Shown here in pieces: positions 1 through 64,000 of a stretch of 64,000 bases of DNA. The stretch is taken from contig SVSP01000008.1 of NCBI GenBank assembly GCA_015064255.1, positions 1,352 through 65,351 of the forward strand, written 5' to 3'. Below the pieces are notes generated by a model. That model searched no databases. It was not told the origin of the DNA and worked only from the letters and a program-made list of their open reading frames with translations. Position 1 is the first letter of the stretch, and each line of letters opens with the position of its first letter. Made by a program: the position numbers and the translations under genes. Origin of the DNA: Oscillospiraceae bacterium (GTDB lineage: Bacteria; Bacillota; Clostridia; Oscillospirales; CAG-272).

Positions 1-53
1 TGCATCGTCGTCATACTTCCTTTGAACGAATCTATTGCAACTGTAACTTTCAT
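1..53 (-). CDS. glycerate kinase, N-terminal fragment (gene runs off the window start)
   Basis: Minus-strand ATG at 53-51 follows an AAAGGA RBS. MKVTVAIDSFKGSMTTM resembles the conserved MKIxIAxDSFKGS N-terminus of glycerate kinases. Only 17 codons are visible. Confidence 0.4.
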   Translation of the reverse strand, partial: MKVTVAIDSFKGSMTTM

Positions 54-90
54 AAGTAATTATCCTTTTTGTTATTTTTAAGGTCCTGTA

Positions 91-1050
91 TTAATAAAAT
101 TCCTTTTTCAGACGTCTTTCAAATAAAGCGTCAAGCGCGATCTTCGGCGGAACGTTTTTATACAGCACATCATAAACAGTACGGCATATCGGAAGCTCAA
201 CGTCATATATTTCTTCAAGCTTCATAAGTGCGCATACAGTATAATATCCTTCTGCAAGCCACTCGCATTTCTCGCCTGCTATAAAAGCCTCGCCGAATTT
301 TCTGTTATGGCTGAACTGTGAAAATACTGTTGCCTCGTAGTCACCGAGGTGGCAGAGTCCGTATGCCGAAAGCTCATTTCCGCCCATCGCCTTGATAAGA
401 CGGGAAATCTCTCTTGCTCCGCGTGCCATAAGCGCTCCCTTAAGCGAGGAAAGATTAAGTCCGTCAAGCATTCCCGCCGCGATACCGATAACGTTTTTCG
501 CCGCCGCACCTATTTCATTTCCGATAAGATCATCTCCGTAATAAAGACGTATAATATCACTTGAAAATTCATCTACGAGCTGTTTTTTGACTTCCTCGTT
601 TTTGCTGTCAATAACCATACAGTTTGGTATTCCCGCGTAAAACTCCTGAACGTGTCCCGGTCCTATCCACACCGCAACGCTTCCGTTTTCTCCGACAAAT
701 TCATCGGCGATCTCCGAAAGACGCTTGCCCGTCGATATTTCGATTCCCTTCATACAAAGAACGAACTGCTTATCGGTAATCCCCGCCGCAGAAAGCTCTT
801 CGAAAAGCGCTCTGAGTCCCTGTGAATCCACCGATATTATTATAAGCTCGGACTCTTTGGCATCAGACAGATTTGTAGAAAGGGTCACACCGTTTCCAAG
901 CTCCAAAATATCATTTCTTCTTGTCTTCATAAGTGTTATCATATGACGTGAATTTACGCGTCCGTAAAGAGTAACGTCGTGTCCTACTCTTTCAAGATAC
1001 CACGCGAGAAATGTACCCCAACGACCGCAGCCTATTACTGTAATTTTCAT
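91..1050 (-). CDS. gpsA: NAD(P)H-dependent glycerol-3-phosphate dehydrogenase
   Basis: N-terminal Rossmann motif MKITVIGCGRWGT, GpsA-like core (NEIGAAAKNVIGIAAG) and a GGAGA RBS. Confidence 0.85.
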   Translation of the reverse strand: MKITVIGCGRWGTFLAWYLERVGHDVTLYGRVNSRHMITLMKTRRNDILELGNGVTLSTNLSDAKESELIIISVDSQGLRALFEELSAAGITDKQFVLCMKGIEISTGKRLSEIADEFVGENGSVAVWIGPGHVQEFYAGIPNCMVIDSKNEEVKKQLVDEFSSDIIRLYYGDDLIGNEIGAAAKNVIGIAAGMLDGLNLSSLKGALMARGAREISRLIKAMGGNELSAYGLCHLGDYEATVFSQFSHNRKFGEAFIAGEKCEWLAEGYYTVCALMKLEEIYDVELPICRTVYDVLYKNVPPKIALDALFERRLKKEFY

Positions 1051-1313
1051 AAGATCTCCAATTCTATATAAACTTTATTAACTGAGCTTCATTCAAAAAT
1101 ATATTACATTTTACCATAAAGTGATGCTTTCGTCAAGTGGCTGGGGAAGTTACTGTTTTTAATCCGATTTACGTGCAAAACTCTACGTGATCTGACGACA
1201 AAGCAAAGTATCCAACTCACAGTTGGAAAATATAACGACACCTCTATTGAATCAAAGCTTCATTCGTGTTATAATAAGATCACACCGGTGATAACAAATT
1301 AAAGGAGATACGT

Positions 1314-2177
1314 ATGGAACTCAAAATAGGAGAAAAAATCGCAGTTTACAGAAAAAACAAGGGTTACACGCAGGAACAGCTCGGAGAGCTTGTAGGCGTT
1401 TCCGGTCAGGCTGTTTCCAAATGGGAGAACGGCGGTGTTCCCGACACTTATCTGCTACCGCGCATATCAAGCGTGCTTGGTGTGTCTATCGATGCACTGT
1501 TTGGCACCGAAAAGAAAATATCCGAATACACCGATGACGAAATGCTCGACAAGTTATTTCATTTTTGCCTGCAAAAAAACTACACTAAGGGTGCTTTTGA
1601 TATCTTTCACTTCATATTTGAAACGGTATGGACTTTGCAAAGTGCGTATTTCGGAAACGAGACGCGTACCGCGCTTGACGACATAATCGAAAAAAATATC
1701 GGAAACTCACAGATAACTTCACAGATAATCAACGACGAGGGCACGACATATCTGAGCCTTGTGAAGGATTTCCCCTTTCTCTGTGCCGTTTTTGACACGC
1801 CCGAAATCTCAAAAAAGATTCTGTCCGAGGAACGCTTCGGTGAATTTTTCTCTTTGCTTTCATCCGAAGACGGACTCAAAGCGGTCATTTTTACGCAAAG
1901 TGCCACCGACTCAAGCCAATATACAGGCGAAATGATGGCAAAAAAGATAGGTATGACATTTGAACGCTTCCTCGAAATCGAGCCGTTACTTGTGAAATAC
2001 GGACTACTGAGCGAAGACAGCTTAACGCTGAACGACAATGTTATCAAAGTATATCGCAAGTGGAGCAATCCGGAGATACGCCCGCTTCTCATAATGGCGT
2101 ATCAGTTTATAAATGCAAGACAATGCTATTACAATTTTTCGTGCAACAGAACAAAGCCGTATTTTGAATACCGATAA
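1314..2177 (+). CDS. XRE-family HTH transcriptional regulator with an uncharacterised C-terminal domain
   Basis: N-terminus YTQEQLGELVGVSGQAVSKWENGG is a typical Cro/C1 HTH. AAAGGAG RBS. Confidence 0.75.
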   Translation: MELKIGEKIAVYRKNKGYTQEQLGELVGVSGQAVSKWENGGVPDTYLLPRISSVLGVSIDALFGTEKKISEYTDDEMLDKLFHFCLQKNYTKGAFDIFHFIFETVWTLQSAYFGNETRTALDDIIEKNIGNSQITSQIINDEGTTYLSLVKDFPFLCAVFDTPEISKKILSEERFGEFFSLLSSEDGLKAVIFTQSATDSSQYTGEMMAKKIGMTFERFLEIEPLLVKYGLLSEDSLTLNDNVIKVYRKWSNPEIRPLLIMAYQFINARQCYYNFSCNRTKPYFEYR

Positions 2178-2181
2178 AAGC

Positions 2182-2219
2182 ACCGACGGGAGTGAACACA
2201 GTAGTTCACTCCCGTCGGT
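2182..2219. terminator. bidirectional hairpin terminator between convergent genes
   Basis: A perfect 16-bp stem (ACCGACGGGAGTGAAC / GTTCACTCCCGTCGGT) with a 6-nt loop. Confidence 0.6.
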
Positions 2220-2233
2220 CGGTTATTTGAATT

Positions 2234-3001
2234 TTAATAGTTATTCGGATACTCTTCCAGCACCTTGATCATTATATGGCTCAGTACAGTTTCACCCGCT
2301 TCGTCTTCAACGAAATAGAACACCATAGTTCTCGTAACGTCGTCGGGTGTTTCATCATTTAACATAATCTGAGTTTTTTCGGTATATGTGATCTGATAAC
2401 GGCGGTCCGACGCTTCCCAATAAATGTTGTCTAGCTTCTTAAACACGAGCGTTGCATCTTCGTTTGAGGATACTACTATCTCTTCATCGAAATCGATCTC
2501 GCTAAGCATCTCCTCATCGATACCGAAACTTTCCCAATAGGCTTTCATAGGCTTCCCTATCCTCACGCCATACGGAAAAAACATATTGTCAAGGTTTACG
2601 CTTATTGTACAGGTGTTGTAATAAGTAGCAATTTTTGTTTCGGGCGACCACCTGTAGTCGTTATGAAACGATATACCCTCATAGTTTCCCTCGCATCCTC
2701 CACCGTAAGCGCCGTCGTAATACGTCATACCACTTTCGGTTTCGCCGTAGAAAACTCCGTTATACTCATACGCGGCAAGAATTGATACAAATGTGCCCTG
2801 CGACATACGGGCAACGAAGCCTTCGGTATCAAGCCAGAGCTTAATATCGGTGAGAGCATCTCCCGTTTCTTCGTATTTCGGATCATAATTATCCCTTTCT
2901 GTTTCGTCGGGGTCTTCACCTGCCTTACATCCGCAGAAAGCAATCAGCAACATAATTATCACCAAAGTCACGATAGTAAGTTTTTTCATAAGCTTTTTCA
3001 T
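2234..3001 (-). CDS. hypothetical lipoprotein
   Basis: Signal peptide with lipobox (LLIAFCGC) and an AAAGGAGG RBS. No recognisable catalytic motif. Confidence 0.6.
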   Translation of the reverse strand: MKKLMKKLTIVTLVIIMLLIAFCGCKAGEDPDETERDNYDPKYEETGDALTDIKLWLDTEGFVARMSQGTFVSILAAYEYNGVFYGETESGMTYYDGAYGGGCEGNYEGISFHNDYRWSPETKIATYYNTCTISVNLDNMFFPYGVRIGKPMKAYWESFGIDEEMLSEIDFDEEIVVSSNEDATLVFKKLDNIYWEASDRRYQITYTEKTQIMLNDETPDDVTRTMVFYFVEDEAGETVLSHIMIKVLEEYPNNY

Positions 3002-3147
3002 TTCAGTACCTCCTTTGTGTTTAAAAGAAACTATGTTTTATCTTTCATACATATAGACGTCTTTTTTCGGATTTTGCTACCGTCATTTTTATCAGTTTAC
3101 AAAAAATTCACATTTTAAAAGTACAAAAAGAAAAAAATCCAAAAAAA

Positions 3148-4989
3148 TCACTCAACCGTCACAGATTTTGCTAGATTCCGAGGACAATCGACGTCACAGC
3201 CTTTAAGAACAGCGGCTCTGTACGCGATCATCTGAAGAAGAGTTGCCACGGCTATCGGGAGAAACTCCCCGCTTTCCGAGGGAAGCGAGAGCATTTTATC
3301 CGACACATCGGATATTTCTCTGTCAGGAGTTGAAAGTGATATGATATACGCTCCTCGTGATGCAAGCTCGCGGATATTGCCCACTATCTTTTGTCTGACG
3401 TTTTTATCGGTAGAAACAACAATGACAGGCGTTCCGTTTTCTATAAGAGAAATAGTTCCGTGCTTCATCTCGCCCGCCGCATACGCTTCGCTGTGAATAT
3501 AAGAAACCTCTTTTATTTTAAGCGATGCTTCTACCGCAGCGAAGTAATCTATCCCGCGTCCGACGCAGAAAAGATCTTTTTTATCGGCAAAATACTGTGC
3601 AGCACTATATATTTCATCTCTCATATCAAGTATATACTTAATATCTGAAGGCAGGTCGTGTAAAAGCTTACCCGTGAGTGCTTTTACTTCACTTTCTGTC
3701 AAAATTTTCTTCTCAAGCGACATCGCAAGTGCGAGAAGAGACATCAGCGCAGACTGAACTACGTAAGCCTTTGTACTTGCAACCGCAATTTCGGGTCCTG
3801 CCCAAGTATAGATAACGGCATCCGATTCGCGTGCTATCGTCGAGCCTACAACGTTCACGACCGATGTGACAAACGCGCCCTTATTTTTCGCAAGCCGAAG
3901 TGCCGCAAGAGTGTCTGCAGTTTCTCCCGACTGCGAAATTACTATGACCGCATCATTTTCATCGATTATCATATCCGAATATCTCATTTCGGATGCGATC
4001 TCAACGTTTACGGGGATTCTCGCATATTTTTCTATGAAATACTTTGCGATAAATCCTGCGTGCATCGCAGTTCCGCAAGCCGTGATTATTATTCTTTTTG
4101 AAGATGCAAGACGCTTTACGTCGATATTTTCGCCCTCAAAATTCGGAAGAAGGTCGGACGATATACGCGGAGCGAGTGTTTTTGCAAGCGCATCGGGCTC
4201 TTCGTATATTTCTTTTATCATAAAGTGGGGATAACCGCCTTTTTTTGCCGAATCAACGTCCCAAAGTGCGGTTTCTGTCTGCTTTTCACAAGCGTTTCCA
4301 TATTCATCGAAGACAGTTACGTTTTTACCCGACAGCCGTGCGATCTCGTTTTCCCCAAGGCGTATGTATTTCCTCGTATAAGGAAGAATTGCCGTAATAT
4401 CGGACGCAATAAAGCTTTCGCTTTCTCCGAGACCTATTATAAGAGGATTATCACGGCGCATAGCATATATCTCACCTGCTCTATCGCTGAAAACAGCACC
4501 TATTGCATATGAGCCTTCAAGCTGACTTCGCGCTTTCGCGAGCGCTTTTAAAGGATCGTTACCCTGTTTTTTATAAGAAAAGTCGATCAAAAGCGAAGCA
4601 ACTTCCGTATCGGTTTCCGATTTAAAGCTATATCCTTCGCGAGAAAGCATCACGGAAAGCTCTCTGTAATTTTCTATTATCCCGTTATGGACTATCTGTA
4701 CCCTATCGTTTCCGTGAGGGTGCGCATTTCGCTCGGTCGGCTCTCCGTGAGTCGCCCAACGTGTATGACCTATTCCGCAGAAAGAGATTTTTTCGCTGTC
4801 GGGTATAGTATCAAGCTTATCCTCGAGATTTTTTATCTTTCCCGATGCTTTGACCGTTAATATGTCCGAGTCAGCGTTAAAAAAGGCTATCCCCGCCGAA
4901 TCGTATCCGCGATATTCAAGCGCACGAAGTCCTCCTCTCAACACATCAAGTGCGGGAAAAGCTCCTGTGCATCCTATTATTCCACACAT
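3148..4989 (-). CDS. glmS: glutamine--fructose-6-phosphate aminotransferase (isomerizing)
   Basis: Starts MCGIIG (Ntn amidotransferase Cys2), has two SIS domains and ends in the typical ...KSVTVE. Confidence 0.95.
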   Translation of the reverse strand: MCGIIGCTGAFPALDVLRGGLRALEYRGYDSAGIAFFNADSDILTVKASGKIKNLEDKLDTIPDSEKISFCGIGHTRWATHGEPTERNAHPHGNDRVQIVHNGIIENYRELSVMLSREGYSFKSETDTEVASLLIDFSYKKQGNDPLKALAKARSQLEGSYAIGAVFSDRAGEIYAMRRDNPLIIGLGESESFIASDITAILPYTRKYIRLGENEIARLSGKNVTVFDEYGNACEKQTETALWDVDSAKKGGYPHFMIKEIYEEPDALAKTLAPRISSDLLPNFEGENIDVKRLASSKRIIITACGTAMHAGFIAKYFIEKYARIPVNVEIASEMRYSDMIIDENDAVIVISQSGETADTLAALRLAKNKGAFVTSVVNVVGSTIARESDAVIYTWAGPEIAVASTKAYVVQSALMSLLALAMSLEKKILTESEVKALTGKLLHDLPSDIKYILDMRDEIYSAAQYFADKKDLFCVGRGIDYFAAVEASLKIKEVSYIHSEAYAAGEMKHGTISLIENGTPVIVVSTDKNVRQKIVGNIRELASRGAYIISLSTPDREISDVSDKMLSLPSESGEFLPIAVATLLQMIAYRAAVLKGCDVDCPRNLAKSVTVE

Positions 4990-5149
4990 TTATACTGTAT
5001 CTTGATATCGTCTTACATTTGTAAGTGGATTTTTTTACCATTTACAAATTGATCTTATTCAGTTGAAGATCGACCGCAAGACAATATCTTTTCCTTTCAT
5101 TTTAATTAAATTAAGTGAAAATTATAAAATATATTATTCTGCAATCGAT

Positions 5150-5293
5150 AAAATTCCGTCACAGGCCCTTTGTCACACGGTTACCCCTGATTTTACTGCC
5201 TGTGTACGCGCCGGAAAACGCGGGAAGACATCCGCCGAAAATCTCGATACTTCTTCCACCTCGTTAACCGCCGTCGCAGCGGTCTGGCGCTTA
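5150..5293 (-). ncRNA. glmS ribozyme/riboswitch (GlcN6P-dependent self-cleaving)
   Basis: The reverse complement reads AGCGCCAGACCGCUGCGACGGCGGUUAACGAGGUGGAAGAAGUAUCGAGAUUUUCGGCGGAUGUCUUCCCGCG..., matching conserved glmS ribozyme core segments. It lies in the 5' UTR of glmS. The 3' boundary is approximate. Confidence 0.85.
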
Positions 5294-5319
5294 TTTTGAA
5301 CGTCCCAAGCTACGTTTTT

Positions 5320-6684
5320 TTACAGAGCGTAGCCTCTTGACACAACAGTTTCGATGATCTCATCTACAAACAAATTGCACTTGTCTTCATCGTCTGCCTC
5401 TACCATCACGCGGATAAGTGGTTCTGTTCCGCTTTTGCGTACAAGCACGCGTCCGTTGCTTCCAAGCTTTTCTTCGACGTCTTTGATCTTTGCTTTGACA
5501 GCATCGTCGTTTACTGCAGCGCTAAGATCGTTTACTCTGATATTTTTGAGTACCTGTGGATATACGGTAAATCCTTCCGAAAGCTTACTTGCAGGAACTT
5601 TGCTCTCAAGCAAGGTTTCCATAAGCATAATTGACGTGAGGATTCCGTCGCCCGTCGTCGCATATTTGCTCATTATGATATGTCCGCTTTGTTCACCGCC
5701 GAGTCTGTATCCCATTTCGAGCATACATTCATATACGTACTTATCTCCAACCGCAGTCTTTTCGTAAGAAATTCCGAGCTTATCAAACGCCTTATACAGA
5801 CCGAGATTCGACATAACCGTCGTAACTACGGTATCGCCTGCAAGCTTACCCGCATCTGCAAAGCTCTTACCGAGTATGTAAAGAATATGGTCGCCCGTTA
5901 TAACGTTTCCCTTTTCATCAACGGCTATACAACGGTCCGCATCTCCGTCGTATGCAAATCCGATGTCAAGCTCGTTCTCAACAACTACGTTTCTTAGCAC
6001 GTCGATATGTGTTGAGCCTGCGTTTACGTTGATATTCGTTCCGCTTGGATCTGCGTTGATAACAAAGGTCTTTGCGCCGAGAGCCTCGAAGACGTTCTTT
6101 GCTATCATCCAGGAGCTTCCGTTTGCACAGTCAAGACCTACGTTCACCGTACGGTAGGAATGTGAAGCAAGCGAGATAAGATAACCTACGTAGCGGTTTC
6201 TGCCTGCCATATAGTCAACTATCTTTCCGATCGCCTTATCCTTTGCGAAAGGCAATTCTCCGTTTTCTCCGAGATCGCCCGCATCTCCGTCAAGATATGC
6301 TTCAAGAAGGTCGATAACCTCGTCTTCCATCTTTTCACCGCGTGCATTTATCAGCTTTATGCCGTTATCGTTATACGGGTTATGACTTGCCGAGATCATT
6401 ATTCCGAGGTCAAATTCATCGACTCTCGTAACGTAAGAAACACCCGGAGTCGTAATAACGTGAAGCATATAAACGTCTGCACCCGACGCTGTAAGTCCAG
6501 CAACTATCGAATATTCAAACATATAGCTTGAACGACGCGGATCTTTTCCGACTACGGCACGGCATTTCTTTCCGTCTTTACCGAAGTATCTGCCGAGAAA
6601 TCTGCCTATTTTATAAGCGTGGTCGGCAGTAAGAGTAACGTTTGCCTCTCCTCTGAAGCCGTCCGTACCGAAATATTTTCCCAT
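5320..6684 (-). CDS. glmM: phosphoglucosamine mutase
   Basis: MGKYFGTDGFRG N-terminus and the phosphoserine loop SASHNPYNDNGIK. Confidence 0.95.
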   Translation of the reverse strand: MGKYFGTDGFRGEANVTLTADHAYKIGRFLGRYFGKDGKKCRAVVGKDPRRSSYMFEYSIVAGLTASGADVYMLHVITTPGVSYVTRVDEFDLGIMISASHNPYNDNGIKLINARGEKMEDEVIDLLEAYLDGDAGDLGENGELPFAKDKAIGKIVDYMAGRNRYVGYLISLASHSYRTVNVGLDCANGSSWMIAKNVFEALGAKTFVINADPSGTNINVNAGSTHIDVLRNVVVENELDIGFAYDGDADRCIAVDEKGNVITGDHILYILGKSFADAGKLAGDTVVTTVMSNLGLYKAFDKLGISYEKTAVGDKYVYECMLEMGYRLGGEQSGHIIMSKYATTGDGILTSIMLMETLLESKVPASKLSEGFTVYPQVLKNIRVNDLSAAVNDDAVKAKIKDVEEKLGSNGRVLVRKSGTEPLIRVMVEADDEDKCNLFVDEIIETVVSRGYAL

Positions 6685-6698
6685 TTGGTTTTCTCCTT

Positions 6699-7397
6699 TT
6701 AGTTATTTTCTGCTTTTCGGTGTACTGTTTCACCGTTTGATTTTACAATGCTGTCCTCATACACGATGCCGCGCACTCCCGTAAGCGGATACACAAGACA
6801 TCTTCTCCCGATGACAGTTCCGGGATATAGCACACTGTTGCATCCTACTTCGGAATAATCCCCGAGTATAACTCCCATTTTGCGAAGTCCGGTTGGGATT
6901 TTATTATCCCCAAGTCCTACGTTTACCGCCTTCTTGTCAAGACGGAAATTTGATGCAACAGCACCGGCGCCCATATGCGATTTATAACCGAGTATCGAGT
7001 CGCCTACGTAATTATAGTGCGGCACCTGAACACCGTCCGAAATTATCGCATTCTTAAGCTCACACGAATTTCCGATGACCGCGCCTTCGCCGACAAGAAC
7101 ACTTCCCCGTATGTATGCACAGTGTCTGATCTCTGCATTCTCGCCGATTATCGTCGGTCCGTTTATAAGTGCGCTCGGCGCTATTGATGCGCTTTTTGCC
7201 GCCCATACGTCTTCGGAAAGCTGAATATATTTATCCTTATCGAGATTTTCCATAAGATATCTTATACATTCTCCGATCTTCGGCAGGGCTTCCCACGGAT
7301 ATTCGCACTTTGAGAGCATATCCGAGGCAAGAGTATGGCTGAAGTCTATAAGCTCACACGTTTTCGGACACAGCATTTCTTTTTCTTTGCTTGCCAT
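6699..7397 (-). CDS. left-handed beta-helix (hexapeptide-repeat) acyltransferase, GlmU C-terminal-like, lacking a nucleotidyltransferase domain
   Basis: Hexapeptide repeats ([LIV]-G-x-x-x-x), e.g. IGENAEIRHCAYIRGSVLVGEGAVIGNSCELKNAII. It sits directly upstream of glmM on the same strand. Confidence 0.65.
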   Translation of the reverse strand: MASKEKEMLCPKTCELIDFSHTLASDMLSKCEYPWEALPKIGECIRYLMENLDKDKYIQLSEDVWAAKSASIAPSALINGPTIIGENAEIRHCAYIRGSVLVGEGAVIGNSCELKNAIISDGVQVPHYNYVGDSILGYKSHMGAGAVASNFRLDKKAVNVGLGDNKIPTGLRKMGVILGDYSEVGCNSVLYPGTVIGRRCLVYPLTGVRGIVYEDSIVKSNGETVHRKAENN

Positions 7398-7567
7398 TAA
7401 AATTCTCCTTTCTTTCTTATTTTCAGCTTTACACAGCTATCTCTATTATAGCCGAAAAATGGTTTTTTGTCAACCGATTTGCATATCGCTCAAAACAAAT
7501 TATTATGACTTTATCTATTAACAATCGGTAAAAAAAGAGCTTTTTTAAAGTATTTTACCGTCTGTAC

Positions 7568-7596
7568 TTGATTTTGACACAGATGTATGTTAGAAT
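7568..7596 (+). promoter_or_regulatory. sigma-A-type promoter (TTGATT-N17-TGtTAGAAT)
   Basis: -35 at 7568-7573, 17-nt spacer, extended -10 at 7588-7596, about 70 nt upstream of the 7668 CDS. Confidence 0.45.
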
Positions 7597-7667
7597 AGTA
7601 AAGATTATGATTTTAACATAAGTGTTACCTATTATTTATACGGAAAACGGAAGGATTTATTTACAAA

Positions 7668-8240
7668 ATGAAAAAGATTTTATGTTTTGCTCTCATACTT
7701 GTTACTGTTTTGTCTTTTACAGCTTGCTCGCGTGAAGCAGGCGAAGCTCCCGTCGGAATGAAAAACGCCGCAGGAAAAGCAAATGACTTTTATCTCTACG
7801 TTCCCGAAGACTGGATCGTAAACACGACCGACAGAGATCTTATGGCATCCGCGCGCGTTTCGGAAAACGATTCGAGTAACGTTACAATGATCGGCTACTC
7901 AGACTCCGAAAACGAGTACGACAGCATTGACAGCTACTGGGAATATTACTCGAAAGAACTCGAAAACAGAGTATTCGACAGAGCGACCGACAGCGAAACG
8001 GGTGAAGAAAAATCGAGCTTTACACTCACGAATGAAGGCGAAAACATTCTCGTAAACGAAAAAGCCGCAAAGAAATACGAATACAGCGGCAAGGTTGCAG
8101 GCCTTGACCTCTCTTATATGCAGATAATTATCAAGAGAGAAAACGTATTTTATATTTTCACATACACCTCAACTCCCGACCTTTATTCCAGACACGACAC
8201 AGAGCTTGAGATGATACTTAATTTCTTTGAGTTCAAATAA
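7668..8240 (+). CDS. hypothetical lipoprotein
   Basis: Signal peptide with lipobox (LSFTACS). No recognisable family. Confidence 0.55.
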   Translation: MKKILCFALILVTVLSFTACSREAGEAPVGMKNAAGKANDFYLYVPEDWIVNTTDRDLMASARVSENDSSNVTMIGYSDSENEYDSIDSYWEYYSKELENRVFDRATDSETGEEKSSFTLTNEGENILVNEKAAKKYEYSGKVAGLDLSYMQIIIKRENVFYIFTYTSTPDLYSRHDTELEMILNFFEFK

Positions 8241-8261
8241 TCCCGAAAGGAAATATCCGCA

Positions 8262-9425
8262 TTGGAACGCGAAATATATCTCGACAACAGCGCAACAACT
8301 CCGCTATGCGACGCGGCACTTGAAGCGATAAATACAGCTATTAAAAACTACGCGAATCCTTCGTCCCTTCACGCGCTCGGTCTTGAAGCCCACAAGCTTA
8401 TAGACACAGCTCGAAGCCGCCTGCTTTGTGCACTCGGGCTGTCTGCCGACCGCACGCGCCGTGTAATTTTCACATCGGGCGGAAGCGAGGCAAATAATCT
8501 CGCGGTTTTCGGAGTAATGCGCGCAAAGAATTTCAAGTTTTTGCCGCAGATAATAACTACCGACAGCGAGCATCCTTCCCTGCTTGAGCCGATAACATCG
8601 CTTGAAAAGGACGGACTTGCCCAGGTCATAAAGCTCCCCACCTTCGGCGGTAAGATAGATATTTCTTACCTATCTTCTATTGTATGCGAGCGCACCGTTT
8701 TGGTGTCAATAATGAGCGTAAATAATGAAACAGGCGCGATTTACGACATAAAAAACGCATTTGACACGGTAAAACGCATAAATCCGTCTGCCGTCACGCA
8801 CACAGACGCAGTTCAGGCTTTTCTTAAAACAAACGTAAACTTCCGCGCGCTCAAGGCTGACCTCATAACTGTCAGCGGACACAAGATAAACGCACCCAAG
8901 GGTGTCGGCGCGCTTATCGTTTCGGGCGATATAATAAAAGCCAAAAAGCTCGTACCCATTATCCTCGGCGGCGGTCAGGAAGGCAACTTCAGATCGGGAA
9001 CAGAGAATGTCCTCGGGATTTCCGCGCTCGGTGCGGCGGCGCAGTACAACAAGGAAAAGCTTTCCGCTTTCATTGAGAGAACAAACGAGCTTTCCGAGCT
9101 TCTTATATCTCTTCTTCCCGATTCGGTGAGAGTAAACCGCCCCGAAGCACACGCGCCTCACATAGTGAGCATTACTCTTCCCGCGATAAAGAGCGAAACC
9201 GCGCTTCATTTTCTCTCGGGCAAAGGGATATACGTATCAAGCGGCTCGGCTTGTGCTTCAAACGGACGCCACAAGAGCCACGTGCTTGTCGCATACGGAC
9301 TTTCCGCTCTCGACACCGACTGCACGCTCCGTATAAGTCTTTCGGATAAGGTAAGCGAAGACGATATCCGCTACACAGCCGAAATGATTGGCGAGGCGGT
9401 ACGGACGCTTGTTAAGATTGGGTGA
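8262..9425 (+). CDS. cysteine desulfurase (NifS/IscS-like class V aminotransferase)
   Basis: IYLDNSATTP N-terminus, SGHKINAPKGVG (PLP lysine) and SSGSACAS (active-site Cys loop). TTG start. Confidence 0.85.
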   Translation: MEREIYLDNSATTPLCDAALEAINTAIKNYANPSSLHALGLEAHKLIDTARSRLLCALGLSADRTRRVIFTSGGSEANNLAVFGVMRAKNFKFLPQIITTDSEHPSLLEPITSLEKDGLAQVIKLPTFGGKIDISYLSSIVCERTVLVSIMSVNNETGAIYDIKNAFDTVKRINPSAVTHTDAVQAFLKTNVNFRALKADLITVSGHKINAPKGVGALIVSGDIIKAKKLVPIILGGGQEGNFRSGTENVLGISALGAAAQYNKEKLSAFIERTNELSELLISLLPDSVRVNRPEAHAPHIVSITLPAIKSETALHFLSGKGIYVSSGSACASNGRHKSHVLVAYGLSALDTDCTLRISLSDKVSEDDIRYTAEMIGEAVRTLVKIG

Positions 9426-9443
9426 AATTTATTAGTAAACAAA

Positions 9444-9479
9444 CCCCGACAGATTTTAAGGTCTGTCGGGGATGTTTTT
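9444..9479. terminator. hairpin terminator (CCCCGACAGA/TCTGTCGGGG family)
   Basis: A 10-bp stem followed by ATGTTTTT, between convergent genes. Confidence 0.7.
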
Positions 9480-9982
9480 CATATTTCATACCGCAAAGTT
9501 TTCCATTCATTCCAAAAGGCAATATAACCGTTTCGGTCAAATTCATCCTCGGGTATTTTTTCTTGAGAGCTTTTATAAAAAGATTCTATTAAATCAGCAA
9601 ATTCAAAAACAGTCTGTCTATATTCGTCAATTGGAATCACAGTCCTTTTGCCTGTTTCTGTAATTAGAACAACATTATCATTTTCGTGCAGAACCGACCA
9701 ATCAACTCCGTTTGGGCACCCACATATATCGACCTTGGAAAGAGTTTCGTTGGCTACCATTGTAAAGCCGCAACAAGGAAGCATCTGACTGCTTTCACAA
9801 TATATTTTGTGATCCTCTTTTATGGATTTCAGTAAATATAATGCAGTTGAACTCACGGTTGTATTGTCATATTGCCAAACCTCATCTCCTATGGTAACAG
9901 TTGCATTACCGTGCAGACACAAGTCTTCGGTCTGGTTTAAGTTATCTATCCAATGAAGATTTGAAACCTTTATAGTAAACAT
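9479..9982 (-). CDS. hypothetical cytoplasmic Cys-rich protein (167 aa)
   Basis: AAAAGGAGGA RBS 7 nt before the ATG. Cys clusters LPCCGF and DICGCPNG. No family recognised. Confidence 0.55.
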   Translation of the reverse strand: MFTIKVSNLHWIDNLNQTEDLCLHGNATVTIGDEVWQYDNTTVSSTALYLLKSIKEDHKIYCESSQMLPCCGFTMVANETLSKVDICGCPNGVDWSVLHENDNVVLITETGKRTVIPIDEYRQTVFEFADLIESFYKSSQEKIPEDEFDRNGYIAFWNEWKTLRYEI

Positions 9983-10102
9983 ATAAATCCTCCTTTTTTC
10001 GTCAGTTTCGCCTTTGTACTACAAAGGCATCGGGCAAAGCCCATAGCCTACGGCTCCCTTGTGTAAAGGGAGGCTTTTCATTAATCCCATTATAACACAA
10101 AT

Positions 10103-10128
10103 CGGCAGAGGAAGCAATCCCTCTGCCG
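10103..10128 (-). terminator. glyQS terminator hairpin
   Basis: A 9-bp stem (CGGCAGAGG / CCTCTGCCG) followed on the minus strand by ATTTGTGTT. Its loop also supplies a -35-like TTGCTT for the downstream TATAAT at 10094-10089. Confidence 0.55.
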
Positions 10129-10156
10129 AAATTTGTATCATTACAAAATATTCTAA

Positions 10157-11554
10157 TTAAAACTCAAGCTTCTTTGCGATATAAGCCTTAACGTCAGCCA
10201 TCGGAATACGGATCTGCTCCATTGTATCTCTGTCGCGGACTGTTACGCAGCCGTCTTCCTGAGAATCAAAGTCGTAAGTAATGCAGAAGGGTGTACCGAT
10301 CTCGTCCTGACGGCGATATCTCTTACCGATAGAGCCTGCATCGTCGAAATCAACGCTGAAATCCTTTGCAAGATCAGCGAAGAGCTTTTCTGCATCGGGT
10401 GTGAGCTTCTTGGAAAGAGGAAGAATCGCAGCCTTGAAGGGTGCAAGTGCGGGATGGAGGTGAAGAACTACGCGAACATCGTTCTTTTCTGCGTCAACCA
10501 CTTCTTCGTCGTACGCATCGCAAAGGAATGCAAGAAGAACACGGTCTGCGCCGAGCGAAGGCTCAACTACGTAAGGAATATACTTTTCGTTTGTTTCGGG
10601 ATCGAAATATTCGAGCGACTGACCGCTTGTGTTCATATGCTGTGTGAGGTCATAGTCTGTACGGTCTGCAACGCCCCAGAGCTCGCCCCAACCGAACGGG
10701 AAGAGGAATTCGAAGTCTGTTGTAGCCTTGGAGTAGAAGCAAAGCTCCTCGGGAGAGTGGTCGCGGAGACGGAGATTTTCTTCTCTCATACCGAGGTTAA
10801 GAAGGAAGTTCTTGCAGTAAGAACGCCAGTATTCGAACCATTCGAGGTCTGTTCCGGGCTTGCAGAAGAATTCAAGCTCCATCTGTTCGAATTCACGTGT
10901 ACGGAAAACGAAGTTTCCGGGAGTTATTTCATTTCTGAAGGACTTACCGATCTGTGCAACGCCGAAAGGAACCTTCTTACGGGAAGAACGCTGAATATTC
11001 TTGAAGTTTACGAAAATACCCTGCGCTGTTTCGGGACGGAGATATACTTCGTTTGCGCTGTCTTCGGTAACGCCGATGAATGTCTTGAACATAAGATTGA
11101 ACTTACGGATAGAGGTAAAGTCGCCGCTTCCGCAGTCGGGGCAGGAAATGTGATTTTCCTTGATATATGCGCTCATCTGATCGCTGTTCCAACCGTTAGG
11201 GTTAATATCGAGTCCCTTTTCGTTTATATAATCCTCGATAAGCTTGTCCGCACGGTGACGGCTGCGGCAAACCTTACAGTCCATAAGGGGATCGGAAAAT
11301 CCTGCAAGGTGTCCCGATGCTACCCATGTCTGAGGGTTCATAATAATTGCGCTGTCAAGGCCTACGTTATAGGGAGATTCCTGAACGAATTTCTTCCACC
11401 AAGCCTTTTTTACGTTGTTTTTGAGTTCTACTCCGAGGGGACCATAATCCCACGAGTTTGAAAGTCCGCCGTAAATTTCACTTCCTGCATATATTATGCC
11501 GCGATTTTTACAAAGGGCGACTATCTTATCCATAGTCTTTTCGCTGTTGTTCAT
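10157..11554 (-). CDS. glyQS: glycine--tRNA ligase (single-chain, class II)
   Basis: Full-length match by eye to GlyQS-type GlyRS ([46 protein letters not shown]). Confidence 0.93.
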
Positions 11555-11589
11555 TGTTTTTTCCTTTCGAAAACTTATATATTATTGAT

Positions 11590-12687
11590 TTAATTTAAAA
11601 ACTCTTTGAATTTCTTTATGCTTGCCGTACCGTTTATACGGAAGAAGAAGTCATCGTAAATATTCTCGTAAGCACCCAGCATAGGAAGTACCGTTTTTTC
11701 AGAGCCTTCATAACTGAAGAAGACCGACGAAACTCTGCTCATGTCGTTAGCTGTAAAATCTGTTTCAACGTATTTAAGCATACTTCTGACCTTAGATATG
11801 ATATTGGGCTTAAACTGCTTACATATACCGTCAAGCATTATCTTTGAAATGTCAGTAAGTATCTGCGAAGGTCTGTATTTATCGGGATATTCGTCATATT
11901 CGAGAAGTGCGCTGAGCGTATCCGCAGTAAGCGAAACGTTTCCGACGGGAACTGTTATCTTTTTGCCGTTACGTTTAAGCTCTGTTGTAATCCTATACTC
12001 ATTTTCATATTTAAGGCCTTCAAGCTCATCTGCAAGCTCCACGAAATCGTCTATATCAACGCTTCCGTAAAAATCGGGAATGATTCCCGTATTTGCGATA
12101 ACGGTAGAGGAAATATAGTCCTCAAGTCCGAGTGTTGTATTTTCGGCAAAATATACCGCATAAGAAAGGGGCATATCGACTCCGCCGACAGTTACAAGGC
12201 TGTCACCCGGAATTACGGTAATAAACGATTTCGATACCGTCGCATTTATATGCACAACACATATGAATTTAACTTCTTTTTCAAGAACTATCATATCGTC
12301 GGCAAGTATATTTTCAAATTCCTTTGTGAATTCGGGAAGCGGAAGCGGATCTGTGTCTGTGCCGGGATCTGTGCCGATGTCGGGATTTTCGCCTGCTCCG
12401 GGGTCTGTATCCGTATTACCACCTTCAATGTCTTCGTTCTCTTCTTCGTCCTCTTCGTCCTCGGAAGGCTCGTCAGTTATTACAAGCGCAAACGAGAAAG
12501 TATTCTGAAGGGTATCTACCGTTGCGCCGTCTTCGGGACCAAATATTCCCTGTTGATCATCTTCCGAAAGGCTGTTTTCCTTTTCCTCTATAAGAGAAAG
12601 CGCAAACGATCCGCCGTACAGTATTATCAGCGAAAACGCCAAAAACGACAGTATAAGCGACGGAATAAATCCTTTAAGAAAAGACAT
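11590..12687 (-). CDS. hypothetical membrane-anchored protein with an acidic low-complexity linker
   Basis: N-terminal TM helix and a D/E/P/G/T-rich linker. The preferred start is the ATG at 12687 (AGGAGG plus 7 nt); the ORF track begins 6 nt upstream. Confidence 0.5.
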   Translation of the reverse strand: MSFLKGFIPSLILSFLAFSLIILYGGSFALSLIEEKENSLSEDDQQGIFGPEDGATVDTLQNTFSFALVITDEPSEDEEDEEENEDIEGGNTDTDPGAGENPDIGTDPGTDTDPLPLPEFTKEFENILADDMIVLEKEVKFICVVHINATVSKSFITVIPGDSLVTVGGVDMPLSYAVYFAENTTLGLEDYISSTVIANTGIIPDFYGSVDIDDFVELADELEGLKYENEYRITTELKRNGKKITVPVGNVSLTADTLSALLEYDEYPDKYRPSQILTDISKIMLDGICKQFKPNIISKVRSMLKYVETDFTANDMSRVSSVFFSYEGSEKTVLPMLGAYENIYDDFFFRINGTASIKKFKEFLN

Positions 12688-12861
12688 AAACACACCTCCT
12701 GAAGAACTAAAAGAAACACCGTTTTCATAACTGTTTTATTATATACCATTATATAAAAAATTTCAATAGTAAAATAACGCCAAAACTCCGAATTTTCAAA
12801 CAATTAACAAGCATTTAATAAATGTTTTAAACAAAAAATTCTGCAAAAAAGCAAAAAGCTC

Positions 12862-12890
12862 TTGAAAACGCCTTGATTTTGTGGTATAGT
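12862..12890 (+). promoter_or_regulatory. promoter of tRNA-Arg (TTGAAA-N17-TGgTATAGT)
   Basis: Near-consensus -35, 17-nt spacer and extended -10, about 30 nt upstream of the tRNA. Confidence 0.55.
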
Positions 12891-12919
12891 TATATGAAAT
12901 TATTATTTACCTATTATTT

Positions 12920-12991
12920 GCCCTCATAGTTAAATGGATATAACAAACCCCTCCTAAGGGTTAGTTATGGGTTCGATTCCCGTTGGGGGTG
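12920..12991 (+). tRNA. tRNA-Arg (anticodon CCT)
   Basis: Hand-folded cloverleaf: acceptor GCCCTCA/TGGGGGT, D stem GTTA/TAAC, anticodon stem AACCC/GGGTT with loop CTCCTAA, and a GGTTCGATTCC T-loop. No CCA is encoded. Confidence 0.85.
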
Positions 12992-12992
12992 T

Positions 12993-13026
12993 AAAAAATC
13001 CGTACACCAAACGTACGGATTTTTTT
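12993..13026 (+). terminator. intrinsic terminator after tRNA-Arg
   Basis: ATCCGTAC / GTACGGAT stem flanked by an A6 run and a T6 run. Confidence 0.8.
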
Positions 13027-13058
13027 GTATATATTTCTACATATTTTTTCAAAAGCTC

Positions 13059-13089
13059 TTGACATTACCCTTGGGTAATGGTTTATAAT
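13059..13089 (+). promoter_or_regulatory. MerR-type promoter: TTGACA-N19-TATAAT with dyad CATTACCC-tt-GGGTAATG in the spacer
   Basis: -35 at 13059-13064 and -10 at 13084-13089 give a 19-nt spacer. The perfect 8-bp-arm inverted repeat at 13063-13080 lies inside it, directly upstream of a MerR-domain gene. Confidence 0.7.
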
Positions 13090-13114
13090 ATAAACGATAT
13101 ATGGAGGTGCTGAT

Positions 13115-14854
13115 ATGAAGATAAACAACGCCGAAAAAGCAACCGGTCTTACGCAAAAAGCCATTCGCTTATACGAAAGCAAGGGGCTTATCAAGGTATC
13201 AAGAGATTCAAACGGGTACAGAAATTATTCTGAAGATGATATCGAAGCCTTAAAAAAGATAAAGCTTTTCAGAAGTGTCGGTGTCTCTGTCACAGACATA
13301 AAGCTTTATTTATTCGGAGTTATAAGTCTTTGTGAACTTATGGACAAGCGCAAAGGCGAAATTTTGACCGAAAGCGGAAAGAATTCCGAAAAATACAAGT
13401 TATGTGAAAGCATATCAAAATCCACGTATCTTGAAGATATAAAAAGTAAGGACACTCTCGACGATTTTACAGATTTCAGCGAAAACGAAGAAACAAACAG
13501 CGAAAGCCACGGAAAGCTGTGTGTCGGAATCGACATCGGAACAACAACGGTCAGCGCGTCGGTCTTTGATATTGAGAACAAAAAACAGCTTGAAGCATTC
13601 TCACTTCCGCATAATTCATACCTGCGTTCAGACGGCTTCTCAGAGCAAAGCGTTTCTATTATTTTAGACAAGGCAGAAAAACTGCTTTATCATATACTAA
13701 GCTGCTATCAAGAAGTTGTCAGCATAGGACTTTCCGGACAAATGCACGGACTTGTTTACATAGATTCTGACGGAAAACCTTTATCTGATCTTATAAACTG
13801 GCAGGACAAGCGTGCCGACATTCCGCTGTCGGACGGCAAAACCGCCTGCGAGATCATAAAGGAAATAACAGGCGAAAATATCTCGACAGGCTACGCACTT
13901 GCAACACATTATTACAATCTGAAAAATGATCTTGTTCCGAAAAATGCGGTCAGCTTTTGCAGTATAGCGGATCTTTTTTCTATGAAAATATGCGGTCTTA
14001 AAAATGTTGCAGTGCACATGTCATTTGCTGCAAGCTTCGGTCTGTTTGACGTTAAGAACGGTACGTTTATGGCGGAAAAGCTCTCTCTTCTCGGGATCGA
14101 TAAAAGCTTTCTGCCCCTCGTAAGCAGTCAAAGCGTTATCGTCGGCCATCATAAAGATATTCCCGTTTCGATAGCACTCGGTGACAATCAAGCAAGCTTT
14201 TTGGGTTCCGTAAGTGAACACACCGAAAGCATTCTTGTAAATATAGGTACGGGTTCACAGGTATCGTCCGTAAGCAATTACCGTGAAACGCAAGGCGACG
14301 TAGAGCTTCGACCTTTCATCGAAGGAAAATACCTTGTCTGCGGATGTGCGCTTTGCGGCGGATTTGCATATTCGATGCTGGAGAACTTTTTCAGAAGCTA
14401 CACTTCAAGTGCAGGATTTGAGGAAGCATCGCAGTACAAAACAATCAACAAGCTCGCACTTGAAGCATACGAAAACGGCGACGGAGGTCTTGACGTTGAC
14501 GTTTCATTTTTCGGCAAACGAAGCGATCCGAGTTGCAGAGGCTCTGTAAAAAATATAGACAGAAACAATTTCACTCCGCGCGCTCTTGCTCTCGGAATTT
14601 TGAAAGGAATGTGTAATGAGCTGTACGATCTGTATGAATCCTTCAGCGAAAAGAAAACTCTGATAGTCGCTTCCGGGGGCTGTGTAAAAAAGAACAACGT
14701 ACTTAAAGATCTTATAAGCGACCGATTCTCGCTTCCCGTATATCTTAACGCGATCGAAGAAGAAGCGGCAACCGGCGCGGCACTCTTCTCCGCTTTTGCA
14801 TCAGGCAAAATAAAGTACACCGACGGATTTTCAGAATACATAAGCTATCTTTAA
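13115..14854 (+). CDS. MerR-family HTH domain fused to an FGGY-family carbohydrate kinase domain (sedoheptulokinase/xylulokinase-like)
   Basis: Residues 1-70 are MerR-like (GLTQKAIRLYESKGLI...GYRNYSEDDIEALKKIKLFRSVGVSVTDIK). The rest is FGGY-like (GIDIGTTTVS, GLSGQMHGLVYID, LGDNQASFLGS, ASGGCVKKNNVLKDLISDRFSLPV...ATGAA). Confidence 0.8.
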   Translation: MKINNAEKATGLTQKAIRLYESKGLIKVSRDSNGYRNYSEDDIEALKKIKLFRSVGVSVTDIKLYLFGVISLCELMDKRKGEILTESGKNSEKYKLCESISKSTYLEDIKSKDTLDDFTDFSENEETNSESHGKLCVGIDIGTTTVSASVFDIENKKQLEAFSLPHNSYLRSDGFSEQSVSIILDKAEKLLYHILSCYQEVVSIGLSGQMHGLVYIDSDGKPLSDLINWQDKRADIPLSDGKTACEIIKEITGENISTGYALATHYYNLKNDLVPKNAVSFCSIADLFSMKICGLKNVAVHMSFAASFGLFDVKNGTFMAEKLSLLGIDKSFLPLVSSQSVIVGHHKDIPVSIALGDNQASFLGSVSEHTESILVNIGTGSQVSSVSNYRETQGDVELRPFIEGKYLVCGCALCGGFAYSMLENFFRSYTSSAGFEEASQYKTINKLALEAYENGDGGLDVDVSFFGKRSDPSCRGSVKNIDRNNFTPRALALGILKGMCNELYDLYESFSEKKTLIVASGGCVKKNNVLKDLISDRFSLPVYLNAIEEEAATGAALFSAFASGKIKYTDGFSEYISYL

Positions 14855-14869
14855 CGAAAGGGCCACACC

Positions 14870-16084
14870 ATGAACGAAACAAGTGCAGTTAAAATATCTT
14901 TTGATGTAAAAAAGCTTCCTTTTTATTCTGTTTGCCACAAAAACGGCAGAAAAACACTTGAAATTCAAGCGTTTGACGGAATTCTTACCCTATCTGTGCA
15001 GTATGACTTCGAAAGACTTCCTCTCAGCTTAAGCGGCGAGATCGAGGAAGGCGACAAGGTAGAAGCCCTGCTTTTTACTCACAGAATCGAACTCTATATA
15101 AACGGTATTTTGCAGGACGAGGAATGGCCTGCGGGTAAAATGCTGTTTAAGTCCGGTGATAAATTTACCTTCTGTGAAGGAATTAAGGTTTGTGAATACA
15201 AGGAAAAAGAAGCAGACCTTCCGAGCGTTATCTCGAGCTTTGAGAACGCCGAAGGCTGGTATCCGGGCAACGGCGTCTTCGTAGGCGACTGTATGCCATA
15301 CCGAAAGGATGGAGAGTATCACGTACTCTATTTAAAGGACAGACATCATCACAGAAGCAAATGGGGACTCGGTGCGCACCAGTGGGAGCACATATCCACA
15401 AAGGATTTTAAAAAATGGAATATTCACCCTATGGCTGTACCGATAACAGACCCGTCAGAAGGCTCTATCTGCACAGGCTCGTGGATACGCAGCGATAACA
15501 AGGAATATCTCTATTATACCGTAAGACGCGGAAAAGGAGAACCTGCTACGATTTGCCGCAGTATATCTCTTGACGGCTACCACTTTACAAAGGACACCGA
15601 TTTCGGTTTTACCGTTTCCGAAAAATATCACGCGGCAAGTGCGAGAGACCCTAAGGTAATCAGTGGCGAAGACGGCGCTTTCCATATGTTTCTGACAACA
15701 AGTCTTCTTTCGGAAGGAAAAGGCTGTCTTGCACACTATATTTCATTAGATATGGAAAGCTGGAGCGAATGCGAATCGCCGATTTATATCGCGCCCGACG
15801 GTGCACAGCCCGAATGTCCCGATTATTTTAAATATAACGGCAAATATTATCTCATTTTCAGCCTTCACGGCAGAGCGCACTATATGTTTTCTGACAAGCC
15901 TTTCAAGGATTTTGTTATGCCCGAAAATCCTATCATCCCTTGTGCAAGCGTACCCAAGGGCGCATTTTGGGACAACAGGATCATTTTCATAGGCTTCAAA
16001 GGCATAGGCGGTTATGCGGGCTCTATGACCTTTATGGCGGCACGCTCATCCGATAGCGGAGAGCTTATTTTTGAGGAGCTCTGA
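14870..16084 (+). CDS. GH32-family (beta-fructofuranosidase-like) five-bladed propeller hydrolase, cytoplasmic
   Basis: RDP motif (SARDPKV), EC motif (QPECPDYF) and a divergent nucleophile block (GDCMPYRKDGEYHVLYL) in place of WMNDPNG. No signal peptide. Confidence 0.6.
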   Translation: MNETSAVKISFDVKKLPFYSVCHKNGRKTLEIQAFDGILTLSVQYDFERLPLSLSGEIEEGDKVEALLFTHRIELYINGILQDEEWPAGKMLFKSGDKFTFCEGIKVCEYKEKEADLPSVISSFENAEGWYPGNGVFVGDCMPYRKDGEYHVLYLKDRHHHRSKWGLGAHQWEHISTKDFKKWNIHPMAVPITDPSEGSICTGSWIRSDNKEYLYYTVRRGKGEPATICRSISLDGYHFTKDTDFGFTVSEKYHAASARDPKVISGEDGAFHMFLTTSLLSEGKGCLAHYISLDMESWSECESPIYIAPDGAQPECPDYFKYNGKYYLIFSLHGRAHYMFSDKPFKDFVMPENPIIPCASVPKGAFWDNRIIFIGFKGIGGYAGSMTFMAARSSDSGELIFEEL

Positions 16085-16159
16085 CACAGAATTTCCATTA
16101 TCTATTGACAACACTTTGGTACCGTGCTAAAATTAGTAAAAACTATACGGAGTGCATTT

Positions 16160-18826
16160 ATGATATTTACCGACTCTGAGCTTAATAAATATGTGATTAA
16201 TTTTAAAAATATTGAAAACGACGGTCACATCGGAATTCCCGTTGATATGACTATACTCTTCGACAGAGAAAGATTCACGCCGAAATACAGTCACGGCGGC
16301 ACACCTATTGTAATATACGTAGTTAATACTATGGTAGAGCGTATCGGCCGAGCTTCCGACGAAGAAATCATTTCGGGTATGATCGACAGAGGATATATCG
16401 TCACAGTTCTTGACTATCTCGGAAATGATAACGCAAAATTCCCAAAGATAGATATGTCCGTACAGACTATACGTCAGTCTGTAATAGCGGGCGAATATTT
16501 CAAAGATCTCAAAGGCTTCAACGCTGGAAGATACCCCGAAACGCTTGTAGTTCCCGCAGGATACGATATTTCTTACGGAAACGTATATTGGGAGTTTGAC
16601 AAGCACGGAAGCGACGGTACTCTCGAAAAGATAGTCGAGATCTGGAATAACGATTTCCGCGGTACCTCCGGCGAAAAGCTCGTAAAATGGACAGATGCAA
16701 ACGGAAATCGCAAAACAGTTCAAAACGGTCACGACGGAAGTGAACCCATATGGTGTGACAAGTACGGAAATCCCGACGAAAACGGAGAATACGTAAGGAT
16801 AAAGCACTCTTTTCCTCAAAGAATAGCAGACTGTGCAAAGCCTGACGGCGAGCCTATCGATTTAAAGCTTTATATGCATATCGTATATCCCGTAAATCCC
16901 GAGAAAAAGGTGCCCGTAATGTGCCTTTCAAGCTGTCTTGAAAACCTCTGCATATGCTCGGCAACACCCGATCAGACTCATATGAACGGTGCACTCTTTA
17001 ACGGTTATGCGGGCGTTATGTTTGATTACGGATATACTCCTATGGCAAGACTTGACCACTACGGATATTTCGACGGCTATCCAAAGCCGGGATATATCAC
17101 AGGGGACAACCCTACTTACTCTGTAAAATTCTACAACGACCGTTCTGACACAGCCGCTATGAGATACATCCGATATCTCGCACTCAGCGACGAACGTTTT
17201 GCCTTTGATATCGATGCTATCGGCGTTTACGGAAACTCCAAGGGAAGCTGGATGTCTTTTATAGGCGAAGCCGATCCGGACGCTATGCCCTCGAGACGTA
17301 TTTTCGCAGGTCACCACGATGAAACACGTTACGAAAACGGCGACACCGAAAGCCGCGACGGCATAAACGGCGGCGAAGAACAGCCTTGGCTTTCTTACAA
17401 CGGTCAGAAAATATTCGGAGGCGCAAATCTAACCTATTCCTGCACGGGCGGTACTGTAAATGCTATTACCAAAGGACACGCTCCAATGTTCGTTTCGTGC
17501 AACAGACGTGACGAATCCTGCTTTTGGACATCAAACTCTATGGTAAACTTAAGCAGAATATATGATATCCCTTCAATGTGGCTTGAAGTTCCCATCGCAC
17601 ACGCTCTCGTTCACGACGAAGACCTTTTCTACGGATCCGACAGTTACGTATCATTCTTCGATTTTGCCAACTATCATTTAAAACACGACGCTGTTAAAGT
17701 AATAGGCGCGCGAGTAAACAAATACGCTTTTCCTGTTTCTGTCACCATTCTCTTCTCGGGTGTTGTAGCGGACAGCGAAACATCCAAGATAAAGATAACC
17801 GACAAGTACGGAAATATTCTTAACGGAAGCTTCTCGTCCTGTTACGGAAAATCCGAGTGGACCTTTACTCCTGCCCTGCCCACCTACGGAGACGGATATA
17901 CACTCTTCGTTCCCGATACTCTGATCGGAGAAAACGGAAAAGCCATCCAAAGTGAATATTCGTATGATATAGACTTCGGTTACGGCAAGATAGAATATAC
18001 CGACTGCGTTATTAAAAAAACATCAGAATGCCCCGAAAAGAAATACATCGCATTCGAAGTAACAAATGACGGCGTGAACACCGTTTGTGCTTATAGCGAA
18101 AACGGAGTCAAGATCGGATCTGTAAATACAAGCGGAAAAGGTTGGTACAAGCTCGATATTACATCGCTCGACCTTCCCGAAAATATGAAATTTACTCTTA
18201 AGTGTGAAAAAGAAGCCGGTAAATTCACACAAAATACCGAATTTTTACTTTGCCACAATGCTTTCGGCGGCAGGGAAAACGCGCCCGACGGCACAAGTGC
18301 AGTTGTAGTAAAGGGTGTCAAGACACGAACAAACTTTCCGACCGAAGAATTCTACGCATATCCCGATGGAGCACTGATATGCAACGATATAATCAAAGAC
18401 GGACCTTTAGACGAAAGCGACATCGGAAGACGCTTCCGTATAAGCTTTAAGGTTTATGATACAGATAATCGTTACATCAGCTTCGGACTTAAAAGCGCTT
18501 CCTCAATGAACGAAAGCACCGCCGACTACCACCGCGTAATGAAAAACGAATATACCGTAAAGGGTGAATGGAAAGAATATGATCTTGATTACACCGTTTA
18601 CGAGCCTATGTTCGGCAAGTACGCGGAGCATAAGCAGTGCCTTACCCTTTCTTATCACGGCAAGGGTAACGCCGACACTCCTATTTATTTTTCGGACATC
18701 AAGTGCGAAGAAACTGTAAGCGAAGCGCTTATCGGCAAGGTTGCTATTCTTGAAGAGAAGGACGAACGAATCCTTCTTCTCGGACAAAGTGACATCGTTT
18801 GCCACAAATCCCCTTGGTCAAAGTAA
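16160..18826 (+). CDS. large alpha/beta-hydrolase-like protein (putative carbohydrate esterase) with C-terminal beta-rich domains
   Basis: Nucleophile-elbow-like GNSKGS and no signal peptide. The preferred start is 16160 (ACGGAG plus 7 nt); the ORF track has a GTG at 16124. Function is uncertain. Confidence 0.4.
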   Translation: MIFTDSELNKYVINFKNIENDGHIGIPVDMTILFDRERFTPKYSHGGTPIVIYVVNTMVERIGRASDEEIISGMIDRGYIVTVLDYLGNDNAKFPKIDMSVQTIRQSVIAGEYFKDLKGFNAGRYPETLVVPAGYDISYGNVYWEFDKHGSDGTLEKIVEIWNNDFRGTSGEKLVKWTDANGNRKTVQNGHDGSEPIWCDKYGNPDENGEYVRIKHSFPQRIADCAKPDGEPIDLKLYMHIVYPVNPEKKVPVMCLSSCLENLCICSATPDQTHMNGALFNGYAGVMFDYGYTPMARLDHYGYFDGYPKPGYITGDNPTYSVKFYNDRSDTAAMRYIRYLALSDERFAFDIDAIGVYGNSKGSWMSFIGEADPDAMPSRRIFAGHHDETRYENGDTESRDGINGGEEQPWLSYNGQKIFGGANLTYSCTGGTVNAITKGHAPMFVSCNRRDESCFWTSNSMVNLSRIYDIPSMWLEVPIAHALVHDEDLFYGSDSYVSFFDFANYHLKHDAVKVIGARVNKYAFPVSVTILFSGVVADSETSKIKITDKYGNILNGSFSSCYGKSEWTFTPALPTYGDGYTLFVPDTLIGENGKAIQSEYSYDIDFGYGKIEYTDCVIKKTSECPEKKYIAFEVTNDGVNTVCAYSENGVKIGSVNTSGKGWYKLDITSLDLPENMKFTLKCEKEAGKFTQNTEFLLCHNAFGGRENAPDGTSAVVVKGVKTRTNFPTEEFYAYPDGALICNDIIKDGPLDESDIGRRFRISFKVYDTDNRYISFGLKSASSMNESTADYHRVMKNEYTVKGEWKEYDLDYTVYEPMFGKYAEHKQCLTLSYHGKGNADTPIYFSDIKCEETVSEALIGKVAILEEKDERILLLGQSDIVCHKSPWSK

Positions 18827-18844
18827 TGTTATATCAACATTAAG

Positions 18845-18880
18845 GGCTCACTCTACCATTCGTAGAGTGAGCCTTTTTTT
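18845..18880 (+). terminator. intrinsic terminator
   Basis: A 12-bp stem (GGCTCACTCTAC / GTAGAGTGAGCC), 5-nt loop and T7 run. Confidence 0.85.
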
Positions 18881-18976
18881 CGTGGTAGATTTAACCATTT
18901 TTTCTTCGCCGAGTGGGTTTACTTTCGTGAATGTTTATGATAAAATGTGATCAGATAAACTTTACGGAGAAATTCT

Positions 18977-20194
18977 ATGGATACATACAGCATCGGCAGA
19001 ACAATTGCCGCGTTAAGAAAAAAGAACAAAATGACACAATCCGCACTCGCTGAGCAGCTCGGTGTAAGCGACAAAGCGGTGAGCAAATGGGAAAACGGAC
19101 AAGGCTACCCCGACATCGCTCTCTTCCCCGCTATTGCCGAGGTTTTCGGTGTCACTATCGATTATCTGATGAACGGCGAAAAGAAAGGAATTGCAATCGC
19201 GGGAAATCTTCTTGTCGATATAGTAAAGACGATAGACTGCTATCCTGCACTCGGCACGCTTGCAAATATTTCGCACGTTTCAAAAGCAGTGGGCGGGTGT
19301 GCCGCAAACACCTCTATCGACCTTGCAAAAATCGACCGAAGTATTCCGATATCGGTATTCGGGAAGCTCGGTATGGACGAAAACGGACGTTACATCGTAT
19401 CACAGCTTCAGAATCACGGTGTGAACACAGACGGAATAAGCTATTCATCTTCTACTGAAACAAGCTTTTCAGACGTTATGAGTATGCCGTCGGGTGAGCG
19501 TACATTTTTCCACAAAAGCGGTACAAACACCTTATTTTCCCCCGAGGACATCGACCTTTCCTCTCACAGTTACGAGCTTTTACACATAGGTTACATACTT
19601 CTTCTTGAAAAGTTCGATGCTCCCGACCCCAAATACGGCACGGTAATGGCTCGTTTTCTGCACGATATTCAGTCAAAGGGAATAAAGACATCTATTGACG
19701 TTGTAAGTGCAAATATAGACAACTACGGCGAGAAAATCATTCCCTCGCTGAAATATTCAAATTACGCAATAATGAACGAAATAGAGTCAACAAGCACGTG
19801 GCGTTTAAGTGCACGCCTCCCGGACGGCAGTATAAACCGCCAAAATATTCGACTTGCTATGGAGAAGATGGCAGACGCCGGTGTGCGCGACAAAGTGATC
19901 GTTCACGCAAAAGAGGTTTGCTTCATTCTCGACTGTATAACTTCCGAATTTTGTGAAATTCCGTCACTTAAAATACCGAAGGAAGAAATTCTCGGAAGCG
20001 TCGGCGCAGGTGACGCTTTCTGCGCAGGCTGTCTGTACGGTATTTATCACGGATATACAAACAGACAAATTCTCGAATTCGCATCTGCTGCCGCGGCATC
20101 AAATCTTTTTTCGGAAAACTCTGTTGACGGAATGCTGACGAGAAACGAAATAATGCAGCTTCCAGCAAAATACGGAAGAATTGCAGAAAAATAA
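18977..20194 (+). CDS. XRE-family HTH domain fused to a PfkB/ribokinase-family sugar kinase domain
   Basis: N-terminus MTQSALAEQLGVSDKAVSKWENG (Cro/C1 HTH). The C-terminal part has PfkB signatures (VGGCAANTS, GSVGAGDAFCAGCLYG). Confidence 0.8.
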   Translation: MDTYSIGRTIAALRKKNKMTQSALAEQLGVSDKAVSKWENGQGYPDIALFPAIAEVFGVTIDYLMNGEKKGIAIAGNLLVDIVKTIDCYPALGTLANISHVSKAVGGCAANTSIDLAKIDRSIPISVFGKLGMDENGRYIVSQLQNHGVNTDGISYSSSTETSFSDVMSMPSGERTFFHKSGTNTLFSPEDIDLSSHSYELLHIGYILLLEKFDAPDPKYGTVMARFLHDIQSKGIKTSIDVVSANIDNYGEKIIPSLKYSNYAIMNEIESTSTWRLSARLPDGSINRQNIRLAMEKMADAGVRDKVIVHAKEVCFILDCITSEFCEIPSLKIPKEEILGSVGAGDAFCAGCLYGIYHGYTNRQILEFASAAAASNLFSENSVDGMLTRNEIMQLPAKYGRIAEK

Positions 20195-20240
20195 TACTGA
20201 AAAACTCATAAAAAAAACGATACAAAGGAGATTTTTTACA

Positions 20241-20777
20241 ATGAAACGCGATATTTACGAAAAACAGGTAGCTTCAGCTCTTGAAATGTACGAAAAAGCA
20301 TCTATAATACTTAATGACGACGAAAAAAATAGGATAGAAGTCGTAGATTTTGAACTCGGAAGAGTAAACGAGGTCGGGCTTCAGATACTCACATACATAA
20401 ATACCGAGCGCGTATGCGCAAAGGAAATGGTTCTCCTTCCCGGTCAGACCTGCCCCGAGCATAAACACGTTCCGACAAACGGAATGCAAGGAAAAGAAGA
20501 AACATTCCGATGCCGTTACGGCAAGGTATATCTTTACGTTACGGGTGAAGGCGACAAAAATAAGATCGCGGCAAAGATTCCCCCGACAGACGTAAGTGTT
20601 TTCCACGAAGTAATACTCTGTCCCGGTGAACAGTACACCATCTATCCCGAAACGTGGCACTGGTTTCAAGCAGGAGAGGACGGCGCTGTTATCTCCGAAT
20701 TTTCAACTCGCAGTACCGACGAAACCGATCAGTTTACAGACAAGCGTCTTGTGCGCGAAGTAAAGATCGAAGACTGA
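20241..20777 (+). CDS. D-lyxose/D-mannose-family cupin sugar isomerase
   Basis: Cupin metal motif CPEHKH...KEETFRCRYG and HWFQAGEDGAVISEFST. The ATG at 20241 has an AAAGGAG RBS, so the upstream ORF-track extension was rejected. Confidence 0.7.
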   Translation: MKRDIYEKQVASALEMYEKASIILNDDEKNRIEVVDFELGRVNEVGLQILTYINTERVCAKEMVLLPGQTCPEHKHVPTNGMQGKEETFRCRYGKVYLYVTGEGDKNKIAAKIPPTDVSVFHEVILCPGEQYTIYPETWHWFQAGEDGAVISEFSTRSTDETDQFTDKRLVREVKIED

Positions 20778-20803
20778 CTTTTTTCGAAAGGAATAACAAA
20801 AAA

Positions 20804-21631
20804 ATGCTAGTAACCTTAAACGATATTTTACCCGCTGCGCAGGCAGGCCGCTACGCTGTCGGACTTTTCAATACAACTGATACCGATATGCTTGAAGCCG
20901 CTATATCCGCAGCAGAAGAACTGCGATCTCCCATCATTATAGGAACTGCGGAAATTCTCCTTCCTTACGGAGAGCTTTCGCTCATAGCTCCGTCTGTTAT
21001 TGCCGCCGCAAAACGTGCTTCCGTGCCTGTCGTAGTCCATTACGATCACGGTCTTACATTTGACCGCTGTATTGAAGCCTTGAAGCTCGGATTTTCAAGC
21101 ATAATGTTTGACGGATCCGCAGGTGATACGGAAGTAAATCTAGCCGCCACGCGCGAAATAGTAAAGATCGCGCACAGTTTCGGCGCGTCTGTCGAAGGCG
21201 AGATCGGTCACGTAGGAAACGCAGATTCAAACGACAACGACAGCGACGATATGTATACCTCTCCCGAGGAAGCCGTAGAATTTGTAAAAGCCACGGGAGT
21301 TGACGCTCTTGCCGTAGCTATCGGAACGGCACACGGCGCATACAAGACAAAGCCTCGCCTTGACATTAAGCGTTTGTCCGAGATACGCTCTGCACTCGAC
21401 ACACCGCTTGTACTTCACGGCGGCTCGGGGCTTTCGGATGACGATTTCAGAAATACCATCGCAAACGGAATCGCCAAAGTAAATATTTTCACCGATCTTT
21501 GTGTAGCGGGGCTGGATGCTGTGGAAAATTATGACGGCAGCTATCTTGAAACACGAAACGCAAAAGTAAAAGCTATAAAAGAAGCTGTTATGCAGAAAAT
21601 GATCTTGTTCGGCTGCAGTGGCAAAGCGTAA
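20804..21631 (+). CDS. class II ketose-bisphosphate aldolase (fructose/tagatose-1,6-bisphosphate aldolase family)
   Basis: Motifs HYDHG, EGEIG, GTAHG and LHGGSG. Internal ATG start at 20804. Confidence 0.85.
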   Translation: MLVTLNDILPAAQAGRYAVGLFNTTDTDMLEAAISAAEELRSPIIIGTAEILLPYGELSLIAPSVIAAAKRASVPVVVHYDHGLTFDRCIEALKLGFSSIMFDGSAGDTEVNLAATREIVKIAHSFGASVEGEIGHVGNADSNDNDSDDMYTSPEEAVEFVKATGVDALAVAIGTAHGAYKTKPRLDIKRLSEIRSALDTPLVLHGGSGLSDDDFRNTIANGIAKVNIFTDLCVAGLDAVENYDGSYLETRNAKVKAIKEAVMQKMILFGCSGKA

Positions 21632-21653
21632 AAGATTTTATCGGAGGTTTATT

Positions 21654-24029
21654 ATGGACAAAAAAATTTATTCACTGAACGGAGTTTGGGATCTTAAATT
21701 CACGCTTGATGAGAAATCTTACAGTACGGCAATTACCGTTCCGAGCAACGTAGAGCCCACCCTTGAAAAGATGGGACTTTGCGACGACTGTATGCCCGCA
21801 GACTACGAATTCGCAACCGCAAAATTCGAAACTGTCGATGACTGGACGTACACAACCGTATTCGACGCTCCCGAGCTTCCCGAAGGCTATACGAGAAATC
21901 TTGTATTCGAGGGCATAGACACTCTTGCTGAAATCTATCTCAATGGTGAAAAGCTCGGAAACACCGAAAATATGCATATGATCTACAAATATGCAGTAAA
22001 TCTTAAACCTACAGGAAACGTACTCACCGTAGTTATCAGAAGTATCGATCTTTGGGCGCGAGAGCATCCACACGATCAGTTCAGCAGACCTCAAAGCTTC
22101 AACGGTCACTACGATTCACAGGTGAATATCAGAAAGACACGCCACCATTGGGGTTGGGACAACGCACCGCGTATTATCACATCGGGAATAATACGCGACG
22201 TATATATCGAAGACTTTCCGCCTAAGCGTTTCGAGGATATGTACGTTTATACAAACGATCTTCGCGATGACTACGTAGTGATCAGCGTTTCTTACTTCTA
22301 CAAAACTCCCGTAAAGCTTCTTACAGATCACCGTTTACGCGTATCTCTTATGGACGGAGAAAGCGTTATTGCCTCACTTGTTTCAAGAATATCCTTCGTT
22401 CAAGGACTTGTGATGCTTGGCGTAGAACGAAGCAAGGTCGAGCTTTGGTGGCCAAGCGGTCTTGGCGATCCCAAGCTTTATGACCTCAAGGTTGAAATGC
22501 TTGAAGGCGACGAGTGCGTTGCCGATTATACTCAAAAATTCGGAATACGTTTTATAGAAATAGAGCATACCGATGAAATAGACGAAGACGGAAACGGTAA
22601 TTTCCTATTTAAAGTAAACGGTGAAAAGGTATTTTTGCGTGGTGCAAGCTGGAAACCTCTTGATCCGTTCACAAGCGAAGCGGACAAAAAAACAAGATCT
22701 CTTAACGCACTTAAAGAAATCACAAAGCTTAACTGTAATACCGTAAGAATATGGGGCGGAGGTATGTACGAGGATACTTCATTCTTTGACTACTGCGATG
22801 CCAACGGAATTTTGCTATGGCAGGACTTTATGTTTGCCTGTGAAATTCCGTCAAAGGACGAAGAGTACGGCAAGCTCGTTGCCAAGGAAGCAGAGCAGAT
22901 CGTAAAAAAATACCGCAACTACACCTGTCTTGCACTTTGGTGCGGTGATAACGAATGCGACAGATGTGTGGAATGGGTACAGCCGTTATCGCAACTGCTT
23001 CCCTCTCAGGTGTCGATTACGCGCAAGATACTTTCCGATATCGTTGTCAGATTCGATCCTTTCCGTTTCTATCTCAACAGCTCGCCTATAACGTCTGACA
23101 GAATCCATACTATCCGCCAAACTCGCGGCAAGCCGAGAGATGAATACAACTTCCTTGTAAAGACAGACAAGGGTGTAATTGCTCCGTCTGAAAATCATTT
23201 TTACGTTGCTCCCCATCAGTTCGGTTCTGCTCTCCGCGAAGCAAAGAACAGACTTTTTGGCGAAATTGCCCCCGGTCCGCTTTGTTCAATATCAAACAGC
23301 AACACCTCATTTGAAAGAGAAAAAGCGAGAATGGAGCGTCTTTGGAACTATCCTTGGCTTGTAAGACAGTTCACTCATCAGAATGACGGTTATTTCCACG
23401 CGTGGAGAACTGCGGGAAAATTCGAATGTGAGCAATTCTACGGACGCGACTTCACTCTTGACGAGTGGAAGGATTATACTCTCGCCGTAAACCTTATATG
23501 TGCGGAAGGCTACAAGGACGCCATCGAATACTGCCGTGCTGTAAGGTGGGACAAAACGGGCGTTATATGGTGGTCGCTCTGTGATATGTGGCCTATGGCG
23601 TTCAACTATTCGATAATGGACTGTGATCTTACCCCAAAGCTTCCTTACTTTTGGGTAGAAAAGTCACAGCAGGAACTTCTCCTTGCCGCCGTAAAGACTG
23701 AAATTGACGGAAAAATATCGCTCTATACTCTCAACGATACGAGAGAAGAACGCAGTGCAAGCTACACAGTTACCTCATACGATCGCAGCGGTAATGCCAA
23801 AAAGATACTCTCAGGTAACTTTACGCAGGAGAAGAACTCGTCCTCGCCGATAAAGAACATACCTGTCAGCGAAGAATCCGAGCTTCTGATAATCACATGG
23901 AATGACGGCGAGCGCGAGTACAAGAATCACGCGTTCACAGGCAAGGAAAGCTGGGACGTAATACAAAACTGGGTGCGTATCATCGCGAAGGAATTTGATT
24001 TAGAGAACAAGATTCTCGAGCTGAATTAA
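21654..24029 (+). CDS. GH2-family glycosidase, beta-mannosidase/exo-beta-glucosaminidase-like (paralog A, 791 aa)
   Basis: LNGxW N-terminus, FEGIDTLAEIYLNGEKLG, RIWGGGMYEDxxFFDYCDANGILLWQDFMFAC, a GDNE acid/base block and a GEIAP nucleophile block. GGAGG RBS before the ATG at 21654. No signal peptide. Confidence 0.8.
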   Translation: MDKKIYSLNGVWDLKFTLDEKSYSTAITVPSNVEPTLEKMGLCDDCMPADYEFATAKFETVDDWTYTTVFDAPELPEGYTRNLVFEGIDTLAEIYLNGEKLGNTENMHMIYKYAVNLKPTGNVLTVVIRSIDLWAREHPHDQFSRPQSFNGHYDSQVNIRKTRHHWGWDNAPRIITSGIIRDVYIEDFPPKRFEDMYVYTNDLRDDYVVISVSYFYKTPVKLLTDHRLRVSLMDGESVIASLVSRISFVQGLVMLGVERSKVELWWPSGLGDPKLYDLKVEMLEGDECVADYTQKFGIRFIEIEHTDEIDEDGNGNFLFKVNGEKVFLRGASWKPLDPFTSEADKKTRSLNALKEITKLNCNTVRIWGGGMYEDTSFFDYCDANGILLWQDFMFACEIPSKDEEYGKLVAKEAEQIVKKYRNYTCLALWCGDNECDRCVEWVQPLSQLLPSQVSITRKILSDIVVRFDPFRFYLNSSPITSDRIHTIRQTRGKPRDEYNFLVKTDKGVIAPSENHFYVAPHQFGSALREAKNRLFGEIAPGPLCSISNSNTSFEREKARMERLWNYPWLVRQFTHQNDGYFHAWRTAGKFECEQFYGRDFTLDEWKDYTLAVNLICAEGYKDAIEYCRAVRWDKTGVIWWSLCDMWPMAFNYSIMDCDLTPKLPYFWVEKSQQELLLAAVKTEIDGKISLYTLNDTREERSASYTVTSYDRSGNAKKILSGNFTQEKNSSSPIKNIPVSEESELLIITWNDGEREYKNHAFTGKESWDVIQNWVRIIAKEFDLENKILELN

Positions 24030-24069
24030 TTATTCATATTTTAAAAGAACAACTGATCGGAGGTCTTTT

Positions 24070-26445
24070 ATGAACAAAAACATCTGCACATTAAACGGTA
24101 CTTGGAATCTCACTTTTACACTTAACGATAAGAAATATACTGCGGCGGCGTGTGTTCCCGGAAACGTCGAGCCTTCTCTGCAAGCGCTCGGGCTCTGCGG
24201 AGATTATATGCCCGCCGACAATGAACGCTCAATGATAAAATTCGAAACGGTGGATGACTGGACATACACTACCGTTTTCGACGCGCCCGAGCTTCCCGAC
24301 GGTTATACGCGAAATCTTGTATTTGAGGGTATCGACACCCTTGCAGAGATATATCTCAACGGTGAAAAGCTCGGAAACACCGAAAATATGCATATGACCT
24401 ACAAATATCCGGTAAATCTAAGACCTTTCGGTAACGAGCTTACAGTTATCATCAGAAGCGTGGATCTTTGGGCTCGAAATCATCCGCACGACCAGTTCAG
24501 CAGACCGCAAAATTTCCTCGGTGAATACGACACGCAGACAAATATGCGAAAAACACGTCATCAATGGGGTTGGGACAATGCGCCTCATCTCATCACCGCG
24601 GGAATATTCCGTCCCGTATATATCGAAAACCTTCCGCCGAAGCGTTTTGAAGATATCTATCTCTTCACCGAAGAAATTCGCGAGGACATCGCTGTTATAG
24701 GTATTTCTTATTTTTACAAAACACCCGTCAAGGATCTTTCAGATCACCGCATCCGCATATCGCTTATCGACGGTGAAACAGTTGTACACTCCTCGACCTT
24801 TCCGATAAACTTCGTTCAGGGTCTTGCGAAGATCGGTGTTGACAGAAACAAAATACAGCTTTGGTGGCCGAGCGGTTTCGGTGATCCCAAGCTTTACGAT
24901 ATAAAGATCGAAATGCTTGAGGACGGTGAAAGCGTTGCCGTTTATGAAAGAAAATTCGGAATACGCACGATACATATCGACCACACGGACGACATAACCG
25001 AGGACGGAAAAGGCGATTTTATCTTCAAGGTCAACGGCGAAAAGGTTTTCCTGCGCGGAACAAGCTGGAAGCCCCTCGATCCCCTTGCTTCCGAGGCGGA
25101 CAGAAAGACCAAGACTCTTGATGCACTAAGGGAAATACCCAAGCTCCACTGCAATATGGTAAGAATATGGGGCGGTGGAATTTACGAAGACAAGGAATTC
25201 TTCGACTTCTGCGACGCGAACGGAATTATGGTATGGCAGGACTTTATGTTCGCCTGCGAAATTCCCTCTACCGAAGAGGATTACTGTAAGCTCGCGTCCG
25301 AGGAAGCGGTACAGATAATCAAAAAGCTTCGCAATCATCCGTCGCTTGCACTTTGGTGCGGTGACAACGAATGTGACAGATGCATCGAGTGGGTAATGCC
25401 GCGCTCTAATATGATTCCCTCTCAAAGCGTTATCACACGCCGTGTACTCAAGGATGCAGTTATTCTCAACGATCCCTACCGTTACTACCTTCTCAGCTCT
25501 CCGATCTGCTCGGACGAGTTCCACTTGAGCCGCCATACAAACGGAAATCCGAGAAACGAGCGCACGTTCCGCGTAATGACAGATCACGGTTATATATATC
25601 CTTCCGAAATTCATTTTTACGTCACACCCGACAAATACAGCGATTCTTTGCGCGAAACAAAGAGCAGGATCCTTGGCGAAACGGGTCCTATACAGCTTTG
25701 TGCCATAGCGGCAAACGACGTTACCTTTGAGCGCGAAAAAGCGAGAATGGAGCGTCTTTGGAATTCTCCGCAAATATGGAGCAACGGAAAGCATCAGAAT
25801 GACGGATACTTCACTGTTTGGCGCAACACGGGAAGTATGGTTTGCAAGCACTTTTTCGGACGTGATTTCACATTTGACGAGTGGAAAGAATACAGACTCG
25901 CTGTAAACGTGGTCTGCGCAGAGGTATTTAAGGACGCGCTTGAATACTCCAGAGCTGTGCGTTGGGAGAAAACCGGCGTTATCTGGTGGTCGCTCTGCGA
26001 TATGTGGCCTATGGCGTTCAACTATTCGGTTATGGATTACGAGCTTGGTCCCAAGCTTCCATACTTCTGGATAGAAAAATCGCAGCAGGAATTCTTGCTT
26101 GCTGCTGTAAATACCGAGGTTGGCGGAGAAATCTCTCTGTACGCGCTCAACGATACGCTCGAAAAGCGCAAGGTAAAATACAGCGTAAAAGCATACGATC
26201 AAAACGGCAACTGTGAAACGATAGCGACGGGAAATATAACGCAGGAGAAGAATTCATCATCTCTCGTACAGCGTATATCCAATCCCGAGCAGTCCGAGCT
26301 TTGGATAATCACCTGGAGCGACGGTGTGCGCGAGTACAAAAACCACGCGTTTACGGGCAAGGCAAGCTGGGACGTAATGAAAAAATGGGTCGATATCATC
26401 GCAGATGAATTTGGTATTGCCGACAAAATACTCGAACTGAAATAA
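24070..26445 (+). CDS. GH2-family glycosidase, beta-mannosidase-like (paralog B, 791 aa)
   Basis: Same motif set as paralog A, collinear and of the same length. Confidence 0.8.
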   Translation: MNKNICTLNGTWNLTFTLNDKKYTAAACVPGNVEPSLQALGLCGDYMPADNERSMIKFETVDDWTYTTVFDAPELPDGYTRNLVFEGIDTLAEIYLNGEKLGNTENMHMTYKYPVNLRPFGNELTVIIRSVDLWARNHPHDQFSRPQNFLGEYDTQTNMRKTRHQWGWDNAPHLITAGIFRPVYIENLPPKRFEDIYLFTEEIREDIAVIGISYFYKTPVKDLSDHRIRISLIDGETVVHSSTFPINFVQGLAKIGVDRNKIQLWWPSGFGDPKLYDIKIEMLEDGESVAVYERKFGIRTIHIDHTDDITEDGKGDFIFKVNGEKVFLRGTSWKPLDPLASEADRKTKTLDALREIPKLHCNMVRIWGGGIYEDKEFFDFCDANGIMVWQDFMFACEIPSTEEDYCKLASEEAVQIIKKLRNHPSLALWCGDNECDRCIEWVMPRSNMIPSQSVITRRVLKDAVILNDPYRYYLLSSPICSDEFHLSRHTNGNPRNERTFRVMTDHGYIYPSEIHFYVTPDKYSDSLRETKSRILGETGPIQLCAIAANDVTFEREKARMERLWNSPQIWSNGKHQNDGYFTVWRNTGSMVCKHFFGRDFTFDEWKEYRLAVNVVCAEVFKDALEYSRAVRWEKTGVIWWSLCDMWPMAFNYSVMDYELGPKLPYFWIEKSQQEFLLAAVNTEVGGEISLYALNDTLEKRKVKYSVKAYDQNGNCETIATGNITQEKNSSSLVQRISNPEQSELWIITWSDGVREYKNHAFTGKASWDVMKKWVDIIADEFGIADKILELK

Positions 26446-26544
26446 TTCAAATTTATTATCTCCTATCCGTTTTATATTGACAAAATTACAAATATGTGTT
26501 AAATTATCTGTAATTCCAAAGAAAAACGGATAGGAGCTTTTGTT
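26446..26544 (+). promoter_or_regulatory. repeated regulatory module, copy 1: inverted repeat CTCCTATCCGTTTT ... AAAACGGATAGGAG flanking TTGACA-N17-TGtTAAATT
   Basis: Arms at 26460-26473 and 26523-26536, -35 at 26477-26482, -10 at 26500-26505. The right arm contains the SD (GGAG) of GH2-C. Confidence 0.6.
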
Positions 26545-28920
26545 ATGGACAAAAAAATTCATTCATTAAACGGATTTTGGAATCTGAGCTTCACACTCGA
26601 AGACAAAGCCTACAACACAACTATATCTGTTCCTTGCAACGTTGAGCCCACCCTTGAAAAGATGGGCCTTTGCGATGACTGTATGCCCGCAGATTACGAA
26701 TTCGCAACCGCAAAATTCGAAACTGTCGATGACTGGACGTACACTACCGTATTCGACGCCCCCGAGCTCCCCGACGGTTATACGAGAAATCTTGTATTCG
26801 AGGGTATAGACACCCTTGCAGAGATATATCTCAACGGAGAAAAGCTCGGAAACACCGAAAATATGCATATGTATTACAAGTATCCCGTAACCCTGAAGCC
26901 GACAGGCAACGAGCTTAAGGTCGTTATCAGAAGCGTTGACCTTTGGGCGCGCGAGCATCCTCACGACGAGTTCAGCAGACCGCTCTTCTTCCAGGGTCAT
27001 TACGACGGATTTATGAACGTCAGAAAAAACAGGCTTCAGTGGGGTTGGGACAACGCTCCCCGCCTTATCACTTCGGGAATAATCCGTGACGTATATATCG
27101 AGGATCTTCCTCCGAAGCGTTTCGAAAGTATGTACGTTTATACTAACGAAATATATAACGATTACGCTATAATAGCTATCTCTTACATCTATAAAACACA
27201 CACTAAGGTTCTTACAAATCACCGTCTGCGTGTTTCCCTTCTTGACGGCGACGAGGTTATCGGCACTTCACTCTTCCCTGCAAGATTTGTTCAGGGACTT
27301 GTAAAGTTCGGCGTAGAGCGCGGTAAGATCGAGCTTTGGTGGCCAAGCGGATTTGGCAATCCGAAGCTTTACGACCTCAAGATCGAAATGCTTGAGGGTG
27401 AGGATATCACTGCTGTCTACACACAAAAATACGGCATCCGTACGATAGACGTCGAGCATACCGACGATATTTCTGAGGACGGATCGGGTGAATTTCTCTT
27501 CAAGGTCAACGGTGAAAGAGTATTCCTGCGCGGAACAGGCTGGAAGCCGCTTGATCCTTATGCAAGCGAGGCGGACAAAAAGACAAGAGCTCTCGATGCA
27601 CTCAGAGAGATGACAAATCTCCACTGTAACTTCGTAAGAGTTCTCGGTGTCGGCATCTATGAGGACAAAGCGTTCTACGATTACTGCGACGAGCACGGAA
27701 TTATGGTATGGCAGGACTTTATGTTTGCTTGTGAAATTCCGTCGAAGGACGAAGAGTACGGCAAGCTTGTTGCAAAGGAAGCCGAGCAGGTCGTTAAAAA
27801 GTACCGCAATCACACCTGTCTTGCTCTCTGGTGCGGAGATAATGAATGTGATAAATGTATAGAATGGGTACAGCCCACCTCGCAGATACTTCCCTCGCAG
27901 GTAGCAATCACACGTAAGATAATTCCCGACATCATAGTAAGGTTTGACCCTTACCGCCGCTATATACACAGCTCTCCCGTGTCATCCGACCGTTTCCACG
28001 CAGCCCGTCATATCCGATGGACCCCGAGAGACGAATCTACCTTCCTCGTGCATACGGACAAAGGTGTTTTCTCTCCGACAGAGCTTCACTTCTACGTTCC
28101 GCCGCACAGATTCGCCCAGGCACTCAGAGAATCGAAAAACAAGATATTCAGCGAGATCGCGCCCGGTCCGCTTTGCGCTATTTCCAATGACAAGGCTACT
28201 TTTGAGAGAGAAAGAGCGAGAATGGAGCGTCTTTGGAACTGCCCCAGACTTGACAGTAACGGAACTCATCAGAACGACGGCTACTTCACCGTTTGGAGAA
28301 ATTCCGGAAAATTCGAATGCGAGCAGTTCTATGGCCGCGACTTCACCCTCGGTGAGTGGAAGGACTACACTCTTGCAGTTAATATTCTCTGTGCAGAGGG
28401 ATACAAGGACGCAGTTGAGTACAGCAGAAGTGTAAGATGGAGCAAAACAGGTGTACTTTGGTGGTCGCTCTGCGATATGTGGCCTATGGCATTCAACTAT
28501 TCGGTTATGGACTACAAGCTTGGACCGAAGCTCCCCTATTTCTGGATAGAAAAATCCCATCAGGAGCTTCTCCTTGCCGCTACGAGAACTGAAATCGGCG
28601 GAGAAATGTCGCTTTACGCTATTAACGATACTCTTAAAGACAAGAAGATCACATACAGCGTAAAATCCTACGATCAGAACGGAAACGGCAAAACACTTGC
28701 TGTCGGAACTGTATCGCAGGGAAGAAACTCTTCTTCGCTTATTCAGCGCATATACAACAGCGAAGAGTCCGAGCTTTGGATAATTACCTGGAGCGACGGC
28801 GAGCGCGAGTACAAAAACCACGCATTTACCGGCAAGGCAAGCTGGGACGTAATGAAAAAATGGGTCACTATTATTGCAAAAGAATTTGACCTCGAAGACA
28901 AAATACTCGAACTGAAATAA
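26545..28920 (+). CDS. GH2-family glycosidase, beta-mannosidase-like (paralog C, 791 aa)
   Basis: Same motif set. The N-terminal third is closest to paralog A and the C-terminal end is closest to paralog B. Confidence 0.8.
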   Translation: MDKKIHSLNGFWNLSFTLEDKAYNTTISVPCNVEPTLEKMGLCDDCMPADYEFATAKFETVDDWTYTTVFDAPELPDGYTRNLVFEGIDTLAEIYLNGEKLGNTENMHMYYKYPVTLKPTGNELKVVIRSVDLWAREHPHDEFSRPLFFQGHYDGFMNVRKNRLQWGWDNAPRLITSGIIRDVYIEDLPPKRFESMYVYTNEIYNDYAIIAISYIYKTHTKVLTNHRLRVSLLDGDEVIGTSLFPARFVQGLVKFGVERGKIELWWPSGFGNPKLYDLKIEMLEGEDITAVYTQKYGIRTIDVEHTDDISEDGSGEFLFKVNGERVFLRGTGWKPLDPYASEADKKTRALDALREMTNLHCNFVRVLGVGIYEDKAFYDYCDEHGIMVWQDFMFACEIPSKDEEYGKLVAKEAEQVVKKYRNHTCLALWCGDNECDKCIEWVQPTSQILPSQVAITRKIIPDIIVRFDPYRRYIHSSPVSSDRFHAARHIRWTPRDESTFLVHTDKGVFSPTELHFYVPPHRFAQALRESKNKIFSEIAPGPLCAISNDKATFERERARMERLWNCPRLDSNGTHQNDGYFTVWRNSGKFECEQFYGRDFTLGEWKDYTLAVNILCAEGYKDAVEYSRSVRWSKTGVLWWSLCDMWPMAFNYSVMDYKLGPKLPYFWIEKSHQELLLAATRTEIGGEMSLYAINDTLKDKKITYSVKSYDQNGNGKTLAVGTVSQGRNSSSLIQRIYNSEESELWIITWSDGEREYKNHAFTGKASWDVMKKWVTIIAKEFDLEDKILELK

Positions 28921-29019
28921 TTCAAATTTATTATCTCCTATCCGTTTTATATTGACAAAACCTAAAATATATGTTAAATTATCTATGGTTTTAAATAAAA
29001 ACGGATAGGAGATTTCTAC
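28921..29019 (+). promoter_or_regulatory. repeated regulatory module, copy 2 (upstream of the sulfatase)
   Basis: Arms at 28935-28948 and 28998-29011 (16 bp if the flanking AT is included), -35 at 28952-28957, -10 at 28975-28980. The right arm contains the sulfatase SD. Confidence 0.6.
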
Positions 29020-30543
29020 ATGAACAGACCAAACATTCTTCTGATAACAACAGACGAACAGCATCTGAAAACACTGTCCTGTTACGGTGCAACGACAGAT
29101 AGTACGCCGCGCATTGATGCCCTTGCCGCAAATGCAGACGTTTACGAGCGCGCTTATACCGTAAGTCCGGTCTGCCTTCCTGCAAGATGCAGTATTATGA
29201 CAGGTCTTTATCCTCACAACTCGGGTTCTGTAAGTAATATTTTCGGAGCTTCGCTTTCCACACAGCTTCCAAATCTCTTTACCGAACTTAAAAAGGTTGG
29301 ATACAACACGTCACTTCACGGAAAATGTCACTTTATCCCTGTTCCCTATCCCGCCACACGTCCCAATATGACGCTTGAGTACGAGCATTTTATTTCATAT
29401 TACCGCACGCTCGGAATGGACGTACTCGATCTTCAGGACGACAAAAACAATTCTCTTTGGTACTATGATGACTATTCAAAAGAGCTTGCCCGCAAGGATA
29501 TGCTCAAAAAGTGCAGATATGAGGCTCACGTAAACCCCGACAATCACGGATATTATGACTTCCCGTTTGAGTCCGAAATGCACCCCGATGCCTGGGTAGG
29601 AAACAGAGCGCTTGACCGCATAAGCTCCTTGCCGAATGACGGACCTTGCTTTATGTGGGTAAGCTTTTCGGGACCGCACTACCCCATAGATACGCCCAAG
29701 GAATATACCGACAGGATCGATCCCGACAAGATGGGCGAGCGAATATACCGTGACGGCGAGTGGGACGACGAAAGTAAATATCACTGCCGCGGATTCTACG
29801 GCCCTGGCACTACCGAAGGAAGCGGACCTGCCAAGGATCACGCGCAGAAGAATTACAGCGAGGAATATTGGCAGAGCTGGCGCAGAAGATATCTCGGAAA
29901 TATCGCACTTATCGACGAAAAGGTCGGCGAGATAATAGAAGCGGCAGAAAAGAAATTCGGTGACGATCTTCTTATAATTTACACGACCGACCACGGAGAA
30001 ATGATGGGCAACCACAGTCTTTGGGGCAAAAACGGCAGTCTTTTCGAGGACGTACTTCGAATTCCGCTTATAATCCGCAATCCCGGACAAAAATGCGGAA
30101 AGCGCATCGGAGAGACCGTAAGCTCACTTGACCTCTTCCCTACGATACTTTCTGCTGCGGGAATCACAGACATTCCCAAATGCGACGGTGCGCCTATCGA
30201 CACAACAGTTTCCCGCGGAGGTCTTGACTACATTATTTCCGAATGTGAAGACCGCGTTGCCATCGTAAAAAACAACATCAAGCTTGAACTCAACCGTGCG
30301 GGAGGAAAACCGAACCCCGCAAATCAAGCGGGAAGACTTTTCCTCGAGCTTTATGACCTTAGCGAAGACCCGTTTGAGTTTGAAAACAGATACTGCGATC
30401 CGAGATATGCTGACAAGATCAAAGAGCTTACCGACATACTCGAAAGCCACCCTTATCTGCTTGAAACCATACTCCGCGACCCTGTAAACGGCGAGGATTA
30501 TTGGCTCAACGACGGAAACGGCGCAGGATTTGCCAACAGATAA
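29020..30543 (+). CDS. Cys-type sulfatase (formylglycine-dependent, S1 family), cytoplasmic
   Basis: ILLITTDEQ N-terminus, C-x-P-x-R signature (SPVCLPARCSIMTG), and later TTDHGEMMG. No signal peptide. Confidence 0.85.
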   Translation: MNRPNILLITTDEQHLKTLSCYGATTDSTPRIDALAANADVYERAYTVSPVCLPARCSIMTGLYPHNSGSVSNIFGASLSTQLPNLFTELKKVGYNTSLHGKCHFIPVPYPATRPNMTLEYEHFISYYRTLGMDVLDLQDDKNNSLWYYDDYSKELARKDMLKKCRYEAHVNPDNHGYYDFPFESEMHPDAWVGNRALDRISSLPNDGPCFMWVSFSGPHYPIDTPKEYTDRIDPDKMGERIYRDGEWDDESKYHCRGFYGPGTTEGSGPAKDHAQKNYSEEYWQSWRRRYLGNIALIDEKVGEIIEAAEKKFGDDLLIIYTTDHGEMMGNHSLWGKNGSLFEDVLRIPLIIRNPGQKCGKRIGETVSSLDLFPTILSAAGITDIPKCDGAPIDTTVSRGGLDYIISECEDRVAIVKNNIKLELNRAGGKPNPANQAGRLFLELYDLSEDPFEFENRYCDPRYADKIKELTDILESHPYLLETILRDPVNGEDYWLNDGNGAGFANR

Positions 30544-30547
30544 AAAC

Positions 30548-30597
30548 AACAAAAACAAGATTTGGAGCGATTCTAAGTCTTGTTTTTGTTATTTTTT
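30548..30597 (+). terminator. intrinsic terminator after the sulfatase gene
   Basis: A 13-bp stem (AACAAAAACAAGA / TCTTGTTTTTGTT) followed by ATTTTTT. Confidence 0.7.
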
Positions 30598-30691
30598 ACA
30601 AAAAACGGGGGGGAATTTTGTATTATCTGTACATTACATTTTTTGCTGAAATATGGTATAATTTAATTACTAAAGATACGGAGGTAAAATT

Positions 30692-31501
30692 ATGAAAAAA
30701 CTGTTGCTTATAATGCCGAGTGTGCTTATACTTCACTTTTTATTCTGTTGCTTTTTATCGCTTCGCGTCAGAAATCCTATGTCAATTGAAAAATTAGGTA
30801 TATATTATCTCCTTACTTTTCCTTTACTTCTGCTTTGCGCGTGCATTTTATACCTTATAGTAAATTTACTTCAAAGACCTCGCCGTGTCTGTGTTTTTAT
30901 GATTATTGCCGTTTTATCGGATCTGTTACTCATCTTTACATATATAGAGTCATTTACATACAAAGAAACAGCTTTTATGGACTTCATAACTGATATTTTG
31001 GGCGGCTATGGAAATTTAATAGTACTACTTATTACAATCCTTTTCATTTCGGTTTATCTTGAAGTCGTTACTACCTTCATCAAAAACAGAAAAGGTGAGG
31101 TCGGAGATTTTGAAACGGACGGTATGAAAGTAAGTACGCTTATAATATCGAGTGTATTACTGCTGTACTATATCGTAACACTTATTATAGCTATTTGTGT
31201 AAACGACAGTTTGAGCTGGCTGTATCCTACATTCGTATATGCTGCTTACTTCCCTGTTTTACTTTCGGTTATCGTAATTGCAAAAGCAGTAATAAAGCTC
31301 GTGTGCAAGCCGCATCGCTGCAATATTTTTGCACTTCTCGCCACTGTTTGTTCGGTAGTACTTCTGATTTTTCATATACTTCAGCCGGAATTCACGGTGC
31401 AAGGTTACCATTTAAATGAAGCGCAAATAATCGGTCTGACTTTCGCTCCTATTTGCATCCTTATGTATCTTGATTTTCTTTATGGCTTTGAAAAGAGTTA
31501 A
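30692..31501 (+). CDS. hypothetical polytopic membrane protein (about 8 TM helices)
   Basis: Hydrophobic segments throughout and an ACGGAGG RBS. No family recognised. Confidence 0.55.
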   Translation: MKKLLLIMPSVLILHFLFCCFLSLRVRNPMSIEKLGIYYLLTFPLLLLCACILYLIVNLLQRPRRVCVFMIIAVLSDLLLIFTYIESFTYKETAFMDFITDILGGYGNLIVLLITILFISVYLEVVTTFIKNRKGEVGDFETDGMKVSTLIISSVLLLYYIVTLIIAICVNDSLSWLYPTFVYAAYFPVLLSVIVIAKAVIKLVCKPHRCNIFALLATVCSVVLLIFHILQPEFTVQGYHLNEAQIIGLTFAPICILMYLDFLYGFEKS

Positions 31502-31509
31502 AAAAGCAA

Positions 31510-31539
31510 AAGCTCCCTCGTGTAAGGGAGCTTGTTTTT
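31510..31539 (+). terminator. intrinsic terminator
   Basis: AAGCTCCCT / AGGGAGCTT stem followed by GTTTTT. Confidence 0.75.
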
Positions 31540-31625
31540 AACAGTAGGTTTTCTCTTAAATTTTCACACACATTTCTTGGCTGCAACAAAAAACATCGTA
31601 TTTCTACGTAAAAATCAGAAAAATA

Positions 31626-31654
31626 TTGATTTTTATGCGCTTTGATGATATAAT
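31626..31654 (+). promoter_or_regulatory. promoter TTGATT-N17-TGaTATAAT
   Basis: Consensus extended -10, about 40 nt upstream of the 31697 CDS. Confidence 0.55.
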
Positions 31655-31696
31655 GTAAACGACAAAACTTCCGCTGAAAACAAAGGAGATAAGTCT

Positions 31697-32026
31697 ATGA
31701 AAAAATGGATGGTAGAAGATTGGAAATTTGATTTGATCGTCACAGAGGGAAAAGCTTCAAATTGCCGTCTTGGATTTGAAAAAGGCGACAAATTCACATT
31801 TTCGTATGAATGTCCTGCCGGAATGTGCCCTAAAATGATGACCGAAGTATACACCTATTGCGAAATTATCCGTTGCGGCGGTGACTTCACATACAGAGGC
31901 TCGAAAGAAAAATACGAAATAGATTTAGTATGCCCTTGTAACAGCATTCATTTTCATCTCAAGGCAACTCCAATAAACAGAGATGAAAACGGAAACGCTT
32001 TCCCGAGCTTTCCGCCCAAAGATTAA
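31697..32026 (+). CDS. small Cys-rich protein, TIGR04076-like
   Basis: 109 aa with CRLGFEKGDKF...CPAGMCPKMM, resembling the TIGR04076 family pattern (from memory). AAAGGAG RBS. Confidence 0.45.
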   Translation: MKKWMVEDWKFDLIVTEGKASNCRLGFEKGDKFTFSYECPAGMCPKMMTEVYTYCEIIRCGGDFTYRGSKEKYEIDLVCPCNSIHFHLKATPINRDENGNAFPSFPPKD

Positions 32027-32047
32027 TAACCCTGTACAAAAATCTCA

Positions 32048-32075
32048 CCCCGACAGACTTTAAAATCTGTCGGGG
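32048..32075. terminator. bidirectional terminator hairpin (CCCCGACAGA/TCTGTCGGGG family)
   Basis: A 10-bp stem between convergent genes. Confidence 0.65.
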
Positions 32076-32098
32076 ATTATTGCTGTTATGATATTAAA

Positions 32099-33043
32099 TC
32101 AAACGCCGAAAATAGTAAGAATTATCGGAATGGTTATAACTGACAGCACGTGAGAAATAAGTGCCATACCTGCCGCGACCGAGGTATCTTTACCGTATGC
32201 CGCGGGAACAACGACCGTGTTAAGTCCGAGGGGCATCGCAAGAGAGCAAAGCATACATACGAAATAATATTCTTCAAGCTCAAACGCGAAAAGCTTCTGA
32301 AGCAGCAGGAAAACTCCCGCAAACACGCAAGGAACGACGATAAGCCGCATAAACGATACGAAATATATGCTGATATCCGAAAGCACCTTCCTAATATTTA
32401 TGTTTGCAAACGTTATACCCGTAATTATCATCGCAAGAGGGGACATACAGTTTCCGCAGGTATTTACAACGCTTGTTACAAATCCGGGAAGCTTTACTCC
32501 GCTGATTCCGATAAGTGCGCCTATGATAAGTGATATGAACATCGGATTTGCAAGCGCTTTAAGTCTTGCAAGAATACCTTTTTTATCGCCCGTATCTATC
32601 AAAAGATTCGGCACACCCCAAACGTATATAAGCGTCCACAGCGGAAGTGTGAAGATTATATAGTACATTTCATATTCGGGGAAAAGTGCGCTGACGATCG
32701 GAATTCCCATAAATCCGAAATTACTGAACGCAAGTCCGTATGTATATATCTTGCGTATATATCCGTTTTTGGTAGCGAGTTTTGACGAAAGTATCGCAAT
32801 CGGAATTACAAGAAGCTCTATCACAAAGGAAAACAGAAGTATTTTCCACGCTGAGCCGAGTTTTTCTACTGTAAAATTCGTGATAAACGTTCCCATAACG
32901 AGTGCGGGAATGAAAATATTATTTTCAAGCTTGGAAAGCACACTCGATGCGTCGGAGTTTACTACTTTTAATTTTGCGACAGCGAAACCTATAAGTATAA
33001 ACAGCGCGAGAACTGCCATCTGGTTTAGTGAGATTATTAACAT
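32099..33043 (-). CDS. AEC (auxin efflux carrier) family transporter
   Basis: About 10 TM helices. The N-terminus and length are typical of the AEC/2a69 family. Confidence 0.7.
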   Translation of the reverse strand: MLIISLNQMAVLALFILIGFAVAKLKVVNSDASSVLSKLENNIFIPALVMGTFITNFTVEKLGSAWKILLFSFVIELLVIPIAILSSKLATKNGYIRKIYTYGLAFSNFGFMGIPIVSALFPEYEMYYIIFTLPLWTLIYVWGVPNLLIDTGDKKGILARLKALANPMFISLIIGALIGISGVKLPGFVTSVVNTCGNCMSPLAMIITGITFANINIRKVLSDISIYFVSFMRLIVVPCVFAGVFLLLQKLFAFELEEYYFVCMLCSLAMPLGLNTVVVPAAYGKDTSVAAGMALISHVLSVITIPIILTIFGV

Positions 33044-33065
33044 TTTTGTGATTCACCTATTATTT

Positions 33066-33845
33066 TTATTCTTTAGTGAGATCTCTGCCTTCCCAGTCTT
33101 TATCGGGAGCTATGCCGAGAATTCCCGCAATAGTGGGGGCAATTTCGAGAAGCGAAACGTCTTCAAGCACCTTTCCGCCCTCAAATTCTTTGCCGTAGAA
33201 GAAAAACGGAATAGTCATATCCTCGGGCATCTCCGTACCGTGTGCGCGGTCGTGTCCGCCGTGGTCAGCCATAACGATCACCGAATGTGTTTCGCCGAAC
33301 TTATCTATCATTCGTTTGATATTATCTACAGCGATAGAAATGCGGCGCAGATATTCCTCACTCATCCAGCCGTTATCGTGTCCGCCCTTTTCGTCGGTTT
33401 CAACCATATAAAGGAATGTGAAATCGGGGTCATAACGTTCGATTATTCTCTCTGCGTGGTCAGTAAGTACAGTATCCGAGCTTTCTTCTGTATATGCGTT
33501 TACATAGACCGCGTGCTTAAGCGTTCCGGGAAGCGCGATATCACGCAGAGGCTCCCAACCGTACATCATAGCGCTGACACCGCCGTTATCGTTTATCTTT
33601 TCAAAGATACCCTTTATCGGGCGAACCTGCGGAACGTATGTATTTGTGAGAAGTCCGTGTCTTTGCGGTACAGCCGAATGTGTCATAGAAAAATGGCAGG
33701 GGAACGTAACAGACGGAACCATCGAGCGTCCGTTATACGTATATGAGCAAAGCTTTTCCATTGTTTCAAGATAAGGGTTTCCGCAAGTTTTCAGTCCGTC
33801 GGGGCGCATACCGTCAACCGATATCAATATAACTTTTTTATCCAT
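33066..33845 (-). CDS. alkaline-phosphatase-superfamily phosphodiesterase / nucleotide pyrophosphatase-like
   Basis: ILISVDGMRPD, TFPCHFSMTH (nucleophile region) and VIVMADHGGHD. Confidence 0.65.
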   Translation of the reverse strand: MDKKVILISVDGMRPDGLKTCGNPYLETMEKLCSYTYNGRSMVPSVTFPCHFSMTHSAVPQRHGLLTNTYVPQVRPIKGIFEKINDNGGVSAMMYGWEPLRDIALPGTLKHAVYVNAYTEESSDTVLTDHAERIIERYDPDFTFLYMVETDEKGGHDNGWMSEEYLRRISIAVDNIKRMIDKFGETHSVIVMADHGGHDRAHGTEMPEDMTIPFFFYGKEFEGGKVLEDVSLLEIAPTIAGILGIAPDKDWEGRDLTKE

Positions 33846-34052
33846 AAGATCAAATTCCTTTCTTAACTCAGAAACAAAATACTAAAGGATAGTATATCGC
33901 AAAATCAAATAATTGTCAAGGTATTTACAAAACTTACTTCACTTTTCGACATCATTTGCCTTCAAGTAAAAGAGCCGAGCAACTGCTCGGCTTTCAGACT
34001 GAAAACAAAATAATAAAAGAGAAGTTTTTAGCCAAGGAAAGGGGATGAGAGT

Positions 34053-34105
34053 CTGAGAGAAGGGGAAAAACTTCGGCGTTTGAGATGGTTTTCCCCTTCT
34101 CTCAG
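34053..34105. repeat. perfect 17-bp inverted repeat (CTGAGAGAAGGGGAAAA ... TTTTCCCCTTCTCTCAG) with a 19-nt loop
   Basis: Read directly. It lies in a 360-bp intergenic region that holds three further hairpins. Confidence 0.8.
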
Positions 34106-34204
34106 TTAATGTTTGTGAGTTTGTCTACACTTTGAATAGGTAATCAAAGAATGATTACCGTTTTTAAGCTTGAGGGTTTTAGGGAACTTTTTTCAAAAAG
34201 TTCC

Positions 34205-35140
34205 CTAAGAATTATTCTTAGCAGGAAGCTGTGCGAGAATAACAGCGGCGAACATAATTACAGAACCGATTATCTCGCGTATTGAGGGAATCTGACCTAG
34301 AATCGCAAAGCCCGAAAGAACGGCAAAAACGGATTCACAGCTCATAAGCAGGGAAGCGACGGCGGGGTGAAGATTTTTCTGTGCAACTATCTGTAAGGTA
34401 AATGCAATACCGCTTGAGAAAGCGCCCGTGTAAATAAGGCTCTGCCAAGCAGGGAGAATCATCTCGGGACTCGGCTTTTCAATAAGTATCGCGGGAATTA
34501 CTGTTATAAGCGCGCAAAAGAGAAACTGCAGACAGGAAATAAGAACACCGTTTACGTCTTTTACGAAATAATCTGCGGCAAGAATCTGTGCGGCAAATCC
34601 GAATGCACAAAGGATGAGAAGACTGTCGCCGATGCTTATGGTAAAGCTGTCGGTAACAGATAAAAGATAGAGAGCAACTATTGCGAGAGCAACGGAAACC
34701 CAAAGCCTCGGAGAAACCTTTTGCTTAAAGAAGAGTCCGAGGATAGGAACTATCAGAATATACATCGTGGTGATAAATCCCGCTTTTCCGATATTTCCGC
34801 CGCTTTCGGTAAGATAAAGTATGCCGTACTGCTGACATATCATACCTACGCTGAGAAATATTCCGCAAACTATGCCGCCTTTAATTGCCTTTGGAAGAAT
34901 TACTTTTTTCGAGGTGCTGTCGGGCTGAAGAGCGTTTTCTGCAAGTAATTTCTTTTTCTGTATCTTTTGAATAACCAAAAGTACGGGAATGAGGGCAAAA
35001 AATCCTATAAACGACCGTATGCAAACAAAGGACAACGGTCCGATATGCTCCATACCGAGGCTTTGAGCAATAAATGCGCTTCCCCAAATAAGTGCGGCAA
35101 GTAGGAGAAGCAGAGATGATGTAATGCTTTTTGAGTTCAT
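34205..35140 (-). CDS. DMT-superfamily (EamA-type) transporter
   Basis: 10 TM helices and a duplicated EamA pattern (ALIWGSAFIAQ...). Confidence 0.75.
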   Translation of the reverse strand: MNSKSITSSLLLLLAALIWGSAFIAQSLGMEHIGPLSFVCIRSFIGFFALIPVLLVIQKIQKKKLLAENALQPDSTSKKVILPKAIKGGIVCGIFLSVGMICQQYGILYLTESGGNIGKAGFITTMYILIVPILGLFFKQKVSPRLWVSVALAIVALYLLSVTDSFTISIGDSLLILCAFGFAAQILAADYFVKDVNGVLISCLQFLFCALITVIPAILIEKPSPEMILPAWQSLIYTGAFSSGIAFTLQIVAQKNLHPAVASLLMSCESVFAVLSGFAILGQIPSIREIIGSVIMFAAVILAQLPAKNNS

Positions 35141-35252
35141 TTTTATTTCGCCGTAAAATCTTTAAAATGTTTACGGCACCTTTCCGGAAACTTTACTTCG
35201 TATAATAAGTTTTACCATAATATCACGGTATATTCGCGATAAATAAAGACAG

Positions 35253-35277
35253 AGAAAGGTCTGAAACAGACCTTTCT
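35253..35277 (-). terminator. terminator hairpin after potD
   Basis: AGAAAGGTCTG / CAGACCTTTCT stem with T-rich flanks. Confidence 0.6.
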
Positions 35278-35297
35278 TTATCTTTATATGCATCTTT

Positions 35298-36548
35298 TTA
35301 ATAATTGTTTCGTATCTTTTTGCGTACTCCAAAGAAAACAGTGAGCGATGCGATCGAGATAACTATAACAGCACATATAACGTATATCGTAGGACTTACG
35401 TCGATATTTGATTTGAGTTCTTCCCAAAGCTCGTTTACAAGAGCAAGCTTTTGGCTGGTGAGATTAACGTAAGCAGTTGCGTTTACTCCGTCTGTGCCGT
35501 ACATTTTCTCGTAAGCGTCTTCCTTGATCTCGGACATATACTCTATATATTCTTCATTTTCAACAACTGTACGGTTGGGAGAAGCATAATAAGTATATTC
35601 GGCATTTGCAACGGCGATCTCTTCGCTCAGCATAAAGTTGATATACATTTCGGCAAGCTCTTTGTTGTGGCTCGTTTTCGGGATGCACATCGCATCAACG
35701 TAGAGGTTTGTTCCTTCTTTCGGATAGAAGAATTCAAGATCTTCGTTGTTTTCGTACATTGCAAGGAAGTCGCCGGCATAGTATGCAGCAATCGCGGCAG
35801 AGCCGTTTTCCATTTTGTTGAATATCTCGTCCATAACGTATCCCTGAACGAAATCTTTCTGCTCGAGGAGCTTTTTAAGGGCAAGTCGCCACTCGTCAAT
35901 GTCGTCTGTGTTTACGTCTATTCCGAGATAATACTGTGCTGTACCGAAGGCATCACGTGAATTGTTGAACTGAAGAATGTTGCCTTTGTAATCATCGTCC
36001 CACATCAGTGACCACGATCCGATGTCTTCATCATCGGGGTCTACCATAGTAGTGTTGTAAATTATTCCTATCATTCCGTAGAAATAGGGAACCGAATAAA
36101 TACTGCCTTTGTCGTAGTAATCATATTTTGCATCCTCGCCGTAAAATTCGGGAAGAATGTTCTCTATGTTGGGAATATTGCCGTAGTTGAGAGGCGCGAG
36201 CATATCCTCGGAGATAAGACGCTCTATCATATAGTCGGAGGGAACGATCACGTCATAGTTTACAGCTCCGCCGGAAAGCTTTGCGTACATATCCTCGTTT
36301 GAGGAGTAGGTGGAGTAGCTTACCTTGACACGTTTCCCGTAGGTTTCATAGTACCAATTTTCAAATTCTTTGTTGACGTTGAGCGTGCCCTCGGAGCCGT
36401 CCGAGATGTATTCACCCCAGTTATACACGTAAAGAGTGGTAACGTCGCTGCTTTCATCCTTTGAACAGGAAGAAAATACTGCGGTGAGCAAAAGAAGAGA
36501 GAGCAGAACAAGTGAGAAGATGAAAGTGCGTTTAATGAAAGTTTTCAT
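35298..36548 (-). CDS. potD: spermidine/putrescine ABC transporter substrate-binding lipoprotein, with an extra C-terminal TM helix
   Basis: Lipobox LTAVFSSCS and a PotD/PotF-like body. The ATG at 36548 overlaps the potC stop (ATGA). The C-terminus IYVICAVIVISIASLTVFFGVRKKIR is hydrophobic. Confidence 0.8.
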   Translation of the reverse strand: MKTFIKRTFIFSLVLLSLLLLTAVFSSCSKDESSDVTTLYVYNWGEYISDGSEGTLNVNKEFENWYYETYGKRVKVSYSTYSSNEDMYAKLSGGAVNYDVIVPSDYMIERLISEDMLAPLNYGNIPNIENILPEFYGEDAKYDYYDKGSIYSVPYFYGMIGIIYNTTMVDPDDEDIGSWSLMWDDDYKGNILQFNNSRDAFGTAQYYLGIDVNTDDIDEWRLALKKLLEQKDFVQGYVMDEIFNKMENGSAAIAAYYAGDFLAMYENNEDLEFFYPKEGTNLYVDAMCIPKTSHNKELAEMYINFMLSEEIAVANAEYTYYASPNRTVVENEEYIEYMSEIKEDAYEKMYGTDGVNATAYVNLTSQKLALVNELWEELKSNIDVSPTIYVICAVIVISIASLTVFFGVRKKIRNNY

Positions 36549-37372
36549 TTTGTTGCACCTCCTTTTCTTGCCGACTTGCTTCGTCTGTCCGAAATCGAGC
36601 CGGCGAAGTTGACTGCAAGCAGGATAACGAGTATTATTGCAACTATGAGTGCACAAAGTGCGTACATACTGAACTTGACGTTGTGAACTGTCTGGTTGTA
36701 AACGTAGAGAGGAAGTGTCTGGAAATTCGGAGAGCTTACGAAATGGCTGATTACGAAATCGTCAAGCGACATCGTAAATCCGAGCATAAGACCCGAAACT
36801 ATGCCGGGAATTATTTCGGGAAGCTCTACCGAGAAGAACGCGCGGGAAGGTGTGCAACCGAGGTCCTGAGCCGCTTCTGAAAGAGATTTGTCAAGCTGTG
36901 TGAATCTCGGAGCTACCGAAAGAAGAACGTAAGGGAGGTTAAAGGTCGTATGCGCTACGAGCATAGTGCCGAATCCCATAAAATTGTTTGCTTTTATAAA
37001 GGTTGCGACAGCAACGAAAAGAAGCATCATCGAAACACCGGTAACGATATCAGGGTTCATCATAGGAATATTCGTTACAGACTTTATAGAGCCTTTGATG
37101 ACTTTGCTTTTCATGTGATGAAGTCCGAGTGCCGCAAAGGTTCCTATTACGGTTGCGATAACAGAAGAGAGAACTGCAAGGATAAGCGAGTTTTTAAGCG
37201 CTGTTATAGCCGCTTCGTCGGCAAAAAGCTCCTTGTACCACGCAAAAGAGAAGGCAGTAAATTCATTCAGGCTTCCGCCGTCGTTGAATGAGAATATTAT
37301 AAGGACGGCGATAGGAGCGTAGAGAAGAGCAAAGATAAGAAAGATATATCCGCCCGAAAGAAATTTCTTCAT
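36545..37372 (-). CDS. potC: spermidine/putrescine ABC transporter permease
   Basis: 6 TM helices and an EAA-loop-like motif SLSEAAQDLGCTPSRAFF. Operon position supports the call. Confidence 0.85.
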   Translation of the reverse strand: MKKFLSGGYIFLIFALLYAPIAVLIIFSFNDGGSLNEFTAFSFAWYKELFADEAAITALKNSLILAVLSSVIATVIGTFAALGLHHMKSKVIKGSIKSVTNIPMMNPDIVTGVSMMLLFVAVATFIKANNFMGFGTMLVAHTTFNLPYVLLSVAPRFTQLDKSLSEAAQDLGCTPSRAFFSVELPEIIPGIVSGLMLGFTMSLDDFVISHFVSSPNFQTLPLYVYNQTVHNVKFSMYALCALIVAIILVILLAVNFAGSISDRRSKSARKGGATK

Positions 37373-38190
37373 ATTACGATACCTCCTTCATCGTCTGAAA
37401 ATTTGTTCATTATCCAAACGGAGATAAGAATGAGGATCATCATAACAAGAGAAATCGCGGCACCTACACCGTACGTGCTTGTGTTTTTAAACAGACGCTC
37501 GATAGTATCGCCTATGAGGTCTATCTTTCCGGCACCGAGCTTCTGTGAAATGTAGAACGTGCTTATAGAGGGAACGAATACCATTGTAATGCCCGATATA
37601 ACGCCAGAAGCTGTAAGGGGCATAATGACTTTTATCATAGTTTTTATCGGGTTACAGCCAAGGTCTGCCGCCGCTTCGATATAGCGATGGTCAAGCTTTG
37701 TCATCGCAGTAAATATCGGAAGCACCATATAGGGAAGGAAATCATAAACCATACCGAGTATGACACCGAAATCCGAGCCGACGATGTAAAGCTTGTCCAG
37801 ACCGATATTTTCAAGGAAAGTATTGAGAAGTCCGCCGTTATCAAGAAGTGCCATAAGAGCGTAGGTTCTTATAAGCAGGTTGCACCACATAGGAAGCATA
37901 ATAAGAACCATAAGAATCTTTTTCATCTTAGGACTTGTCTTCGACATAAAATATGCAAGCGGATAACCGATTAAAAGACATACGACGGTTGCGATAAGCG
38001 CAAAGGCAATAGAGAGAATAAATACGTTCGAATATCCCGAAAGGGAAGATATGTTGGAAAGTGAAAATTTTCCGCTTTCGTCCGTGAATGCGAAGTAGAG
38101 AACGAAAAGCATAGGAGCCACAATAAACATTACTGCCCACACAATGTGCGGAGCTGCAGCCATTTTCTGAAACAGAGATTTTCCTCTCAT
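37369..38190 (-). CDS. potB: spermidine/putrescine ABC transporter permease
   Basis: EAA-loop motif [15 protein letters not shown]. Start and stop overlap the neighbouring genes. Confidence 0.85.
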
Positions 38191-39344
38191 TCGTCATCGT
38201 CCTCCTCATCCCCGGGTTCTGTGGGGTCGGAAAGCATATCAAGCTCGTCAGAGAAGGAGGAGTAGTCACCGAACATATCCGAAAATTCGGACTTGTTCAT
38301 TATGTGAATAGCATCAGGCTCAATGTAAAGACCTATGTGCTCACCCTCTGCAACGAAATCTGTGGTCTGTATCATCCATTTGAAGCCGTTTATGTCAACG
38401 ATTATTTCCCAGTGAACGCCCTTGAAGGTGACAGAGGTAACGGTACCCTCAAGCATTCCCTTGTCGGGAGTAACAACGTCAACGTCCTCGGGACGAACTA
38501 CGACGTCTATCGGCTGATTTTTCTCAAAGCCTTTGTCAACGCAGTCGAACGTGTGGCCCGAGAAGCGTACCTTATAGTCGGAGAGCATAATTCCGTCAAC
38601 GATATTACTTTCTCCGATAAAGTCAGCAACAAATGCGTTTTCGGGCTCGTTATATATATCGGTAGGAGAGCCAATCTGCTGTATCTGTCCATTTTCCATA
38701 ACAACGACCGTGTCGGACATAGAGAGGGCTTCTTCCTGATCGTGTGTGACGTAGATGAAGGTTATACCGGTTTTCGTCTGAATGTTTTTAAGTTCATTCT
38801 GCATATCTTTTCTGAGCTTCAAGTCAAGCGCACCGAGAGGCTCGTCAAGCAGAAGAACGCGGGGCTTGTTGACAAGAGCGCGCGCAATAGCGACACGCTG
38901 CTGCTGACCTCCCGACAGAGTATTTACACGGCGGCGTTCAAAACCCTTAAGATTTACAAGAGCGAGCATTTCCTTAACGCTTTCTCTTATAACGTCTTCG
39001 CTTTCTTTACGGAGGCGAAGACCGAATGCAATATTCTCAAAAACGTTGAGATGCGGGAAAAGTGCATATTTCTGGAATACCGTATTGATATGGCGTTTGT
39101 ACGGAGGGACGTCGTTGATAAGGGCACCGTCGAAATAAACGTTACCTTCATCCGGCTCTTCAAAACCGCCTATAATACGAAGAGTTGTGGTCTTACCGCA
39201 GCCGGACGGACCGAGAAGTGTCAGAAATTCATTGTCGTGAATTTCAAGACTTACGCCGTTAAGGACTCTTTCTCCGTCAAAACTTTTGGTCAAATTTTCG
39301 AGTTTAATAATTACGTTTGAATCCGGTACAAGATTGTCTTTCAT
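38187..39344 (-). CDS. potA: spermidine/putrescine ABC transporter ATP-binding protein
   Basis: Walker [10 protein letters not shown], signature LSGGQQQR, Walker B LLLDEP. It also has an acidic C-terminal tail. Confidence 0.9.
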
Positions 39345-39517
39345 TCTACCTCATACTACCTCCGTGGGATTGTTATTTTGCTTCGATTTACATAAAATAT
39401 TAAATTCAATATAAATACAGCATATTATAACAAATATTTATTTTAAATGCAATAGTTTTTAAAAAAATATATTGCCGCAGGAAAAAATATTGACATTTTT
39501 TTCGCTTTTTCTACATA

Positions 39518-39548
39518 ACAAAAAAACGGAAACTAAAAAGTTTCCGTT
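39518..39548 (-). terminator. intrinsic terminator after the LRR protein gene
   Basis: AACGGAAAC / GTTTCCGTT stem followed by a T7 run on the minus strand. Confidence 0.75.
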
Positions 39549-39576
39549 TCGGTTGAATTTTTATATGAAAGGACTA

Positions 39577-40887
39577 TTATTTTGTGCCGTTACAAATAAG
39601 CTCTGCATTTGTAAGCGCGGTATTTCCGGTAGCGATAGAGATGTTCTCAAAATACTTGTCCGTGCCGCCGTAATAAACGTTTTTGAGTGCATCGCAGTTT
39701 TTGAATGCTCCTGTATCTATACGGCTTACTGTCTTTGAAAGATTTACGCTTTCAAGGCTCGTGCAGGACAAAAAGCTGTATTTACCGACGTAAGCCACGT
39801 AATTTGTAAAAGTAAACGATTTAAGGGAAGTACAACCCGAAAAAGCATAGCTGTCGATACTGTCAACAGAGTCGGGAAGAGCTATCTCTTTAAGCGAGGT
39901 ACAGCCCACGAACATATTGGAAGATATAGTCTTGAGCGACTTTGAAAGCTCTACGCTTTCAAGAGAAGTACATCCGTCGAAGGTGTTGCTTCCGCATTCT
40001 TCGATAAAGTCGGACATTTTCACGCTTTTAAGCTTTGTGCAATCCTTAAATGCAGAGCGTGCGATAGTTTTTACAATTCTGTTTTCGAAAACGTCGGGAA
40101 TAACGAGATGACCGTCGCCCGTGTATTTGTCGGAGTAAAATTTGAGTTCGCCCTCTTCCGAAACATAAAACCAAGGAGCGCTGTCTTCGTCCATTACGGT
40201 AATGTCGTCGTAGGTAAGCGGTGCGATCTGATCGAGAACTTTTTGCTTTGCTATATAATCCTTGAGAAATATGTTATATGAAAGCAAAAAAACAAGAAAT
40301 ACCGAAAGCACGGCAATAGCAATAGAATATATCTTTATCTGTATTGCATCGGATTTTTTTCTTTTTTCTTCTCTTTCCTGTGCTTCTTCGAGAAGCCTCT
40401 GTTTTTTGGCTTCTTCTTCCTCGATTTTCAGAGCTGCCGCTTTTTCTTCGTACTTTACTGCAAGAAGTGTTGCATCTCTGTATCCGCCGATAGAACGTAA
40501 GATCGAAGCATTTTTGGAATAGCTCTCGCTCGTTTCTTCACAATGCGTAGCACGGCTGTATATTTTTTCGAGAAAATCAGAGTCGTAAGCCGAGAGAAGC
40601 TTGCGCTTTTCGTTTATTGCCTCTGCAATTTCCTCAAGCTCTTTCTTTCTGTCATCATCGGCGAATGTCAGAGCCTTGATATAGTCGTCGTTTTCGCTTA
40701 TTTCTGTTGAAGAGGCGGCAAGCATATCCTCGGAAGAAAGCTCAAGACTTGCAAGAAGCCTTCCGACGTACGCATCCGAAACAGTAGGGTCGCTTTGTAT
40801 AACATCTGTAAAAAAATCTTTAGCCTCGTCGAATTTTCCTTCTGCGAGAAGATCTTTTCCGATCTTTATATTGTTAGAATCGCTCAT
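39577..40887 (-). CDS. membrane-anchored protein: N-terminal TPR-like region, TM helix, C-terminal BspA-type leucine-rich repeats
   Basis: Repeats of the form FxxCTSLxSVxLxxSVxxI (CTKLKSV, CTSLESV, CTSLKEI, CTSLKSF, CTSLESV). Confidence 0.7.
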   Translation of the reverse strand: MSDSNNIKIGKDLLAEGKFDEAKDFFTDVIQSDPTVSDAYVGRLLASLELSSEDMLAASSTEISENDDYIKALTFADDDRKKELEEIAEAINEKRKLLSAYDSDFLEKIYSRATHCEETSESYSKNASILRSIGGYRDATLLAVKYEEKAAALKIEEEEAKKQRLLEEAQEREEKRKKSDAIQIKIYSIAIAVLSVFLVFLLSYNIFLKDYIAKQKVLDQIAPLTYDDITVMDEDSAPWFYVSEEGELKFYSDKYTGDGHLVIPDVFENRIVKTIARSAFKDCTKLKSVKMSDFIEECGSNTFDGCTSLESVELSKSLKTISSNMFVGCTSLKEIALPDSVDSIDSYAFSGCTSLKSFTFTNYVAYVGKYSFLSCTSLESVNLSKTVSRIDTGAFKNCDALKNVYYGGTDKYFENISIATGNTALTNAELICNGTK

Positions 40888-41090
40888 TTTGTTTGTCCTT
40901 TCGGAATACTGAATTTCCAGATTAAATCGATATAATTATACAACCCGCAAAAGAGTTTTGTCAAGCATATTTTGTTAACATAAGAAAAATGAATATAAAA
41001 TATATATTTCGGACAAAAGAATAAAATTAACAAAAAAGTGTTGCATTATCAGAATAAAACGCTATAATAAAAATAAGAATAAGTGAAGGA

Positions 41091-41693
41091 GTGATATCTG
41101 TGTCGAAAAAAGCCAGAGCGCGCTTTATATTTTTTGTGTTTGCGTCGTTTACTTTGGCGCTTATTATCTCGATAATATATGGGGCGTGCTTTTTTATATC
41201 ACTTCGCACGTTCAAAAAGGACGATACCGTAGAACGGTATAAGCTTTATTCGGGGTACGTTGATGCAAGTAAGACGACCAAAAACGTTTACAGTGAGGAT
41301 ATAATTCGCGGCGGCGTTATGTGCCTTGATTTTTCGGATATCGCAGAGTTTTGTGCGTTTACCGTAATCGGTGACGGTGACGATATAACATTTTATTTCA
41401 ATAACGGCGATAAAGATATTCTTGAAATCACAGTGGGACAAACTGTAGCTTACGTAAACGGAAATCCGATAAGTATGCCCGCCGCGGCGTATATGATAGA
41501 TGACGATATATATTTGCCGGTCGAATTTGTTTCAAGGTATATTGACGGAGTTACGTTTACATCTGACGATGAAAAGGAAACTATAAAAATAGAATATTCC
41601 GATACGGCAGAATGCTCTCTGCGCCTTAAAGCTCCGAGCAGTACTCCCCCGATAGACCCCGATACCTGGACAGATCCGAAACCGCGTACGTGA
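41091..41693 (+). CDS. membrane-anchored protein with a copper-amine-oxidase-N-terminal-like (stalk) domain
   Basis: TM helix and VAYVNGNPISMPAAAYMIDDDIYLPVEFVSRYI. The start may be the GTG at 41100 (AAGGAG plus 9 nt). Confidence 0.5.
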   Translation: MISVSKKARARFIFFVFASFTLALIISIIYGACFFISLRTFKKDDTVERYKLYSGYVDASKTTKNVYSEDIIRGGVMCLDFSDIAEFCAFTVIGDGDDITFYFNNGDKDILEITVGQTVAYVNGNPISMPAAAYMIDDDIYLPVEFVSRYIDGVTFTSDDEKETIKIEYSDTAECSLRLKAPSSTPPIDPDTWTDPKPRT

Positions 41694-41776
41694 AAACGAT
41701 ACGCCGAATCTTATAAAATCTTATAAAATAGCGTAAAGCTTTGCATAGAAGTTCAAATGAGAGGAAGTTGTTTAAA

Positions 41777-43465
41777 ATGAAAAAAGTAATAGGTGTTTTG
41801 ATAATATTTTTGCTTATTGCCACCCTTGCACTTGTGGTAACGGGAATATATAAGATACTTAATATCTCAAATGATATTCACTATGAAGATCCCGATAAAA
41901 CAGAAGAGCCCGGTAACGAAAACCCCGGTGACGAAAACCCCGGTGACGAAAACCCCGGTAACGGTACGGAAGAAAATCCGAACGATAATCCGGGAAGCGG
42001 CACGGAAGAAAATCCCAACGATAAACCCGATGATAAGCCGGTAGGAACAGATCCCGAGCCCGAAATCGAGTACGGTACGGCTGCCGACGTAGTTGTTTCT
42101 ATGGATATTCCCGAAAATGAAAGAAACAAACATATGCTTTCTCTTGAATTTGATGAGATAATTTCAACTTCCGCACAGACCGTTAAGGTGAAGCTCTATT
42201 TCGGATCGTTTATTAAGCTTGACAGCATAGAAAATGCGGAAAACGCTACCGTTGAGCTTCTTCTGACAAACGAAGAGGGTGACAGGATCGTTATTGCCGA
42301 GATACCCGCAAAGGATTTTTATTCGGATAAATATGTATGCGTTCAGGAACACGTAGAAGACACGGTTGTGGGTGTTCGCTTCAAGAGAGTAATAGAGATT
42401 TCCGTTCCTATGAAGTTTATAACGACAGATAAGGGAATGCTTACCTTTACCGCAGTACGCTATAATAAAGACGCTGAAAGCGGTATGGAAACGCTTGAAG
42501 AAAGCAGTAACGCTTTTATTTGGTTTAATAAGAAAGACGAAGTGTATGAGCTTTCCGATGAAAAGGAAACGACCATTATATACAGCTATGAATATCAGAC
42601 CGATATATCTGACTATATAGGCTATATCGAACCGACAGGCGACCTTTGGAGCGACAATTATCTTCTTCTCGTAAATCCGTGGAATTCTATCGAGAAGAAT
42701 GAGGAGCTTACTATAGATAAGGTCTCGCAGCAGTCAGCTATGAGCAGTGTAAAGAGCGAGTATAACTACTATTATCTGCCCAATATAAAGCTTAATACTA
42801 CAGCACTTAAAGCACTTACCGCTATGTTTAAGGAAGCTGTCGAATCTACAGATCTTGAGGTCAAAAATCTTCAGGTAACAAGCTCGTACAGGAACTACGC
42901 AACGCAGGAATCCATATTCAACAGCAACGTAAAAAAGACGAAGAAGTACGTTTGTAACGATGAAGAGTGCGGATTTACCTATATAACGAAGTATTCCTAT
43001 TCAAAGTGCCAGAAGTGCAAGGGCGCTGTTACAAGCGTTGCAATTACTAAGGAAGAGGCGGAGGAAAACGTAAAGACCTACTCGTGCGCTCCCGGCACAA
43101 GTGAGCATCAGACAGGACTTGCCGTTGATATAATAGATACCGCGTATAATCTCGATCTGCTTGAAGGATTCAAGGATACCGAGGCGGGGAAATGGCTTGC
43201 CGAAAATTGCGCGCGTTTCGGATTTGTTCTCAGATTCGAAGAAGAGAAGGAAGACGTTACGGGAATAATTTATGAGCCCTGGCACTTCAGATACGTCGGA
43301 AGATATCACGCAACACGTATGACAGAGCTTGATATGTGCCTTGAAGAATATATCGAGTTTCTCACAGAAGAAGGTTATTTCGACGATCCGACTTCCGTTC
43401 ATAATCCTGCCAATATGACGGTAGACCCCGAAACCTACCTTATCGTAGGCGAAACTAAAAAATAA
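41777..43465 (+). CDS. membrane-anchored D-alanyl-D-alanine carboxypeptidase (VanY / peptidase M15B family)
   Basis: SSYRNYATQESIF, APGTSEHQTGLAVDI and EPWHFRYVG. The preferred start is the ATG at 41777 (MKKVIGVL...). Confidence 0.8.
   Translation: MKKVIGVLIIFLLIATLALVVTGIYKILNISNDIHYEDPDKTEEPGNENPGDENPGDENPGNGTEENPNDNPGSGTEENPNDKPDDKPVGTDPEPEIEYGTAADVVVSMDIPENERNKHMLSLEFDEIISTSAQTVKVKLYFGSFIKLDSIENAENATVELLLTNEEGDRIVIAEIPAKDFYSDKYVCVQEHVEDTVVGVRFKRVIEISVPMKFITTDKGMLTFTAVRYNKDAESGMETLEESSNAFIWFNKKDEVYELSDEKETTIIYSYEYQTDISDYIGYIEPTGDLWSDNYLLLVNPWNSIEKNEELTIDKVSQQSAMSSVKSEYNYYYLPNIKLNTTALKALTAMFKEAVESTDLEVKNLQVTSSYRNYATQESIFNSNVKKTKKYVCNDEECGFTYITKYSYSKCQKCKGAVTSVAITKEEAEENVKTYSCAPGTSEHQTGLAVDIIDTAYNLDLLEGFKDTEAGKWLAENCARFGFVLRFEEEKEDVTGIIYEPWHFRYVGRYHATRMTELDMCLEEYIEFLTEEGYFDDPTSVHNPANMTVDPETYLIVGETKK
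41909..41964 (+). repeat. in-frame 15-bp tandem repeat (CCCGGTRACGAAAAC, about 3.7 copies) encoding (PGDEN)n
   Basis: Read directly. It lies in the linker of the VanY-family protein. Confidence 0.85.
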
Positions 43466-43555
43466 TATAAACCGATGACGCAGAAATTGTACAGCTTATT
43501 ACGTTTTTGTGCGAAACGCACAGATATTTGTTTTAGATTTTGTTGAAAAAGCATA

Positions 43556-43585
43556 TTGCCTTTTTGCGAAAATAATGGTATAATT
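43556..43585 (+). promoter_or_regulatory. promoter of tRNA-Glu (TTGCCT-N18-TGgTATAAT)
   Basis: Consensus extended -10, 13 nt upstream of the tRNA 5' end. Confidence 0.55.
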
Positions 43586-43598
43586 TCTGCGTCGATGA

Positions 43599-43670
43599 GG
43601 CCTGTTGGTCAAGAGGCTAAGACGCCGCCCTCTCACGGCGGAAACAGGGGTTCGATTCCCCTACGGGTCA
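43599..43670 (+). tRNA. tRNA-Glu (anticodon CTC)
   Basis: Close to Bacillus tRNA-Glu (GGCCYGTTGGTCAAG...GCCGCCCTCTCACGGCGG...GGTTCGATTCCCCTACGGGTCA). Anticodon loop CTCTCAC. No CCA is encoded. Confidence 0.85.
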
Positions 43671-43677
43671 TCGTAGC

Positions 43678-43708
43678 CGACCGCGCTGAAACAGCGCGGT
43701 CGTTTTTT
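43678..43708 (+). terminator. intrinsic terminator after tRNA-Glu
   Basis: An 11-bp GC-rich stem (CGACCGCGCTG / CAGCGCGGTCG) followed by a T6 run. Confidence 0.85.
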
Positions 43709-43749
43709 GTTTATTAACCGATTTTTCTGAAAGTAAAGGAGTAAGTAAA

Positions 43750-45003
43750 ATGATCTTTAATGAAAAAGCAAATGCGATAGTCGGTCAATCCGGAGGTCCC
43801 ACAACCGCAATAAACGCAACTCTTGCAGGCGTAATATCGGCGGCAGTGGATTCCGATAAAATAGAGGTTATCTACGGCGCAAGAAACGGCGTTGAGGGTA
43901 TGCTCCGCGACGATATAATAAATCTCAGCGAAATTTTCGATTGCGAAGAGAAAGAAGATAAGCTTAAAAGACTTTCTGCAACTCCTGCGGCGGCACTCGG
44001 CTCTTGCCGTTTGAAGCTTCCCAAAACGGAAGATGCGGAAAATAACGAAAAATATATAAAGCTTTTCGACTTCTTCAAGAAAAACAATATCAGATACTTC
44101 TTCTATATCGGCGGCAACGATTCTATGGATACCGTGTCGAAGCTTTCGTCGGTATGTAAATATTTTAGTTGGGATATGAATTTTGTAGGCGTTCCCAAGA
44201 CGATCGATAATGACCTCGCGGTAACAGACCATACTCCCGGATACGGCTCGGCGGCAAAGTTTATCGCAACGGTAATCAGCGAAATGCTCTGCGATACCGC
44301 CGTATATACTGTTAAAGCGGTAACTATCGTTGAAATTATGGGTAGAGATACAGGCTGGCTTACAGCGGCTTCGGCTCTTGCGTCTGCTAATACAGGTGTT
44401 GCTCCCGACTATATATACCTTCCCGAGAGAAATTTTGATTACGATGAATTCTTTGCGGATATTGAAAAAGCGTTCAAAAAGCATCCGAACGTTCTTATCG
44501 CGGTTTCCGAAGGGCTTCATTTTGCTGACGGACGCCTCGTCGGAGAAGGCAAGCAGAGTGGTGCAACAGACGTTTTCGGTCATAAATACCTCGAAGGAAC
44601 AGGTAAAGCGCTTGAAGGTGCTGTCAAGGAACACTTCGGCTGTAAGGTGCGCTCTGTTGAGCTTAACCTTCCGCAGAGATGCGCGGCACATATTGCGTCA
44701 AAGACAGATATCGACGAGAGCTTCGGCGTTGGAAGCGCGGCGGTTTGCGCATCTGTTTCGGGCGAAAGTGACTGTATGATGTGCATTATCAGAAATGACG
44801 GGGAAGAGTACAGCGTAAGATACACACCCGTAAGCGTTTCACAGGTTGCAAATAAGGTAAAATACGTTCCGAACGACTTTATAAACGAGGCGGGAAACGG
44901 TATTACGGAGAAGGCAATAGACTATATGCTGCCTCTTGTTAACGGTGAAGCACCATATTATACGAAGAACGGCTTGCCCGAATTCTTTACTTTATCGTTC
45001 TAA
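43750..45003 (+). CDS. 6-phosphofructokinase, probably pyrophosphate-dependent (PfkA family)
   Basis: GGNDSMDT and PKTIDNDL have Asp/Lys at the positions that distinguish PPi-type from ATP-type (GGDGS / PGTIDND). Also MGRDTGWL. Confidence 0.8.
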   Translation: MIFNEKANAIVGQSGGPTTAINATLAGVISAAVDSDKIEVIYGARNGVEGMLRDDIINLSEIFDCEEKEDKLKRLSATPAAALGSCRLKLPKTEDAENNEKYIKLFDFFKKNNIRYFFYIGGNDSMDTVSKLSSVCKYFSWDMNFVGVPKTIDNDLAVTDHTPGYGSAAKFIATVISEMLCDTAVYTVKAVTIVEIMGRDTGWLTAASALASANTGVAPDYIYLPERNFDYDEFFADIEKAFKKHPNVLIAVSEGLHFADGRLVGEGKQSGATDVFGHKYLEGTGKALEGAVKEHFGCKVRSVELNLPQRCAAHIASKTDIDESFGVGSAAVCASVSGESDCMMCIIRNDGEEYSVRYTPVSVSQVANKVKYVPNDFINEAGNGITEKAIDYMLPLVNGEAPYYTKNGLPEFFTLSF

Positions 45004-45033
45004 ACCATCAAATTAGCTTAATAGTAAATTATA

Positions 45034-45076
45034 AAGAAAAGATTGTTTGTTAAAACATACAATCTTTTCTTTTTTA
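45034..45076 (+). terminator. intrinsic terminator
   Basis: A 13-bp stem (AAGAAAAGATTGT / ACAATCTTTTCTT) running into a T-run. Confidence 0.75.
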
Positions 45077-45089
45077 TATTGACAAACTA

Positions 45090-45118
45090 TTGACAAAGAA
45101 GTTGAAAAAATATATAAT
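45090..45118 (+). promoter_or_regulatory. serC-serA promoter (TTGACA-N17-TATAAT)
   Basis: Both hexamers match consensus. A second TTGACA lies 11 nt upstream. Confidence 0.65.
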
Positions 45119-45209
45119 AGATGAAAAGTTTATTTTGCCGTATCGAAATTAAAATAAGAATATGATACGGTAGGCATATAAATGCCAACAAGAAAGGATG
45201 ATTTTATTT

Positions 45210-46301
45210 ATGAACAGAGTGTACAATTTTTCGGCAGGACCTTCAATGCTTCCCGTTCCCGTGCTTGAGAGAGCAGCGTCAGAGCTTATGTGTTACGGCG
45301 ATTCAGGAATGTCAGTAATGGAGATGAGTCACCGATCGCCTGTTTATGAAAAGATAATAGCAGATGCAGAAGCAAAGCTTCGCGAGCTTATGAATATTCC
45401 CGACAACTATAAGGTGCTTTTCCTTCAGGGTGGTGCTTCCACACAGTTTGCGGCTGTTCCGCTTAATCTTATCGGCAGAACAGGTAAGGCTGATTACATA
45501 GTTTCCGGTCAGTTCTCGGGTAAGGCGTATAAAGAAGCTCAGAAGATGGGCTATAACGTTAAGTGCATAGCAACCTCCAAGGATACAAACTTCGACCGTA
45601 TTCCCGTTGTTACAAAGGATATGATCTCTCCCGACGCTTCTTACGTTCACATTTGCTTCAATAACACAATTTACGGTACAAAGTACGGCTATATTCCCGA
45701 TACAGGTGATATTCCGCTCGTTGCAGATATGTCCTCTTGCATTATTTCCGAGCCCGTTGACGTAACAAAGTTCGGCGTTATTTATGCAGGCGCACAGAAG
45801 AATATGGCTCCCGCAGGCGTAACTCTCGTTATCGTTCGCGAAGACCTTCTTGAGTACGGCGATCCCAAGATGCCCTCTATGCTCGATTGGAAGCTTATGG
45901 CTGAAAACGGATCTATGTACAATACACCTCCTTGCTACTCCATCTACGTTGCAGGACTCGTTTACGAATGGATACTCTCGCTCGGCGGTCTTGACACAAT
46001 GAAGGCTATGAACGAAAAGAAAGCAGCAGTTCTTTACGATTATCTCGACAGCCAGGACTACTATATCGCTCCCGTACAGAAGGATAGCCGTTCTATGATG
46101 AACGTTACATTCGTTACAGGCGTTGAAGAAATCGATAAGAAGTTCCCGAAGGAAGCAACAGCAGCAGGTCTTGTAAACCTCAAGGGTCACAGAAGCGTTG
46201 GCGGTATGAGAGCATCTATCTATAACGCAATGCCCCTCGAAGGTGTTGAAGCTCTCGTTGAGTTTATGAAGAAATTTGCCGCAGAAAATCCCAAGGCATA
46301 A
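45210..46301 (+). CDS. serC: phosphoserine aminotransferase
   Basis: MNRVYNFSAGPSMLP N-terminus and the SerC-like core AQKNMAPAGVTLVIVR. Confidence 0.92.
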   Translation: MNRVYNFSAGPSMLPVPVLERAASELMCYGDSGMSVMEMSHRSPVYEKIIADAEAKLRELMNIPDNYKVLFLQGGASTQFAAVPLNLIGRTGKADYIVSGQFSGKAYKEAQKMGYNVKCIATSKDTNFDRIPVVTKDMISPDASYVHICFNNTIYGTKYGYIPDTGDIPLVADMSSCIISEPVDVTKFGVIYAGAQKNMAPAGVTLVIVREDLLEYGDPKMPSMLDWKLMAENGSMYNTPPCYSIYVAGLVYEWILSLGGLDTMKAMNEKKAAVLYDYLDSQDYYIAPVQKDSRSMMNVTFVTGVEEIDKKFPKEATAAGLVNLKGHRSVGGMRASIYNAMPLEGVEALVEFMKKFAAENPKA

Positions 46302-46335
46302 TTTGGGTCACATATAGGAAAGGTAATGATAAAAA

Positions 46336-47496
46336 ATGAGCAATATACTTCTTTTAAATAAGATCGCAAAGATCGGAACAGATATTTTCGACGATAAATA
46401 TACAGTAGGCGATAACTGCGAAAATCCCGATGCAATAATGGTACGTAGCGCGGCTATGCACGATATGGAGCTTCCCGCAAGCGTTAAGGCTATTGCAAGA
46501 GCAGGCGCAGGCGTTAACAACATTCCCGTTGAAGAGTGCGCTAAGAAGGGTATCGTAGTTTTCAATACTCCCGGTGCAAACGCTAACGGCGTTAAGGAAC
46601 TTGCAGTTGCAGCGCTTCTTCTCGCTTCGAGAAATATTACAGGCGGTATTGAATGGGTAAAGACTCTTGCAGGTCAGGAAGATGCTGCAAAAGTAGTTGA
46701 AAAGAACAAGAGCGCTTTTGCAGGCGTTGAAATCGCAGGCAAGACTCTCGGTATAATCGGTCTCGGTGCAATCGGCGGACTTGTTGCAAACGCTGCAGTA
46801 GCTCTCGGTATGAACGTTATCGGATGCGACCCATACCTCACAGTTGAAGGCGCTTGGGGACTTTCCAGCGAAGTAAAGAAGGCTGCAAGCTACGAAGAGA
46901 TCTTCGCAAAGAGCGACTATATTTCGGTTCACGTTCCCGCAACAAAAGAAACAAAGAATATGTTCTGTGAAGCTTCCTTCGCACAGATGAAGGACGGTGT
47001 ACGTATTATCAACCTCTCGAGAAGCGAGCTTGTAAACAGCGAAGATATGATCAAGGCTGTTGCAGATAAGAAGGTTGCTTGCTACGTTACAGACTTTGCA
47101 ACTCCCGACATTATCGGTGTTGATAACATCATCGTAATTCCTCACCTCGGTGCATCTACAAACGAATCTGAAGATAACTGCGCAGTAATGGCTGCAAAGC
47201 AGATCGTTGATTACCTCGAAAACGGTAACATCGTAAACAGCGTAAACTATCCGAGCGTTGTTCTTGAGCGCGGCGGTCTCAGCAGATGCTGTGTTCTTCA
47301 CTACAATGTTCCTGCGGTTATTTCGGGTGTTTCTTCTGCGTTTGCTAATGCAAATATCAATATCGAACACTTCAGCAACCGTTCCAAGGGCGAATTCGCT
47401 TATACGATAATCGACTTCAATGCAGCGCTTCCCGAAGCAGTTCTCGAAGCAGTTAAGGCAACGGACGGAGTTATCGCAGTTAATGTTATTGCCTGA
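46336..47496 (+). CDS. serA: D-3-phosphoglycerate dehydrogenase (with C-terminal ACT domain)
   Basis: 2-hydroxyacid dehydrogenase motifs (GIIGLGAIGG, HLGAST) and adjacency to serC. Confidence 0.88.
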   Translation: MSNILLLNKIAKIGTDIFDDKYTVGDNCENPDAIMVRSAAMHDMELPASVKAIARAGAGVNNIPVEECAKKGIVVFNTPGANANGVKELAVAALLLASRNITGGIEWVKTLAGQEDAAKVVEKNKSAFAGVEIAGKTLGIIGLGAIGGLVANAAVALGMNVIGCDPYLTVEGAWGLSSEVKKAASYEEIFAKSDYISVHVPATKETKNMFCEASFAQMKDGVRIINLSRSELVNSEDMIKAVADKKVACYVTDFATPDIIGVDNIIVIPHLGASTNESEDNCAVMAAKQIVDYLENGNIVNSVNYPSVVLERGGLSRCCVLHYNVPAVISGVSSAFANANINIEHFSNRSKGEFAYTIIDFNAALPEAVLEAVKATDGVIAVNVIA

Positions 47497-47510
47497 TTTT
47501 CAAAAAGGTA

Positions 47511-47539
47511 TTGACAAACTTAAAATTGTATGATAGACT
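47511..47539 (+). promoter_or_regulatory. promoter TTGACA-N17-TGaTAGACT
   Basis: Consensus -35, 17-nt spacer and TG-extended -10. It lies 15 nt after the serA stop. Confidence 0.5.
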
Positions 47540-47571
47540 CTACCTATACTTTTGAAAGGTCGAACAGTATA

Positions 47572-47646
47572 ATGAAAAAAATACTTTCCGTAAATTACGC
47601 GTATTCATATTATTACCGTGCTTATTATTATGGCAGGGTTATATAG
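47572..47646 (+). other. 24-codon Tyr-rich mini-ORF (MKKILSVNYAYSYYYRAYYYGRVI) within a structured leader/sRNA candidate
   Basis: ATG at 47572, TAG at 47644-47646, 8 Tyr codons out of 24. The RBS is weak (GAAAGG, 12-nt spacing). The region also forms a 10-bp helix (47584-47593 with 47657-47666). Confidence 0.3.
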
Positions 47647-47684
47647 TTGTGGCTGATTACGGAAGGGTTTAAAGTTAAAAACCA

Positions 47685-47722
47685 AATACCGTGCGCAGTC
47701 AAATGCTCACGGTATTTATTTT
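47685..47722 (+). terminator. intrinsic terminator / attenuator upstream of the acyl-CoA synthetase gene
   Basis: AATACCGTG / CACGGTATT stem with an inner GCA/TGC pairing, followed by TATTTTT. It ends about 54 nt before the next start codon. Confidence 0.7.
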
Positions 47723-47775
47723 TGAAAATTAAAATAGGTTGAGGATAAAGTCTGAAAAAAGGAGTGGTCATAAAT

Positions 47776-49413
47776 ATGCCTATTACAGAGATACTCGAAG
47801 AAAATGCGAGAAAATATGCAGGTGACGTTTGTCTTGTTGAAGTAAACCCCGAAAGAGAAGAAACAAGAAGGGTTACTTGGAGAGAATATGAGCTCGTTGA
47901 AACAACTCTGCCCAAATACTACCGCAGAGAGATAACGTGGAGCATTTTTGATGAAAAAGCAAACAGATTTGCAAATGCACTTATTAAAAACGGAATAAAG
48001 AAGGGTGATAAAGTCGGAATCCTTCTTATGAACTGCCTTGAATGGCTCCCGATATATTTCGGAATACTTAAAACAGGTGCGCTTGCAGTGCCGCTGAATT
48101 TCAGATATTCTTCTGATGAGATAAAGTACTGCCTTGGTCTTGCAGACGTGGATCTGCTTGTTTTCGGAAACGAATTTATCGGACGTATTGAAGAAATCGA
48201 GCCTATAATACGTAAAAACAGACTTCTCGTTTACGCGGGCTCGGGAATATGCCCGACCTTTGCCGAAAGCTACGCAGATATTACAGCAGATGAGTCGAGT
48301 GTTGCTCCCGATATAAAGCTTACGGACGACGACTACGCCGCAATATATTTCTCTTCGGGTACAACAGGTTTCCCGAAAGCTATTTTGCATAAGCACAGAA
48401 GCCTTATGCACGCTTGTGTCGTAGAGCAGAAGCATCACGGACAGACAAAGGACGATATATTCCTTTGTATTCCTCCGCTTTATCATACGGGTGCAAAAAT
48501 GCACTGGTTTGGAAGCTTCCTCGTAGGCGGAAAGGCAATTTTGCTTAAGGGAACGCATCCAGAATATGTTCTCGAAACAATTTCAAAGGAAAAATGCACG
48601 ATAGCGTGGCTTCTCGTACCGTGGGCGCAGGATATTCTTAACGCGCTTGATAGCGGTGAACTGAAAAAAGATGACTACTGCCTCGATCAGTGGCGTCTTA
48701 TGCATATCGGCGCACAGCCTGTACCGAGAAGCCTTATAAAGCATTGGCTTGATTATTTCCCCAATCACGATTACGATACAAACTACGGCCTCAGCGAATC
48801 CATAGGACCGGGCTGCGTGCATCTCGGCGTAGGAAATATATCTAAGGTAGGCGCGATCGGTATTCCCGGATACGGATGGGAGGTTAAGATCGTCGATCCC
48901 GATGGTAATACTGTCGAGCAGGGCGGAGTCGGTGAGCTTTGCGTAAAGGGACCGGGCGTTATGACCTGTTATTACAAAGACGAAAAGGCAACAAGTGAAG
49001 TCCTGAAAGACGGTTGGCTCTTTACGGGCGATATGGCGCAGATGGACGACGACGGATTTATTTTCCTTGTTGACAGAAAGAAGGACGTTATCATAACGGG
49101 CGGAGAAAACCTCTATCCCGTACAGATAGAAGACTTTATAAGCGCACATCCTGCTGTACACGACGTTGCGGTAATAGGACTTCCTGATAAACGTCTTGGA
49201 GAGATAGCAGCGGCTATTATTCAGATAAAGAAGGGCTTCGAGTGCACAGAGAGCGAGATAGAAGAATTCTGCTCGGCACTTCCGAGATATAAGCGTCCGA
49301 AGAAGATAATTTTCGCAGACGTTCCGAGAAACCCCACAGGAAAGATCGAGAAACCCAAGCTTCGCCGTATGTACGGTGCGGATATGCTCGTTTCGCAGCA
49401 GAATAATTCGTAA
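47776..49413 (+). CDS. AMP-dependent synthetase/ligase (acyl-CoA synthetase family)
   Basis: AMP-binding motif YFSSGTTGFPKAILHKH, later GELCVKGPGVMTCYY, TGDMAQMDDDGFIFLVDRKKDVIITGGENLYP and PRNPTGKI. Confidence 0.88.
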   Translation: MPITEILEENARKYAGDVCLVEVNPEREETRRVTWREYELVETTLPKYYRREITWSIFDEKANRFANALIKNGIKKGDKVGILLMNCLEWLPIYFGILKTGALAVPLNFRYSSDEIKYCLGLADVDLLVFGNEFIGRIEEIEPIIRKNRLLVYAGSGICPTFAESYADITADESSVAPDIKLTDDDYAAIYFSSGTTGFPKAILHKHRSLMHACVVEQKHHGQTKDDIFLCIPPLYHTGAKMHWFGSFLVGGKAILLKGTHPEYVLETISKEKCTIAWLLVPWAQDILNALDSGELKKDDYCLDQWRLMHIGAQPVPRSLIKHWLDYFPNHDYDTNYGLSESIGPGCVHLGVGNISKVGAIGIPGYGWEVKIVDPDGNTVEQGGVGELCVKGPGVMTCYYKDEKATSEVLKDGWLFTGDMAQMDDDGFIFLVDRKKDVIITGGENLYPVQIEDFISAHPAVHDVAVIGLPDKRLGEIAAAIIQIKKGFECTESEIEEFCSALPRYKRPKKIIFADVPRNPTGKIEKPKLRRMYGADMLVSQQNNS

Positions 49414-49416
49414 AAA

Positions 49417-49470
49417 TAAAACAGCCTAAATATCACTTTCAATCTGAAGTGATATTTAGGCTGTTTTTTT
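49417..49470. terminator. bidirectional terminator
   Basis: A perfect 18-bp stem (ACAGCCTAAATATCACTT / AAGTGATATTTAGGCTGT) flanked by an A-run and a T7 run, between convergent genes. Confidence 0.9.
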
Positions 49471-49473
49471 GTT

Positions 49474-51195
49474 TTATTTTACAGTAACAGTGAAGCTGAC
49501 AACTTCGTCGGGCTTCATATCTATGTATAACGGTGCGGTCAAAAATCCGCCGACAACGTTGAAATTACGTTTGGGAGCTTTCGTGTCGAATATTATCGGG
49601 CTTTCGCTTTCAAGAACTATGTCAGCACCGTCCTTGTGTATCACGGTCGTTTTGCCGTCTTGCACGATTTCTTCGCTGTGGGTGCAGATGAGAGGAATAA
49701 TGAAGCGTCCGCCTTTTTCTGATTTTGCTGATATTTCGATGCTGTCTTTTCCGAAAACGTACTTTAATTCATAGCCTCCGTTTGCGTCGAACGAAAGATT
49801 TTTGAGCTTTCCGCAAACGCTGACAGCTATGTTCTCTCCTTCGGAGCTTGCAGAAATACTTGCCGCAGTTTCGTTTACGCTTTCAAATCTTCCGTCTTTT
49901 ATGCGCAGAGACGTACATTCCATATGGTTGATGTGCCTTGAATACTGCATATTTCTCGGCTCTGCCATCTGATAATCAGCCATAGAAGCGGCAAATACAG
50001 GACCGACTTTTTTGTGCCATAAAAGTGTCATTGTTCCGCCGGTCGTAGCCGCACCCGGATATGAAACAACGTTCGAATTTGAAACGGTTGCTCTGAAATC
50101 TCCTTTGGCGATAAGATTTACACGTGCTGACGGGAAAGATTTGAGTCCGTATTCTTCGTCACGCGGTAAAGCTGTCGGGTTTTCGTAAACGAAACCGTTA
50201 TCTATCATAGCGCAAAGCGATTTGGCGTGGCAGAACGAATGATGTGTGCAAGGCTCTTCGTTTGCTTCAATATACATATATCCGCCGTAGAGAAAACCGT
50301 TTGAACTGCATTTTTCATACATATTGAAGCTTCTTTCTGCGGCTTCGGCAAATATCGGATCTTTTTTTGCAAGTACAGAAAGCGCAGTCTGACATCCGTC
50401 CGACGTTCTGCTGCCCCAATACGTCCATTTGTTTGCACGTGAACCCCAACTGTTATCCCAACCGCCGTCGGGAATCATAAATTCAATATGCGTTTTGAAT
50501 TTGTCGGCGGCAAAGTCAAGATATTCTTCATCATTCATATAGTGAGCGAATAAAACGAGCGCAGGGAGAGATTCCTCTACGTTGTATCCGATGTCAAATC
50601 CCTTGCTTTCTCCGAAAAGAAGTCCATCCTCTGTAAAGAAAGTTTTAGAATATTCCGCACATTCGTATGCGTTTTGCTTGTAAATTTCATTACCTGTCAG
50701 CTTGTACGCAAGGGCAAGAGCTGCCGCGGTGGACGAGTGGTAATTTACGTTTGTTTTGCATTTACTGTTAGCACCGCCGCCAAAGAAAGAGCATACGAAA
50801 TCGGAAAGCCTTATAAATATATTCATCCATTTTTCTTTGGTTTCTGTGTCAAGACAATCTCCGTGATAGAGGAGCGTTTCTCCGAATGAAAGAGCAGAGA
50901 ATACCGAAATTCCCATCCAGGTATGCGCTTTGTCATTAAAATAACCTCCGGTTTTTCGGGCAACGTTGGCTTCCGACCACTCTACTGCAAGCTTTGCGGC
51001 GTTTAAATATTTTTCATCTCCGCTGTAATCGTACATCGCAGTAAGCGGGTAAACGCTGTCACCGATTCTTCCGTGAATGAGTGAACACGCAGGACAGAGT
51101 ATGCCGCCGTAAAAAGCAGGGTCTTTAAGCTCGGTTATCTGACATTGAATAAGCTTGTCACACCATTTTTTTAAAAGCTCATAATATCTTTTCAT
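49474..51195 (-). CDS. hypothetical cytoplasmic protein, possibly an (alpha/alpha)-barrel glycan-active enzyme
   Basis: About 570 aa with no signal peptide. The helix-rich N-terminal two-thirds resembles a glycoside hydrolase/lyase toroid only loosely. Start chosen at 51195 (GGAGGA plus 8 nt). Confidence 0.3.
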   Translation of the reverse strand: MKRYYELLKKWCDKLIQCQITELKDPAFYGGILCPACSLIHGRIGDSVYPLTAMYDYSGDEKYLNAAKLAVEWSEANVARKTGGYFNDKAHTWMGISVFSALSFGETLLYHGDCLDTETKEKWMNIFIRLSDFVCSFFGGGANSKCKTNVNYHSSTAAALALAYKLTGNEIYKQNAYECAEYSKTFFTEDGLLFGESKGFDIGYNVEESLPALVLFAHYMNDEEYLDFAADKFKTHIEFMIPDGGWDNSWGSRANKWTYWGSRTSDGCQTALSVLAKKDPIFAEAAERSFNMYEKCSSNGFLYGGYMYIEANEEPCTHHSFCHAKSLCAMIDNGFVYENPTALPRDEEYGLKSFPSARVNLIAKGDFRATVSNSNVVSYPGAATTGGTMTLLWHKKVGPVFAASMADYQMAEPRNMQYSRHINHMECTSLRIKDGRFESVNETAASISASSEGENIAVSVCGKLKNLSFDANGGYELKYVFGKDSIEISAKSEKGGRFIIPLICTHSEEIVQDGKTTVIHKDGADIVLESESPIIFDTKAPKRNFNVVGGFLTAPLYIDMKPDEVVSFTVTVK

Positions 51196-51450
51196 TTTAA
51201 GATCCTCCATAAAAGGACGTGTATTCTCTTTTTCATTATATCAAACAAAAGGTATTTTGTCAATACGCACGAAAGCGCGCGAAAAAAGGCAAAATAGCGT
51301 TAGGTGTAATTTTTTCAGATGTTTTTATCTGTTTATATGATAAAACTATTGCAAAATATTTTAATACTGCTATAATAAAATAGAAGTTTCAAATTTCACA
51401 CGTTCTGTATGTATGTGACCGTTGTTACTGGAAATTTTGGAGGAACTGCT

Positions 51451-53088
51451 ATGGGAAACAGAAACATAAGAAACGGAAGAGAAATACGTGCGGACGGATA
51501 CAGCGATCAGCCGTACGTTGTAAAAACGGATGACGGGCATTGGCTGCTTACCGTTACCGTTTGTAATACAAGAGAAGGCGAAAGCGGACAGCACGTTCTG
51601 TCAATGATAAGCTGTGATAAAGGACTTACGTGGTGCGATGAGACTCCTGTTTCTTCACCGGATCTGCCCGAATCCTCGTATTCGGTTCTTTATAAAACAA
51701 GCTACGGACGTGTTTACTGCTTCTATAACTTCAACGCGGACAATACTCGCCGTATAATAGGAACAAATCCGCCGTTTTCCGACGGATTTTGCCGACGGGT
51801 CGATACACAGGGACATTTCGTTTTCAAATACAGCGATGACAACGGAAAAACTTGGTCGCAAGAGTGGTACGAGCTTCCCGTGCGCACGTTCGATGTTGAC
51901 AGAATAAATCCGTATAAGGGCGAAATAAAGTTTTTCTGGAACGTCGGAAAGCCTATGACTTTAAATAACAGCATATACCTTCCGCTTATCAAGGTGCGTG
52001 AGTTTGGCGTGGACTTTATTTGTTATAGCGAAGGCGTACTTTTGAAGTGCGAAAATATCAACAGTGAACGTGATCCAGAAAAGCTTGTATGGGAAACACT
52101 TCCCGACGGAAACGTGGGAATCCGCGCACCGCAGGAACTCGGTATAGTATCGGAAGAGCATAGCTACGTTCCGCTTTCCGACGGAAGTATATTCTGTGTT
52201 TTCCGCACTACAACGGGACATCCGTGGTGCGCATACAGCAGAGACGGGGGACATACTTTCAGCGATCCAGAGCCTATGAAATTCGCCGACGGACGGCTCT
52301 TTAAGCATCCGCGTGCCGCAAACTTCATATGGAAATGTGAAAACGGCAAGTATATTTATTGGTTTCATAATCACGGCGGACGTAATTATGACGACAGAAA
52401 TCCCGTATGGCTTTGCGGAGCCAAAGAGGTGGAAACACCCGACGGTCTTTTCCTTAGCTTCGGTGAACCGCAAATAGTGCTTTATGATCCGAATCCTAAC
52501 GTACGTATGAGTTATCCCGACCTTGTAGAAGAGGACGGAGAATATTTTCTTACGGAAACACAGAAGACGGTAGCAAGAGTGCATCCGCTTGATAAGAAGT
52601 TTGTGGAAAGCCTTTGGGAAACACCTGCACCCTGTGACGGATGGAAAAAGGTCTCGGCAAGTGAGCTTTCGAAAAAATCCCTTGCAATCAGCGAGCATTC
52701 CTTAACGTTCCGCTTCGACGTTTGCCCCGAGGATAAAGGAAACCTCCTCTTTTCGACGATGGATTACGGAAAGGGAATAGAGATCAGACGCAGAATATCG
52801 GGAGAAATAGAGCTTATCGTAAGCGACGGACAGCGCACGTATCTTTTTATAAACGATGACCTGCTTCTTACAGACGATAAAAAGCATACCGTGACTGCAG
52901 TTTTTGACAGTGGCGTTGCCGCAGTTTATTTTGCAACCGACGGAAGATTTTGCGACGGCGGAGATAAGCGTCAGTTCGGATTTACTCGCTTTGACAGGGA
53001 ACTGAAAAATATAAGCGGTCTTTCAGAACCGTCGGTAAATAAACTGGAAAACTTTATCTGCTGTAGTGGCATTCATCTGTATGATTGA
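51451..53088 (+). CDS. BNR/Asp-box beta-propeller (sialidase-like) protein with a C-terminal lectin-like domain, no signal peptide
   Basis: Asp-boxes SCDKGLTW, SDDNGKTW and SRDGGHTF. Start at 51451 (GGAGGA plus 8 nt). Confidence 0.6.
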   Translation: MGNRNIRNGREIRADGYSDQPYVVKTDDGHWLLTVTVCNTREGESGQHVLSMISCDKGLTWCDETPVSSPDLPESSYSVLYKTSYGRVYCFYNFNADNTRRIIGTNPPFSDGFCRRVDTQGHFVFKYSDDNGKTWSQEWYELPVRTFDVDRINPYKGEIKFFWNVGKPMTLNNSIYLPLIKVREFGVDFICYSEGVLLKCENINSERDPEKLVWETLPDGNVGIRAPQELGIVSEEHSYVPLSDGSIFCVFRTTTGHPWCAYSRDGGHTFSDPEPMKFADGRLFKHPRAANFIWKCENGKYIYWFHNHGGRNYDDRNPVWLCGAKEVETPDGLFLSFGEPQIVLYDPNPNVRMSYPDLVEEDGEYFLTETQKTVARVHPLDKKFVESLWETPAPCDGWKKVSASELSKKSLAISEHSLTFRFDVCPEDKGNLLFSTMDYGKGIEIRRRISGEIELIVSDGQRTYLFINDDLLLTDDKKHTVTAVFDSGVAAVYFATDGRFCDGGDKRQFGFTRFDRELKNISGLSEPSVNKLENFICCSGIHLYD

Positions 53089-53165
53089 CGATCTGAAAAA
53101 ATATTAAATTTTCAGCAGAAATAAAGCTCATAGATCAAATTAATATTGGATTTTAGGAGAAAATA

Positions 53166-54539
53166 ATGCTTTTCTCAAGACGTGATATTATAAAAATAGC
53201 ATTACCGATGATAATACAGCAGGTTCTTGCTGTTACTATCGGTATGGTTGATACGATGATGGTATCAAAAGCGGGCGAAGCGGCAGTTTCGGGTGTTTCG
53301 CTCGTAAATACGCTCGATACTATGCTCGTTGTCGCATTTATATCCTTGGTGACAGGAGGTTCTGTCGTTGTTGCGCAGTTTTTGGGCGAAAAAAGAACTG
53401 ACTCGGCAAGGCTGGCGGCAAAACAACTGCTTTACGCGTCTGCCACAGTTGCAATCGTTATATCCGCTGTCGTAATTTCTTTCAGATTTCCCTTGCTGGA
53501 TCTTCTTTTCGGTGATGTTGAAGCTGACGTTATGAAGAATGCACACAGTTATTTTTTGTACGTAGCGCTATCATTCTCGCTGCTTGCGATATACAGCTCG
53601 TGTACCGCTGTGTTTAACGTATTGGGAAAGACTTTCGTGACACTGATAGTTTCCCTCTTTATGAATTTAACCAACGTCGTAGGAAATGCGATATTGATAT
53701 ACGGCTACGGTATGGGAGCAGCAGGCGCCGCGATAGCAACGCTTGTATCAAGGCTTCTCGGTGCAGCAGTAATGCTCGTTCTGATACATAACAGAAACAA
53801 TACGGTATATATTGATAATGTGCTTAAGTACAGACCAGATTTTACTATTATACGTGCAATACTTCGTATAGGTATTCCGAACGGCGTTGAAAACTGTATG
53901 TTTCATTTCGGTAAGCTTCTTACGCAGAGCCTTATATCTTCAATGGGTACTGCGTCAATAGCGGCTAACGCAGTAGCAAATACACTTGCAAGCTTTCAGT
54001 ATATGCCGGGAACGGCTTTTTCGAATACGATGGTAACGGTAGTGGGTCGGTGTATAGGTGCTCGTGAAAAGGAGCAGGCAAAAAAATATTCAAAAATTCT
54101 CGTAGGCGTTACCTATCTTTGCCTTTGGATCATAGTGCTTCTTACCTTCATCTTTTCAAAGCAGATCATCGGTTTTTACGATCTGTCGGAAAATGGAACG
54201 CGGATAGCCTATGAGCTGATAATATATCACGCAGTTTGTGCCGCATTGATATGGCCGATAGGCTTTACGTTACCGTCTGCATTTCGTGCGGCAAGTGACG
54301 TAAAATTCACTCTTGTGGTGTCAATGTTCTCAATGTGGGTCTTCAGAGTGGCGTTAAGTTATGTTTTTGCACTTGAAAATATACAAATTTTCGATATGAC
54401 ATTTAGAGGACTCGGTATGGGAGTTATAGGAGTATGGGTTGCTATGACGGTGGACTGGGTGTTCAGAACGGGATTGTTTCTCTGGCGTTACCTTAGCGGA
54501 AAATGGCTGAATGTTTACCGATCTATATACGGAGAATAG
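53166..54539 (+). CDS. MATE-family efflux transporter
   Basis: 12 TM helices and a MATE-like N-terminus (IIKIALPMIIQQVLAVTIGMVDTMMVSKAGEAAVSGV). Confidence 0.85.
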   Translation: MLFSRRDIIKIALPMIIQQVLAVTIGMVDTMMVSKAGEAAVSGVSLVNTLDTMLVVAFISLVTGGSVVVAQFLGEKRTDSARLAAKQLLYASATVAIVISAVVISFRFPLLDLLFGDVEADVMKNAHSYFLYVALSFSLLAIYSSCTAVFNVLGKTFVTLIVSLFMNLTNVVGNAILIYGYGMGAAGAAIATLVSRLLGAAVMLVLIHNRNNTVYIDNVLKYRPDFTIIRAILRIGIPNGVENCMFHFGKLLTQSLISSMGTASIAANAVANTLASFQYMPGTAFSNTMVTVVGRCIGAREKEQAKKYSKILVGVTYLCLWIIVLLTFIFSKQIIGFYDLSENGTRIAYELIIYHAVCAALIWPIGFTLPSAFRAASDVKFTLVVSMFSMWVFRVALSYVFALENIQIFDMTFRGLGMGVIGVWVAMTVDWVFRTGLFLWRYLSGKWLNVYRSIYGE

Positions 54540-54595
54540 CGATAAGTTGAATTGCCTGTACGACTGAAAACAAAAATGCTTTAGAAAAGGAAAAT

Positions 54596-55660
54596 ATGAA
54601 GATGATAAAACTTTCAAATGAAACGATCGACCTACTTAACGATATAGAAAATCGTATCGACACCGATACCGAAGATAATTTCAGAAATCAGTGGAAGAAC
54701 TTTCTTTACGGTAAGTTCGATGGGGATATTTTCAGAGCAAAAAGAAAGAAGCTCTCAGGTACACAACTGAATATCGCACCTGTAAATATTAACGATGCAA
54801 TTTCAGATTATGACCTTATGTTGCGTTCACAGCTTCTCGGTGTTTCTGCTGCGCTTAATTCGGAAACGCGTAATCTTTGTATGCGTGCAAATTACGGTAC
54901 GGGTATAATATCTTCGATGTTCGGTGCAAAGCTCTTTATGATGCCAAGACATACAAACACTCTTCCCACCACCTATTCGGTAAACGATACCGAATGGATA
55001 CGCGAAGCACTTGAGCGCGGTATGCCTGATAAAAACAGCGGACTCGGCAAAAACGTTATTGAATTCGGTAATATCTGCGCGGAAGTTTTGGCTAAATATC
55101 CCAAAATATCGAAATACGTTGCAATGTATCATCCCGACCTTCAAGGACCGCTTGATAACTGCGAACTACTTTGGGGCGGAGAAATGTTCTATGAGATGTA
55201 TGATGAGCCTGAGCTTGTTCACGATATGCTTTCGCTCATTACTGATACGTATGAAAATATGATGGACGAATGGTTCAGTCTCTTTAAGCCGAACGACGAT
55301 ATTAACGTGCATTGGGACGGCTTGTGGCACCGCGGAAAAATAATGCTCCGCAGTGACAGTGCGATGAACCTTTCTCCCGAAATGTATAAGGAATTTTCAC
55401 TTCCGTACGATAATCTTCTTCTCGAAAAATACGATGGCGGTGCGATGCACTTCTGCGGAAGGGGCGATCACTATATCGATATTCTTTGCAGTATTCCTAA
55501 GCTTACGGGTGTGAATATGTCACAGCCTCAGTATAACGATATGGAAAAAATATATAGAAATACAGTTGATAAAGGCATAGCGCTCCTTATGTTTAACGCA
55601 ACCGTGGCAAATACCGATAAGAATCGCGAGGGCGGATTTCATCATAGACTCTCTGTTTGA
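54596..55660 (+). CDS. uroporphyrinogen-decarboxylase (URO-D)/MtaA-like TIM-barrel family protein
   Basis: DLQGPLDNCELLWGGEMFYEMYDEPELVHDML resembles the URO-D-family central block. Function unknown. Confidence 0.4.
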   Translation: MKMIKLSNETIDLLNDIENRIDTDTEDNFRNQWKNFLYGKFDGDIFRAKRKKLSGTQLNIAPVNINDAISDYDLMLRSQLLGVSAALNSETRNLCMRANYGTGIISSMFGAKLFMMPRHTNTLPTTYSVNDTEWIREALERGMPDKNSGLGKNVIEFGNICAEVLAKYPKISKYVAMYHPDLQGPLDNCELLWGGEMFYEMYDEPELVHDMLSLITDTYENMMDEWFSLFKPNDDINVHWDGLWHRGKIMLRSDSAMNLSPEMYKEFSLPYDNLLLEKYDGGAMHFCGRGDHYIDILCSIPKLTGVNMSQPQYNDMEKIYRNTVDKGIALLMFNATVANTDKNREGGFHHRLSV

Positions 55661-55674
55661 TTTGCTATAAAAAT

Positions 55675-55708
55675 ATCCCGACAGATGATAAAATCTGTCG
55701 GGATTTTT
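55675..55708 (+). terminator. intrinsic terminator (CCCGACAGA/TCTGTCGGG family)
   Basis: A 12-bp stem (ATCCCGACAGAT / ATCTGTCGGGAT) followed by TTTT. Confidence 0.8.
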
Positions 55709-55836
55709 GCTCGTAAATTCAGATGCTTATTTTCGCAACACAACATATTTATTTTATCACATAATTGTGAACGTGTCAATAGATTTCGTTGATATATTAA
55801 CCAAATTCTCTCTTTTAAACAAAAAAATCTTGTTAA

Positions 55837-55883
55837 GTTTTTACAAATTGCCAATTGTAAAAACGATTTTAATGTGCTATAAT
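55837..55883 (+). promoter_or_regulatory. promoter TTGTAA-N17-TGcTATAAT overlapped by a 28-bp near-palindrome (GTTTTTACAAATTG|CCAATTGTAAAAAC)
   Basis: -35 at 55855-55860, extended -10 at 55875-55883. The palindrome at 55837-55864 covers the -35 and looks like an operator. Confidence 0.55.
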
Positions 55884-55888
55884 ACAGG

Positions 55889-56397
55889 TGAAAGGAAAGG
55901 AAGGTACACTCCAATGGGAAACTGAAAAAAACACTATAAAAGAAAAGGAAGGTACGGTCCAATGAAAATCTGAGTTTAGGCTTAAGTACAAAAACCAAAG
56001 CTTTAAGACCGAGTCAAAGTGAGAACAACGTTAGAAATATGTAGATTCAAATAACGATAAGCACGGCGGTGTGAAACACGGTAAAAGGTGTGATGAATGT
56101 GAAAAAATGACCGTGTACGCTTGATATAGATTTTGAGGTTATGGTTTAAGATTTGGTAAGGATTTGAGTTTTTGTATGAGGAGTCAGGAACTTCGTCTTT
56201 TGCAAAAGTAAGTAGGGTAAACGAAGTATAACGGTAGATAAGGTAACAAAATAAAATATCTTTCAAAAATCAACCCGAAAGCAAAAGATAGACAAGGAAA
56301 GAGAGGAACAAAAATGATGTTAGATATCAAGAGTGAACAGAAGTGACCCTTGATTTGCAGATGTAAGAATTGCAAGTCAAGGGTCACTTCTATTTTA
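55889..56397 (+). ncRNA. candidate ~0.5-kb non-coding / mini-ORF-bearing RNA (class unknown)
   Basis: Bounded by the promoter above and a 15+5-bp hairpin terminator (56339-56391, then ATTTTA). Every + frame is broken by multiple stops and the + strand is purine-rich. It sits in the largest gene-free gap of the window. Confidence 0.45.
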
Positions 56398-56430
56398 CAT
56401 ATATCTTTTGCCGTTTTTTCTGCTTCGTCG

Positions 56431-56459
56431 TTGACAAGCAGATTTTTTTGTGATAAAAT
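56431..56459 (+). promoter_or_regulatory. promoter TTGACA-N17-TGaTAAAAT for the 951-aa protein gene
   Basis: Consensus -35 and an extended -10, about 115 nt upstream of the CDS. Confidence 0.6.
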
Positions 56460-56575
56460 GAATAAAAATTGAATATTGTTTTAAATGTTTTGATTGCGCA
56501 GTAAATATGCCGCTATCAAAGACTCTGCGACAATAAATCGGTGAAAATAAGTGAAGTTACCGATAAAGCGAAAGG

Positions 56576-59431
56576 ATGAACGATATGGATGGAAAAAAAT
56601 TCAAACTCGGCTTAAAATCAGTGATAGCTATCGTGCTGGTGCTTGTTGTTTTGTTTGGCACGGTTTCGGGCGCTATTATTCTCTCGATACAGAAGAACCC
56701 TTCTGTTAAGGACCTTACAGAACCCGGTGCAGGAAGCGGAGAGGGGGGGAGTGATCCTTACAAAGGCGCTGTTGCCGAAATAAGTAATAATGTCAAGGTG
56801 TTGACGGCTGAAGAAGCAAAAAAGATAAACGAATCTATTTTGACCGTTAACAGCACGAATCAAGGCGTTTACATAGAAATAGCAGACGGCACGGCTATGG
56901 AATCTTTGGGTATAGGAGATATTTTCTTCCTTAACGGCTCGACGGAAACTCCGCTTGGAGAGCCTTATTTCGGAAAAATAGTTTCTAAGGTAGATCGCGG
57001 CGGCAGTGATATGTACTGCGTTGAAGCTCCGATGATAGATGAAGTTTTCGATAAATTTGATATAGAGCATACAGAAGAACTTACCGCTGAAAACGTTTCG
57101 AGTATAATCACTATTGAAGGTGTTACTGTAAGCGCAGATAAATCTCTTAAAAATCATTTCAGTAATGAGAGAATAAAGAATCTTGCAGCATATAAAGAAA
57201 CAACTCAGGCAGTAATGCTTGATAACGGTATAGATCAATCTAAAGAGGACGCTTTCGTTTTTGAATGTAAGATCGATATACTTAAGGCTTTCGGACTAAA
57301 AGGCAAAGATGACGACGATAAAGATAAAGAAAAATATACCCTTCAGGAAGCAGAGCGTATAACTGTTTACATAACGGAAAGCGGTACACGTTACCACCGT
57401 GAAAATTGTCAATACGTTAAGAATAATCCGATCAAATCGACACTCGCACAGGCTGTAAATGATAAAAATCTTCAAGCGTGTAAAAAATGTACACCGCCTG
57501 TTATAGAAAAGGATGACGGAGTTCTTGATGGAGATGCTTCGGTGGTTCTTGAGGGTAAAATAGGTGTTGAAGCTCTTGAATATTCGGTAGATTATGATTG
57601 GGACATAGAAAATGCTAAAGGACTTCAGGATCTTTCTGTTACGGTCAACGGTACGTTTGTTTCAGAACTTGCATTAAAAGCGTATGCAGAGCTTGAACTC
57701 GGTGGACGTACTACAACTATAACGCTTCCCGGAAACTGCGTAAAGCTTGAAGGGCTTAAAGAAAAGATGTTTCCGTTTGCATTTATAGGATATAACGGAT
57801 CTGTTTCGGTAGCGATGGGTAATGAAGCAATAAGAGCACAGACCTCTGCTGTACCGATCACAATAGCGTTTATTTTCTATGCCGATATTTCGGGAAAAAT
57901 TGAAGTAGGCGCAGAGCTTTTCTTTAACTACTCAAGAGATCTGAAATATACCGCAACTATCGTGAAAGACGGACAGTGGGTGTGGGATAACGAGCTTATA
58001 AAAGAAGATCCCGAAACCGAATACGGATTCAAGATCGAAATAAGCGGAGATATTGACTTCCATATAGGTACTTCGATAGCGCTTTATATTTTCAATCTTA
58101 ATGTTATCGACTGCGCACTTGTAAAGATAGGTGCGGAAGCACAGGGAAGTGCGAATTTTGCTATAACGAATAAAACAGTCCTGAATGACGATAAAAAATT
58201 TGATCTTGATTACGACATATATATGCGGACCTATTTAAAGCTTTTTGAGTTCAGGGTCAATATAAGCTTTAATTTTGATATATGGATTTTTGAAGGCGGA
58301 TTTAATTACCGAAAGACGTTTACAGCATATGATCATACTATATTCCAGATAGGAAAAGTAAATCCGACAAGATATGAGTCGGCAACTATGACGTATACGA
58401 ACGTTACGGCGAGTGATAAAGACGCTATCTATTATAAAGACACAACGGGAAAACTCGTTCGTGAGATAGACGGAAAGAAGACGACCTTGTATTCTGATGA
58501 GTTTTTCTCGATATGCGGTATTGACGAAACGTTTATCTATATTACGGTAAGAAACGATTCGGGTGACCTCGACGTGTACCGTATAAGTAAGGAATCTTCG
58601 GGTGATCAGCGCCGTATTCTTGATAATATAAAGATATGTTTTACATCAGATGAGAATTATATTTACTATCTCACATCATTTGACCAAACAATTATACACA
58701 AACTTAACAGAAGCGACCTTACAGTATCTGAGTTTATGGACTTTGATGAAGCTGTAAACTGTATGAGACCTGTGGGAGATAACTTCTATATTACAGTAGG
58801 CGATCCGGATGTACTTTCATTCCTGTTCGGTATAACTATGGATAATTATCTGGTTAATAAAAACGGCGCTATCATAGGCGATTACGGAACTTCACCCGAA
58901 CCTGGCGAGGTTTACCGTGAAGATAAGGGTACATATTATTTCGCTGCAGAAGTACAGACTTCAGGTCATTTGCGTACTACTGCAAAAGAGGTTTATTGGC
59001 TTTCAAAAGACAGATCATCTTCTATCAAACTCTCTTGCCTTGTAGGATATAGCGGACGTGAAGCGGGTATATTTACTGTTCACACAAACTCATCCGGTTC
59101 TGAAAATCCGTATCAGATGGTAGTTTACCGTGCAAGTGACGGTGAACTTGTTAAAGTTACAGGTGTAGATAACCAGTACAGTTCGTTTACACTTTGTCAG
59201 ACAGATGGCGGTGACTGGTATTTCTTCGATCAGAATTCGGAAGGTCTTACTCTTTATTCGATGAATGAAAATTATCAGAATAAGACAGCTATAAAGACGT
59301 TTACGTTTGAGGAATTCCCCTGTACTCTTGAAAACTGCTCGATGGTACTCTTCGAGAACAGACTGTATTTCTACACAATGGACGAAAATAATCTTACGTC
59401 AGCGGTACTTTACCGATACGATATTGCATAA
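56576..59431 (+). CDS. large membrane-anchored extracytoplasmic protein: N-terminal TM helix, YH-x3-C...C-x2-C metal-binding-like motif, C-terminal DUF5050-like beta-propeller repeats
   Basis: TM helix IAIVLVLVVLFGTVSGAIIL, GTRYHRENCQYV...LQACKKCTP, and repeated ...IYY/FIY... blades in the C-terminal part. The start may be the ATG at 56585. Confidence 0.5.
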   Translation: MNDMDGKKFKLGLKSVIAIVLVLVVLFGTVSGAIILSIQKNPSVKDLTEPGAGSGEGGSDPYKGAVAEISNNVKVLTAEEAKKINESILTVNSTNQGVYIEIADGTAMESLGIGDIFFLNGSTETPLGEPYFGKIVSKVDRGGSDMYCVEAPMIDEVFDKFDIEHTEELTAENVSSIITIEGVTVSADKSLKNHFSNERIKNLAAYKETTQAVMLDNGIDQSKEDAFVFECKIDILKAFGLKGKDDDDKDKEKYTLQEAERITVYITESGTRYHRENCQYVKNNPIKSTLAQAVNDKNLQACKKCTPPVIEKDDGVLDGDASVVLEGKIGVEALEYSVDYDWDIENAKGLQDLSVTVNGTFVSELALKAYAELELGGRTTTITLPGNCVKLEGLKEKMFPFAFIGYNGSVSVAMGNEAIRAQTSAVPITIAFIFYADISGKIEVGAELFFNYSRDLKYTATIVKDGQWVWDNELIKEDPETEYGFKIEISGDIDFHIGTSIALYIFNLNVIDCALVKIGAEAQGSANFAITNKTVLNDDKKFDLDYDIYMRTYLKLFEFRVNISFNFDIWIFEGGFNYRKTFTAYDHTIFQIGKVNPTRYESATMTYTNVTASDKDAIYYKDTTGKLVREIDGKKTTLYSDEFFSICGIDETFIYITVRNDSGDLDVYRISKESSGDQRRILDNIKICFTSDENYIYYLTSFDQTIIHKLNRSDLTVSEFMDFDEAVNCMRPVGDNFYITVGDPDVLSFLFGITMDNYLVNKNGAIIGDYGTSPEPGEVYREDKGTYYFAAEVQTSGHLRTTAKEVYWLSKDRSSSIKLSCLVGYSGREAGIFTVHTNSSGSENPYQMVVYRASDGELVKVTGVDNQYSSFTLCQTDGGDWYFFDQNSEGLTLYSMNENYQNKTAIKTFTFEEFPCTLENCSMVLFENRLYFYTMDENNLTSAVLYRYDIA

Positions 59432-59446
59432 AAGGAGGGGAACGAT

Positions 59447-61093
59447 ATGAAAATTTTAAAGAAAATATTTGTTGTCCTGCTTGTCGCGGTAATGCTTGTG
59501 CCAACATTTGGGATAAATTCTCTTGCAGCATCTTCGAATGCGTTTAAAGGCACAAGAAGTCTTACCTTTACTGCTGATACCTCTGACGTTGAAAATTTTA
59601 TCGACGGCGGACGTACCGTGCTTGACCTTATCATAAGAGCAAGTGCCCCCGAATGGGCTGATATCACACTTTCCGCAAATGGAAGAAATCTTGAACTCGC
59701 AATAGTGTTTGAATTCGGCTCGTACGATGATTACTGTTCAAAAACGTCTGAGCTTTTGACATATACGGCGTCGGTTCTTTACAGTAAGGATGACGGTCTT
59801 CTTGTAATTGAAAGCCACGAACCTTTCGAACTTCTCGGGTTTATCGAATCTTCGCCTGCGATGCAGGGAAGTCTCAGCGAAAGAACGCTGCCCGAAATAT
59901 TCAGACTTTCAAAAAATATTCTCGTTATAGGTGAAGAAGAATATTCCTTTGAAGGAAACGTAAATATCGTATCCGAAGATAGAGAGATATTTATTTACGA
60001 ATACGTTAATATCGATACTCAGGCTGATGATAACGGGGAATATGACCGTACTATAACCCTTTATCCCGAAAATAAAGATGAAAAAAGCATAAAAAAGCTT
60101 AAGAAAAATCTTAAAAAGGTCGGAAAGATCGATACCGATAAAAACGACGAATATCTTATAACCGTTAAATTCTCTGCATCAAACGATAGAGAACTTATAG
60201 ATAAAACTATGAAATGTCTGAGTGTCGCTGTGACGATCAGAGAAAATCAGATAGTCATAAGTGAAGATAAAATCGGCGTTACACGTGACGAATATTTTGA
60301 TATAGATGCGCTTATCTCCGATTACGGCCGCTTTGAATATAAATATAAGTATCCGTCACACTACGAAAATATCTCTGTCAATGAGGAAAATGCGTTGCTT
60401 CAGGATGATATGATTTATTCTGACAGTCAGTCAATGATAACTGTATATTATGAACGCGGATTCGGATTTGATAAGCTCGACGTTAAAACCGATTTTTCTG
60501 ATGCTTGGGGCTCGGTAAAATGTACGATTACCTTTGTATCAAAGAGTAATATTGCAATCAGCTTTCACGATAATATAAAGAAAACGTTGACAAGAAAGCT
60601 GCCTAAAGGTGCGAGCCTTAATATCTATGATAAGCTCGGTAACCGTTACTACGAGATCACTTATAAATCGTGGTATATGGATAAAATAAGTGAGTTTATC
60701 GGCACTTTCCTGAAAGGTGACAGCTATATGGATATTGACGATTCTTTCTTTTTGATAGGTAAGTCGAATATAGAGGGAAGGTTTAAGGTCAAAGAGCTTT
60801 CAAAAGGGATGATGCCGCCTAAAGAAATTACCGCTACCTATAAATTTAAAGATAAAGACGATTTCGAAATTCTTTCACGTAAATTCGATAAGACCACGCT
60901 TGATGACGGTTCTGTCCGCTTTACTCTTGTAAACGGCAGTAATTTTGAAATCGAATACAGAAGAATAAATCTTGTAAAGGTCATATTCGTATCTGTAATA
61001 ATAGTTGCATCACTTTCGGCGGCGGTGCTTGTGGCGTTTGAACCGATAAAGGAGCTTTTTAAGAAAATCAAAAAGAAAGAACCTAAACCGTGA
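59447..61093 (+). CDS. hypothetical secreted protein with a C-terminal TM anchor
   Basis: Signal peptide (VPTFGINSLAASS), C-terminal TM helix followed by KKIKKKEPKP, and an AAAGGAGGGG RBS. It starts 15 nt after the preceding gene. Confidence 0.55.
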   Translation: MKILKKIFVVLLVAVMLVPTFGINSLAASSNAFKGTRSLTFTADTSDVENFIDGGRTVLDLIIRASAPEWADITLSANGRNLELAIVFEFGSYDDYCSKTSELLTYTASVLYSKDDGLLVIESHEPFELLGFIESSPAMQGSLSERTLPEIFRLSKNILVIGEEEYSFEGNVNIVSEDREIFIYEYVNIDTQADDNGEYDRTITLYPENKDEKSIKKLKKNLKKVGKIDTDKNDEYLITVKFSASNDRELIDKTMKCLSVAVTIRENQIVISEDKIGVTRDEYFDIDALISDYGRFEYKYKYPSHYENISVNEENALLQDDMIYSDSQSMITVYYERGFGFDKLDVKTDFSDAWGSVKCTITFVSKSNIAISFHDNIKKTLTRKLPKGASLNIYDKLGNRYYEITYKSWYMDKISEFIGTFLKGDSYMDIDDSFFLIGKSNIEGRFKVKELSKGMMPPKEITATYKFKDKDDFEILSRKFDKTTLDDGSVRFTLVNGSNFEIEYRRINLVKVIFVSVIIVASLSAAVLVAFEPIKELFKKIKKKEPKP

Positions 61094-61140
61094 GTCTTCT
61101 CCGAATTATATTAACAGACTTTAATATAAACTTATAAAAT

Positions 61141-61168
61141 AAACGGCTGACCATAAGGTCAGCCGTTT
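61141..61168 (+). terminator. terminator hairpin
   Basis: A 12-bp stem (AAACGGCTGACC / GGTCAGCCGTTT). The T tract is weak. Confidence 0.6.
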
Positions 61169-61254
61169 GAAATTTAAGAAATATATCCGCAGAAAAACGA
61201 AAGATCGGAAAAATCGGCTTAGTATACGGTTTTAGTATTTCTTTATTTTTTCGG

Positions 61255-61283
61255 TTGAAATTTGTGTTAAATTATGTTATAAT
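61255..61283 (+). promoter_or_regulatory. promoter TTGAAA-N17-TGtTATAAT
   Basis: Near-consensus elements about 85 nt upstream of the GrpB-family gene. Confidence 0.55.
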
Positions 61284-61368
61284 GCGTTAAGGTATGCAAA
61301 ACAAGATGTTTTAAAAAGAAAGATTTTAGTAAAACATTTGCAAATTTCAAACGTAACGGAGAAATGAA

Positions 61369-61884
61369 ATGAAAACAAGGAAGGTCGTTGTTTTGCCGTA
61401 TGATGAGGCATGGAAATACGCTTTTGAGGATATAAAAAGAGAAATTTACAGCATACTCGGAAATCTTGCTGTCGGTATTGAACATATCGGAAGTACGTCG
61501 GTCGAGGGAATGTCGGCAAAGCCGTGTATTGATATTGATGTGATAATAGAAGACTATTCTTTGTTTGACGCGGTAGTTGACAAGCTTGCAGGTATAGGAT
61601 ATATCTACGAGGGAGATTTTGGAATAAAGGATAGAGAAGCGTTTAAATATTCGAATAAAGAGCATCTTATGACGCATCATTTGTATGTGTGTCCGCAAAA
61701 TTCTGAGGAGCTGAATCGGCATATTACATTTAGAAATTATTTGAGAAATAATCCCGATGCGGTCAAAAAATACAGTAAAGTAAAAGAAAAGGCTGCAGAG
61801 CTGTATCCGAACGATATTGATAAATATATAGAATATAAATCGCCGTGCATTGAAGAAGTTTATAAGATGTGCGGCTTGAAATAG
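61369..61884 (+). CDS. GrpB-family (nucleotidyltransferase-fold) protein
   Basis: IEHIGSTSVEGMSAKPCIDIDV and HHLYVCPQNSEELNRHITFRNYLRNNPDAVKKY are typical GrpB blocks. Confidence 0.75.
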   Translation: MKTRKVVVLPYDEAWKYAFEDIKREIYSILGNLAVGIEHIGSTSVEGMSAKPCIDIDVIIEDYSLFDAVVDKLAGIGYIYEGDFGIKDREAFKYSNKEHLMTHHLYVCPQNSEELNRHITFRNYLRNNPDAVKKYSKVKEKAAELYPNDIDKYIEYKSPCIEEVYKMCGLK

Positions 61885-61911
61885 GTGTCGAAAATTATTG
61901 GAGAAAACTGT

Positions 61912-62038
61912 ATGATACTCAGAACACAGCGACTCATTCCTCGATACCTTCCGTGAGAAAAATGCAATTTCTCAGGCACAGTATAATAAGAGCTTCGGTG
62001 ATCTGCTTGATCTTATGGAGATGTACGGAGTAGAGTAA
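61912..62038 (+). pseudogene. short frameshifted gene remnant (possibly the N-terminus of a GNAT acetyltransferase)
   Basis: GGAGA RBS and MILRTQRLIPRYLP* (the xTxRLIL start is typical of RimJ/RimL-type GNATs). A second frame stays open to 62038. Much too short for an intact gene. Confidence 0.25.
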
Positions 62039-62067
62039 TTACTATAAGAGTATAAAGGAGAAAAAAT

Positions 62068-63027
62068 ATGATATTTGAAAAGCAAGTTGTAAATATGTAT
62101 AAAGGTATGATGTACACACGCTGTGACGATAGAGAAACGGTGTTTTATTTCTCGGCAAACGATTTTCCGGGCTTGAGATCGGAAAGTTATCCTTTTGCTT
62201 CTTTAGAAGGACATACGTTGCAAGGATACGTATATTACTACGAAAATCCTATACAAAACCGTCTTGTCGTATTCGATCACGGATTTGGCGGCGGACACAG
62301 AGCGTATATGAAAGAAATCGAAAAGCTCTGTAAATACGGATTTACGGTATTTTCCTACGATCATACGGGCTGTATGGAATCGGGCGGTGAAACTCCCGGA
62401 GGTCTTGCACATTCTCTTTGCGATCTGAATGACTGTATTAAAGCACTTAAGTCGGACGAGCGCTTTAAAGGCTTCGATATTTCGGTTATCGGTCATAGCT
62501 GGGGTGCGTTTTCGACTCTCAATATCACGGCACTTCATCCGGAAATTTCACATATAGTTGCTATAAGCGGATTTGTTTCTGTTGAAGAAATGATAAAAAC
62601 TTTCTTTTCGGGAATGCTTAAGGGATACCGTAAGGCGGTTATGAAGCTTGAAAGAGAGTCAAATCCCGAGTTCGTTGAGTTTAATGCGGTAGAAACTCTC
62701 TCAAAATCTCAAACCAAGGCACTTCTTATTTACTCCGAAGATGATACGATGTGCCGTAAAGTTCACTACGATATTTTAAGATCCGGACTTGAAGGGAAGG
62801 ATAATATCAGCTTTATGCTCTGCAAAAATAAAGGACATAACCCTAATTATACAGAGGACGCGGTGAAATTGCTTGGCAGCTTCGTAAAAGCAAGAGCAAA
62901 GATCATAAAAAATAAGAAAGCAACAAAAAAAGAAAGGGAACAGTTTGTTTCCTCGTTTGATTGGAATGCGATGACCGTTCAGGATGAAAACGTTTGGAAT
63001 GGAATTTTCAAACATTTGGAAAAATAA
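62068..63027 (+). CDS. alpha/beta-fold hydrolase
   Basis: Nucleophile elbow GHSWG, an upstream HGFGG oxyanion region and a late GHNP His. Confidence 0.7.
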   Translation: MIFEKQVVNMYKGMMYTRCDDRETVFYFSANDFPGLRSESYPFASLEGHTLQGYVYYYENPIQNRLVVFDHGFGGGHRAYMKEIEKLCKYGFTVFSYDHTGCMESGGETPGGLAHSLCDLNDCIKALKSDERFKGFDISVIGHSWGAFSTLNITALHPEISHIVAISGFVSVEEMIKTFFSGMLKGYRKAVMKLERESNPEFVEFNAVETLSKSQTKALLIYSEDDTMCRKVHYDILRSGLEGKDNISFMLCKNKGHNPNYTEDAVKLLGSFVKARAKIIKNKKATKKEREQFVSSFDWNAMTVQDENVWNGIFKHLEK

Positions 63028-63101
63028 GTGTTTGTTTAAATTAAAAAAATCAAAGCCCGAAATTTTCCGCCACGCTTTCCAACGACGCAGGAGGTCTGAC
63101 G

Positions 63102-63482
63102 ATGACAAAACAAGAGTTTCTTGAATATTGCGCGGGTACATACGGCACATCGCCGGACTATCCGTTTGACGAGGATTTTGAAACGGCGGTGCTCAGGCAC
63201 GCGGATAACCGCAAATGGTATGCGATTATTATGCGCGTCTCACGGCGCAAATTTGGTTTTGACAGCGACGAAGTGATTGATGTTGTCAATCTCAAGCTAC
63301 CGATCGAAATGTTCGGCTCATTCGGCGCGTCCGACGGTGTTTACCCTGCATACCATATGAACAAGCTCCATTGGATCTCTGTTCTTATGCCAGACGCGCC
63401 CGATGATGTGGTGCAATTTCTCGTAAACGTGAGCTTTGAATCCACAAAGTCACCTAAGAAAAAGCCAAAACAACCCAAATGA
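63102..63482 (+). CDS. MmcQ/YjbR-family protein
   Basis: The blocks PDYPFDEDFETAVLRH...KWYAIIM...LKLPIEM...YPAYHMNKLHWISV are typical of YjbR/CyaY-like-fold proteins. Confidence 0.7.
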   Translation: MTKQEFLEYCAGTYGTSPDYPFDEDFETAVLRHADNRKWYAIIMRVSRRKFGFDSDEVIDVVNLKLPIEMFGSFGASDGVYPAYHMNKLHWISVLMPDAPDDVVQFLVNVSFESTKSPKKKPKQPK

Positions 63483-63494
63483 AAGGAAACACCT

Positions 63495-64000
63495 ATGCCG
63501 CTTGAAATAGTAAGAAACGATATAACGAAAATGAATGTGGATGCAATTGTCAATGCCGCAAACGAGTCGCTGCTCGGCGGTGGAGGTGTTGACGGTGCGA
63601 TCCACCGCGCCGCAGGTGCCGGATTACTTGCAGAGTGCAGAATACTTGGCGGGTGTAAGACGGGCAAGGCGAAGATCACGGGCGGATATAATCTGCCTGC
63701 GAAGTATGTAATACATACCGTAGGTCCGATTTACGATGACGGAAAGCACGGAGAAAAAGCGTTGCTTGAATCCTGCTACCGCGAGTCCTTAGCTCTCGCA
63801 AAGGCGCACGAGTGTGAGACCGTGGCGTTTCCTCTTATATCTTCGGGTGTGTACGGATACCCCAAAGATCAAGCCTTGAAGGTTGCTATCGACGTTATCA
63901 GCGACTTTCTTCTTGAAAACGAAATGACCGTCTATATTGTCATATTCGATAAGGCTGCATATAAAATCAGCGAGAAGCTGTTCTCGGACATTGCCGAATA
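63495..64000 (+). CDS. macro-domain protein (O-acetyl-ADP-ribose deacetylase/ADP-ribose-binding), 3' end outside the window
   Basis: [34 protein letters not shown] and [12 protein letters not shown]. The frame stays open to the window end. Not in the ORF track because no stop codon is reached. Confidence 0.85.

What the first reader, a model, noticed from the sequence alone, without database searches (positions are those of the whole stretch)
13115..14854. Unusual domain fusion: MerR DNA-binding domain plus a full FGGY sugar kinase
MerR effector domains are normally short metal- or drug-binding modules. Here the HTH and coiled-coil (about residues 1-110) are followed by a complete FGGY kinase with apparently intact catalytic blocks (DIGTT, GQMHG, LGDNQA with the catalytic Asp, and C-terminal GG...ATGAA). 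One difference is that the Lys usually found after the DxGT(T/S) loop (…SVKA) is Ser here (…TVSA). The protein could be a 'trigger enzyme' that phosphorylates a ketose and also reports substrate availability to its own promoter. I am not aware of a characterised MerR-FGGY protein.
Basis: partly seen in the sequence, partly recalled or inferred. Interest (0 to 1): 0.65.

Follow-up and report, generated by a model that had tools for sequence, protein, structure and literature searches.

The report
Sugar kinase fused to MerR regulator
A gut Clostridia gene joins a MerR-type DNA-binding domain to an intact-looking sugar kinase and sits behind its own MerR-style promoter, so it probably both phosphorylates a sugar and switches on its own sugar-use operon; the family is widespread but unstudied.

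Summary
ORF 13115-14854 (579 aa) has a MerR wHTH (residues 1-66), helices to about 111, a disordered linker and a complete FGGY kinase (134-579).

It is not a frameshift artefact. Over 2,000 database homologs were found, and the best 120 share the architecture. About 40 clusters at 50% identity are full-length fusions. Both domains are under equal purifying selection (dN/dS about 0.11).

The key new result is the promoter. The gene sits 25 nt behind a perfect TTGACA–19 bp–TATAAT promoter with a dyad (ATTACCC-TT-GGGTAAT) in the spacer. 37 of 40 fused relatives have this geometry, against 0 of 39 standalone-kinase relatives. It resembles E. coli PcopA, the CueR target.

All FGGY catalytic motifs are invariant in fused and standalone forms alike. 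The Lys-to-Ser change at residue 147 is clade-wide and did not arise with the fusion. Standalone kinases nest inside fused clades.

The conserved partner is a GH32-like hydrolase gene immediately downstream. Related kinases are fused or adjacent to GH32 or phosphomannose isomerase, which suggests a fructose or mannose substrate.

Best reading: a self-activating MerR-type sugar sensor that is also the pathway kinase. Activity is untested, and I found no published characterisation.

The parts
12919..12992 (+). tRNA-Arg(CCT) gene, upstream neighbour (context only)
   Evidence: ARAGORN
12993..13025 (+). Intrinsic terminator-like hairpin plus T-run after the tRNA. It would insulate the promoter from upstream transcription.
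   Evidence: 13-pair stem; sequence
13059..13064 (+). -35 hexamer TTGACA (6 of 6)
13064..13079 (+). Candidate operator: perfect inverted repeat ATTACCC-TT-GGGTAAT inside the 19-bp spacer (13065-13083)
   Evidence: Family consensus TTnaCCtnaGGgnAtgGTT with a dyad centred on spacer nt 8. It is the only such site in a 19-bp-spacer promoter in the 2.5-Mb genome.
13084..13089 (+). -10 hexamer TATAAT (6 of 6), 19 bp from the -35 and 25 nt before the ATG
   Evidence: In this genome strong promoters use a 17-bp spacer 343 times and a 19-bp spacer 35 times.
13103..13107 (+). Ribosome-binding site GGAGG, 7 nt before the ATG
   Evidence: read directly from the sequence
13115..14854 (+). MerR-FGGY fusion gene, 579 aa
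13115..13312 (+). MerR winged-HTH DNA-binding domain (residues 1-66), closest to CueR
   Evidence: Pfam MerR_1 58 bits; CueR residues 1-60, E 7e-9; NCBIfam CueR TIGR02044 51.6 bits, below its cut-off
13328..13447 (+). Helical region (residues 72-111), the presumed dimerisation element. It is broken at the conserved ESGKN (Gly88).
   Evidence: AF2 secondary structure; invariant or nearly invariant E74, K78, R79, K80, G88, Y94, C97
13448..13513 (+). Flexible linker (residues 112-133) containing a conserved F-x-E-x-E motif
   Evidence: pLDDT below 50 for residues 110-121; dN/dS 0.28 against 0.11 in the domains; F121, E123 and E125 conserved
13514..14851 (+). FGGY carbohydrate-kinase domain (residues 134-579). 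Key codons: D140 at 13532-13534, S147 at 13553-13555, catalytic-base candidate D357 at 14183-14185.
14870..16084 (+). GH32-like five-bladed beta-propeller hydrolase (404 aa) with an N-terminal beta-sandwich. It is the conserved downstream partner of the kinase.
   Evidence: Pfam Glyco_hydro_32N 77.5 bits. Immediately downstream (gap -25 to +22 nt) in about 35 of 40 fused loci and 9 standalone loci. Invariant FVGDCMP, RDPK and PEC motifs. AF2 pLDDT 90.8. Best fold matches are the levanase BT1760 and Thermotoga invertase.
16124..18826 (+). 900-aa protein of unknown family, probably the third gene of the transcription unit. It is not conserved with the pair.
   Evidence: Only sub-threshold CBM_4_9 and BD-FAE hits; no homolog in the 80 related loci
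18842..18876 (+). Strong intrinsic terminator (15-pair stem, 7 G-C pairs, T-run): the likely end of the operon

Best explanation
The gene encodes a one-component, sugar-responsive MerR-family transcription factor whose sensor module is a full FGGY sugar kinase. I expect the kinase to be still active, which would make this a 'trigger enzyme'.

Proposed mechanism:
- A dimer binds the dyad (13064-13079) inside the over-long 19-bp spacer of its own near-consensus sigma-A promoter.
- As with CueR at PcopA, the unliganded protein keeps the promoter poised or off. Binding of the sugar (with or without ATP) closes the two kinase lobes. That change passes through the linker and helical region to the DNA-binding domains, the -35 and -10 elements are realigned, and transcription starts.
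- The transcript encodes the regulator-kinase itself, a GH32-like hydrolase and, in this genome, a 900-aa protein, and ends at the terminator at 18842-18876.
- The hydrolase probably releases a hexose (fructose-like) from an imported fructoside or oligosaccharide. The kinase phosphorylates it and so removes its own inducer.

Shown here: the architecture and its conservation; the promoter and operator geometry and its strict association with the fused form; intact catalytic motifs; the conserved kinase/GH32-like gene pair.

Inferred: activation as opposed to simple repression; kinase activity; the identity of the ligand (fructose more likely than mannose, which is more likely than sedoheptulose).
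For: (1) Real, conserved fusion. The best 120 of more than 2,000 homologs share MerR+FGGY. 44 of the 80 best genome loci are fused. About 40 of the top 150 clusters at 50% identity are full-length.
(2) Both domains are equally constrained: dN/dS is 0.113 for MerR, 0.112 for FGGY and 0.28 for the linker.
(3) MerR-type promoter. The window has TTGACA-19-TATAAT with a perfect 7+7 dyad. 37 of 40 fused loci score at least 10 of 12 with a 19-bp spacer 17-74 nt before the start codon, against 0 of 39 standalone loci. The genome's normal spacer is 17 bp.
(4) The DNA-binding domain is most like CueR. E. coli PcopA, verified 40 nt upstream of copA, has the same geometry and a similar spacer, TTCCCCTTGCTGGAAGGTT; compare L028, TTCCCCTTAGGGAATGGTT.
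(5) The kinase looks intact. Every FGGY phosphate, adenosine and catalytic motif is invariant in 40 fused and 41 standalone sequences, and Ser/Cys147 is shared by both groups. The fold matches FGGY kinases.
(6) Standalone kinases at 57-68% identity, with the same GH32-like neighbour and no MerR remnant, nest inside fused clades, and at least 10 gains or losses are needed. The kinase therefore has a role that does not depend on DNA binding.
(7) The genome has no second copy; the next FGGY is only 26% identical.
(8) Substrate hints. The GH32-like partner keeps the GH32 catalytic triad. Relatives of the kinase are fused to a bona fide GH32 (P0379) or to type I phosphomannose isomerase (P0325, P0326, P0381), or have PMI as the immediate downstream gene.
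Against:
- The basic residue (Lys/Arg) that follows the DxGTT loop in the solved FGGY kinases 3gbt and 3flc is Ser here. This could lower or abolish catalysis in the whole clade.
- The AF2 monomer model lacks the long antiparallel coiled-coil helix typical of distortion-type MerR activators, showing helices 72-86 and 92-102 around an invariant Gly88. The allosteric route may therefore differ from CueR or MerR.
- No NCBIfam equivalog is reached (XylB 114 bits against a 380-bit cut-off), and the 'sedoheptulokinase' name on a relative is only a homology label.
- Gene context beyond the GH32-like partner varies.
- A few fused loci lack the GH32-like neighbour (L015, L028, L037, L050) or the promoter (L031, L033/L034).
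Confidence: 0.6

Rival explanations
1. Pure sensor, in the manner of ROK regulators. The FGGY domain binds a sugar or sugar-phosphate as effector but no longer turns over substrate. The protein is only a transcription factor, and another enzyme does the phosphorylation.
For: The Lys/Arg after the phosphate-1 loop is replaced by Ser147. HTH fusions to ASKHA-fold kinase domains that have lost activity are well known (Mlc, NagC and XylR of the ROK family; my knowledge). A PfkB kinase is encoded 4 kb downstream.
Against: Ser/Cys147 is equally present in standalone members, which have no DNA-binding role to justify their conservation. All catalytic and ATP-binding motifs are invariant in 40 fused sequences. 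dN/dS of the kinase part is as low as that of the DNA-binding domain. Standalone orthologs with the same GH32-like neighbour are interleaved with fused ones. The genome has no second copy of this kinase.
Confidence: 0.25
2. The MerR domain acts only as a simple autorepressor, or merely tethers the kinase. There is no ligand-triggered DNA distortion or activation, and induction occurs by release from the DNA.
For: The predicted helical region after the wHTH is short and kinked and does not form a long coiled coil. Some MerR-HTH proteins with large sensor domains, such as CarH/LitR, are repressors that act through oligomerisation (my knowledge; CarH is among the PDB hits).
Against: A 19-bp spacer between perfect -35 and -10 hexamers is conserved in 37 of 40 fused loci and never seen in standalone loci. 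A plain repressor has no need for a crippled spacer. The geometry and spacer sequence parallel PcopA, the target of the activator CueR.
Confidence: 0.12
3. Artefact: two adjacent genes (a merR and an FGGY kinase) merged by a sequencing or assembly frameshift.
For: Standalone kinases exist. In two Ruminococcus MAGs (L033, L034) the MerR part is split off by a frame change.
Against: The identical protein is seen on 4 contigs. Full-length fusions occur in at least 40 species-level genomes and about 40 clusters at 50% identity, with a conserved linker motif. The reading frame is continuous, and both halves are under purifying selection.
Confidence: 0.01

Closest known systems
CueR and canonical MerR-family activators (MerR, ZntR, SoxR) acting at 19-20-bp-spacer promoters
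   Same: The N-terminal wHTH is most similar to CueR. The target promoter has near-consensus hexamers, a 19-bp spacer and a dyad that starts in the -35 and is centred on spacer nt 8, as in the verified E. coli PcopA.
   Different: The sensor is a 445-residue sugar-kinase fold and not a short metal- or redox-binding loop at the end of a long coiled coil. The helical region is short and kinked in the model. The regulator is the first gene of the operon it controls, not a divergent or unlinked gene.
MerR-family proteins with large C-terminal sensor domains (BmrR, TipAL, CarH/LitR, SkgA)
   Same: A MerR HTH joined to a sizeable ligand-binding domain. TipAL also drives its own promoter (my knowledge). 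CarH, TipA and SkgA appear as weak N-terminal hits.
   Different: None of those sensor domains is an enzyme of the regulated pathway. Here the sensor keeps every catalytic motif of an FGGY kinase.
ROK-family regulators (Mlc, NagC, XylR): an HTH fused to an ASKHA sugar-kinase fold
   Same: The same design idea: a DNA-binding domain in front of a sugar-kinase-fold sensor of the ASKHA superfamily, controlling sugar-use genes.
   Different: The HTH class differs (MarR-like wHTH against MerR), the kinase branch differs (ROK against FGGY; no ROK hit) and the mode differs (repressors against a probable MerR-type activator). ROK regulators have lost catalytic activity, whereas this family shows no sign of that.
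Trigger enzymes (BirA, NadR, PutA; GlpK as a signalling FGGY kinase)
   Same: An enzyme that also controls transcription according to substrate availability. NadR and BirA carry an N-terminal HTH (my knowledge).
   Different: No FGGY kinase with its own DNA-binding domain has been characterised as far as I could find. GlpK signals through protein partners, not through DNA.
SHK-like FGGY kinases (animal sedoheptulokinase SHPK/CARKL; bacterial proteins that NCBI names 'sedoheptulokinase')
   Same: Standalone relatives at 40-45% identity carry that NCBI name. The GQMHG, WQDxR and GDxQAS motifs are shared (the SHPK motifs are from memory and unverified).
   Different: The gene partners here (GH32-like, GH32 fusion, PMI fusion or neighbour) point to fructose or mannose more than to sedoheptulose. 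Specificity is untested.

Membership tests
MerR family transcriptional regulators | N-terminal winged helix-turn-helix matching MerR/MerR_1 | tested here: met
   PF13411 58.2 bits (cut-off 21.6) and PF00376 34.1 bits (cut-off 28.2); CueR structures E 7e-9
MerR family transcriptional regulators | Long antiparallel coiled-coil dimerisation helix after the wHTH | tested here: inconclusive
   The AF2 monomer gives helices 72-86, 92-102 and 106-111 with an invariant Gly88 between the first two. A dimer could not be modelled with these tools.
MerR family transcriptional regulators | Cognate promoter with an over-long (19-20 bp) spacer containing a dyad operator | tested here: met
   Window 13059-13089; 37 of 40 fused against 0 of 39 standalone loci
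MerR family transcriptional regulators | Effector-dependent activation by DNA distortion | not testable with these tools
   Needs in vitro transcription or reporter assays
FGGY carbohydrate kinases | Both FGGY_N and FGGY_C domains and the two-lobed ASKHA fold | tested here: met
   PF00370 86.6 bits and PF02782 35.1 bits, both above cut-off; Foldseek TM 0.78 to 3gbt/3ll3
FGGY carbohydrate kinases | Catalytic-base Asp (GlpK D245 equivalent), the phosphate-1 DxGTT motif and the phosphate-2 GTG motif | tested here: met
   D357 aligns with GDQQA of 3flc. D140, G142, T144, D357 and G378-T379-G380 are invariant and T143 is nearly so in 81 sequences.
FGGY carbohydrate kinases | Basic residue (Lys/Arg) three residues after the DxGTT motif | tested here: not met
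   Ser147 aligns with Lys of 3gbt and Arg of 3flc. Ser or Cys occupies this position throughout the clade, fused and standalone. The consequence for catalysis is unknown.
FGGY carbohydrate kinases | ATP-dependent sugar phosphorylation | not testable with these tools
   Needs an enzyme assay
Xylulokinase XylB (TIGR01312 equivalog) and the other named FGGY equivalogs | Score above the NCBIfam curated cut-off | tested here: not met
   XylB 114 bits against 380; GntK 79 against 649; GlpK 73 against 590
Sedoheptulokinase (SHK-like FGGY) | Orthology to a characterised sedoheptulokinase, or sedoheptulose-linked gene context | tested here: inconclusive
   The only support is an NCBI name on a relative at about 40-45% identity. 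The context points instead to GH32 and PMI.
ROK family regulators | ROK-type kinase-fold domain | tested here: not met
   No ROK hit in the Pfam scan. The resemblance is in design only.

The most novel reading that the evidence does not exclude
The family is a flux-sensing trigger enzyme. The open/closed catalytic cycle of an active FGGY hexose kinase is mechanically coupled, through a short kinked helical region and not a classical coiled coil, to MerR-type promoter remodelling. Transcription of the kinase/GH32-like operon would then track substrate turnover and not just ligand occupancy. The kinase itself would be an FGGY-type fructose (or mannose) 6-kinase, an activity normally assigned to PfkB or ROK enzymes.
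Probability: 0.3. Interest if true: 0.75.

Novelty: new variant of a known kind. Interest (0 to 1): 0.58.

Why it matters
MerR regulators are the textbook case of activation by DNA distortion, and nearly all studied members sense metals, redox state or drugs through small domains. A large, conserved family in rumen and gut Clostridia that uses a complete sugar kinase as the sensor would extend that mechanism to carbohydrate metabolism. It would also add a new class of trigger enzyme and give a compact sugar-inducible switch: one protein and one 31-bp promoter. The system is directly testable, because operator, promoter, regulator and probable ligands are all defined here. The analysis also suggests that proteins annotated 'sedoheptulokinase' or 'MerR family regulator' in thousands of gut genomes belong to a fructan or mannan utilisation module built around an unusual GH32-like hydrolase.

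Tried and rejected
- Frameshift or merge artefact: rejected on conservation.
- 'Ser147 marks loss of catalysis after fusion': rejected, because standalone kinases have the same Ser/Cys.
- MerR pseudogene remnants upstream of the standalone kinases: none by tblastn at E up to 1.
- A wider regulon: the only other close operator match in the genome (C27, 2 mismatches) lies inside a coding region and is not in a promoter. There is no second site in the window.
- Conservation of the rest of the window's locus (900-aa protein, lyxose-isomerase-like cupin, sulfatase) with the fusion: not found in the 80 related loci. XRE-PfkB, the aldolase and the GH2 genes appear only in a few.
- Literature searches for MerR+FGGY, MerR+carbohydrate kinase+fusion, FGGY+trigger enzyme and FGGY+helix-turn-helix+regulator+fused: nothing relevant.
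- A search for the role of the GlpK Arg equivalent found nothing usable.
- The gene context of a standalone 'sedoheptulokinase' in Parablautia (sugar transferase, mannose-1-P guanylyltransferase, HAD phosphatase) did not settle the substrate.
Full report
**Observation.** The window has a 579-aa ORF at 13115-14854 on the + strand.
- Pfam places MerR_1 at residues 1-66, FGGY_N at 136-364 and FGGY_C at 405-562, all above their curated cut-offs.
- NCBIfam gives only sub-threshold matches. XylB is best at 114 bits against a 380-bit cut-off, and CueR is best for residues 1-65.
- PDB sequence searches agree. The N-terminus matches CueR (E 7e-9 over residues 1-60), and the rest matches the 3gbt gluconate kinase and glycerol kinases.
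- An AlphaFold2 model built on 44 family members is confident (pLDDT 89.7, pTM 0.89). Only residues 110-121 fall below pLDDT 50, and the low-confidence linker runs to about residue 133.
- The kinase part superposes on FGGY structures with TM 0.78.

**Not an artefact.**
- The identical protein occurs on four contigs.
- The best 120 of more than 2,000 database homologs (58-68% identical, about 573 aa) carry MerR plus FGGY_N, and nearly all carry FGGY_C as well. Where NCBI names them, it calls them 'MerR family transcriptional regulator' from Clostridia or Ruminococcaceae MAGs.
- A scan of one genome per species found at least 581 species with relatives. Of the 80 best loci, 44 encode the fusion. 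These are rumen and gut Clostridia, Oscillospiraceae, Acutalibacteraceae and Ruminococcus MAGs.
- An exhaustive HMMER search of clusters at 50% identity lists about 40 full-length fused representatives among the top 150.
- In an even sample of 300 genomes of the class, 40 have this kinase clade and 5 have the fused form.
- dN/dS is 0.113 for the MerR part, 0.112 for the kinase part and 0.28 for the linker (dS is high, so these values are rough).

**The promoter.**
- Twenty-five nucleotides before the ATG lie a perfect TTGACA (13059-13064) and a perfect TATAAT (13084-13089), separated by 19 bp.
- The spacer holds the perfect inverted repeat ATTACCC-TT-GGGTAAT at 13064-13079.
- A tRNA-Arg gene and its terminator lie just upstream, and a GGAGG ribosome-binding site follows the promoter.
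- In this genome strong promoters use a 17-bp spacer 343 times and a 19-bp spacer 35 times. No other 19-bp promoter carries the dyad, and the only near-match elsewhere is inside a coding region.
- Across relatives, 37 of 40 fused loci have a promoter scoring at least 10 of 12 with exactly 19 bp of spacer, 17-74 nt before the start codon. None of 39 standalone-kinase loci does.
- The consensus is TTGACA TTnaCCtnaGGgnAtgGTT TATAAT, with dyad symmetry centred on spacer nucleotide 8.
- This is the layout of the E. coli copA promoter controlled by CueR. I recalled that promoter and then verified it as TTGACC-TTCCCCTTGCTGGAAGGTT-TAACCT, 40 nt upstream of copA. Several operators here are close to it, for example L028 (TTCCCCTTAGGGAATGGTT).

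The strict link between the MerR domain and this promoter is the main evidence that the fusion binds and controls its own promoter.

**Is the kinase alive?**
- In an alignment of 40 fused and 41 standalone sequences, the core FGGY signatures are invariant in both groups: D140, G142, T144, GQMHG, W229, GDNQA with D357, N376, GTG, R399, G467, R469, G521, E549 and G554.
- D357 aligns with the catalytic-base Asp of glycerol kinase.
But Ser or Cys occupies this position in the whole clade, including standalone enzymes. It is therefore not a mark of decay after fusion.
- A maximum-likelihood tree of the kinase domains interleaves fused and standalone forms. At least 10 changes of state are needed, and the window's closest relative, L023, is standalone.
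- The standalone loci hold no MerR remnant. Several keep the linker segment from residue 121, which suggests loss of the N-terminal domain.
- The window's genome (2.5 Mb, 94.5% complete) has no second copy. The next FGGY gene is 26% identical.

Together these argue that the kinase has a job independent of DNA binding and that the fused version still does it.

**Partner and substrate.**
- A 404-aa GH32-like gene follows the kinase at -25 to +22 nt in about 35 of 40 fused loci and in nine standalone loci.
- That protein keeps the GH32 nucleophile, RDP and EC motifs invariant.
- Its model (pLDDT 90.8) is closest to the levanase BT1760 and to Thermotoga invertase.
- More distant relatives of the kinase are fused to a bona fide GH32 domain (P0379) or to type I phosphomannose isomerase (P0325, P0326, P0381). 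PMI is the adjacent downstream gene in seven standalone loci.
- NCBI's 'sedoheptulokinase' label on a relative is a homology name.
- The partners converge on fructose-6-P and mannose-6-P, so I favour fructose, or possibly mannose, as both substrate and inducer. This is inference.
- In the window the transcription unit probably runs through the GH32-like gene and a 900-aa protein of unknown family to a strong terminator at 18842-18876.
- The rest of the locus is a separate unit and is not conserved with the fusion: XRE-PfkB kinase, a lyxose-isomerase-like cupin, a class II aldolase, three GH2 genes and a sulfatase.

**Mechanism and its weak points.** The best reading is a self-activating MerR-type switch whose sensor is the pathway kinase. 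Three things remain open.
- Activity and ligand are untested.
- The model shows short, kinked helices (72-86 and 92-102, with an invariant Gly88 between them) where classical MerR proteins have one long coiled coil. Dimerisation may rely on the FGGY domains, and the allosteric path may be new.
- Activation as opposed to plain repression rests only on promoter geometry.

**Novelty.** Four full-text searches found no description of a MerR-FGGY or HTH-FGGY regulator. The closest concepts are:
- CueR-type MerR activators (same DNA-binding domain and promoter);
- MerR proteins with large sensors (BmrR, TipAL, CarH);
- ROK regulators (an HTH plus an inactive ASKHA kinase fold);
- trigger enzymes such as BirA and NadR.

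This is a new variant of those kinds. It is widespread in sequence databases and uncharacterised.

Earlier first-stage notes of this scan flagged the same promoter (e1-4878531) and a similar fusion in another genome (e1-3241791). I treated both as leads and tested the promoter claim across 40 loci.

Noticed in passing
window 18977-20194 (+): A second HTH/sugar-kinase fusion lies 4 kb downstream: an XRE-type HTH_3 (residues 10-64) plus a PfkB kinase (84-382). This is also a large conserved architecture: 3,477 relatives at E<=1e-20, and the best 120 all carry HTH_3+PfkB. Where named, they are only 'helix-turn-helix domain-containing protein', from the same kinds of Clostridia MAGs.
   Followed up: partly
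P0379, P0325, P0326, P0381; L054, L058, L059, L063, L068, L073, L080: Rosetta-stone fusions of this kinase clade: GH32+FGGY (1017 aa) and FGGY+type I phosphomannose isomerase (about 800 aa). The PMI gene lies within 20 nt of, or overlaps, the kinase gene's end in a standalone Acutalibacteraceae/Clostridia clade. This suggests that the 'sedoheptulokinase' annotation is wrong or too narrow.
   Followed up: partly
window 14870-16084 (+): The GH32-like partner is atypical. It has an N-terminal beta-sandwich of about 130 aa in front of the five-bladed propeller, no C-terminal GH32 beta-sandwich, and a highly conserved YLKDRHHHxSKWGxGAHQWEHIS block. Its substrate is unknown.
   Followed up: partly
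window 16124-18826 (+): A 900-aa ORF with no family assignment (only sub-threshold CBM_4_9 and BD-FAE hits). It is absent from all 80 related loci and apparently co-transcribed with the fusion.
   Followed up: no
L033 5601-7381; L034 172-1952: In two Ruminococcus MAGs the MerR part (64-aa ORF) is separated from the rest of the fusion by a frame change. This is either a real pseudogenisation or split, or a shared assembly error.
   Followed up: no
window 24070-26445 and 26545-28920; promoter-like sites 26477-26505 and 28952-28980: Two 791-aa GH2 genes in tandem, each followed by the same TTGACA-17-TAAATT (TG-extended) promoter-like site and a mirrored site on the - strand. This looks like a recent tandem duplication.
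   Followed up: no
window 20181-20777 and 20654-21631: The lyxose-isomerase-like cupin ORF and the class II aldolase ORF overlap by 124 nt as called. The aldolase Pfam match starts at residue 53, so its true start is probably later.
   Followed up: no
genome contig C37, - strand, offset 16632 on the reverse-complemented contig: Another near-consensus 19-bp-spacer promoter with a different dyad (TTGACT CTCAACTAAGCTTTAGGTT TATAAT). It is possibly the target of a different MerR-family regulator.
   Followed up: no
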